Origin: Octopus sinensis
Taxonomy: Eukaryota
Direction of reading: 5' to 3'
DNA length: 64,000 nucleotides
Assembly (NCBI RefSeq): GCF_006345805.1
Contig: NC_043000.1
Span: forward strand, 9,548,001-9,612,000
Shown here: one piece after another, positions 1 to 64,000 of the stretch
Position numbering within the stretch: position 1 is the first letter of the stretch
How the letters are laid out: the number at the start of each line of letters is the position of its first letter
The notes under the pieces: generated by a model
Databases searched by the model: none
Told to the model about the DNA's origin: nothing
The model's input: only the letters and a program-made list of their open reading frames with translations
Translations under genes and position numbers: made by a program

Positions 1-460
1 CTACAACTGATCCATTTAAAGGCCTAATAATAATAATAACAATAATAATGATAATCTTTTCTACTATAGGCATAAGGCCTGAAATTTTGTGGGAGGAGGC
101 TAGTGCATAACTAGCCCCAGTGTATAACTGGTGCCTATTTCATTGACACTCAAAGGATGAAAGGGAAAATCAACCTTGACAGTAGTTGATCTTAGAATGT
201 AAAGATGGATGAAATGCTGCTAAGGACTTTTACCCAGCATGCTAACAATTCTGCCATTTCAGCTGATTGAGGACGCCTTGATGGCGGATTTGTTCTATTA
301 AACCCTTCAAAGCAGTGCCCCAGCATGGCTGCTATCCATTGAGTGAAACAAGTAAAAGAAAATTTTAGTTTAGCCTTTGTAGAAAAAAATATTTGTATAT
401 GGTACCATAATGTTGTTTTTTTTTAAATAATTTTTCTCATCTTTAAAAATTTTTTTTCAG

Positions 461-583
461 ACAACTTGTCTATTCCTCATATTATGATTAGTTACCAATG
501 GGATGTCCAACCAATAATGCTAAAGATCAAAGAAAAATTGGAATTGGCTGGCTACAAAGTGTGGATGGATGTGGAGCACATGA
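461..583 (+). CDS. TIR-SAM gene, first exon in window (TIR betaA-alphaA-betaB); the gene's 5' part lies upstream of the window
   Basis: Acceptor tttttttcag (451-460) and donor GTAAGT (584). 123 nt, phase 1-1. Translates xNLSIPHIMISYQWDVQPIMLKIKEKLELAGYKVWMDVEHM, with the TIR_2-type (I)MISY and VWMD motifs. Confidence 0.93.
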
Positions 584-614
584 GTAAGTTCTGTGAAGTT
601 ATTCATTAATATAT

Positions 615-719
<105 letters not shown>

Positions 720-1122
720 ATATGTATATAATATGTATATAATATGTATATATATATATGTGTGTGTACACATACAAAAAGGTTGACTCTCACTGCAGAT
801 ATGATTACCTTTTTCTTATGACAGTGTCGGGGTTGCGTGACATAAAACTTGGAATCGATGAAGTCAGAGGAAAAAATTAAAATTTAAAAAAAACAAACAA
901 CAAAAATAAACAAACAAAAAACTGAAAAAAAAAACTTCAGATCAACTGTCTTACAGTAAGTGTCATTAAATCTACAAGCATGGAATAAATCTGTCTTCAC
1001 ATGTGGCTTTGCCATCATTCACATGAATGCATAGATGTCACTGAAATCTCTATCAGATGTAGCTCTGTGTATCATCACTCTTTTAACAGTAACCATATAG
1101 CTTCTATGGACATAGTTTTGTA

Positions 1123-1180
<58 letters not shown>

Positions 1181-2019
1181 TGATATCACATCTCCATTCT
1201 GAATGTTATGTTAGTTTTAATACTTTTGAAGAAGCATTAAACCATATTAACAAATTAAAATAGTTTCTTAGAATCATGCCTGCTGACGTTTTCATGTATT
1301 TCAAAAAATAGAAAATTAGCATGATAAAAATCTCAGTAGTAAAGCCATCCATGTTATACCCACACACACATGTGCACACAAACACACACATACATTATGC
1401 CTTTCTTAAATGTACTTGGTAACTAGAAAATTTTAGATAGATACAAAATTAAATTTAGTATAGTACAGAATTCATTCTATTTTTTAAATTTCTACTCATT
1501 GAAATATCTTTTTTTAATATCATTCTTTCACTCTTTTTATCGTATTTGTATTTGGAAGAAAAAAAAAAAGCATGGAGAAGACTCTCTAGTCATGCAAAGG
1601 ACAGACAACTTCTTTAGTGCTGGTGCTATGATAAAATACACCAAATGTTCTGTAAAGTGGTTGGTAAGTAAAAAAGAGAGGCAATGTTGAGTGGAGAGGA
1701 TTCTTTGATCTTGCTAAAAACATGACAACCTCTCTTAGATTTTCAAAAACATTACTGACTTGAGAGATGAATAACAATAGTGCATAAAACCACCCCCACA
1801 CACACATCATCACCATCATCATTATTGTCATCATTATCATCATTGTCATCTCTAATAGTTTTTATTTCTTTCTATGTTGTTGATTAAAAAGAAAAGAGTA
1901 CTCAATACTAAGTTAGCAGAGTAAATATAAATATAGATTAGAGCTTCTTTGCCTTTGCTCTGAAGTTTTCTCTCGTCCTACATCAACATTATATCAAAAC
2001 CCAATCCATTAGACTAAAG

Positions 2020-2590
2020 TAGGTGCAGGAGTGGCTGGGTGGTAAGAAGCTTGCTTCCCACCCACATGGTTCCAGCTTCAGTCCTACCTTGAGCAAGTGT
2101 CTTCTACTATAGCCTCAGGCTGACCAAGGTCTTGTAAGTGGATTTGGTGGAAAGAAACTGAAAGAAGCCTGTCATATATATATCATCATCATCATCATTT
2201 AACGTCCGCTTTCCATGCTAGCATGGGTTGGACGATTTGACTGAGGGCTGGTGAACCAGATGGTTGCACCAGTCTCCAATCTTGATTTGGTAGAGTTTCT
2301 ACAGCTGGATGCCCTTCCTAACGCCAACCACTCCGAGATATATATATATACACGTGTGTGTGTGTGTGTGTGTGTGCGTGCATGCATATTTGTTTGACAG
2401 TGTTTGTCCCCCACCATCGCTTGACAACCGATGTTGGTGTGTTTACATCTCTGTGACTTAGGAGTTTGGCAAAAATGAGACCGATAGAATAAGTACTAAG
2501 CTTACAAAGAATAAGTCCTGGGATCAATTCCTTCAACTAAAGATAGTACTCCAGCATGGCCACAGTCAAATGACTGAAACAAGTAAAACA
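2020..2590 (+). mobile_element. tRNA-derived SINE (family S1), interrupted by an RTE 3' fragment
   Basis: Head taggtgcaggagtggctg..ggtaagaagcttgc, core ccttgggcaagtgtcttctactatagcc, internal TA/TG microsatellite, tail gaaacaagtaaaa. Other S1 copies or parts lie near 2925, 6370, 17554, 22685, 23975, 35225, 36530, 37163, 55615(-), 57075, 57810(-), 59547, 60160(-) and 62185. Confidence 0.85.
2182..2337 (-). mobile_element. 5'-truncated RTE LINE 3' end inserted in the SINE's internal (TA)n
   Basis: Matches the 3' ends of the long RTE copies ((ATC)n-tttaacgtccgctttccatgctagcatgg); (TA)n on both sides. Confidence 0.85.
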
Positions 2591-2766
2591 ATTAAAAAAA
2601 AAAGAAAATATTGAATAAGAAATTAACCAATATCATTGATAATTTGAAGTTGTCATAATCTCCTGAAACTGATCACAAAGAAAGAGGTTGAGTGAAAAAA
2701 AATGCTATACAATTCCTTTAAATAGAATGCAGTTTAATCACAACAGATTTGTCTTTCATATTATAG

Positions 2767-2868
2767 GTGGATCTACATTAGAAGCAATGGCCCTAGCTGT
2801 CGAGAGGTCAGCTGTTGTACTAATTGGAGTTTCACAAAGTTACAAAGATAGCCCAAACTGTCGCACAG
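2767..2868 (+). CDS. TIR-SAM gene exon (TIR BB loop to alphaC)
   Basis: Acceptor ttatag (2761-2766) and donor GTAGGT (2869). 102 nt, phase 1-1. (S)GSTLEAMALAVERSAVVLIGVSQSYKDSPNCRT(E), in frame with both neighbouring exons. Confidence 0.93.
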
Positions 2869-3812
2869 GTAGGTCAATTTGAGGGAGCTGACTTTTCTTT
2901 TTAACAATTGATATATATCCAGGTGTGGCGGTCTGGTAAGAAATTTACTTTCCAATCATGATTTTTAAGTTCAGTTCCATTGTGTGGCTACTTGGGCCAG
3001 TGTCTTCTACTATAGCCTCAGACCAAACTTTTGTGAGTGGATTTGATACGCTGAAAAATAAAAGAAGCCCGTTGACACATATATACATTCATACATACAT
3101 ACAAACATACATCTATACATACATACATACACACATACATTCATACATACATACATACAAACATACATACAAACATACATACAAACATACACACATACAT
3201 ACATACATACGTACATACAAACATACATACGTACATTCATACATACATACATACATACATATATAATGTGGGCATGTATGTCTGTGTGTGTTATTGTCTC
3301 CTTTGACTTTACATGATAGTTATAAATGAGTGTCACCATCAGACATATACATGGTGTCCCTTGTTTCCAGTCTTCCATGAAAACATGTCTGGTCGTGAGA
3401 AAATATCTTATTTGGAAACAGGTCAGGTATTGGTGACAGGAAGGGCATCTGGCTATCAAAAATGGAAAAGTGGATGTTAGATAATAATGGTGATATATTC
3501 TTCTATGTGTTGTCATAGTTACACACTATTAGGATGACATATTTCTACAACTATACAGAATTGAAATTTTTCTTTACTGAGAACAATGTGTGGGATGCTA
3601 TACTTGTAGTTGTAAATAGTTTTAACTGGAATGTCTTTGTGTTTTCGGTTGTACAGCACTTTTGGCTAGTATCTTCTACAATAGCATTGGGTTGACCAAA
3701 GTGTTGCGAGTGGATTAAGCAGATGGAAAATGAAGGAAGCTTGTAATGTGCACATGCATGCACTCACACACACATATACACACACTCACACACACATATA
3801 CACACACTCACA

Positions 3813-4620
3813 TACAAAGTGCATTGCAAACGGTTTGAGACATTTTCAAGAGAAACATTTATTAATTTTAAAGATGTACAAAACTCTAACATCTTTCAAA
3901 GCATGATCCTCTAACTTTAATACTCTCATAGCATTCCAGCCACTTTGTGTAGGCCCAATCATCCAAAGTGAAGGCATCCAGGACCTTTGTCACAGTCACA
4001 ACTTCCCTCATCTCCTCCTGCAGCTTATAGAACAACCAAAAGTCACAGGGAGCAATGTCTTGACTGTAGGGAAGATAAGGGAAAGTTTTGATCTCTATCC
4101 ATTTTTGTCAAGTAGTTGCTTCCTAGGATGGAATTGTTGGCTGGTACATTATCCTGGTGCAGGTACTCTGACCTTTTCCGATGAAATTTCTTCCTGAGCT
4201 CCCTCAAAGCCTCTACAAAATGTACTGTTTGTTGACTGTCTGGCAAGAGGAACCCCAGTGGATGTAGATGATGCTCTTGTTGCCAAAAAATAAAAAGGGA
4301 TCATCATGAACTTCCTTGTAGACTTGCTTTGCCTGGCCTCTAGTGACATCAAAAAACTGATGCCCAGTTCATCCAAACTAATCCATAAGCAGCCTGAAGT
4401 ATTTTATAAGTTTCTCTAGTGTTTTTGCCCACTTAATACGAAAACTCATTGCATAGTGAGATTCCAAATTGTCTTCATGTCCCAAATGCATTCAGCAACT
4501 TGGTCATCCATGACAAGTAGTTTTTAGCAGGTTGTGTTCAAAGAGCTGTTACAGTCATCTCCTTCAAACTGGAATAATAAATGTACAGTAACAATATAAT
4601 AAAATTACAATAATCTGGTA
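3813..4620 (-). pseudogene. degraded mariner-type transposase remnant
   Basis: Minus-strand HQDNVPAN followed, after a frameshift, by PYSQDIAPCDFWLF (mariner YSPDLAPxD motif). TIRs are eroded, so boundaries are approximate. Confidence 0.75.
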
Positions 4621-4683
4621 CAGCTATAGCTGCTTCTCCTCAGAAAGTTTCAAAACTTCTGGAATGTTACTTGTTTGTATGTA

Positions 4684-4714
<31 letters not shown>

Positions 4715-4717
<3 letters not shown>

Positions 4718-4876
4718 AATGTAATAAGTGACAATTATTCGGTAGCCATTATAAAACTCATAGCATTTTTTCCAATGGCCAGATAACTGAAGAGATGGCA
4801 GCGTGGATTTCCATCCCTACATCCGAAACTCAGAATTTTATCATGGCTACCGAATAATTGTCACTATTACATTTAC
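4715..4876 (+). mobile_element. Penelope-like fold-back remnant with hammerhead-like motif (about 4780-4846)
   Basis: About 44-bp inverted arms at 4715-4759 and 4833-4876. Motif: gataa CTGAAGA gatg..catc c GAAA CTC A GAAT T ttatc. Confidence 0.55.
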
Positions 4877-4935
4877 AGATAAATTCCTTTATTTACATAA
4901 TATTGAGGTCTCTTTTATTGTCTTACCATTTCTAT

Positions 4936-4973
<38 letters not shown>

Positions 4974-5471
4974 AAAGGTTTGAAAATGCAATTTAAACAA
5001 TGTTTATTTACTTAACCGGTTTCACTCTTTGGTAAAAGATTGTCAAAAGTAACATTGAATATTATGGGTTCAAAACAAGTTTTTTACATAATTGTCACAT
5101 TGAATATTATGAATTCAAAAATGTTTTTTTATACATAATTGTCACATTACATGTATAAATATAGTGTTTGGTAACAGAGATATGTTAAGAGCATAAAAAA
5201 GTTCAATAGTGTGATGAGAATATTTGGAAAAATTGGCAGAAAAGAATAAAACAAATATATTATTGGAAATTTGGTTGCGTTAATTATTGGTTGTCGCAAA
5301 TTGTCACATTACATGTATATATATACAGTCTTTGGTAGAAAGGACATGTTAAAGACATAAGGAAGTGTAATAGTTTGGTGAGAACGCTTGTAATATTGAC
5401 AGAGAAAATTAAAATGGATATTTTAGACATCTCAGAATATTTTGAATCAAAGGCGAGAACTTATATATATA

Positions 5472-5860
5472 CTAGCAGTATCGCCCGGCGTTGCTCGGGT
5501 TTGTAAGGGAAATAATTATATAAGCATTTTTAGAGATGTAAAGTATAATAGCCATCTCAATATGGCTAACCACAAAGGGGGAGGGGTGTTACTGTAGCTT
5601 TTTACGTTCTGAGATTTAATAATAAATTTTAGAGAGTTACTTCCCTTATATATGTCAAAAATGGATTAAAAATGGGAAAAATTGATGGTAAATTTTTTTT
5701 TAAATCGTAGACTCATCGTAGACGCGTGCTAATACCCAGACGGTCTCGATATGAATCACGACTATAAGATACCCGGTTAAACTGCACCGCAAAATGTGGG
5801 AGTAGTTAGGAATCTAAATCGTAGGAGACAGACACACAACCTCACTTTTATATATAAAGA
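5472..5860 (-). mobile_element. non-autonomous Helitron
   Basis: On the minus strand it starts A|TCTTTATATATAAAAG and ends with hairpin cccgagcaacgccggg, 8 nt, CTAG|T. Inserted between A and T, no TSD. Confidence 0.8.
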
Positions 5861-5959
5861 TTTCCTCTATTTACATAATATTGAGGTCTCTTTCTTTCTT
5901 TTGTTATCTTACTTTTTACCAATATACATATATACATATATATATATAAATATATATAT

Positions 5960-6282
5960 AGTTACAGAGATGTACTTGCATAGCAAGTGACTTGATCTGA
6001 GATCGTGTGCTGGAACGAAAACAGTTGCAGCGTTGAAGGTGTTTATAAGCCATTTAAGAAACACACAAAACCGTTAGATTCACTTCAACATTTAAATTTA
6101 ATTTGTCAAAATATTTTCGTCGCTTTGAGACCGCGACCTGTTAGCACGATATTTTTGTCAGTGAACAGGTCACGGTCTCAAAGCGACGAAAATATTTTGG
6201 CAAATTAAATTTAAATGTTGAAGTGAATGTAACGGTTTTTGTGTGTTTCTTAAATGGCTTACAAACACCTTCCACGCTGCAA
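5960..6282 (+). mobile_element. Penelope-like fold-back remnant
   Basis: About 118-bp inverted arms at 6025-6142 and 6164-6282 (about 5 substitutions, 1 indel) around a 21-nt loop; flanked by (TA)n; carries the hammerhead-like motif listed separately. Confidence 0.65.
6154..6204 (+). ncRNA. type I minimal hammerhead-ribozyme-like motif with G3:C8 core swap
   Basis: Stem I TTTGTCA/TGGCAAA; core GTGAACA(G); stem II GTCAC/GCGAC (GTCGC in the inverted arm); GAAA; palindromic stem III AATATT; H17 = U. Confidence 0.6.
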
Positions 6283-6643
6283 TATATATATACACACATA
6301 TATATATATGTATGTATGTATGTGTGTATATGTGTATGCATGTATGTGTGTGTGTGTGCGTGTCTGTGCTTGTGATTGTCCTCCACCATTGCTTGACAAC
6401 GAATGTTGGTTTGTTTACATCCCTGTCACCTAGTGGTTTGACAAAGGAAACAGATAGAATAAGTACAATGCTTACAAAAATAAAACTGGAGTTGATTCAT
6501 TAAACTACAATTCTTCAAGGCATTGCCCCAGCATGGCCACAGACCAATGGCTGGAAAAAGCAGAAGAATAAAAGAATACATTCTCTGCTTTGGTCTTATG
6601 TTCAAGGCATGAGAAAGCTTGAGTTTACATGAGAAGGCCTAAC

Positions 6644-6902
6644 AGACCTGGTAGAAACAGCAGCCAAATCTCCCTCAAATCACACCTTACTGTCTTGTGT
6701 ATGTATATATATATGAGCCAATGAGGGGGACCTCTACATGGTAGCTAGACCTGGTAGAAATAGCAGCCAAATTTCCCCCAAATCACACCTTACTGTCTTA
6801 TCTATGTATATATGTATGAGCCTATGAGGGAGACCCCTACATGGCAGCTAGACATGGTAGAAATAGCAGCCAAATCTCCCTCAAATCACACCTTACTGTC
6901 TT
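6644..6902. repeat. 103-bp tandem repeat, about 2.5 copies
   Basis: agac(c/a)tggtagaaa.agcagccaaat... recurs at 6644, 6747 and 6850. Confidence 0.85.
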
Positions 6903-7532
6903 ATCTTTCTGCTACTTGGATATAGGTCTTATATTCTTCGTAAAAAACTTTCCTGTCACACACTCACGCACACGCTCACACACACGCACCCTCACACACA
7001 CACACATGCGCACACACACTCACACACACGCACGTTAGCTTACAATTTTATTTATATATTTGCGTGTCTATGTGTGGAAAGAGGAAGTGGGAGGCAGAGT
7101 GAAAGAATCACTCACTACAGTAAGTCAATTACTTTCATTTTATTCGTTGCCCACTGTGTGTGTGCGTTTGCGTGTGGTGTAAACCAGACTAAGAAAAGTA
7201 TTTGACACACACACCAGAATGTGAGTTTTCTGTAAATTTTGCTTAATTGGAGTTTAAATTTTAAAAACTGGACCTGGCATGACGCGATGCATTGTACTCT
7301 CAAAAATGCTAGGTAAATTGTAATTGAAGAAATCCTATATTGTAGATTTGTATAACTCCCAAAGGGAGGCAGATAAAATCTGCTTTTATAATAAGAGATA
7401 AAATTCACACACACACCCACACACACAAAATACAAACCTATAGCGTACACACTCAAATATATCTCTACATACCGCACACACACACAAACAATGTATTCAC
7501 ATATACACACATACCATGCATATACACACACA

Positions 7533-7573
<41 letters not shown>

Positions 7574-8500
7574 AAAACAAATACACATGTAAATACATAC
7601 ACATGTGTGTTGTGTGTGTATGTGTGTTATATATGTGTGTATATTATATATAGATACATGTTATATTTGTGTGCTGTGTGTATATATTATATATGTGGGT
7701 GCGTTGTGTGTGTGTGTTCTGTGTGTGTGTTGTGTGTATGTGGTGTGTGTTTGTATACTATGTGTGTGTGTGTGTGTGTATATATGTGTGTGACAAACAG
7801 ACGCTGTCTGACCAGCAGGCACATGGACACATCTATTCACACCCGCATACTCACCTCCCGATAACCCCAAAATCATTGATGCTTGAAGGGGAACCATAAA
7901 CCAAACTGGGTACACATCTTTTTTTCTCTCAATTCAACTTTTCTGCTAAAACAAACAGGTCAGTAAAAAACAAATTCTCGCCTTTGATTCAAAATATTCT
8001 GAGATTTCTAAAATATCCATTTTAATTTTCTCTGTCAATATTACAAGCTTTCTCACCAAACTATTACACTTCCTTATGTCTTTAACATGTCCTTTCTACC
8101 AAAGACTGTATATATATACATGTAATGTGACAATTTGTGACAACCAATAATTAACGCAACCAAATTTCCAATAACATATTTGTTTTATTCTTTTCTGCCA
8201 ATTTTTCCAAATATTCTCATCACACTATTGAACTTTTTTATGCTCTTAACATATCTCTGTTACCAAACACTATATTTATACATGTAATGTGACAATTATG
8301 TATAAAAAAACATTTTTGAATTCATAATATTCAATGTGACAATTATGTAAAAAACTTTTTTTGAACCCATAATATTCAATGTTACTTTTGACAATCTTTT
8401 ACCAAAGAGTGAAACCGGTTAAGTAAATAAACATCGTTTAAATTGCATTTTCAAACCTTTTTTCATATATAATCCCACTCGTGCGATACCCCACAACTCA

Positions 8501-8539
<39 letters not shown>

Positions 8540-8544
8540 TATAT

Positions 8545-11310
8545 ATCATCATCATCATCGTTTAACGTCCGTTCTCCCTGCTAGCATGGGTTGGACGGTT
8601 CGACCGGGGATCTGGGAAGCCAGAAGGCCGCACCAGGCTCCAGTCTTATCTGGCAATGTTTCTACAGCTGGATGCCCTTTCTAACGCCAACCACTCCGTG
8701 AGTGTAGTGGGAGATTTTTACGTGCCACCCGCACAGGTGCCAGGTGAGGCTGGCAACGGCCACGGTCGGATTGGTGCATTTTACGTGCCACCGGCACGGA
8801 AGCCAGTCAGGGTGGCACTGGCTTCGGCCATGATTTGGATGGTGCTTTTTACGTGCCACCGGCACGTAAGGCAGTCGAGGCGGCGCTGGCATCAGCCACG
8901 ATTCGGATAGTGCTTTTTACGTACCATCAGTCCAGGGGTCCTGGCATCTGCCGGGTACCAGTCATAGGATTGGTTCAATTTCGATTCCGATTTCGCTTTC
9001 ACTTGCCCCAACAGGTCTTTGCAAGCAAAGGGGGGTTGGCATGGGTGCCTGCGTCGGATGAGGTTCAATATTGACTTCGCTTGTCTCAACAGGTCTTTGT
9101 GTGTCCAAGGGAGGAAAGGCATGCATAAGTGGGCTGGACTCACTTGTCCTGCCTGGTCTTCTCGCGTACAGCATATTTCCAAAGGTCTCGATCGCTGGTC
9201 ATTTCCTCAGTGAGGCATAAAGTTCGAAGGTCGTGGTTCACCACCTCGTCCCAGGTTTTCCTGGGTCTACTTCTTCCACGGGTTCCCTCAACTGCTAGGG
9301 ATTGGCTCATTTTCACACACCTATCTTCATCCATTCTCACCACATGACCATACCAGCGCAATCGTCTTTCTTGCACACCACAACTGATGCTTCTTAGGTA
9401 CAACATTTCTCTCAAGGTGCTAACGCTCTGTCGAGTAAGTACACTGACATTACACATCCATCGGAGCATACTGGCTTCATTCCTCGTGAGCTTATGCATG
9501 TCCTCAGCAGTCACGGCCCATGTTTCACTGCCATGTAGCATAGCTGTTCGTACACATGCATCATACAGTCTGCCTTTTACTCTGAGCGAGAGGCCTTTAC
9601 TCACCAGCAGAGGTAAGAGCTCCCTAAACTTTGCCCAGGCTATTCTTACTCTAGCAGTTACACTTTCAGCGCACCCACCCCCACTACTGACTTGGTCACC
9701 TAGATAACGGAAGCTATCAACTACTTCTAGTTTTTCCCCCTGGAAAGTGACGGAAGTTGTTTTCTGCAGATTTTCAGAGGTTAATGCTCCCGAGCATCTG
9801 CCACATACAAAAACTATCTTCCCAGTTAGCCTTCCTTTGACATTGCTGCACCTCTTATGTGTCCATAGCTTACACTGGGTACATCTTATAGAGTTTCTAC
9901 CTACACCTTTTCTACAGATCGAGCAGGGCCATCTTCCTGAAGTACTTTGGTTTTAGCTTGGTTGATTCTAAGGCCTCTCGATTCTAAACCCTCCTTCCAC
10001 ACCTGGAACTTCTCCTCCAGTTCTGATAGTGACTCAGCAATTAGAGCAAGGTCGTCAGCATAGAGGCGCTCCCAGGGGCAACCCGTCTTGAATTCCTCCG
10101 TAATTGCCTGGAGGACTATGATAAATAGGAGGGGGCTGAGTACTGAACCCTGGTGGACCCCAACCTCTACTTTGAATTCTTCTGTGTACATGTTGCCAAC
10201 CCTAACCTTACTTACGGCATCCCTGTACATGGCTTGCACAGCCCTCACCAGCCATTCATCTATCCCTAGTTTCCTCATTGACCACCAGATAAGGGATCGG
10301 GGGACCCTGTCAAAGGCTTTCTCCATGTCAACGAAAGCCAGGTACAGGGGCTTATCTTTGGCTAGGTATTTCTCCTGCAGCTGCCTTACCAGGAATATAG
10401 CATCAGTGGTACTTTTCCCTGGCACGAACCCAAACTGCATCTCATCTAAACTAACTCTCTCTCTAATTAGTTGGGCTATGACCCTCTCCGTAACCTTCAT
10501 TACCTGATCCAACAGCTTGATACCTCTGTAATTATTTGTATCTAGGGCGTCACCTTTACCTTTGTAGCAGTTGACTAGTATGCTGCTTAACCAGTCATTG
10601 GGTATGACTCCTTCGTGTATCACCTGGTTAACTATACGGGTGACTAGGTTATAGTCGACACTGCCAGATATTTTGAGCATCTCTGCAGTAGTTCCTGATG
10701 GGCCTGGGGCTTTCCCTGTCTTCTTGCTTCTAATTGCTTTAACTACCAAAGAATTGTCAACTCGGATGGCTGGTCCCTCTGTTGGGTTGACATTTGGCAG
10801 ACTCTCTTTATCCCATTCATTTTCTTTATTCAGCAACCTTTCATAGTGGCATCTCCAAACCTCTCTCTTTGCATCCTCATTTAGCGCAAGTGAACCATCA
10901 TCCATGCGGGCACATTTCTCTCCTACCACATCACGATTCTCTCTCACACACTGTCTTGCAACACAAAATACCTCAAGTCTTTCATCCTCACGGCTCAGAA
11001 CATTGGCAAATTTTTTCTTATCCGCTTCCCCTCTGGCTAAATAAACCTGTCTCCTAGCTTCCCTTCTGGCTGTCTGATACAATTCCCTGCTACCACCGTT
11101 CTTCCAGTCCCTCCAAGCCTGTTTCTTTTGTCTAATAGCCCTGTCAACCACATTGTTCCACCACCACGTTACTCTGGGTTGAGATGGTACTTTGCTCCAT
11201 CCACAGATCTGGTCAGTGGCTGTCAGCAGATTGTCCCGTAGAAATCTCCAGTTGTCTTCCACATTAAGTGAAGCTATATCCCCTTCTATTTTGTCAAAGG
11301 CTTCGAGTAG
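8545..11310 (-). mobile_element. RTE-clade LINE copy 1, 5'-truncated, antisense within intron 2 of the TIR-SAM gene
   Basis: RT ORF 9901-11370 (QFGF, VHQGSVLSPLLF, YADD), frameshifted C-terminus 9140-9604, 3' UTR with 4 hairpin units, (GAT)n tail, (TA)n on both flanks. Confidence 0.95.
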
Positions 11311-11325
11311 TATATATATATATGT

Positions 11326-11460
11326 ATCAAAGTAAATGTGAAACAAGGTGGAAAAATAGTACTCGAACACCAGACGTAGAATAATGTTTTATTAAAAAGC
11401 ACCAAAAATATCACAAGAACTGTTACTCAGAGTTTCATATTCCCGTTCATGTAACAGTTT
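11326..11460 (-). mobile_element. Penelope-like remnant with partial hammerhead (3' half)
   Basis: Minus strand reads aaactgt tacatga acgggaatat GAAA CTC T GAGT A acagtt. Same family as 36793-36950 and 51140-51290 (shared caaggtggaaaaa.agtactc). Confidence 0.5.
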
Positions 11461-11667
11461 ATATATATATATATATATATATATGGAAGTGTAAAAGAGA
11501 AGTTGGAAGAAAGAAGAAATAGTAATTAGATGAAGAGTCCAGTTTGGAATGATAGGAACAAAATAGAAAAAAATCATTAAAAGGAAGATAAAATACATAG
11601 AATATCCAATAATATATCACATTATATTGCAAACTCACATGCATAAACTCTTTCATTCTGCTTTCAG

Positions 11668-11883
11668 AATCTGAATATGTTTTCCGATTGCGGAAAGACA
11701 TAATTCCACTTATGGTACAAAAGAACTATATTCCTGATGGGTGGCTCGGCATGCTTGTGGGAACAAGACTCTACTTTGATTTTAGTACTTCAAAAGACTT
11801 CGATATCCAGTTGCCTCGTCTCTTCAAGGAAATTGGCAACAGGGGTTTATTGGTGTCCAAAGATGAATCACTCATTAATGTTG
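11668..11883 (+). CDS. TIR-SAM gene exon (TIR C-terminal half and linker)
   Basis: Acceptor ctttcag (11661-11667) and donor GTTAGT (11884). 216 nt, phase 1-1. (E)SEYVFRLRKDIIPLMVQKNYIPDGWLGMLVGTRLYFDFSTSKDFDIQLPRLFKEIGNRGLLVSKDESLINV. Confidence 0.93.
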
Positions 11884-13046
11884 GTTAGTATCTTTAATTA
11901 TTTAAAACGTTAATGTTTCTTACAATGTCCAATCAATGGGGGATACAGCAGGATGTTCCATACAACTTATTTTCTACTTTTAGTTGTAAATACTTCCCAT
12001 TCTTTAACTGTTATCATAAATGTCCTGCGTCTGTAGGTTCCATTTAACATTTGTATCACTTCCCATTCAATTTTTCTGAAACAGGTGAGTGGTTGCATTG
12101 GCATATACCTTTGCTTGGTAGACAAATCATTACTTATTAAGATATCATTACTTGAAAAATAATTACCATAACATTATTTGGCAGGTGTTTTTGTGTTGTA
12201 AATCAAATATGAAAACCAGTTTTGATTTCCAAATGGAACCTCTAATGCTTATATTGCCAGTGCAACTAGGAAAGGTATGAAAGTGATGAATGCTCACAGT
12301 TCCTAATAATTCTTCTATATTCACCTGTAAGGTAACACGTTGGTAGACTCATTAGAGCATCAGAAAAAATGATTTGCAGCATAATTTTAGCTCTTTGCAT
12401 TTGGAGTTCAAATCCAGCTTTTTCTAGTAACCATCATGTACTAGGATTGAAGGTATTGATTAATTCCCTTCCCTCGAAATTGTTGGTCTTGTGCCTAAAT
12501 CAGAAACGTTTACTAAAAAATGGATGGCGAAAATGTTCACATTAGCACTTCAAGTCACTAATTATACACTTGGATCTTGAAAACCAGTTGGTCTCTTCTC
12601 CTTGAAAGATAAGGCTGGTGATTCAGCAAGAACTATATGTCTTAACCCTTATGGTCATGGTCATAATCAGCCCAAATGTTTTACCTGCTTTATGTTCAGA
12701 CTGGCCAGATCTTGCCTCTCACACCTACTCTACAATATCATTCTAAAGATAAACAATCACATCATTGAAATCTCAAAGCTCTGAGATAATGCATGATTAA
12801 TTCAAAACAGTGTGAATAAATAAGTATTACATTTGACAGAATATTCTGAATGCTAACGGGTTAAATATAGATGGTGCCGTGGCAGGATCTGAATGAAAAA
12901 TCTTTTAACATTAGGCAGACAACTTATTAAGTAAGGCGGCTTCAATATTTTGCACCAGGCTAAATTTGGTAAAGCGCATAGTCTAATTCTTTACTTCCAG
13001 AAGCATATATTCTGTTTCACTGAACACTTAACATGATAGTGTGATT

Positions 13047-13337
13047 TCTTGTTCTTTCTCGAACCACGCCTGGCTCATAAGGGCCGGTTTCCTTGGCGTA
13101 TAGGTTCCCCACCTGGACGGGATGCCGGTCCGTCGCAGGTGAGCTGCAAGATACAGGAGGAAAGAGTGAGAAAAAGTTGTGGCAAAAGAGTCAGCAGAAG
13201 TTCGCCATTACTTTCTGCCGGAGCCATGTGGAGCTTTGGTGTTTCACTCATAAACACACACATCGCCCGGTCTGAGATTCAAACCCGCGATCCCTCAACC
13301 GCAAGTCCGCTGCTCTAACCACTAGGCCATGTGCCAC
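13047..13337 (-). mobile_element. tRNA-derived SINE (family S2)
   Basis: tRNA-like head ggcacatggcctagtggttagagcagcggacttgcgg..ttgaatctcagaccggg. Related copies near 14500, 32269, 51561 and 56868. Confidence 0.8.
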
Positions 13338-14645
13338 CACGGTGTGACTTATTTGATATAACAGATAAATCTCTTTCAGATAAAGCCCTTAATGTTTTAA
13401 ACAAGGAAAGGGAAACATATTTCGAATAGTGTTGTCCTAAATGCCGCTGGAAAGAAGACCTGGGCATGGTTAGCTGACTGAAACATCTTTGATTGTTGTT
13501 TTGATCAATCAGAGATTATGTAGAGCAAAACATCTGTAACAGGATGGAAGTTCTAGAACACTTGAGGGGTGCAGTCTCATCCCATTACATTAAATTATTT
13601 GTCGAAAGAAAACCAAGACTTCGAATATCTTCAACAACATAAATAATATTTATTTTTCTGGATTCACAATAATATATATACATATATTTCCTTCAGGGTG
13701 AACCGGTAGCCATGGGCAATGGAGCTAGTCATAGTAGTTAAATTGTGTGAGCCAAATGCTGTCTCATTCCAGCATAGAGTAGCTTCGCCATGTGTTGGCT
13801 TGCTTGGGAGAGCTGTGAGGACACGTCCGTTCATTTCGGCTGCAGCTTCAAAAGAGATTGATATAGTGGGAAACCTTACTGTTTGTAGTTCTCTGCGCAT
13901 GCGCATGAGGGAACTTCTGGTGGCCTCCGGAAAAAATCCATCTCTGCTCATGCGTGCTGAAAACTTCCAAAATGGCATCACTACACATCTACAACAATAA
14001 CTATGCCCTTCTAGACATACATTGATGAATCAATGAGAGGTCCTTTACATGTTTTTTTTATTTGAAATAGCATCCAAGTCACCCTCAAATCAAACTCTCT
14101 TGTCTTAATCTGAAAGAGACATTAAATAATGACATCCTAGTAAGTACTGTCTTAATTCCTATGACTCATAGAACTGGTTATCCAGTTTCACTGACATATA
14201 AGTAACTGAGATCACAGCATCTCTGCAGAACAGGGTGCCAGTTTGCCATAAGGTTACCTACTTATGGCCAGGTGGATTAGAGCAATGTGAAACGAAGTGT
14301 TTTGCTAAAGAGTACAACACACTGCCCAGTCTGGGAAGTGAAACCACAATCATGCAATCATCAGTCAATACCTCAAAACACTAGGCCATGTGCCTTCACA
14401 TGACATCAAAGATACCCTGCAAAGTGGCATGGTCATGGCTGGAATGCATTTGAGCATAGTTTTGCTCAATCACAGCTGATCTGAGGCTAAATAATAGGAC
14501 ATGGCCTAGTGGTTAGAGCAGTGGGTTCGAATCTCAGACCGGGCAATGTGTGTGTTGATGAGCGGCTCCGGCAGAAGGTAATGGCATTTAGTACTAAATA
14601 TACTAAGCTTTTCCATTTCCCAATCTTTCTCTTTCCTGTTCTGTA

Positions 14646-15223
14646 CAGGGTGGCCCAAAAGTAGGTTTTACAGTTATCAAATAGGCACTTTAAATTTCTT
14701 TTAAAACATCTTATTACATTTAAGTTTCTATCTTACAAATTGAAGAGAGAGCTTGACAAAATAAAATAAGTTAACATAAAATAATGGTTTCATATTTTTT
14801 TATAATTAAGATCTGAGACCCACTTCGGTCACGACACAGACCATGGGATTGCACCTAGAAAGTTCTCCTCTGAGACACAAGTCTGAGCAAGGTTGTTTAT
14901 GGAAGACTAGCAGTCGCCCATGCATACCGGCCTCCCCTCTCCATGCCACCAGTGTTATCCAAGGGAAAGGCAAAGGCCGATACAGCTTGGCATCTGTGAC
15001 ATCACAACTCATTTCTACAGCTGAGTGAACTGGAGCAATTTGAAATAAAGTGTCTTTGCTCAAAAACACAACACGCAGCTTAATCCAGGATTCAAGCTCA
15101 CAACCTCACAATCTTAAGCTTGAAGCTCTAACCACTGATCCATGCACCTTTACAATTAAGATCTATACTGTTAATATATGAATGCGAAAGATATAACTGT
15201 AAATCTACTTTTGGGCCACCCTG
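14646..15223. mobile_element. Tc1/mariner-type MITE with a nested SINE (14815-15153)
   Basis: TA|CAGGGTGGCCCAAAAGTAG...CTACTTTTGGGCCACCCTG|TA. The nested minus-strand SINE is flanked by an 11-bp TSD AATTAAGATCT (14804-14814 and 15154-15164). Confidence 0.9.
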
Positions 15224-15317
15224 TATATTGATATCTATCTGTTTCTCTCCTCTGACAGACCCCTAATTTCATCCTTTTTCATGTTTATTATTTGCTTTTG
15301 TTTTCTTCTCTTCACAG

Positions 15318-15438
15318 CCAACTCCAATCTGTTGTGCCAGGCTAAAAACGCTAACCTCAACCAAGCATATATGCTCTGGAACCAAACTCAAGTTGCTAAA
15401 TGGCTAGAAACCTGTGGCCTAAAACATATCAAAGAAAG
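15318..15438 (+). CDS. TIR-SAM gene exon (start of SAM-like domain)
   Basis: Pyrimidine-rich acceptor ending ttcacag (15317) and donor GTTGGC (15439). 121 nt, phase 1-2. (A)NSNLLCQAKNANLNQAYMLWNQTQVAKWLETCGLKHIKE, matching the SAM helix-1 pattern W-x3/4-V-x2-WL-x3-GL. Confidence 0.88.
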
Positions 15439-15904
15439 GTTGGCATACATCTAATTTTTTATACTAACATCAAGTCCAATGGTTGCATCTGTGGTTAAAA
15501 CTCTTTCTTTATGCAAGTGTCTGTATGTGTGTGTATACATTTATGAATTTGTTTTGCAAGGTTCCTGGTGTGAAATTGTGTATTGAAACAGATATTGTTA
15601 TATTTCAGGATGGTCTTTTATTTTCTTGCCAAATAAGCACACACGTTATATATTCATTTTTCACTTGTTTATTATTACTTTTCTTATTTTATGTCCATTG
15701 TCTGGAAATCTTTTGTCACACACCTATGACCTCTTCAGCAACTTTCCATCCAATGTGTCTCCTCCTATTCTGTTTAGTCCATTCCATCTTTCTATGATGT
15801 GTATCCTTATCTACATATGTGTGTGCATCTGTGTGTGTGTATGCATGTGTGTGCATCTGTGTGTTTGTGTGTGTGTGCATGTGTGTGTCTGTGTCTGTAT
15901 GTGT

Positions 15905-16250
15905 CATTGAATTATCATGGTCTGTTGACTAAACTGGCACTCTATTGGTGACAACTATGAGTGTTCCAGTAGATCTGATCAACAGAACAGTCTGCTTATA
16001 AAATAAACGTGTGAGTTGCTGAGCACTCCACAGACACACGTAACTTTAATATAGTTTTCAGGGAGATTCAGTGTGACAGAATGTGACAATGCTGGCCCTT
16101 CGAAATACAGGCACTGCTCAACTTTTGCCAGCTGAGCAGACTGGAGCAACATGAAATAAAATATCTTGCTAAAGGACACAACCCGCCACCAGGAATTGAA
16201 CTCAAGGTCTTGCAATCATGAGCTGAATACCCTAACCAATAAGCCACATG
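15905..16250 (-). mobile_element. SINE family S4
   Basis: Clearly homologous to about 25300-25620 (gttccag..gatc..aac.gaacag..., gtcagtgtgacacagaa, tRNA-like head on the minus strand). Confidence 0.6.
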
Positions 16251-16789
16251 CCTTGACTAAACAAGCAATACAAATGTGGCATCAGGTCGAAACCCATGAA
16301 ACAGAAACAACAAATAAGGAAGTCTTGAGCAATTCAAAGCTTAACATGTAGTTAACTCTGGTAGTTTAACATCATAGCAGCAGCATCATCATCATCATCA
16401 TCATCATTTATCATCTGGTTTTCATGCTGGTATGAGTTGCAGTTTGACAGAGAACTGGTGAACTTCTGGGCTCCATCAAGCTTGATACCTTTCCTAATTC
16501 CAACCACTTTACAGAGTGTGTTGGGTGCTGCTTTTTTCTTTTTGTGCTGCCAGCTCTTGTGAGATTGCCATATAACTTGCAAGTTTTATGCCTATTTTAC
16601 CATACTGGCATGGCTTGGACATGTCTCAACAGTTGGTACTGTCCACATTATCTTGCATGCACAAAACAGTATTGTTCGTGTAGACATATCAACATATCTC
16701 AGCAGGCAGATAAAGCATAATCCCTAACTAATCATTGAATACAAATGTACAATCTCATATATATAATGCAGTGAGATTAAAGATTTTAA

Positions 16790-16925
16790 GGGAATCCAGC
16801 TGTAGAAACTCTGCCAGATCAGATTGGGGTCTGGTGCAGCTATCTGGTTTGCCAGACCTCAGTCAAATCGTCCAACCCATGCTGGCATGGAAAGCAGATG
16901 TTAAACGATGATGATGATGATGATG
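16790..16925 (+). mobile_element. RTE LINE 3' end fragment (a decayed minus-strand one lies at about 16384-16530)
   Basis: catccagctgtagaaac...ccaacccatgctggcatggaaagcagatgttaaacgatgatgatg. Confidence 0.8.
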
Positions 16926-17553
16926 ATTTTCCATGAAATTACGCAAAAACTTACTCTTGGAGCATCTGGCCTTGGCAAAAAAATTGCCCAGTTCACCAAG
17001 TTACAGGAATGTCTCTGGTGTAAGAAGAAAAGGGAAAAAGCTCCCTCCACTAAGAGGAAATATTTGGAAGGGGAAAGTATAGATGTGTGGCTTTATGCCC
17101 AGTGTTAAATGGGAACTTTCAGTCTACAAGCCATTTAAATGTTTTATGAGAGAAAAGTGAAACAAGTAAATGATTGCTGGGAACAAAGTTAATTTAACAG
17201 GCTGACAGAAGCATCCTAACATTGCACAGGTACACTTATGGGGGAAGGCATAATTGGCAGCTACAAGAGTAGAAACATCTATCACATGACTAATGTCAAA
17301 TTAGTCATGTGATAGATGGTGCCACAAATGAGTTTCCCTATGAAGATGGTAATGACCTAGACAGAGCTAGCAGCAGTGATGAATAGTACTGTGCTGCTTT
17401 TGCTAATCGTTTTAGGTGCATCTGTTGCCATGAGCAGACCTAAATACCCTCTTGGTCCTCTCATTACAGACCCAATAGCACATCAAGGATGTGACAGCTG
17501 GTGGGAGAGAGAGAGCTACATTAGTACTCAGTTGGTACTCATTTTTAGTTGAG

Positions 17554-17958
17554 TAGGCGCAGGAGTGGCTGTGTGGTAAGTAGCTTGCTTACCAACCACA
17601 TGGTTCCAGGTTCAGTCCCACTGCGTTGCACCTTGGGCAAGTGTCTTCTACTATAACCTCAGGCTGACCAAAGCCTTGTGAGTGGATTTGGAAGATGGAA
17701 ACTGAAAGAAGCCCGTCGTATATATATGTATGTGTTTGTGTGTCTGTTTTTGTCCTCTCCCCCCCCCTAACATCGCTTGACAACCGATGCTGGTGTGTTT
17801 ACATCCCCGTAACTTAGCAGTTTGGTAAAAGCGACCAATAGAATAAGTACTCAGGCTTCCAAAGAATAAGTCCTGGGGTTGATTTGCTCGATTAAAGGTG
17901 GTGCTCCAGCATGGCCACAGTCAAATGACTGAAACAAGTAAAAAAAAAGAGTAAAAGA
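17554..17958 (+). mobile_element. full-length SINE S1
   Basis: Head, core, internal microsatellite and aaagagtaaaagag tail all present. Confidence 0.88.
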
Positions 17959-18914
17959 GACAGGAACAACATGAACTAAAGTGCATTGATTAAGGACACA
18001 TGGCCTCATCTAGGAATCGAACCCTTGACCTTGTGATCCTGAGCACAGTAACCTAAACACTAGACCATGCATTTTCACAGTGGACATATACAGGTCTTTA
18101 ATATCTATTGACAACATAAGGCTGTGAGCTGGTAGAATCATTAGCACACCAAGTAAAAGGCTTAACAGTATTTCGTCCATCTTTACATTCTGAGTTCAAA
18201 TTCAGCTAAAGTCAAGTTTGACTTTTATCCTTTCAGTGTCAATAAAATAAGTACCATTTCGACACTGGGGTCAATGTAATTGACTTACTACTTTCTTGAA
18301 ATTACTGGTCTTGTACCAAAATTTTAAACCAAATTCTACCAATCTGGCAGAATTGTTAGCATACCAGACAAAATGCCTAGCAGCACTTCACTCATCTTTA
18401 CATTCCAAGTTCAAGTTCTGCTAAGGTTGACCTTGCCTTTCATTGGTTTTGAGGATCAATAAAATACATATCAGTTCAGCATGGGGGGGGCAATGCAATC
18501 TACTAGCCCCTGACCCTACAAATTTCAGGCCTTGTGTCAAAATTGGAAAGAAATATTTATCCCTTTAATATTCAGATATATTTGTTCAATTTTTTGTTTA
18601 TTTATTCACGTTGTTTTGAATTTATCAAGCATTCTCCTGTAGCTTCTATAATGTGATGATGTGGTTGTATATTTTTAGAATGACATTGTAGGGTAGGTAT
18701 GAGAAGCTGGATCTAGTCAGTTCAAACATAAAACAGGTAGAATGTTTTGACTGGATATGACCGGTTTACTTGCTAAAAGGTTATTGACTGTAGCAGTAGG
18801 GGGAATAACTGAGTTTAAAAGTATACCTTGACAAATTCTTCTGAATAAACTAATTAATTTAAATCCAATTACCATGCTATAATTGTTATAATTTTATTCT
18901 TGTTTTGCTTCCAG

Positions 18915-19074
18915 CTTCTCAGCAATTGATGGAGAACTTCTAGAAGAGCTTTACAATGTACAACAGAGAGCACCTGAATTCTTCTATAAAATTCTACAGA
19001 CAGATTTCAAAATGAACCTGCCAGACATACTGAAGTTTTCTAAAGAACTGTCTCATTTAGAATCAAAACGATAA
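18915..19074 (+). CDS. TIR-SAM gene terminal coding exon (rest of SAM-like domain)
   Basis: Acceptor ttttgcttccag (18914). (S)FSAIDGELLEELYNVQQRAPEFFYKILQTDFKMNLPDILKFSKELSHLESKR followed by TAA TAG; IDG-x2-L is a SAM motif. The five exons total 722 nt with an uninterrupted frame. Confidence 0.9.
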
Positions 19075-19180
19075 TAGTGTTTTCAGCTTTTATTTTCTAA
19101 TTTAATTTAATTTGATTTAATTTAATTTAATTTCTTTTTAATGGTTTTTAACTTAAAACTTCTCAAGCATAATATAAAAA

Positions 19181-19186
19181 AATAAA
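19181..19186 (+). promoter_or_regulatory. candidate polyadenylation signal of the TIR-SAM gene
   Basis: AATAAA about 107 nt after the stop codon, in AT-rich sequence where chance hits are common. Confidence 0.4.
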
Positions 19187-20529
19187 TAGAAAACATCTAT
19201 GTATATGTTCATGTTTGTAAATATTCATCTGTATGTATCTCTCTCACTCTCTCTGTATTTATGTGTGTATGTGTGTATGAATATATGTATGTGTGTAAGT
19301 ATGTATGTATATGTGTGTATGTATGTATGCTTGTGTGAGTGTGTGTGTATAAGATGTTTAATCCATAATCATTAATTTTTCAAAATATATTCTGCTTCAC
19401 TTATGGCTCACCAGGAACTGGTGTGCCATGGGCAGAACAGAATATATTTTGTCAGATTAATGGTTATTAATTAAATATATTATTCACTCCCAGATTTATC
19501 TGTGGCTGGACATAGTTTCTTTTTGAACTTGTCAGCCACTGAAATATATATATATATATGATGTGTGTGTGTGTGCATATATATACACACACATGTATAT
19601 ATATATATATATATGTATTATATATAAGTTAAAAAATATAATAAATACACAGACAAATGAAAAACAGACACAGAAGGTTGCCAAATTCTCACCTGTTATC
19701 AACCAGAGGATCAAATGCAATTTCGCACCTTCAGCAATAATATTGGTCCCCTCAGGTGGCGCTGACAACAAGAAGCCATTGGGAAATAGCAAACCAATGA
19801 ATAAGGGACCAAACATGAAAGAAAGTTAACAAACGAACAAAAAATAAATACAGAAAGTGAAAGTACAAATATGAAATAAATGTGATTGAAGATGTGACCA
19901 TTAGTGGACAGATGGGTGACAAAGACTAGAACAAAACAGACGAAATTTGGACATATGAACAAACTGAAATAAATAAACAGAATATGGCCTTAGGACGAGA
20001 CAGGAGATGAAAATATGGTTAAGACCCGGAGGAATATCCTGAAGGATTAGAAGCAGTAGGACAAGAGAGAGACAAGGAAACATGTTGAAAGTGGGAGACA
20101 AGAGAAAATATGAGCAGTCATTTCGGTCATCAGCGTGAAAAGGAAGTGAAAATAAAAGATGATGAAGACCACAGGTCATGTGTCAGTAGTAGGAAGAAGA
20201 AAAGGGGTATAGGGCAGAGAGAGACACAGAGAGGGACGGCAAAAGATAGGAACAGATAACAGCATGGAAGTGTAGAGAGGGAAGGGTAGAAAAAGAAAGA
20301 GAGGAAGAGAAAGAGAGAGAGAAGGGGTGAAAGGGAGAGAAAGAACAGAAATAGATGTATGAATGTATAAAAGCACTTACTGTAAACAAAATAAAGGTAT
20401 ATGGCATTCCATTAAATTATAAATTAAAAGACATAATAAAGGCACAAACAAATAGAAAACAGACAGAGAAGGTCACAAAATGCTCATCAGTTATCGACAT
20501 ATATATATATATATACACACATATATATG

Positions 20530-20571
<42 letters not shown>

Positions 20572-20728
20572 TAAATATATATGTGTGTGTATGTATGTAT
20601 GCTTATATAAATTTATGTGTAAATATATGTATTTGTATGTGTGTCCATGTATATATGTATATTATAGTACTGAGATCACACTCTGTTGCTACTCAGTTTT
20701 TACAGTGTACACTGCTGATTGTGTTACA

Positions 20729-20775
<47 letters not shown>

Positions 20776-20919
20776 CATATATATGACAGACCAAATTATC
20801 CAATCAGTGGTGGCAGTATGAAACTTTGAGTGGCCTCAGCACTATAATAAATAAATATTTTCACTCTATTTTTGTATTGAGTATTTTTTCCCTCCTTAAA
20901 TTCAAACGTGCATACATAA

Positions 20920-20969
<50 letters not shown>

Positions 20970-20989
20970 GTATATATATATATATATAT

Positions 20990-21150
20990 AGTTAATCCAA
21001 ATGTGAAAACACAAAGAGAAAACACAACAACGCGAGGACATGGAACAAGTATAGTGTTATTGGACGCTCAGGAAAGAAAGAAGGAAGATATAACATTTCG
21101 AGTGGAGCTCTTCGTCAGAAACATAGAAAAAGGAAAGGTCCAAGAAAGGG
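20990..21150 (-). mobile_element. Penelope-like remnant with hammerhead core (21088-21124)
   Basis: Minus strand reads gttt CTGACGA A GAG ctcca CTC GAAA TGT T atat; stem I is degenerate. A sister fragment without the core lies at about 45915-46010. Confidence 0.55.
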
Positions 21151-21206
21151 AAGACAGAGGAAGAAAATTGCCAACGATACACATGCAGTCACATACACAC
21201 ACACAG

Positions 21207-21245
<39 letters not shown>

Positions 21246-21253
21246 CATATATA

Positions 21254-22124
21254 GAAGGTGCGGTGAATAAATTGCCATCTAAATTACACAAAAATGAAAA
21301 TAGCACTGACATCTCATTTTAACAGATGTATTTACCAAAATTGCATAAAAATATCTTGAAATACTAAAGAGTTAATTTATTCAATAAAATTACCATTAGC
21401 TTCAACCACAGCCTCCAGATGACCTCAAAGTCTCCTGCAACTCTTCTGGACAGTCTCCTTGTTTAAGTTGGTGAATGCTGCCATAATCCTTGCCTTCAGT
21501 TTATCTTTGGTGTTATAAGAGCTTTTGGTCTCTCACTCAACTGTGCCCCACACGTAATAATCGAAGGGGTTGCAGTCTGGGGAGTTAGGTGGCCAGATGT
21601 TAGGGATGATGTGGTCACAGAAATTGTCTGACAGCCATGACTGGATTCTCTTGCTTGAGTGGCATGGTGCAGAGTCCTGTTGCTAGACATAGGGTCTTCC
21701 AGCAGCCATCCTCTTGGTCCAGGGCAGCACTACCTCCTCCATGCACTTGTTGTAAGTCTCCATGTTGAGTCTGTGGTCATGTGGGAAGATGAATGGAGGC
21801 ATAATGTTTGCCATCACTTGTGATCACTCCAAACCCCACAATGTTGACTGGATGTTTGATTTTTACCACTCTCAGTACGTGTCATCAAATTGATACCCAA
21901 ACACTCTGAAATATTCGTATTGGAGCTTCTGGCACGAATGACAAGTAGTACAGCATGTTACTTCCAAATTTCTGACAGAGTGAATTACATCATAATGCTG
22001 TTTTTCTCACAGATAGTGCCCAAATAACCCTACTACACTCTGTAGTCAACAAAATCAGAAACAAACAATGTGCATGCACGAAATAAACAATATAAAATGG
22101 CAACAATTAACCCATCGCACCCTG
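21254..22124 (-). mobile_element. internally deleted maT (DD37D) Tc1/mariner element
   Basis: Degenerate TA|CAGGGTGCG TIRs. Minus strand QQD-SAPCHSSKRIQSWLSDNFCDHIIPNIWPPNSPDCNPF-DYYVWG has 37 residues between the catalytic aspartates. Confidence 0.85.
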
Positions 22125-22138
22125 TATATGTGTGTGGG

Positions 22139-22206
<68 letters not shown>

Positions 22207-25200
22207 CATATACATATGCAAACACTCACACACACATATGTATGTATGCATATATACACACATCCATAGACACCCACACGCATACACACATTTCATTCTC
22301 TCTCTTGTTGTTTATATCTCTTTTGTATTCATATTTATACTGTCACTCTCATCGTCAAGCATATGTTAAGAAATTATACCAGAATGTGTTTGAATATATT
22401 CTTGGCTGTATTGTCAGGATTCTTATATCATTTTCAGCTACTCATTTACTGTTAGACAAACATGGACTATAATTATTCTTAATTGTTAGTACTTCCTTTT
22501 GCATATATATATAGTAGAATAATAAAGAGAAAATTCTTGGTACAGTATTATATTTATTTGAAAGAATGAGTAGAGATGGCTTTTTTTAAGGGGATAATTT
22601 TTATTTTAATCTTAATAATATTTTATCCCCTTAAAAAAGCCATCTCTACTCTTTCTTTCAAGTATATATATATATATATATATATGCATGGCTGTGTGGT
22701 AAGAAGGTTGCTTCCTAATTTCATTGTTTCAGGTTCAGTCCTATTGCATGGCACCTTGGGCAAGTGTCTTCTATAATCTCAGGCTAACAAAGCTTTGTGA
22801 GTGGATTTACCTATTTATGTTTGTGTCTCTCTCTACCTGTGTCTATCCCCCCACCACCACTTGGCAACTGTTGTTGGTTTGTTTATATTCCTGTAACTTA
22901 ACACTTTGGCAAAAAAGTTCAATAGAATAACTACAAGGCTTAACATGAAAAAAAAAACAAGTTCTGAGGTTAATCCATTCAAGTAAAATTCTTCAAGGCA
23001 ATGCCTCGGTATGACCACAGTTTAATGACTGAAACAAATAAAAGATGTGTCTGTGTGTGTGTACGTATGTATGTATATAATTGTATTGTTTTATTGAACA
23101 GACTATCAGATGTTATTATACAATACTAGTCACAATGCACTTCTTAACGTTCTAGTAGCTTTTCGACTACTGATGCAAGTAAAAGATAAAAGACACATAC
23201 ATATATACATATATACACATATATATTTATACAGACTTGCATATGTGCATGAGTTTCTCTTTCTCTCTCTTGTTCTAAACCAGTTGTATCTAATGAGCTT
23301 TCTGCAATCAGGGAGGACAGTGGTCTTGGTTCTTAGTTTCATTTTTTCTTGCTCCATTTTTTGCACCAAACTTCTTTGTGTTTTTACTATGTTTTTTTTT
23401 CTTATTTTCTTACTGTCTAGCATCCTTGTTTTGAAAAATATATATAATGCATATACAGGACCTGAAAGATTTCTTTAAGATACATGTTTAAGTATTATAA
23501 TAATATGAAACTATTAGTAGCTCTTTCGGTTGTGTATTTAATTTCACACACACACACACACACACACACTTTATATATATGTATATAGACAAATATATAT
23601 AGATGTATGTATGTATGAATGGTGGTGGTGGCGATTGCCACCACTTTATCTTTAATAAGTAAATGTTGTCATGAGATTTCATATGACAAACAGACCCCAG
23701 AACTGATATCACAAACTTTATCAGGCAGTAAAAATGTCTTGGACTGAAATCAAGTCCTGTTTATAAAGTGTTCATTTCAAGATTGAGTGTTCAATTCTCC
23801 ACATTTCAAATGTATTACAACCATTGTAGATCAATTCTTTCCAAACTGATCAATTTCTTCTCATCTGCTCCAATATGAGCCTTTAGGTTGTAAGCTGTTT
23901 TTAGTGACATCTTGAGCATTTATGGCTACACTCAGGTGATCAGCATCTAAACAGGCAACCCCACCAAACTGAAGAAGCTTACTTCCCAACCACACGGTTC
24001 TAGGTTCAGTCCCACTGCATGATACCTTGGGCAAGTGTCTTCTACTATAGTCTTGAAGTAGCCAAAGCCTTGTGAGTGGACTTGGTAGATGGAAACTGAA
24101 AGAAGCCTGTCATATATATGTATATATATGTGTGTGTGTCTTTGTGTCTGTGTTTCTTCCCCCCATCACCGCTTGACAACTGGTGTTGGTGTATTTATGT
24201 CCCCATAACTTTATGGTTCAGCAAAAGAGACTGATAGAATAAGTACTAGGCTTAAAAAAAAAATGAGTCCCAGGATCGATTTGTTTCACTAAAACCCATC
24301 AAAGTGGTGCTCCAGCATGGCCACAGTCAAATACCTGAAACAAGTAAAACAATAAAAGAACATATATATCATATGCGAACACGCTCCCAGTGACAAGATG
24401 AATGTCAATATGTTCTTGCCGTGTTAGAATTATCTTTCCAGAGAAGGTACAACAGTACTAGGGACCAACTCTAAATGAATAAAGGAGATAATTTTAAGAA
24501 TCAAAATTTCTCAAAAAATTGGCCTGCTATTACAGAAAGGACAGCTATGGACATATGTTGAACTTTAATAAATGTCATCTGCTCAGCAATAGTTGTACCT
24601 AATCTTCAGCAGACAAGACACTTAGAAATATGCTAAGAAGAGTGGAACACATGGCCTAGGTTATTTGCATAAACAAAATAAAATGAGTTAAGGGAAATAA
24701 CTCAGAATGACCAGTGGCATGTATTTCAACAATGAAAATAGATAAGAATATACTAAATAAGATACAAGATAAATTCTTAGCTTACTGAAATTATTTCTGC
24801 TTTTTGAAGCAGAAGATGAATTGTCAGATGGCAGTCGATATCTAAATGAGAAGGGATGACTTAAGAGTCAAGAATTTTCCAAAATTGGTATGCTATCAAA
24901 GAAAAGATGGTCTAATTGACTATATCAATCAAAAGAGGAACAGCAATACCTGTATTCCTCACAGAACCCCCCCCCCCGGCCGTTCAAGAATTTGGACCTG
25001 GAGATCTCCATTTCCAGCGACTTCGAGGGCCACCTCCCAGTGGTGTCGGGCGTCAACGAAGAACCCTCGGCTACAACAAGATGACCAAAGTTCTTTTTTT
25101 TTTCCAAGGTCTGGGGTCTCCCACCCCTAAGCCCTAGACCATCACCTAATCACCCTTACCCATCTTGTTGCTTAACAACAACAATAACACCCCCCTCTCT

Positions 25201-25712
25201 CTCTCCCTCACACACACACATACACACAAATATGCATATACTGACAATGCCACCTGTTTGTTGTCTGTTAACAGAGAAATTTAAAATTTACAATCACAAC
25301 TAGCATTTCATCAGTTATGATGCTAAGAGTTCCAGTTGATCCAACCAATGGAACAGGCAGCTTGAGAAATTAATGGGCAAGTGGCTGAGCATTCCACAGA
25401 CACACATACCCTTAACATAGTTCTCAGGGAGTGTCAGTGTGACACAGAATCTGACACGTTGGCCCCTTTGAAATACAAGTACTAGTCATTTTTGCCCGCT
25501 GAAATTAAGTGTCATCTTCAAGTACACAACACATAGCCGGAAAAAAAAAACTAATGGCCAACCTTACGATCATGAGCTGAATACCTAACCACTAAGCCAT
25601 GCACCTTCACTTTACAGCTACATTTCATTGTGAACTCAAAATATCACTTCTTTGTGTTGATGGTTGCCAATATATTACAGAATTAGTGTTGATAGCTTTT
25701 ATTTGCAATTCA

Positions 25713-28700
25713 CATCATCATCATCATTTAACGTCCGCTTTCCATGCTAGCATGGGTTGGACGGGTCAACTGGGGTCTGGGGAGCCCGAAGGCTGCACCA
25801 GGCTAGTCAGATCTGGCAGTGTTTCTACAGCTGGATGCCCTTCCTAACGCCAACCACTCCGAGAGTGTAGTGGGTGATTTTATGTGCCACCGACACAGGT
25901 GCCAGACGAGGCTGGCAAATGGCCACGCTCGGATGGTGTTTTTATGTGCCACCGACACAGGTGCCAGACAAGGCTAGAAGACGACCACGCTCAGGATGGT
26001 GTTTTTATGTGCCACCGACACAGGTGCCAGATGAGGCTGGCGAACGGCCACGCTCGGATGGTGTTTTTTTTATGTGCCACCGACACAGGAGCCAGATTAG
26101 GCTGGCGATCGGCACCGACACAGGTGCCAGACAAGGCTAGCAGACGACCACGCTCGGATGGTGTTTTTATGTGCCACCGACACAGGTGCCAGACGAGGCT
26201 GGCGAACGGCCACGCTCGGATGGTGTTTTTATGTGCCACCGACACAGGTGCCAGACAAGGCTAGCAGACGACCACGCTCGGATGGTGTTTTTATGTGCCA
26301 CCGACACAGGTGCCAGACGAGGCTGGCGAACAGCCACGCTCGGATGGTGTTTTTTTTTATGTGCCACCGACACAGGAGCCAGATTAGGCTGGCGATCGGC
26401 ACCGACACAGGTGCCAGACAAGGCTAGCAGACGACCACGCTCAGATGGTGTTTTTATGTGCCACCGACACAGGTGCCAGACGAGGCTGGCGAACGGCCAC
26501 GCTCGGATGGTGTTTTTTTTTATGTGCCACCGACACAGGAGCCAGATTAGGCTGGCGATCGGCACCGACACAGCTGCCAGACAAGGCTAGCAGACGACCA
26601 CGCTTGGATGGTGTTTTTATGTGCCACCGACACAGGTGCAGACAGACGGGCTGGCGAACGGCCACGCTCGGATGGTGTTTTTATGTGCCACGACACAGGT
26701 GCCAGACAAGGCTAGCAGACGACCACGCTCGGATGGTGTTTTTATGTGCCACCGACACAGGTGCCAGACGAGGCTGGCCGAACTGCCACGCTCGGATGGT
26801 GTTTTTATGTGCCACCGACACAGGTGCCAGACAAGGCTAGCAGACGACCACGCTCGGATGGTGTTTTTAGTGCCACCGACACAGGTGCCAGACGAGGCTG
26901 GCGAACGGCCACGCTCGGATGGTGTTTTTTTTTATGTGCACCGACACAGGAGCCAGATTAGGCTGGCGATCGGCACCGACACAGGTGCCAGACAAGGCTA
27001 GCAGACGACCACGCTCGGATGGTGTTTTTATGTGCCACCGACACAGGTGCCAGACGAGGCTGGCGAACGGCCACGCTCGGATGGTGTTTTTTTTTATGTG
27101 CCACCGACACAGGAGCCAGATTAGGCTGGCGATCGGCACCGACACAGGTGCCAGACAAGGCTAGCAGACGACCACGCTCGGATGGTGTTTTTATGTGCCA
27201 CCGACACAGGTGCCAGACGAGGCTGGCGAACGGCCACGCTCGGATGTGTTTTTTTTTATGTCCACCACGACACAGGAGCCAGATTAGGCTGGCGATGGGC
27301 ACGACACAGGTGCCAGACAAGGCTAGCAGACGACCACGCTCGGATGGTGTTTTTATGTGCAACCGACACAGGTGCCAGATGAGGCTGGCGAACGGCACGC
27401 TCGGATGGTTGTTTTTTTATGTGCCACCGACACAGGAGCCAGATTAGGCTGGCGATCGGCACCGACACAGGTGCCAGACAAGGCTAGCAGACGACCACGC
27501 TCGGGGTGTTTGTTTTTATGTGCCACCGACACAGGTGCCAGACGAGGCTGGCGAACGGCCACGCTCGGATGGTGTTTTTATGTGCCACCGACACAGGTGC
27601 CAGACAAGGCTAGCAGACGACCACGCTCTCGGATGGTGTTTTTATGTGCCACCGACACAGGTGCCAGACGAGGCTGGCGAACGGCCACGCTCGGATGGTG
27701 TTTTTATGTGCCACCGACACAGGTGCAGACAAGGCTAGCAGACGACCATGCTCGGATGGTGTTTTTATGTGCCACCGACACAGGTGCCAGACAAGGCTAG
27801 CAGACGACCACGCTCGATGGTGTTTTTATTGCCACCGACACAGGTGCCAGACGAGGCTGGCGACGGCCACGCTCGGATGGTGTTTTTATGTGCCACCGAC
27901 ACAGGTGCCAGACAAGGCTAGCAGACGACCATGCTCGGATGGTGTTTTTATGTGCCACCGACACAGGTGCCAGACAAGGCTAGCAGACGACCACGCTCGG
28001 ATGGTGTTTTTATGTGCCACCGACACAGGTGCCAGACGAGGCTGGCGAACGGCCACGCTCGGATGGTGTTTTTATGTGCCACCGACACAGGTGCCAGACA
28101 AGGCTAGCAGACGACCACGCTCGGATAGTGTTTTTTTTTTATGTGCCACCGACACAGGAGCCAGATTAGGCTGGCGATCGGCCACGATTGGATGGTGATT
28201 GTTACGTGCCCACAGCATGGAGGCCAGTCGGTGGCGGTACTTGGCTACGGCCACGTTCGGATGGTTTTCTTGTGTGCCACCGGCACTGGTACCACAAAGA
28301 TACAAATTCCATGATGTTCATCTATTTTGATTTTGTTTGATTTTCACTTGCTCAACAGGTCTTCACAATGTCACAAGAAGAAAGGTATGCACAGGTGGAC
28401 TGACTACGTCCAGGTAGGGGCCACGGGTTATGGCCTGACTAGTCTTGCCGGGTCTTCTCACGCACAGCATACTTCCATAGGTCTCGGTCTCTAGTCATTT
28501 CCTTGGTGAGACCTAAAGTTCGTAGGTCGTGCTTCACCACTTCGTCCCAGGTTTTCCTGGGTCTACCTCTACCACAGGTTCCCTCAACTGCTAGGGTGTA
28601 GCACTTTTGCACACAACTATCTTCAGCCATTCTCGTCATATGACCATACCAGCCGCAGCCGTCTCTCTTGCACACCAAAACTGACGCTTCTTAGGTTCAA

Positions 28701-31700
28701 CTTTTCTCTCAAGGTACTTACACTCTGACGATTATGAACACTGACATTACACATCCATCGGAGCATACTGGCTTCATTTCTTGCGAGCTTACGCATATCC
28801 TCAGCAGTCACGGCCCATGTTTCACTACCATGTAGCATGGCTGTACGTACACATGCATCATAAAGTCTGCCTTTTACTCTGAGCGAGAGGCCTTTTGTCA
28901 CCAGCAGGGGTAAGAGCTCACTAAACTTTGCCCAGGCTATTCTTACTCTAGCAGTTACACTTTCAGCACACCCACCCCCGCTACTGACTTGGTCCCTCCT
29001 AGGTAGCGGAAGCTATCAACTACTTCTAGTTTGTCTCCCTGGAACGTGGTAGAAGTTGGTCTCTGCACATTTCCAGTGTTTTTTCTCCTGAGCATCTGCC
29101 ACATACGAAAACTATCTTCCCAGTTAGCCTACCTTTGACATTGCTGCACCTCTTATGTGTCCATAGCTTACACTTGGTGCACCTTATAGAGTTTCTCTAC
29201 CTACACCTTTTTTACAGATCGAGCAGGGCATCTACCTGAAGTCGTTTGTGGTTGGTCCACCTTCCTACTTATTAGGACTTTGGTTTTGGCTAGGTTGATT
29301 CTAAGGCCCTTCGATTCTAATCCTTGTTTCCACACCTGAAACTTCTCCTCCAGTTCTGATAGTGACTCAGCAATTAGAGCAAGGTCATCAGCATAGAGGA
29401 GCTCCCAGGGGCATCCTGTCTTAAATTCTTCCGTTATTGCCTGGAGGACTATGATAAATAGGAGGGGGCTGAGGACTGAACCTTGGTGGACACCAACCTC
29501 TACGCGGAATTCTTCACTGTACTCGTTGCCAACCCTCACCTTACTAGCAGCGTCTCTGTACATGGCTCGCACAGCTCTCACTAACCATTCATCTATCCCT
29601 AGTTTCCTCATTGACCACCAGATAAGGGATCGGGTGACCCTGTCGAAGGCTTTCTCCATATCACAAAAGCCAGGTATATGGGCTTACCTTTGGCTAGGTA
29701 TTTCTCCTGCAGCTGTCTTACCAGGAGATATCATCAGTATACTTTTCCCTGGCACGAACCCAAACTGCATCTCATCTAAGCTAACTCTCTCTCTAATTAA
29801 GTGGGCTATAACCCTCTCTGTAACCTTCATTACCTGATCCAGCAGCTTGATACCCCTCTAGTTATTTGTATCTAGGGCGTCACCTTTACCTTTGTAGCAG
29901 TTGACTATTATGCTGCTACACCAGTCATTGGGTATGACTCCTTCGTGTATCACCTGGTTAACTATACGGGTGACTAGGCTATAGCCGACACTACCAGATA
30001 TTTTGAGCATCTCTGCAGTAATTCCTGATGGGCCTGGGGCTTTCCCTGTTTTCATGCTTCTAATTGCCTTAGCTACCACGGAACTATCAACTCGGATAGC
30101 TGGTCCCTCTGTTGGGTCAACATTCGGCAGACTCTCTTTATCCCATTCATTTTCCTCATTCAGCAACCTTTCAAAGTGGCGTCTCCAAGCTTCTCTCTTT
30201 GCATCCTCATTTAGCGCAAGTGAACCATCCTCCATGCGAACACATTTCTCTCCTACCACATCACGATTCTCTCTCACACACTGTCTTGCAACACGAAATA
30301 CCTCAAGTCTTTCATCCTCACGGCGCAGGACATTGGCAAATTTTCTCTTATCTGCTTCCCCTCTGGCTAGATAGACCTGTCTCCTAGATTCCCTTCTGGC
30401 AGTCTGATACACTTCCCTGCTACCACCGTTCTTCCAAGCCTGTTTCTTTTGTCTAATAGCCCTGTCAACAATATTGTTCCACCACCACGTTATTTTGGGT
30501 CTTAAGGGGACTTTGCACCAGCCATAGATCTGGTCAGCGGCTTTCAGCAGGTTGTCCCTCAGAAACGTCCAGTTGTCTTCTACCCCATGTGTAGCTATAC
30601 CCCCTTCCATTTCATCAAAGGCTTCAAGTAACATATCTCTAAATCTCTGTCCATTCGCAGGGTCTTTAAGCTTCCAGACCCTTCTTCTCCATGTTGGTCG
30701 TCTTCTAGTTGCCCTCTTAGTCCTGATCCCAAAGTCACTAACTACCAGTCTATGTTGTGGGGTGCATTCTTCGCCTGGGAAGGTTTTGGCATTTATAAGC
30801 AGCCATCTTTCCCTAGTCGATTTGGCTAGTATGCCGGCCCGATCGGTAGGTGACCAGGTGGCTTGTTGGTTTCCTGAAGTTAGTGTTGCAGACCATAAGA
30901 CTATTCGCATCGCAGAACTCCAGCAGCCTGGTTCCCTCCTCGTTGCAGGAACCATAACCGTAGCCTCCATGTACGCCATTGAAGCCCCCAGCATGTCGTC
31001 CAACATGCCCATTGAAATCACCAGCCACAAAGAGAAGGTCCCTGTCGTTCGTCAATGAGGTGGTCTGCAGTAGGGTGTCATAGAAACTGTCTTTCTGTCC
31101 ATCGGGTAGCCCTGGCTGAGGGGCATAGGCCGATATAATGGTTGCTAATCTATTATGAAGCACTATTCTAATCTTAAGTATTCTGTCACTTACTCTGATT
31201 ACCTCAATTACTCTATCTATCCATTTCTCAGCGATAAGTATACCCACGCCACCAACCCCGTCAGTGTTCCCTGCCCAGAATATCTTGTACCTGTGTTCCT
31301 TGCCTGTGAGGAACCTAGCAGATCCTCCTCTCCACCTTATTTCTTGCATGCAACATACATCAACACGTCTCCGTTCAAGCATCTCGACTATCTCGCCAGA
31401 CCTACTTTTCAGTGTGCCAACGTTGAGGGTGTGGAAGGTATTGACCCGAGAGGCCCAGGGACGGGGAGCAGTGGCGTCATGTACCTGAAAAGAAGAAGAA
31501 AGCTCGCATTTGGCAGAATTCATAAGCAAAGCAATGAACTTAAGTTCAACCTGTTACAATACACTATCATGTTTTTGCGCCGTATGGTCACCACCATATA
31601 TAGAAGGGGTGGTATTGGTTTAAGGCCTTTAGGTGTTCATGGAAGAAAAGCAAAGGAAGGCAAGGTGAGATAAGGACTTCCGGTACTGGTGGTGGGGGCA

Positions 31701-31990
31701 GGAGGGCGGGCGCACCGCGCACTGGGAGAAGACGAGATTTAGGCGGCAGAAAGAAAGACAAGATTTGAGATGGAATGGTTTGCGGTCATGTGCATAAGTT
31801 TCTATGAATGGAAGTTGGGAAAGATGGGTTAGAGAATTAAGCTACAGAAAGACCAGATTTGAGACGAGATGTTTTTGCGGTCGTGTGAATAAGTTTTTGT
31901 GAGCGAAAGTTTATATGCTTCAGCTAGCATTTGAGACGAAGGACAACGATAACGATAATATATGGGGACACAATAATAAGGCTTGATGGT
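25713..31990 (-). mobile_element. RTE-clade LINE copy 2, probably near full length, ORF disrupted, 3' UTR massively expanded
   Basis: APE domain 30813-31529 (NVGTL, CCMQE, SAYAPQ, AGDFNGHVG, SQID), linker and RT pieces down to 28439, 3' UTR array, (GAT)n tail at 25713. The 5' limit (31530-31990) is inferred from CpG-rich sequence. Confidence 0.92.
25878..28290 (-). repeat. about 40-unit, 62-bp minisatellite with A/B/C variants and higher-order repeats, inside the RTE 3' UTR
   Basis: Unit tttttatgtgccaccgacacaggtgccagac(g/a)aggct(g/a)gc..ccacgctcggatggtg; 124-bp AB dimers and 163-bp CBA trimers. Confidence 0.95.
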
Positions 31991-33220
31991 GATAATAATA
32001 CTTGCAAAAACAATGAAAAGAGGAACAGGTCGTGAACTTAAATATGACTTAGCTGATATTTTTCATCCTGCGGTTCGTATTTCGTGTGTTATAGCCAGTA
32101 ATAAATAAGTTTGAACTGGATTGTACAAAATGTGAATGAAAAAAACCTTCCTATATTTCACCTGGCCGTTGTTGTGGTACTAGAAAAGTTAGGTAGATGT
32201 TAACAGTATCTTCATCTAGCTAATATTTCACTATTTAAAAAACAAAATATTATTATTGTTATTATTGTGGAAGCGCAATGGCCCAGTGGTTAGGACAGCG
32301 GACTTGCGGTCGGAGGATCACGGTTTCGATTCCTAGACCGGGTATTGTGTGTGTTTATTGAGCGAAAACACCTAAAAGCTCCATGAGAATCTGGCAGGGG
32401 GTGGTGGCAACCCCCGTTGTTCTCTTTCACCACAACTTTCTCTCACTCCCTTTTCCTGTTTCTTGAGGAATGCTGCGATGAACTGGCGTCTCTTCCAGCC
32501 GGGGGGAACACATACGCCACAGAAACCTGGAAACTGAGCCCATGAGCCTGGCTAGGCTTGAAAAAGTTATTATATTCGTGAGGTGGAAAACTGGCAGAAT
32601 CATTAGCACACTAGGCAAAATGCTTGGCAGCATTTTGTCTACCTTTACGTTCTGAGTTCAAATTCTGCTGAGGTTGACTTTGCCTTTCATCCTTTCCGGG
32701 TCAATAAAATAAATATCATTTAAGTAACTAGAGTTTATCTAATTGACTTACTCCCATCCCCTGAGCTTGCTAGACTTGTACGAAAATCTGAGGCCAATAT
32801 TTCACCATTTTTGTCTTTAGTTACTATCAGGAATTGGAACGGTTGGTAAGCACTCTGTGTTATCTGTTGAAACTTTGGTCAACCTGTAAAATGCTGGAGT
32901 ATTTCTTTGTAAATGCTGAAGCTAAACAACATATTCTTTGCATTTATTTCTGCCATTATTAATGACTAAAAGAGCAGCTGAGCACCAAATAATTAGTTCA
33001 GATCTGTTTGTTCAAATTCTACCAGAGTCAATTATTTTGCTTTCCATCAATCTGCCTGGGTTGCAGGTAGATAAAATAAAATACCAGTCATTTACTGAGG
33101 TCTGGGTTGTTTAATATAATCCTTTGTTCACTGCTTTGTAAAATTGTGGTTTTGTGTGACCATGAGAAACCATTATTTACAGTAAATAATATTTATTGAT
33201 GTCAGATGTATGTATATGTA

Positions 33221-33269
<49 letters not shown>

Positions 33270-34229
33270 GTGTGTGTTTGTGTGTGTGTGTGAAAACACA
33301 TTAACTGCTGGCAGGTATATTATTATCGATATATTTATGTATATATGTGTATGTATGTGTATATATATGTACACGTGTGTGTGTTGCTTGGCTACTGATC
33401 TTGTGATATATCAATATCTGAATCAATGTATCAATATGGCTATTGATAAAGAGATATATAAACACTGTCAACAAATAAATCAAACCGCTAACAGATATCA
33501 CTTTATTTGATAGCGATCTACATACTTTCCATTATTCATATGGTTTTATCAGCAGCTGATAGCTGTAAATCTTGTTAAACAGATATACCTAAAACTGTTG
33601 TCTCTCATTCGCCCAATGTTGACAAATATATTCCTGTATTGACAGATATATTGCTTCTATTTGTTAGTGAGGAGGGAAGGGCAGTTATTCATGGCCCTTT
33701 ACAGGATTATGAATTCCAAGACTGGGAAGAGGGAAGAAGATTGTGATGTTAATGATGATAATCATTACTATCATGATCAAATTAATAACTACCACTTCGT
33801 TAATGTCAGCAATGCGGATATATCGTGTTCTTTTTAAAATCAGTAGTAGTTAATATTAATGAATTTCTAAGGTGGTAGGCTGGTGGAATCATTAACATGC
33901 TGAGAAATTTGCCTGATTGCATTGTCTGTCTTTATATTCTGAATTTAAATTCTGGCATGGTCAACTTTGTCTTTCATATTTTTCTGGATTCATAAAATAA
34001 GTTCCAGTAGAGCACTGGTGTCAATCTAAATGACTTACATCTTGGCCCCAAATTGCTGGCCTTGTGTGAAAATTTGAAACTGATATATATGAGTTTCTAA
34101 AGGAACTTCTATGCTGTCACTTTACCAGCTAGAATAGAAGCCAACTTTCCCTTAAATTATGTTCATAAAAAAAGAATTCCTTGGCTAATTTAGTCCTAGA
34201 TTTTCAATGGATCGAAAAAATAGATGGAT

Positions 34230-34720
34230 TGGCTATGGCAGGAGTGTCTTTGATCATATGTCTTCATCCACCACTAATTACTACCCTTCTGCAAAATTCA
34301 GTTGTGACCCACATTTGTGTATCCCTCCCAAATTCTGGGATGGTACTGCTGCTATATTCACACACAAGTTCTAAACTTCATCCAGATAAAACTCATCCTA
34401 ACAACTATCATGGAATCACTTTACAAACAGACTCTAGTTTCTCATCAACTGATCTGCTGCCTCCTCTATCTGCTATTATAATAGCCTCTGCTTCTCCCAG
34501 AGCTGATCAGTTTCATGTCACCTTCACTCAGGCATGCTTGACTCACTCTTTTCTTCTCTCACCTGTCACTCATATTGTGTTCTCTCTACCCAAGCCCTAC
34601 ACTAACCATTATATCCACCCCTTTATTCACAGAACATCACCACTCATTCCACTGGAATCCTTCTATCTAGAACATGTTTTTTTCTAAAGTTGTGTTTTCC
34701 CACAGAAATATTATTAGTAG
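34230..34720 (+). mobile_element. old CR1/L2/Jockey-group LINE 3' remnant
   Basis: Decayed match to the RT C-terminal motif LFYRYYxGxCSxEL (tctatctgctattataatagcctctgcttctcccagagctg); recognised from memory only. Confidence 0.45.
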
Positions 34721-35224
34721 CAATCCCACTAAATCTGAAAGGGTTTGTATTAGCCATAAGTAACAGCCCCTTTATAACAATCCCTTTATCCAGATTAGTG
34801 TAATAAAACAACAAAAATAAGGATGGGGGTGAGGGATGATCAGTCAGGGATGACCCTGAACTAAACAATAACAACAACTAACATTAAGGTAGACTTAATT
34901 ATTGAGGGTTAAGTTTCACTTATAATTACATGTTGACAGTCACTAGAGTCACTCGTCCAAACCATCAGCTCACTTCTATAAATAACCTGATTGGAATTAC
35001 AATCTGCAGCTTTGTTGCTCCTACATAATGAATTATATTTCAAACTTCACCTTCATTCAGTACATTAGAACTGACTTGTTCAACTACTATGCAGCATATG
35101 GGCCACAGGTGTTCTGGCTGCAACAGTTTTGTGAGTCACTCAATGCCAAGATATTTTGAAAAGTTGATATGTTTTTAATATGTTTTTTTCTAAGCCAAAA
35201 CAATGCAAGTCATAAAAAAATTAA

Positions 35225-35612
35225 TAGGTGCAGGAGTGGCTGTGTGGCAAGTAGCTTGCTTACCAACTACATGGTTCCAGGTTCAGTCCCACTGCGTGAC
35301 ACTTTGGGCAAGTGTCTTCTACTATAGCCTCGGGCAGACCAAAGCCTTGTGAGTAGATTTGGTAGACGGAAACTGAAAGAAGCCCGTCATATATATGTAT
35401 GTGTATGTATATGTTTGTGTGTCTGTGTTTGTCCCCCCAGCATCGCTTGACAACCGATGCTGGTGTGTTTATGTCCCCGTAACTTAGCGGTTCAGCAAAA
35501 GAGACCAATAGAATAAGTACTAGGCTTACAAAGAATAAGTCCTGGGGTCGATTTGCTTGACTAAAGGCGGTGCTCCAGCATGACCACAGTCAAATAACTA
35601 AAACAAGTAAAA
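35225..35612 (+). mobile_element. full-length SINE S1
   Basis: Same architecture as the copy at 17554-17958. Confidence 0.88.
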
Positions 35613-35635
35613 GAGTAAGAGTAACACAGGTCAAT

Positions 35636-35775
35636 GGTTAGTATTATTATTTGATATTTTAACATTTCAGGGTCAGGATTTCTTCTTCAGAAAATATACT
35701 GAGAAACGGTGTTGGTAGTCAACTACAGTCCTGACCCTGAAATATTAAAATATATAGTAACAGTACTAACCAATG
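35636..35775 (-). mobile_element. Penelope-like fold-back with hammerhead motif (35654-35697, minus strand)
   Basis: ATATTTT CTGAAGA AG-aaatcctgacc-CT GAAA TGT T AAAATAT; diverged inverted arms at about 35636-35678 and 35729-35775. Confidence 0.6.
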
Positions 35776-36264
35776 ATATGTGCTAACAGTCGATCAGAAT
35801 TAATTAATTTTTTATAACATGCTTTGTTTTGGCTTTCAAAACATATTTAAAGCATTTATATATATATATATCAGACGATGACTCATGAAAACTGCACTAC
35901 TCTCTGTTTTTAATACATCACACCGATACTTGTGCATTGTTATTTGGCTAAGTACATGCATGCTCAACTTTGCTTCAAAAAGAAATTTGATACTGATGTA
36001 TACTTATATATTTATATTTACCCATGCTAGCATGGAACACGGAGTGTTAAATGATGATGATGATGATATATACATATATATATATATGGTATTTTCTATA
36101 AACTGACAAAGCAAGTTCAGCTTAACACTAGGCAATGGGTTGTCACTGATGGAAATGAATTCTATCTGAAATCATTGATGATCTGACACTCTCTCTTGCT
36201 ATAGGGAGGGTGCCTCCCTTGTCAGTCAATGTGTGTGTGTGTGTATATACATATATATATATAT

Positions 36265-36305
<41 letters not shown>

Positions 36306-36339
36306 ACACACACACACATATATATATATACATACATAT

Positions 36340-36371
<32 letters not shown>

Positions 36372-36792
36372 GTTTAAAAGACAGAGCCACTTTCAAGCAA
36401 CTCAAACGACATTGAGCGACATTATCTATGATAGAGACATATAAGAATATATTTTATCAAAATTAATATCTACAATTCTTATTCTGCATCCAATAATAAA
36501 TTATGTATATATACACATACATGCATACATATATATGTGTGTGTGTGTGTTTGTGTCTGTGTTTTCCACACAGACACACACACACCATTTGAAAACCATT
36601 GTCAATGTGTTAACATCCCTGTAATCTAGCATTTCAGCAGAGGAGATTGATAGAATAAGTACCAGGCTTATAGAAAAATAAGAACTGGGGTCCATTGGTT
36701 AGACTAAAATGCCTCAAAGTGGTGCCCCAGAATGGCTACAGTCTAATGACTGAAGCACATAACAAAATAAAAAAATATGTATATATATATAT

Positions 36793-36950
36793 ATACTTTA
36801 TTTAAAAGCAGCAGAAATTCAACAAAACTTGTTACTCGGAGTAACAGTTTTTGTTGAATTTCGGCTGCTTTTAAATAAAGCATATTACTCTACACCTGGT
36901 ATTTGAGTACTCTTTTTTCCACCTTGTTTCACATTTATGTGTTTACTCCA
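36793..36950 (+). mobile_element. Penelope-like remnant forming a near-perfect palindrome
   Basis: 42-bp arms at 36796-36837 and 36839-36880, 2 mismatches, 1-nt loop, centred on ACTC-G-GAGT. Confidence 0.65.
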
Positions 36951-37337
36951 TATATATATATATGTATATATATATAGTTGTCCTTTTTGATAAAACACTG
37001 CACGCTGCTATCTGTATTAATTTCCTATATATGTGTGTGTGTGTGTGTGTGTATGTATATATATATATATACACATTTATATGTTTGTGTGTATATATAA
37101 ATATATATATGTATCATCATCATCGTTTAACGTCCGTTCTCCATGCTAGCATGATATACATATAGGTGCAGGTGTGACTGTGTGGTAAGAAGCATGCTTC
37201 CCAACCACATGCTTCTGAGTTCAGTCCCACTGCATGGCACCTTGGGCAAGTGTCTTCTACTATAGCCTTGGGCCGACCAAAGCCATGTTAGTGGATTTGG
37301 TTTGAAAGAAGCTCATCATATATATATATACATATAA

Positions 37338-37653
37338 CCGTGTCGGTGGCACGTAAAAGCACCATCCGTTCGTGTCCGTTGCCAGCATCGCCTGGCCCCG
37401 TGTCGGTGACACGTAAAAGCACCATCCGTTCGTGGCCATTCGCCAGCTCTGTCTGGCACCTGTGCAGGTGGCACGTAAAAAACACCCACTACACTCGCGG
37501 AGTGGTTGGCGTTAGGAAGGGCATCCAGCCGTAGAAACACTGCCAGATCTGACTGGGCCTGACGAAGCCTTCCAGCTTCACAGACCCCAGTTGACCCGTC
37601 CAACCCATGCTAGCATGGAAAGCAAACTAAATGATGATGATGATGATGATGAT
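37338..37653 (+). mobile_element. RTE 3' UTR fragment (3 hairpin units plus tail), head-to-tail upstream of copy 3
   Basis: Same 3' UTR sequence and (ATG)n tail; inserted after an S1 SINE head plus (TA)n. Confidence 0.9.
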
Positions 37654-37663
37654 ACATATATAC

Positions 37664-50715: not shown

Positions 50716-50979
50716 GAAATGTACCGTGGAACTATGCATACATACATACATACATACATACATACATACATACATACATACATGCACCGGTTATTTCGTA
50801 TGTTACAAGTGCAATCTGTCAGTGGAACAGAATAATAAAAAAAAAAGACTTTTCTGAAGTTCCAAATGTTAATTTGTCTGTGTTAACTACATCCCAGAGA
50901 TGGAACCTTCTATCTTTATTGGAAACCGGCTCCCCCTCAATGGAAGATCTATTATAATTAAGAAATAGAAGAGATATGC

Positions 50980-51012
<33 letters not shown>

Positions 51013-51031
51013 ATATATAATATATATATAT

Positions 51032-51103
<72 letters not shown>

Positions 51104-51139
51104 ATGCGTGCCTGTGTATACACAAGTAAGTACGGAAAT

Positions 51140-51290
51140 GCAAGACAAGGTGGAAAAAATAGTACTCGAATACCAAAAATACGGTAATATAATTCTTATT
51201 AAAGCCCCAAAAATTCTTCACAAACTGATACTTAGAGTCATTGTTCGTCGGACAATTTGATCACAACTGTCCGACGAACGGTAAAAAACA
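51140..51290 (-). mobile_element. Penelope-like remnant with hairpin and CCGACGA core variant
   Basis: Inverted repeat gttcgtcggaca/tgtccgacgaac (51243-51279). Minus strand reads aaattgt CCGACGA acaatg actctaagta tcagttt, with GAAA lost. Confidence 0.45.
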
Positions 51291-51494
51291 CACACACTCA
51301 CACACATACATATATACACACACACACACATAAATATACACACACATCTGCATATATTCATTTATATTCGCTAGTTTGTTGACCCTTTGCTTATAACTTC
51401 AAACATTATTGGATCCTGTCTCGTTTCTTGGAATTCTCATAGAAATAGATTCAACATGGGAGTCTGGTGGATTACTTGTTCATATATGTGTGCG

Positions 51495-51548
<54 letters not shown>

Positions 51549-52246
51549 AAGCGAGAGAGAGAGGCGCAAAGGCCCAGTGGTTAGGGCAGCGGACTCGCGG
51601 TCGTAGGATCGCGGTTTCGATTCCCAGACCGGCATGGGGTGGCGGAGATCTCTGCTAAACTCTTTCGCCGCAACTTTCTCTCACTCTTTCTCCTATTGGC
51701 TAAAATAATGCGAAGCGCATTGTGACCAGCGATGTGCAGCAAAATCTGATAGCCTAGTCGGTCACGTGGTATATATGTATGTATGTGTGTGTGTGTGTGT
51801 GTACATGCATATGTGTGTAGGTGTGTGTGTGTAGGTATCGTTTGAGGAAGTCGGAAGGAAAATAAAAGGAGATATAAATGTAGTGAGACAGTAGTTTAGA
51901 TGCTAATGTACAGCTATTTAGAATACTGAGTGCGCAAGTGTTGCTTTCTGCGCTCCAGGAATTGCATCACCTGTGAAATTAGCTGCTAAAACTTCCAGCC
52001 TCCTGTCGCAAAACAATATTTGTCTACGTCTGTCTTCCATCTGCTTCATGCTCCAAGTCTAAAATAAATTACATAAAAGAGGGGATTTAGTATATCTCGT
52101 GGCATCCAGTCAGCTCTCTACTGACTATTTCATTGATCAGAATATCTCGTCTAATAATATATGCGATCTGTGAGAGTACATTTTCTGTCTCACTGTTTAT
52201 TCCGTTGGCCGAATCGTTGTTTTGTCTGACATTGAAGGTCTAACAT

Positions 52247-52847
52247 CTATTTCTTTACTACCCACAAAGGGCTAAACACAGAGAGGACAAACAAGGACAG
52301 ACAAACGGATTAAGTCGATTATATCGACCCCAGTGCGTAACTGGTACTTATTTAATCGGCCCCGAAAGGATGAAAGGCAAAGTCGACCTCGGCGGAATTT
52401 GAACTCACAACGCAGCGGCAGACGAAATACCTATTTCTTTACTGCCCACGAGGGGCTAAACATAGAGGGGACAAACAAGGACAGACAAACGGATTAAGTC
52501 GATTATATCGACCCCAGTGCGTAACTGGTACTTATTAATCGGCCCCGAAAGGATGAAAGGCAAAGTCGACCTCGGCGGAATTTGAACTCACAACGCAGCG
52601 GCAGACGAAATACCTATTTCTTTACTGCCCACGAGGGGCTAAACATAGAGGGGACAAACAAGGACAGACAAACGGATTAAGTCGATTATATCGACCCCCA
52701 GTGCGTAACTGGTACTTGTTTAATCGATCCCGAAAGGATGAAAGGCAAAGTCGAACACGGCGGAATTTGAACTCAGAACGTAACGGCAGACGAAATACCG
52801 CTAAGCATTTCGCCTGGCGCGCTAACGTTTCTGCCAGCTCGCCGCCT
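52247..52847 (-). mobile_element. head-to-tail trimer of SINE S3
   Basis: Units start at 52247, 52431 and 52614 (periods 184 and 183 bp); only the last carries the complete head. Confidence 0.92.
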
Positions 52848-55833
52848 ACCGTTGGCCAAACCTACAGGTCCAGTTTCTCCTCCTTTCTTTTCACTCTACT
52901 CTTCGTGATGCTCTCATACTTTCCCTTTCCTCTTGCTCTCCTCCTCTTCTCCGTTTCCTATTCCCTTCCTTCCTCCTTCAACTTCTATTGATGAAATGGC
53001 CGATGAAAAGAGGCGGAGTTCGGTAGGCGAATGCTAAGATCCAGAACAAACACCGGAGGTCGCCTTATTTGAATTTTTAACAATTCCGCCGACCCACCGT
53101 CCTGGAAATGCTGGTTTATTTATTGACCCTGAAAAGAGAGAAAATAAAGTTGACCTCGGCGATATTTGAAGTCAGAAAACAGCGAACCGGATAAAAAATA
53201 CCGTGAGCCATCTCGTCCTATACTCTAACGACTTCAATTCACCATCATTGTTGTATGAATGTTTATGTGTATGTGTGCAATGAGTGAGTAATTCTGTACA
53301 TGGATCTGGATGCGCGTACGAATATCCACGCGCGCGTGAGTGCGTGCATGTATGTGTGTTGAAGGTGGCGGTATGAGGAGAAAGATCACTGATTGAAGCG
53401 TAGCACTTTCCTACTTTTATTTTGTAAGATTTATTGAGTGATAATGATTAAAAAAGAAAACAGAACAGAAAATCTAACTTACAGTGACAACATTAATAGA
53501 ACTTTTAGTATCGTTTTCAGATTTACTTTTACACAAAGAGAAAGAGATGAAGAGAAGAGTGAGAGAAGAGAGGTAGGAGGGTAGGGGGAGAAGGAGAAGG
53601 TAGGAAGAGAGGAGTATAAAGGGAGGAGAAGAATAATGTAACAGCCATAGTAAATACTAAAAAGAATATTATAAACTACGCTATGGAAATCACAAATTCG
53701 AGATAGAAAAGGACTTGACTGATTAAATAAAGAGAGATGAACCCAGAAGGGAAAAACAATACATATGGCTCCCCCTTGTTTTTAAAACGCTTAAGAATGG
53801 TAAGAAGAAGGGAAGAACTTGTTCTCAAACCAGAGACCTATCCCGGATGCTTGCAACAGAATGAATTTCGTTAAAGGCACTCAAGGACCATGTATGGGTA
53901 TTAAATCGTACGATGGTTTATGTCCATATTATGTCGCACGTTCGGATGACCTCTACTACACAACTCGACTCTGTTCGACTCTACCGACTGCTACTCAACT
54001 ATGCTCTAGTCTGAACTCTGACGTCTAGGCTTCTCCCACTATATCTACGTATTGGGCTAGCCTACTTCAACGTCTGGGGGCGTCCGCACAACAGTCCACT
54101 ACCCCAAAACTCAGAACATACACACAACCGTACGAAACATCGCAAGGTAACATCTCACCCGATGCTCTGACAGTCCCGCCAATTTGCCTTTGGACCAATA
54201 CCATATTTTATCGCCCGCCCTCTCCCGAAGGATGAAAGGCAAAGTTGACATCTGCAGGATTTGAAATCTAACAGCAGGAACAATTACGGCAAAATATCTT
54301 GTTCTCCGCACTAATGACTCAGCCACTTCGCCAAGATTATGTCGTAGCTATAATGATATAATCATGAAATTATGCGTGCCATGCAAAATAATGATAAAAG
54401 TCTACATGTGCCTCATGGGCTGCATATGAGCCATGCTTGATGTATATCATGACAGGTTGTAAGGTGTAGCAATAAAGCCATAAAACCCGAGATTTTATCT
54501 ACGCCTTTAGCACCGACATTTTATGGATCTATATACGCTTGATTTATTTACATACACAATATTACTTCAACAGAAACCGATGAATGTCCATAGATAAGAA
54601 ATACATACATACACACACATATGTTGTAGTTTCATATAAATGTAGTAGTATAGAATAATCGCATAATTATATATATTAACAAAATCTACATATATTTGTA
54701 TTTGTGTGTGTTTATGTGTGTGTGCGAATGAGCATTATCTTTACAACCTAGATAGATGGCAACTGTAATCATGCACAGATTCTAATCTACTCACAATAAA
54801 TTCATCTACAGTGGGAAAAGGAAAGAGTAAGTGGAAAATGTGAAAGATATTTTTTTTTAACTAAACCCTATTAATTATTCATTTTCGACTTTGTAAGCGA
54901 AAAATTTTGCATCTCGCTGACAAAAAGGGAAAGAAAACCAAACCAAACTTGTATCTGATTTTCGATATTTAGTTTTTGTCCCTGCTTTGGGAGAATCCAG
55001 TCAGAATAATCTTGTTGTTAACTAATCACACGATGTAGTTATCGATCTAGGAATACATGAATGAGAACGAAAGACGGAAGCAGAAAGCTATAAAACATCT
55101 GTTGTTACCGGAAATTCTTTGGCTTTCGTTTCAGATGACACTGGAGACAATAGCAACATAAAGAACAATAAGGATGATGAAGACAATACAAGCAATAGCT
55201 GCTATGAAAGTAGTCATAAAATAATTTGGATAATTACAGTTTCACAAATATGTCCTGAGATTTGAGACAACTGTATCAGAATTTATATTATGTAGCGATA
55301 ACAATATCAAGAGCAGTAACAGAACCAGTAAGAAATAAATTTCTTTATTAGCCGCAAGGGTTAATAAAAGATATAACAAACTGTAGAAAGAAATGATAAA
55401 CGGATAGAGTGGAGGCTGACAAAGACGTGTATGACAAGGAAAAACAAGTTATATAAAGACAAAGAAATCAATGAAAGATAGATATTCTCTTTCTCCGAAT
55501 GCTATGTGACTGGCATTAGAGATCGTGGAGCTGCAGGTCATTGTCTTAAGATTGATGATTTATTTTTCTTGGGAAAGATACAGCAGTAACTCTTTCTTGG
55601 TTTCTGCCGGTTTATTTACTTTATTTTACTTGTTTCAGTCATTATACCGCGGCCATGCTAGGACACCGCCTTGAAGAATCTTTTAGTCGAATGAATCGAA
55701 CCCAGTACTTATCTTCGGTCTCTTTTGCCGAATCGTTTACGGGTATGTAAACAGACCAACACCAGGTGTCAAGTGGTGGTGGGGACAATCACGGGTACAC
55801 ATCCACCCACACACCACACACACACACACACAC

Positions 55834-55875
<42 letters not shown>

Positions 55876-56389
55876 ACAGGCTTCTTTCAGTTTCCGTCTA
55901 CCAAATACACTCACAAGGCCTTGGCCGGCCCGAGGTTATGGTGCTACGCTGTGGAAGCGAACCCGGAACCATGAAATGGGAAGCAAGCTTCTTACCATAT
56001 CGCTTAGTTTTAGTTTACCCTCCTAAGCTTGTCTTTTACGCACAAGACCTGTTTAACTTTTAGGCAAGGGCTTCGTTCGCGTGACATCAGGGGTCGTCCA
56101 TAGACCGGTGAGCTTTTGCAGCATATGACTAGGGACCAAACCATCTTCTGAGTCCTGTATGATTTAGCTACAGGATCATCTTTTATTTAATCCTTAATTG
56201 GGTCCTTTGACAGATACTACCACTCAGAGCCAGAATTGCCCTGGGTGTTATGGTGACAAAGGACCATATTCCTCCAAAAGTCATAAACTTCCAAGCTCGA
56301 GCTTCATTTTTAAATGGAATTTCATATCTTGCCTAAGACTAGAAAGATGTTAAAAAAGCATCTAATAGGGAAACAAATTAAAAAATTAA

Positions 56390-56815
56390 GATATTTTCGG
56401 TTTGAACGGCAGTTTTTTAAAATAATTTCCACGTAACTAAACACTTTTAAACTTCGTATAATGGTATACTTATAAAACATCTTTTTCTCTTGGCTTTATT
56501 GAGAAAATTCTACAGTTTGTAAGATATTTCTTGTTTTTTTCTTCAATTTCTGCAATTTCAACCAATCAATGACGTCTATTGGAGGTGAAAACATTCTGTG
56601 CCGTATGAATATGTCCCTCGTTTAAGAAACAGATTGGGTTTATTTACATTTCTGAGGAAAAAACCCCTTCCCCACCCCTAATCCTAATCCTAACCCTAAC
56701 TAACCCCAACCCTAAAACAGATTGAAATGCAAAAGATCGATACTAGGGTCATAATTATGGGTAACAATTTCATATGACACCGCTAGAAAAAACTGCCATT
56801 CAAATCGAAAAGATC
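56390..56815. mobile_element. MITE with about 28-bp TIRs
   Basis: gatattttcggtttgaacggcagttttt versus the reverse complement of aaaaactgccattcaaatcgaaaagatc; internal CCCTAA-like run. Superfamily unresolved. Confidence 0.75.
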
Positions 56816-57226
56816 CCAAAATTATAAAAATAAACAAATAATTAAACTGTAATATAAAAAAAATTGTGGAGGCGCAATGGCCCAGTGGTTAGGGCAGCGG
56901 ACTCGCGTCGGAGGATCGCGGTTTCGATTCCGAGACCGGGCGTTGTGTGTGTTTATTGAGCGAAGACACCTGAAGCTCCACGAGACTCCGGGAGGAAGGG
57001 GGGGGTTACGACCCCTGTTGTACTCTTTCGCCACAACTTTCTCTCTTTCTTCCTGTTTCTTGAGTAACGCTTGTGTGGTAAGTAGCTTGGTAACCAGCCA
57101 CATGGTTCTGGGTTCAGTTCCGCTGCGTGGCATCTTGGGCAAGTGTCTTCTGTTATAGCCCCGGGCCGACCAATGCCTTGTGAGTGGATTTGGTAGACGG
57201 AAACTGAAAGAAGCTCGTCGTATATA

Positions 57227-57258
<32 letters not shown>

Positions 57259-58307
57259 ATATGTTTGTGAGTCTGTGTTTGTCACCCTAGCTTTGCTTGA
57301 CAACCGATGGTGTTGTGTTTACGTCCCCGTAACTTAGCGGTTCGGCAAAAGTGACCGATAGAATAAGTACTGGGCTTACAAAGAATAAGTCCCGGGGTCG
57401 ATTTGCTCGACTAAAGGCGGTGCTCCAGCATGGCCGCAGTCAAATGACTGAAACAAGTAAAAGAGTAAAAGAGTAAAAGCCACAGTGATAAAAACAAAAT
57501 ACAATTAAAAAAAATAATACATGAAAAGGTCGTTAATTCACACAAGGGTGATAAATTAACGTTTTCTGAGAATTGTCGGCGATTCTGTTAGTCTTTCTTT
57601 GCCTGCTACTCTTGTGGGCAGTGGATCCTCAAGTAGGTTTGCTCCCACCTGTGTAGCAACGGTTCTTCTCGCCCTCTGTGTTTGTTTGTTTGTTTGTTTG
57701 TTTGTGTGTATGTTCGAGTGTGTGACAACTTCAACAACAACGTTTCTTCGAAGTAATTTCACAAATTGCCCGAAAGTATATATCAGGATTTACAAATGCA
57801 AATACCAAAACAGCATATCTTTACCTTTTACTCGTTTCAGTCATTAGACTGCGGCCAGGCTGGGGCAGCTCCTCAAAGGATTTTAGTCGAACGAATCAAC
57901 CCCTCTACTTATTTTTTTATTTTACGCTTGGTATTTATTCTATCGGTCTCTTTTGTTGAACTGCTGTGTCACGGGGACCAGAACACACCAACATCGGATG
58001 TCAAGGGAAGGTGCTGGTGCTGGTGGAGGGGCAAATACACACTCTCAGACACACACGTGCATATATTTATACAGCGGACTTCTTTTAGTTTCCGTTTGCC
58101 AAATCCACTCACAAGGCCTTGGTTGACCTGCGGCTACAGTTGAAGACATTTGCCCAAAGTGCCATGCAGTGGAACCTTGCCCCCCCCCACAGAGCGACGT
58201 CTGCGCCTTTGTGAGAAAAACAACAAAAAAACAAAACAAAAACAAAACAAAAACAAAACTACAAGCATGTCACTTTGATGGCATGCATTGTTCTATCACT
58301 TAATAAT

Positions 58308-58378
<71 letters not shown>

Positions 58379-58515
58379 GGCACTGCACACATCCTACGCA
58401 GAACACTTTCCATACAATAACCATCAGAGCATCACAACAAATCACAGCACATACCCAAGGCATACAGAGCTGCGCTCGGTAGTGAAGTGAAAGCACGATA
58501 TAAAAAAATATACTA

Positions 58516-58518
<3 letters not shown>
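58379..58518 (+). mobile_element. R4/Dong-like non-LTR 3' end inserted in a (TAA)n tract
   Basis: GGC ACT GCA CAC ATC CTA CGC AGA ACA CTT TCC ATA CAA TAA = GTAHILRRTLSIQ*, resembling the R4-clade C-terminus GTAxILRKVL; (AAT)n on both sides. Confidence 0.65.
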
Positions 58519-58556
<38 letters not shown>

Positions 58557-58934
58557 GATATAGCATGCCCAGCTAACAACAATGTGTACGATAAGGAAGA
58601 AACTAGTGAGTACGACAGGAAGAAACTAGTGAATAGTCCGGCAAAAAAACACCGTAAAATAATAGGTACCAAACTATGGCGTCGAGTTTATCGAATCCAC
58701 AGAAAAGCCTCAATCCAATGACTGAAAGAAGTGGAAACGTCAAGAAAAAAAAAAAAAAGAAAGAACGAATTACAAGACTTATTTCGGTATTATTATTACC
58801 TCATCAAGAAAGCATAGACATTACTGTACCCGCTTCAATAGTACTGAGGAAGTCACTAACTAAATATAAGAAGATGGTACAGTGGTTGACAAAGAGAAAT
58901 AGAACTGAAAATACGTTGAAGCAGTTTTCAACGC

Positions 58935-59011
58935 AGATAATGTTTCTATTTTAGATAATGTTTCTATTTTAGATAATGTTACTATTTCAGATAATGTTTC
59001 TATTTTAGATA
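58935..59011. repeat. 18-bp tandem repeat, about 4.3 copies
   Basis: agataatgtttctatttt at 58935, 58953, 58971 (variant) and 58989. Confidence 0.9.
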
Positions 59012-59475
59012 GTTTTATGTCATTGTAAGAAAAGCTGGGAAAATAGTCTCTATTTATTCTTACAGTCTTGAAATCGATATCAATATTGCACTGATGGTCG
59101 GAATGATTGCTGGCGTACAATTATTGGGAGAGATACTATAATAGTTTTAGTTAACTGTTGTCATCGTATAACGGTGGTAAGTGATACTAAGATAGATTCA
59201 GCAAACCTTCCGTCTCGCTTTTATTGCTACATTAAAATTTCAGAAAGGGAATACATACGTGCATACATACATTCATACATGCACACACACAACACATATA
59301 TTTATACACACATATATATTTAAATACATGTATATATGTGTGTATGTATTTGTATATGTGAATTATGTACATATACATATGTACATACACACACACATAT
59401 ATGCACACTACACACAAACATGTATATACAAATATATAGATATGTAAAATGCATGCATCTATGTAGTATATATAC

Positions 59476-59525
<50 letters not shown>

Positions 59526-60388
59526 ATATATATATAATATATATATAAGGCGGTGCTCCAGCATGGGCAGTCAAATGACTGAAACAAGTAAAAAAGTAAA
59601 AGAATACAATAATATATATGTATATATATATATATACACACACACACATATATATGTATATATCTATACACGCACATACACACATGAGTATGGAGTATCT
59701 TTTATCATAGATCTATTGTCAAGGGTGGCGGAAGTTTTAAGCAACAACAGCAATAGCAACAAGTGTAATGACATCTATAGCAACCAACAACAAGTTAACA
59801 GTAACAACAATATATAAGTGACTCACAAACAAAGGGGAACAAGAATCGAAACTCGATCCTCTCATTTCATATAGTCATTGTAAGTGCCAGGTTGTGTCCT
59901 CTATCCCTGGAATCCCGACCTGGCAGAGACGGCAGTCAAATTTTCACCTCGAATTACACCCTATCTGCATTGAAAAATGAAAATAAAATAAAGCAGTAAA
60001 GGAAAGAAAAAGAAGAGAATGGCAGTCGCATACTTTTCATCGTGAGTCTTCTCTACATCAGAGACTCAACCATTTTTGCCGATGGTCTCCTTTGATTTCT
60101 GTTTTACTCGGATGGATCCTCAAAGCCATTTTGATGTTTAAGAAAAGTATCATTGTATATTTATACTCTTTACTCTTTTACTCTTATAGCTGTTTCAGTC
60201 ATTTGACTGCGGCCATGCTGGAGCACCCCCTTTACTCGAGCAAATCGACCCCAGGACTTATTCTTTGTAAGCCTAGAACTTATTCTATCGGTCACTTTTG
60301 CCGAACCGCTAAGTGACGGGGACGTAAACACACCAGCATCGGCTGTCCCAGCAGTTGGGGTGGAACAACACACAGACCACAAACACAC

Positions 60389-60436
<48 letters not shown>

Positions 60437-60685
60437 GAGTATATATATTATATATACACAATTTAAAAATAGGATAAAATCTTTATAAGAATTAATCAAG
60501 TAGTTAGCATGAAAAACTTCATAAGAGAAAAAATCCACCAATTTTTTCACTTAAATATATTTATGTACATTATATAGAGGGCATTACCATACATAAATGC
60601 CTCTATATATATATATATATATATAGATATATATATAATATATATATATATATATAATATATATATAATATGATAATATATATAT

Positions 60686-60732
<47 letters not shown>

Positions 60733-61089
60733 ATATATATACATATTACATATATACATATATATACATATATACGACGGGCTTCTTTCAGTTTCTGTCT
60801 ACCAAATCCACTCACAAGGCTTTAGTCGGTCCGGGGCTATAGTAGAAGGCACTTGCCCAAGAATTGTATTGAAAAAAAAATTGTTTAAAATATTTTGTGT
60901 ATTGTAGAAGTATAGCCAATTTATTGCTGGGTAAATTCTAACTACAAAATCTTATATATGGAAACCCCAAAGAGCTATATTGACCCCGGTTGAGAATCAC
61001 TGCTTTAGATAAATGACAACAATAGCAACAACAACAATGAGGATGGTGACAAATAGATTATGTTGATGTTGATAATGTTAAAGATAGAA

Positions 61090-61760
61090 AAGGAGAAGGA
61101 TGAATGATGATGATGATGATGGGGAGGAGGAGGAGGAGGAGAAGAAGACCGATATAGAAGTCAGAAGAAGAATGCAGGTCGAGAAAGAGAAGAGTGAAAA
61201 GAAGACAGAAGAATGGAGAGAAGTTAGAAGAAAAAGAAGAAGAAGGAGAAAAGAAGATGAAGTGAGAAGAAAAAGAAGAGGAAAAATGTGAAGACAGAAG
61301 AAGAAAAAAAGGAAGAAGTTGAAGACAGAATAAGAACCAGAAGCGGAAAGAGAAGAGGAAAATGTGAAGACAGAAGAAGACAAAGAAGAAGAGGAAAAAG
61401 AAGAAGAGGAAGAGAAGAAGAGGAAAAAGAAGATGAAGACAGAAGAAGAAGAAGGCGAAGCCAGAAGAAAAAAAGACAGAAGAAGAAGAAGAAGAAAAAG
61501 ACAGAAGAAGAAGAAGAAGGCGAAGCCAGAAGAAGAAAAAGACAGAAAAAAAGGGAGAAGAGGAAAAGGCGAAGACAGAAGAAAAAAAAGGTGAAGACAG
61601 AAGAAAAAGAAGATGAAGACAGAAAAAGATGAAAAAGAAGAAGAAGGTGAAGAGAGAAGAAGAAAAAGAAGATGAAGATAGAAGAAGACGAAGAGGAAGA
61701 AGAAGAGGAAGATGTAGATGGTGAAGATAGAAGGTTAAGACAGAAGACGAAGAATAAGGA
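61090..61760. repeat. polypurine (GAA/GAG)-rich low-complexity tract
   Basis: Almost pure A/G with a recurring gaagacagaagaagaa word. Confidence 0.9.
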
Positions 61761-62436
61761 GAATATGTAGAAGTAGACAGACAGATACGCGAAGAGCGAA
61801 TCTAACGGTGAAGTGTAGAATGTAATTGCATGTTGATATACGGCTGTATTAGACTCATTCCATGTTCTACTTCGACATTATATTTTGTAAAAAAAAAAGA
61901 TAAGGAATCGCGCGAAACGTCTACAATTTCATCAAGATCACTGCTAAGCTTTAAATATAAACTCTAATATAAACTTCTGATGTATGAAAGCCGATGGAAT
62001 AAGCCAAGAAAAAGATCTGGTTTATTTTATTAACGGTGTATATTACATTTTCATCTCATCAGTTAGTGGTTAGCGATGATAATGTGTTAAAACAAATATA
62101 AGTAAATATATATTCTCTCACTCCCACGAATAACAAAACAAAACAAAAATATTCTATCGCGACTGGTATAATGAATTATATAGGCGCAGGCGTGGCTACG
62201 TGGTAAGAAGCTTGTTTCCCAAACATATGGTTCCGGGTTCTGTCTCACTGCATGTCACCCTGCGTGAATGTCTTCTACTATAGCCTTGAGAGTGGACTTG
62301 GTAGGCAGAAACTGTATATATATATATTTATAAATGAGGGTGAAAAATTTGATATTAATTTAATAATACCATCAATTTAACACCAAGTGGCTTAGCACAT
62401 AAAAACCAAGGGAAAAATACAAATTTATACATAAAT

Positions 62437-62538
62437 ATTAGAGAGTGACTACTATTTGGTTCACTCTAGTGCTAAAAATAGCACTAGAGTGCTATCTATT
62501 TAGCACTAGAGTGAACCACATAGTGGTCACTCTCTAAT
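62437..62538. repeat. fold-back palindrome with three alternative stem arms
   Basis: Outer arms attagagagtgac../..gtcactctctaat; cactctagtgcta (62462) can pair with tagcactagagtg at 62480 or at 62501. Confidence 0.75.
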
Positions 62539-63161
62539 TTTGTATATATATATATAATATATATGCGTGTTTATGTAAGCATATATTTTACTATTTCATT
62601 TAGGTATGAAGGTGGGCATAATGGTTAGCGGAATTTCGTCGCCGAGTTCGACTTTGCCATTCATCCTTTCGGAGTCGATGAAATAGGTACCATATGAGTA
62701 CTGGGGTCGATGTAATCGACTAGTCCCCTCCCTCAAATTTCAAACCTTGTACCTATAGTAAAGGATTATTTCTTTTCGCTACTAATAACCTGGGGTTAGA
62801 ACTCAGTATATATATATGGTTCAGAATAAAGGGCCAGTCGAGTACAGAGTAGTAATAAAAAATTAAAATGAGAAGGAAATAAGAAATTATGTCACGAATT
62901 TCATTAGCTCACTGATGTTTTTGCTATAAGATGGAATGCACTCATAGTTGAATGCTTGTGCATCAACCTATAGCTTCATCGGAGCTTTAAAAATGAAGTA
63001 CAATTTTATTTGGGGAAGTATTTACATGGTGATAGGTTTGGGAAATTCCACACTGGATCGTTCCCAAAACCATCAATGGCAGCAGAGAATACGAGCGGTC
63101 TTTCAAGTTCTGTGCACTCAAAGAACGAACGAATGTGCGTGTGTGAGAGAGAGCGAGATAG

Positions 63162-63205
<44 letters not shown>

Positions 63206-63259
63206 GTGTGTATGACACATTCATATTTAAATATATATGTGCGTGTATTTTTATATGTG

Positions 63260-63316
<57 letters not shown>

Positions 63317-64000
63317 GTATATGTATGCATGCATGTATGTGTGTGTGTGCGTGTATGTGTGTATAAACACTAAGAAATTCCTTTATGTGTGTGTCTCCAC
63401 ACACACACACACACACACACATGAGATGAGGCAAGATTCACATGCTTATTTTAATATGTATATAAGCCTTAATTTCCGTAGATAATTAAGTATATAAGCC
63501 TACGAATTAAGGCTTATATAATTAATTTACGTATGTAAATGAAGCCTTATACACATAGTTAAAAATACAAAATTAATAGATAATTGTATATTATGTGGTT
63601 GTATAACCAGAAGTTCAAATTGTTCTGTCAACTCAACTGAAATGATTTAACGAAACTAGTTACTAAGTATCTAATTAGTTATATACAAAAAAATTATAAG
63701 TCTATCCGCTCATCGTTAATTACATCCAGGAGACAATAAGCTTCATTAGAAACCTTAGTCTTTTTACTGTCAAGCTTTTCTCCTCCTACCGTGTTGCTAC
63801 GCTAAAAATATAAAATAAAAATGTGAGGATAAAATAACAATGATACAAACGGTGAGAGTGAAAGGAAGAGACCAAATCGAGCTTGTTTCTCAAATGGGGG
63901 AAACTTGAGAGAAGAAAATGCGATATTAGCTTGCAAAGAAGCTGATAAGAACAATATTTATGCCTCTGCAAATGCGTATCTGGCAGCTTTTCGCTTTTGG

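What the first reader, a model, noticed from the sequence alone, without database searches (positions are those of the whole stretch)
25878..28290. A LINE 3' UTR amplified into a 40-unit higher-order hairpin array (2.4 kb)
Seen: a module present about 4 times in copy 1 (8717-8920) and 5-6 times in copy 3 (40795-41090) occurs about 40 times here. My reading of the order is ABA-C-BABA-C-BA-C-BABABA-C-BA-C-BA-C-BA-C-BABA-BBA-BBA-B-C, then two divergent terminal units. C units are always preceded by a longer T run and, except for the last, truncate into B. So amplification went by multi-unit blocks (124 and 163 bp), like satellite higher-order repeats. Inference: either a satellite being born inside a retrotransposon, or a tunable multivalent RNA platform (about 80 hairpins per transcript) carried by a subfamily, acting for example in ORF-protein binding, RNP condensation, localisation or small-RNA production. 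Scattered 1-nt indels look like long-read errors, so the exact copy number is uncertain.
Basis: partly seen in the sequence, partly recalled or inferred. Interest (0 to 1): 0.75.

Follow-up and report, generated by a model that had tools for sequence, protein, structure and literature searches.

The report
Expanded tandem repeat in dead LINE tail
One decayed copy of an octopus RTE-like jumping gene has blown up the 3-5 short repeats normally found in its 3' untranslated region into a 40-unit, 2.3-kb block-structured minisatellite, which is a clean example of a known process (mobile-element repeats seeding satellite-like DNA), not a new kind of RNA device.

Summary
One divergent unit (D) follows.

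The array lies on the minus strand in the 3' UTR of a decayed APE+RT LINE. It sits between the stop codon (28439-28441) and a 161-nt tail module plus (ATG)5.

Six other copies of the same family carry only 3-5 units (≥5 in L006). Three are in the window and three are in Octopus vulgaris loci reached through mis-annotated "proteins". The closest relative has a tail 97.8% identical and only three units, one of them a C/B recombinant. Another copy has an independent A-only expansion with a different block order.

The array grew stepwise:
- a single illegitimate junction (C') next to a GCCAC microhomology;
- amplification of 163-, 124- and about 186-bp blocks.

Two small hairpins per unit are predicted. 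Fold energies are not better than shuffles, and covariation is weak.

Best reading: neutral, locus-specific minisatellite growth by unequal exchange or slippage in a dead copy. The "RNA platform carried by a subfamily" idea has no support here. The excess of 1-nt indels suggests consensus errors, so the exact copy number is uncertain. This is a new member of a known kind, of low to moderate interest.

The parts
25713..25727 (-). (ATG)5 microsatellite tail of the LINE, read as a CAT run on the + strand; this is the 3' end of the element
   Evidence: Sequence read. The same (ATG)n tail ends copies 1, 2 and 3 and the O. vulgaris copies.
25728..25888 (-). 161-nt tail module shared by all copies. 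It ends in the perfect palindrome CCATGCTAGCATGG (25742-25755) and a relic reading frame [13 protein letters not shown]-stop.
   Evidence: Motif searches. Tail alignment gives 97.8% identity to L007a and 86-94% among the other copies. In related elements L003 and L004 the same motif is the real C-terminal coding end of the ORF.
25889..28210 (-). The expanded array: 40 units (15 A and 17 B of about 62 nt, 7 truncated C' of 35 nt, 1 full C), organised in blocks of 124 bp (B-A), 163 bp (B-A-C') and about 186 bp (B-B-A)
26080..26114 (-). First of seven truncated C' units. The others start at 26367, 26530, 26941, 27104, 27267 and 27427. Each is the left 35 bp of the locus's own full C joined to a B unit next to a GCCAC microhomology.
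   Evidence: Six of the seven are identical, and all share the private variants of the full C at 28149-28210 (AGCCAGATTAGG, GCGATCGG).
28211..28278 (-). Unit D, a divergent 68-nt unit at the 5' (ORF-proximal) edge of the array. It is not amplified.
   Evidence: It is orthologous to the D units of L007a and L007b.
28279..28438 (-). Non-repetitive spacer of the 3' UTR between the stop codon and the units
   Evidence: It aligns to the L007a spacer.
28439..28441 (-). Stop codon (TAG) of the LINE ORF (...KTRQD-stop)
   Evidence: Sequence read. tblastn of the copy 1 C-terminus against F ends at 28442.
28442..31529 (-). Decayed single ORF of the LINE. It contains an APE endonuclease (30813-31529), a reverse transcriptase (29201-29659) and a PHD-like finger, and is broken by frameshifts and at least 3 in-frame stops.
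   Evidence: ORF list. Pfam: Exo_endo_phos 7.9e-09 and RVT_1 1.4e-19; PHD 2e-4 in copy 3. tblastn.
8548..9139 (-). Comparator: 3' UTR of copy 1, with a spacer, 3 units, the tail module and a tail
37330..37645 (+). Comparator: copy 2, 5'-truncated inside the units, with 2.3 units, the tail module and (ATG)8
40680..41266 (+). Comparator: 3' UTR of copy 3, with a spacer, 5 units of 61 nt, the tail module and (ATG)n. The body of copy 3 is 93.3% identical to F.

Best explanation
This is a neutral, locus-specific minisatellite. It grew inside the 3' UTR of one dead copy of an octopus RTE-like LINE.

The family's 3' UTR normally holds a short run of 61-68-nt tandem units between the ORF and a conserved tail module. 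For this subfamily the inferred ancestral order is D-C-B-A. That short run is a substrate for out-of-register pairing.

Inferred steps at this locus:
1. In-register unequal sister-chromatid or homologue exchange, or replication slippage, multiplied the B-A dimer (124 bp).
2. One illegitimate join next to a GCCAC microhomology fused the left 35 bp of C to a B unit, creating C'.
3. The resulting 163-bp block (B-A-C' on the + strand) was amplified about seven times.
4. A roughly 186-bp B*-B-A block was duplicated later.
5. CpG decay followed, and the assembly consensus added 1-nt indels.

Shown directly:
- the anatomy, the unit order and the single shared junction;
- the block periodicities;
- the 3-5 units seen in other copies;
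- both a contraction and an independent expansion in relatives.

Inferred:
- the DNA-level mechanism;
- growth after insertion;
- the absence of function.
For: - **Array and block structure.**
- **Position.** The array lies between the ORF stop and the tail of a minus-strand APE+RT element.
- **Unit counts in other copies.** Copy 1 has 3, copy 2 at least 2.3, copy 3 has 5, L007a 3, L007b 5 and L006 at least 5.
- **Contraction in the nearest relative.** L007a shares a 97.8% identical tail with F. It has D, a C/B recombinant unit and A. That is a contraction of the same D-C-B-A region.
- **Independent expansion.** L006 is an A-only expansion with its own 126-bp dimer and private variants. Length changes are therefore recurrent, go in both directions and are specific to each locus.
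- **One junction event.** All seven C' units share one junction and carry the private variants of this locus's own full C. One event was therefore followed by block amplification.
- **Growth in steps.** Private CpG-to-CpA variants are shared by blocks about 183 bp apart, at 27896-27957 and 27714-27774.
- **Dead carrier.** The carrier ORF has frameshifts and at least 3 in-frame stops.
- **Homogeneous units.** They differ from their type consensus by about 0.8-0.9% substitutions. F-private divergence in the body is 2.3%.
- **Precedent.** Short tandem arrays in retroelement 3' UTRs are a documented source of longer arrays (PMC7004042, PMC12692304).
Against: - **Timing is not resolved.** F and L007a differ by only about 2.6%, so F may be about 1.3% old. 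That is not much more than the divergence inside the array.
- **Pre-insertion growth remains possible.** Expansion in a master copy, or by reverse-transcriptase template switching at insertion, is not excluded.
- **Small, biased sample.** Only three outside copies were reachable, and they were found through array-derived ORFs. Other copies with the same C' junction could exist.
- **No boundary confirmation.** No target-site duplication or empty site was found to fix the insertion boundaries.
- **No reads.** The copy number rests on the assembly alone.
Confidence: 0.6

Rival explanations
1. The expansion happened before or during insertion. Either a master lineage of this subfamily gradually lengthened its 3' UTR array, or the reverse transcriptase repeatedly switched template register on the tandem units during target-primed reverse transcription. 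In either case the copy was born long.
For: - Unit number and unit types differ between subfamilies (61-nt units in copy 3, the D-C-B-A types in F). The region therefore evolves in masters too.
- F's full C differs by about 13% from the L007a recombinant unit, although the tails differ by about 2%. Differences in the unit region therefore predate insertion.
- Divergence inside the array (about 0.8%) is close to the estimated age of the insertion (about 1.3%).
- Template switching during replication has been proposed for the 3' UTR repeats of plant LTR elements (PMC7004042).
Against: - The nearest relative has 3 units.
- No second copy with a C' unit or the same order was seen.
- The nested blocks carry shared CpG-decay variants. 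That needs several rounds separated by genomic mutation, not one reverse-transcription run.
- The carrier ORF is broken.
Confidence: 0.25
2. The array is an assembly artefact. Its true length is much shorter or different, and a long-read assembler inflated or mis-ordered it.
For: - There are about 20 small indels in 2.3 kb, an indel:substitution ratio near 1:1. The ratio is 1:5 in the body of the same copy and 1:20 in copy 3. That points to a poorly polished consensus.
- The body of copy F also has more 1-nt indels (8) than copy 3 (2) or copy 1 (0).
Against: - The array has an orderly, non-random block structure with shared private variants and intact, unique edges (D and the spacer on one side, the tail on the other).
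- 2.4 kb is easily spanned by single long reads.
- Assemblers more often collapse such arrays than expand them (general knowledge).
- A modest independent expansion exists in a different assembly (L006).
Confidence: 0.08
3. The array is a functional multivalent RNA platform. It would give a sense transcript with about 80 small hairpins that binds the element's protein, drives condensation or localisation, or feeds small-RNA production, and its copy number would be under selection.
For: - Two small stem-loops per unit (GCCAG-N6-CUGGC and CGUGCC-GGU-GGCACG) are predicted in the least decayed units.
- They pair in 93.5% of cells across 14 distinct units, with two compensatory changes. The covariation score was reached by only 6 of 500 shuffles.
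- The B variant keeps its stem through a G-U wobble.
Against: - Fold energies of units and dimers are not better than shuffles (z from -0.35 to -1.8; only one unit of copy 1 reaches -3.3).
- One of the two compensatory pairs is a double CpG decay in a palindrome, expected by chance about one time in four.
- Wobble-forming and pair-breaking changes are about equally frequent.
- There is no Rfam match.
- The carrier is dead, and the relatives have 3-5 units with different orders.
- Related RTE elements lack the units altogether.
Confidence: 0.05

Closest known systems
Tandem repeats in the 3' UTR of plant Ogre/Tat LTR retrotransposons that expand into satellites (Macas et al. 2009; Vondrak et al. 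2020, PMC7004042)
   Same: Both are short arrays of tens-of-bp units just downstream of the coding region of a retroelement. Both are hypervariable in number and sequence between element lineages. In both, occasional copies expand far beyond the usual length, so the element disperses 'seeds' around the genome.
   Different: Those are LTR elements in plants, and some of their arrays reach satellite scale and are seen cytologically. This is a non-LTR (RTE-like) element in an octopus, and only one 2.3-kb expansion is documented.
The VNTR region of hominid SVA/LAVA composite retrotransposons (from my own knowledge, not checked in a paper here)
   Same: Both are internal arrays of 35-60-bp GC-rich units inside a retrotransposon, with block (higher-order) substructure. 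In both, unit number varies widely between copies and can change both in the source element and after insertion.
   Different: SVA is a non-autonomous composite mobilised by L1, and its VNTR is central, not in the 3' UTR. For SVA, population polymorphism and effects on expression are documented. Nothing of that kind is known here.
Simple-repeat 3' ends of RTE-clade LINEs, including octopus RTE-2_OV, whose 3' UTR is mostly microsatellite (Petrosino et al. 2022, PMC9115989)
   Same: Same element class and host genus. In both, the 3' UTR is dominated by tandem repeats and ends in a short-unit tail, here (ATG)n.
   Different: The repeat here is a 61-68-nt unit with internal stem-loops, not a 3-5-nt microsatellite. 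It sits upstream of a conserved 161-nt tail module.
Higher-order repeat organisation of satellite DNA such as alpha satellite (general knowledge)
   Same: In both, multi-monomer blocks are more alike than neighbouring monomers (163-bp period 94% against 62-bp period 73%). Both show diagnostic monomer types in a fixed order and less homogenised edge units.
   Different: Here the scale is 2.3 kb against megabases. It is a single euchromatic locus inside a transposon, with no centromeric or heterochromatic context shown.
Satellite-like arrays carried by Helentron/Helitron elements in oysters (PMC7492417)
   Same: Both are mollusc genomes in which mobile elements carry and disperse short tandem arrays that vary in length.
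   Different: Those are DNA (rolling-circle) transposons with unrelated repeats, documented genome-wide.

Membership tests
RTE-clade non-LTR retrotransposon (host element) | Single ORF encoding an N-terminal apurinic-type endonuclease followed by a reverse transcriptase | tested here: met
   Pfam Exo_endo_phos (7.9e-09) at 30813-31529 and RVT_1 (1.4e-19) at 29201-29659, on the same strand and in that order. Copy 3 gives RVT_1 at 5.3e-24.
RTE-clade non-LTR retrotransposon (host element) | No separate ORF1 upstream; compact size of about 3.2-3.6 kb | tested here: met
   No sense-strand ORF of at least 80 aa lies upstream of 31529. The ORF of about 3.1 kb plus a normal 3' UTR of about 0.5 kb gives about 3.6 kb. 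Published RTE-BovB means are 3.2-3.6 kb (PMC10294476). The 5' end was not defined.
RTE-clade non-LTR retrotransposon (host element) | 3' end made of short tandem repeats, not poly(A) | tested here: met
   An (ATG)n tail ends all copies.
RTE-clade non-LTR retrotransposon (host element) | Placement of the RT domain inside the RTE clade in a phylogeny with reference LINEs | not tested
   No reference LINE set was available. The best database relatives are unnamed. The PHD-like finger after the RT was not checked against RTE references.
Minisatellite / VNTR | Head-to-tail units of roughly 10-100 bp forming an array of 0.5 kb to tens of kb | tested here: met
   40 units of 35-67 bp over 2322 bp.
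Minisatellite / VNTR | Copy number varies between alleles or individuals | not testable with these tools
   There is only one haplotype of this locus. Variation between paralogous copies (3 to 42 units) is shown, but that is not allelic variation.
Higher-order repeat | A multi-monomer period is more homogeneous than the monomer period, with monomer types in a fixed order | tested here: met
   Period 163 bp has 94% matches (26237-26713 and 26813-27611), against 73% for period 62 bp over 26563-28210. The B-A-C' order recurs seven times.
Satellite DNA in the classical sense | Long arrays (tens of kb or more) at many loci or in heterochromatin, forming an abundant genome fraction | tested here: not met
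   There is one 2.3-kb array in the window. Exact unit patterns are absent from the metagenome, viral and prokaryote genome collections. Genome-wide abundance in the host could not be measured.
Structured functional RNA element | Folding more stable than composition predicts | tested here: not met
   Unit and dimer folds give z-scores from -0.35 to -1.8. Only one unit of copy 1 reaches -3.3.
Structured functional RNA element | Base pairs maintained by compensatory changes | tested here: inconclusive
   93.5% of cells are paired, and 2 of 11 pairs show double changes. The covariation score was reached by 6 of 500 shuffles. The sequences are related paralogues, and one of the double changes is explained by CpG decay in a palindrome.
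Structured functional RNA element | Match to a curated RNA family, or evidence of expression | tested here: not met
   No Rfam match at E up to 1 in 25500-29000. Expression cannot be tested here.

The most novel reading that the evidence does not exclude
The tandem units in this octopus RTE family's 3' UTR are a cis-acting, hairpin-bearing module whose copy number affects retrotransposition or RNA fate. On that reading, long-array variants like this one mark a propagating sub-lineage rather than a dead-end locus. They would be a LINE counterpart of the SVA VNTR, with a dose-dependent RNA function.
Probability: 0.05. Interest if true: 0.6.

Novelty: new member of a known kind. Interest (0 to 1): 0.25.

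Why it matters
This is a tidy, base-resolved example of how a short tandem run carried by a LINE becomes a block-structured array. The founding illegitimate junction is still readable, and related copies show both contraction and independent expansion.

- For cephalopod genomics, it flags the 3' UTR of this abundant RTE-like family as a hypervariable, VNTR-like region. Such a region can seed satellite-like DNA and confuse assembly polishing.
- The arrays also generate spurious gene models. Two 'hypothetical proteins' of Octopus vulgaris are translations of such arrays.
- It does not open a new mechanism. The principle is established for other transposon classes.

Tried and rejected
- **Rfam.** A scan of 25500-29000 at E up to 1 found nothing.
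- **Exact-pattern scans for the unit.** GGTGGCACRTAAAARCACCATCC gave no match in metagenome, viral or prokaryote-genome contigs.
- **Terminal-motif scans.** These returned only distant RTE relatives (L001-L003) and nothing in prokaryote genomes.
- **Protein search with the LINE ORF.** It found only relatives of 57-63% identity without the units. The host's own LINE copies are evidently not gene-called in that collection.
- **Protein search with the sense-strand array ORF.** No hits.
- **Target-site duplication.** A search between the 3' flank and 31400-33000 found only an 8-mer, so the 5' end of the copy is undefined.
- **Coding reading rejected.** The + strand ORFs of up to 184 aa through the array exist only because the 62-bp unit lacks stops. 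They cycle through all three frames every 186 bp and have no Pfam domain or real homologues.
- **Tandem double-insertion model rejected.** The repeated block contains neither the tail module nor (ATG)n.
- **Thermodynamic support for a hairpin array.** This was sought and not found.
Full report
**Observation**

Tandem Repeats Finder reports overlapping arrays of period 62, 124, 163, 287 and 325 bp across 25873-28210. I cut the region at the recurrent CCGACACAGG anchor and classified each unit by its diagnostic core. Three rows that indels had merged were split by hand.

This gives 40 units in the order ABA-C-BABA-C-BA-C-BABABA-C-BA-C-BA-C-BA-C-BABA-BBA-BBA-B-C on the + strand.

- Every C is preceded by a T7-T10 run instead of T5.
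- Every C but the last is cut after ...GATCGGC and continues as B.
- The 163-bp period has 94% matches. The 62-bp period has 73% over the same stretch. The block (higher-order) organisation is therefore real.

**What carries the array**

The array belongs to an element on the minus strand.
- Broken ORF pieces at 30813-31529, 29858-31030, 29201-29659 and 28623-28901 carry an apurinic-type endonuclease and a reverse transcriptase. A PHD-like finger is seen in copy 3.
- The ORF ends at a TAG at 28439-28441.
- Downstream in the sense direction come, in order:
  - a 160-nt spacer;
  - unit D (28211-28278);
  - the 40 units (28210 down to 25889);
  - a 161-nt tail module (25888-25728);
  - (ATG)5 (25727-25713).

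A single APE+RT ORF, no upstream ORF, a compact size and a microsatellite tail all fit an RTE-type LINE. I did not run an RT phylogeny. This copy, called F, is dead. tblastn against the ORFs of the other copies shows frame changes and at least three in-frame stops.

**Normal state of this 3' UTR**

Three more copies lie in the window:
- copy 1 (minus strand, 8548-11370) has 3 units;
- copy 2 (plus strand, 37330-37645, 5'-truncated) has 2.3 units;
- copy 3 (plus strand, about 37670-41266) has 5 units.

F and copy 3 are 93.3% identical over 3.0 kb of body. F and copy 1 are 87.9% identical.

A protein search with the stop-free + strand ORF of the array hit two 'Hypothetical predicted protein [Octopus vulgaris]' entries. 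Their loci are further 5'-truncated copies of the same 3' end.
- **L007a** has a tail 97.8% identical to F's. It has three units: D, a unit whose 5' half matches C and whose 3' half matches B, and A. It is a contraction of D-C-B-A by in-register exchange.
- **L007b** is older and has D', D, a C-like unit, a B/A-like unit and a deleted A. This is the same D-C-B-A order.
- **L006** has a tail 91% identical to F's. It has five A-type units with its own 126-bp dimer pattern and private variants, and it is cut at the start of D.

The family norm is therefore 3-5 units. Length changes go both up and down, they differ from locus to locus, and F is a tenfold outlier. These hits also place the window in Octopus vulgaris or a close relative.

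**How the array grew**

All seven C' units share one junction. It is the left 35 bp of this locus's own full C, including C's private variants, joined to a B unit. The join lies next to a GCCAC microhomology and has one C fewer than a clean crossover would give. That is one illegitimate event followed by amplification of the 163-bp block.

Two B units about 183 bp apart (27896-27957 and 27714-27774) share a private CpG-to-CpA change. This marks a later duplication of a roughly 186-bp B-B-A block. B differs from A at five positions, four of them C-to-T. Growth was therefore stepwise, with genomic mutation between the steps.

**Errors and age**

Against their type consensus the units show about 18-21 substitutions, roughly half of them CpG transitions. 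They also show about 20 small indels in 2.3 kb. The comparison with the copy bodies is as follows.

| Region | Private substitutions | Private indel events |
|---|---|---|
| Array (2.3 kb) | about 18-21 | about 20 |
| F body (2.1 kb) | 49 | 10 (8 small) |
| Copy 3 body (2.1 kb) | 60 | 3 |

The indel excess in the array fits consensus errors where polishing is hard. The exact unit number is therefore uncertain.

F-private substitution divergence is 2.3% against copy 3 and copy 1. F and L007a differ by only about 2.6% over 350 nt. The insertion may therefore be about 1.3% old, against about 0.8% inside the array. Timing relative to insertion is not settled by these numbers.

**Hairpins**

In the least decayed units two small stem-loops are predicted per unit:
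- GCCAG-N6-CUGGC;
- CGUGCC-GGU-GGCACG, at the unit boundary.

On 14 distinct units 93.5% of cells pair, and two pairs show double changes. The covariation score was reached by 6 of 500 shuffles.

Against this:
- Fold energies are no better than shuffles (z from -0.35 to -1.8, with one exception).
- One double change is a pair of CpG decays in a palindrome.
- Pair-breaking changes are about as common as wobble-forming ones.
- Rfam has no match.

'About 80 hairpins' is arithmetically possible but not evidenced as a selected structure.

**Origin of the units**

In more distant RTE relatives (L003, L004) the ORF runs straight into the terminal motif and ends ...RPTHASME(N/S)GR-stop, with no units. 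In the octopus family the same nucleotides survive at the very 3' end as a non-coding relic ([13 protein letters not shown]-stop, containing the palindrome CCATGCTAGCATGG). About 0.5 kb of spacer, units and tail module separates them from the ORF. The units are thus a lineage-specific addition to the 3' UTR. They are not an ancient requirement of the clade.

**Interpretation**

The best reading is neutral minisatellite growth by unequal exchange or slippage at one dead copy (confidence about 0.6). The rivals are:
- expansion in a master copy or by template switching at insertion (about 0.25);
- an assembly artefact (about 0.08);
- a functional RNA platform (about 0.05).

The few outside copies I could reach point that way, but they number only three and were found through array-derived ORFs.

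**Comparison with what is known**

Reviews list LINEs among the transposon sources of satellite DNA. They describe short arrays in the 3' UTRs of LTR retrotransposons as dispersed 'seeds' (PMC12692304). For Ogre elements this was shown directly with nanopore reads (PMC7004042). Octopus RTE elements are known to have repeat-dominated 3' UTRs (PMC9115989), and RTE-BovB types are expanded in cephalopods (PMC10294476).

This case is a new member of that known kind. It is well resolved but not mechanistically new.

**Limits**

I had no reads, no genome-wide census, no orthologous site and no expression data. The decisive checks are listed separately.

Noticed in passing
window 25728-25770 (minus strand); also L003:150-230 and L004:5820-5865: The last roughly 40 nt of the element, including the perfect palindrome CCATGCTAGCATGG, still read [13 protein letters not shown]-stop. 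In distant RTE relatives the same nucleotides are the true C-terminal coding end of the ORF, followed directly by the tail. The motif seems to be conserved as a cis element (probably the 3' recognition hairpin), even where it no longer codes.
   Followed up: partly
L006:8001-8405 and L007:8001-8390 (Octopus vulgaris GCA_951406725.2, OX597839.1 and OX597841.1): Two annotated 'Hypothetical predicted proteins' of O. vulgaris (P0121, P0122) are antisense translations of this LINE's 3' UTR units and tail module. They are spurious gene models.
   Followed up: yes
window 37600-37680: The 5'-truncated start of copy 3 lies within about 25 nt of the (ATG)8 tail of copy 2, in the same orientation. This could be tail-adjacent or nested insertion, possibly a target preference for the family's own microsatellite tail.
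   Followed up: no
window 4963-5462 and 7972-8471: 500-nt inverted repeats, 99% complementary, enclose 2.5 kb. They contain 45-bp subrepeats and end just beside the tail of copy 1. This looks like a young foldback-type or long-TIR element.
   Followed up: partly
window 52247-52799: Three tandem copies (95% matches) of a 183-bp unit that contains a tRNA-like B-box region on the minus strand. This is a SINE-like element tandemised, a second case of transposon-derived tandem repeats in the same window.
   Followed up: no
window 2195-2335 (minus) and 16790-16925 (plus); L007:8625-8790: Fragments consisting only of the tail module plus (ATG)n, without units. They are either extreme 5' truncations or short non-autonomous elements that share the LINE tail. 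The one at 2195-2335 sits next to a SINE-like sequence at 2380-2600.
   Followed up: no
window 42582-45696: About 3.1 kb of almost pure trinucleotide microsatellite (ATT/TAA/TAC variants), with GC content near 20%.
   Followed up: no
window 28442-30644 compared with 38494-40689 and 9139-11309: The body of copy F has 8 private 1-2-nt indels in 2.1 kb, against 2 in copy 3 and 0 in copy 1. This suggests locally lower consensus quality around the array, not only inside it.
   Followed up: partly
L007:6230-7953: An 84-bp-period array (20.5 copies) that reads as tandem C2H2 zinc-finger repeats. The 3-unit LINE copy L007a is inserted in or beside a zinc-finger gene cluster.
   Followed up: no
window 61188-61771 and 6644-6906: A 580-bp purine-rich (AAG)n-like tract with strong strand skew, and a 103-bp x 2.6 tandem repeat (91% matches). 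Neither was examined.
   Followed up: no
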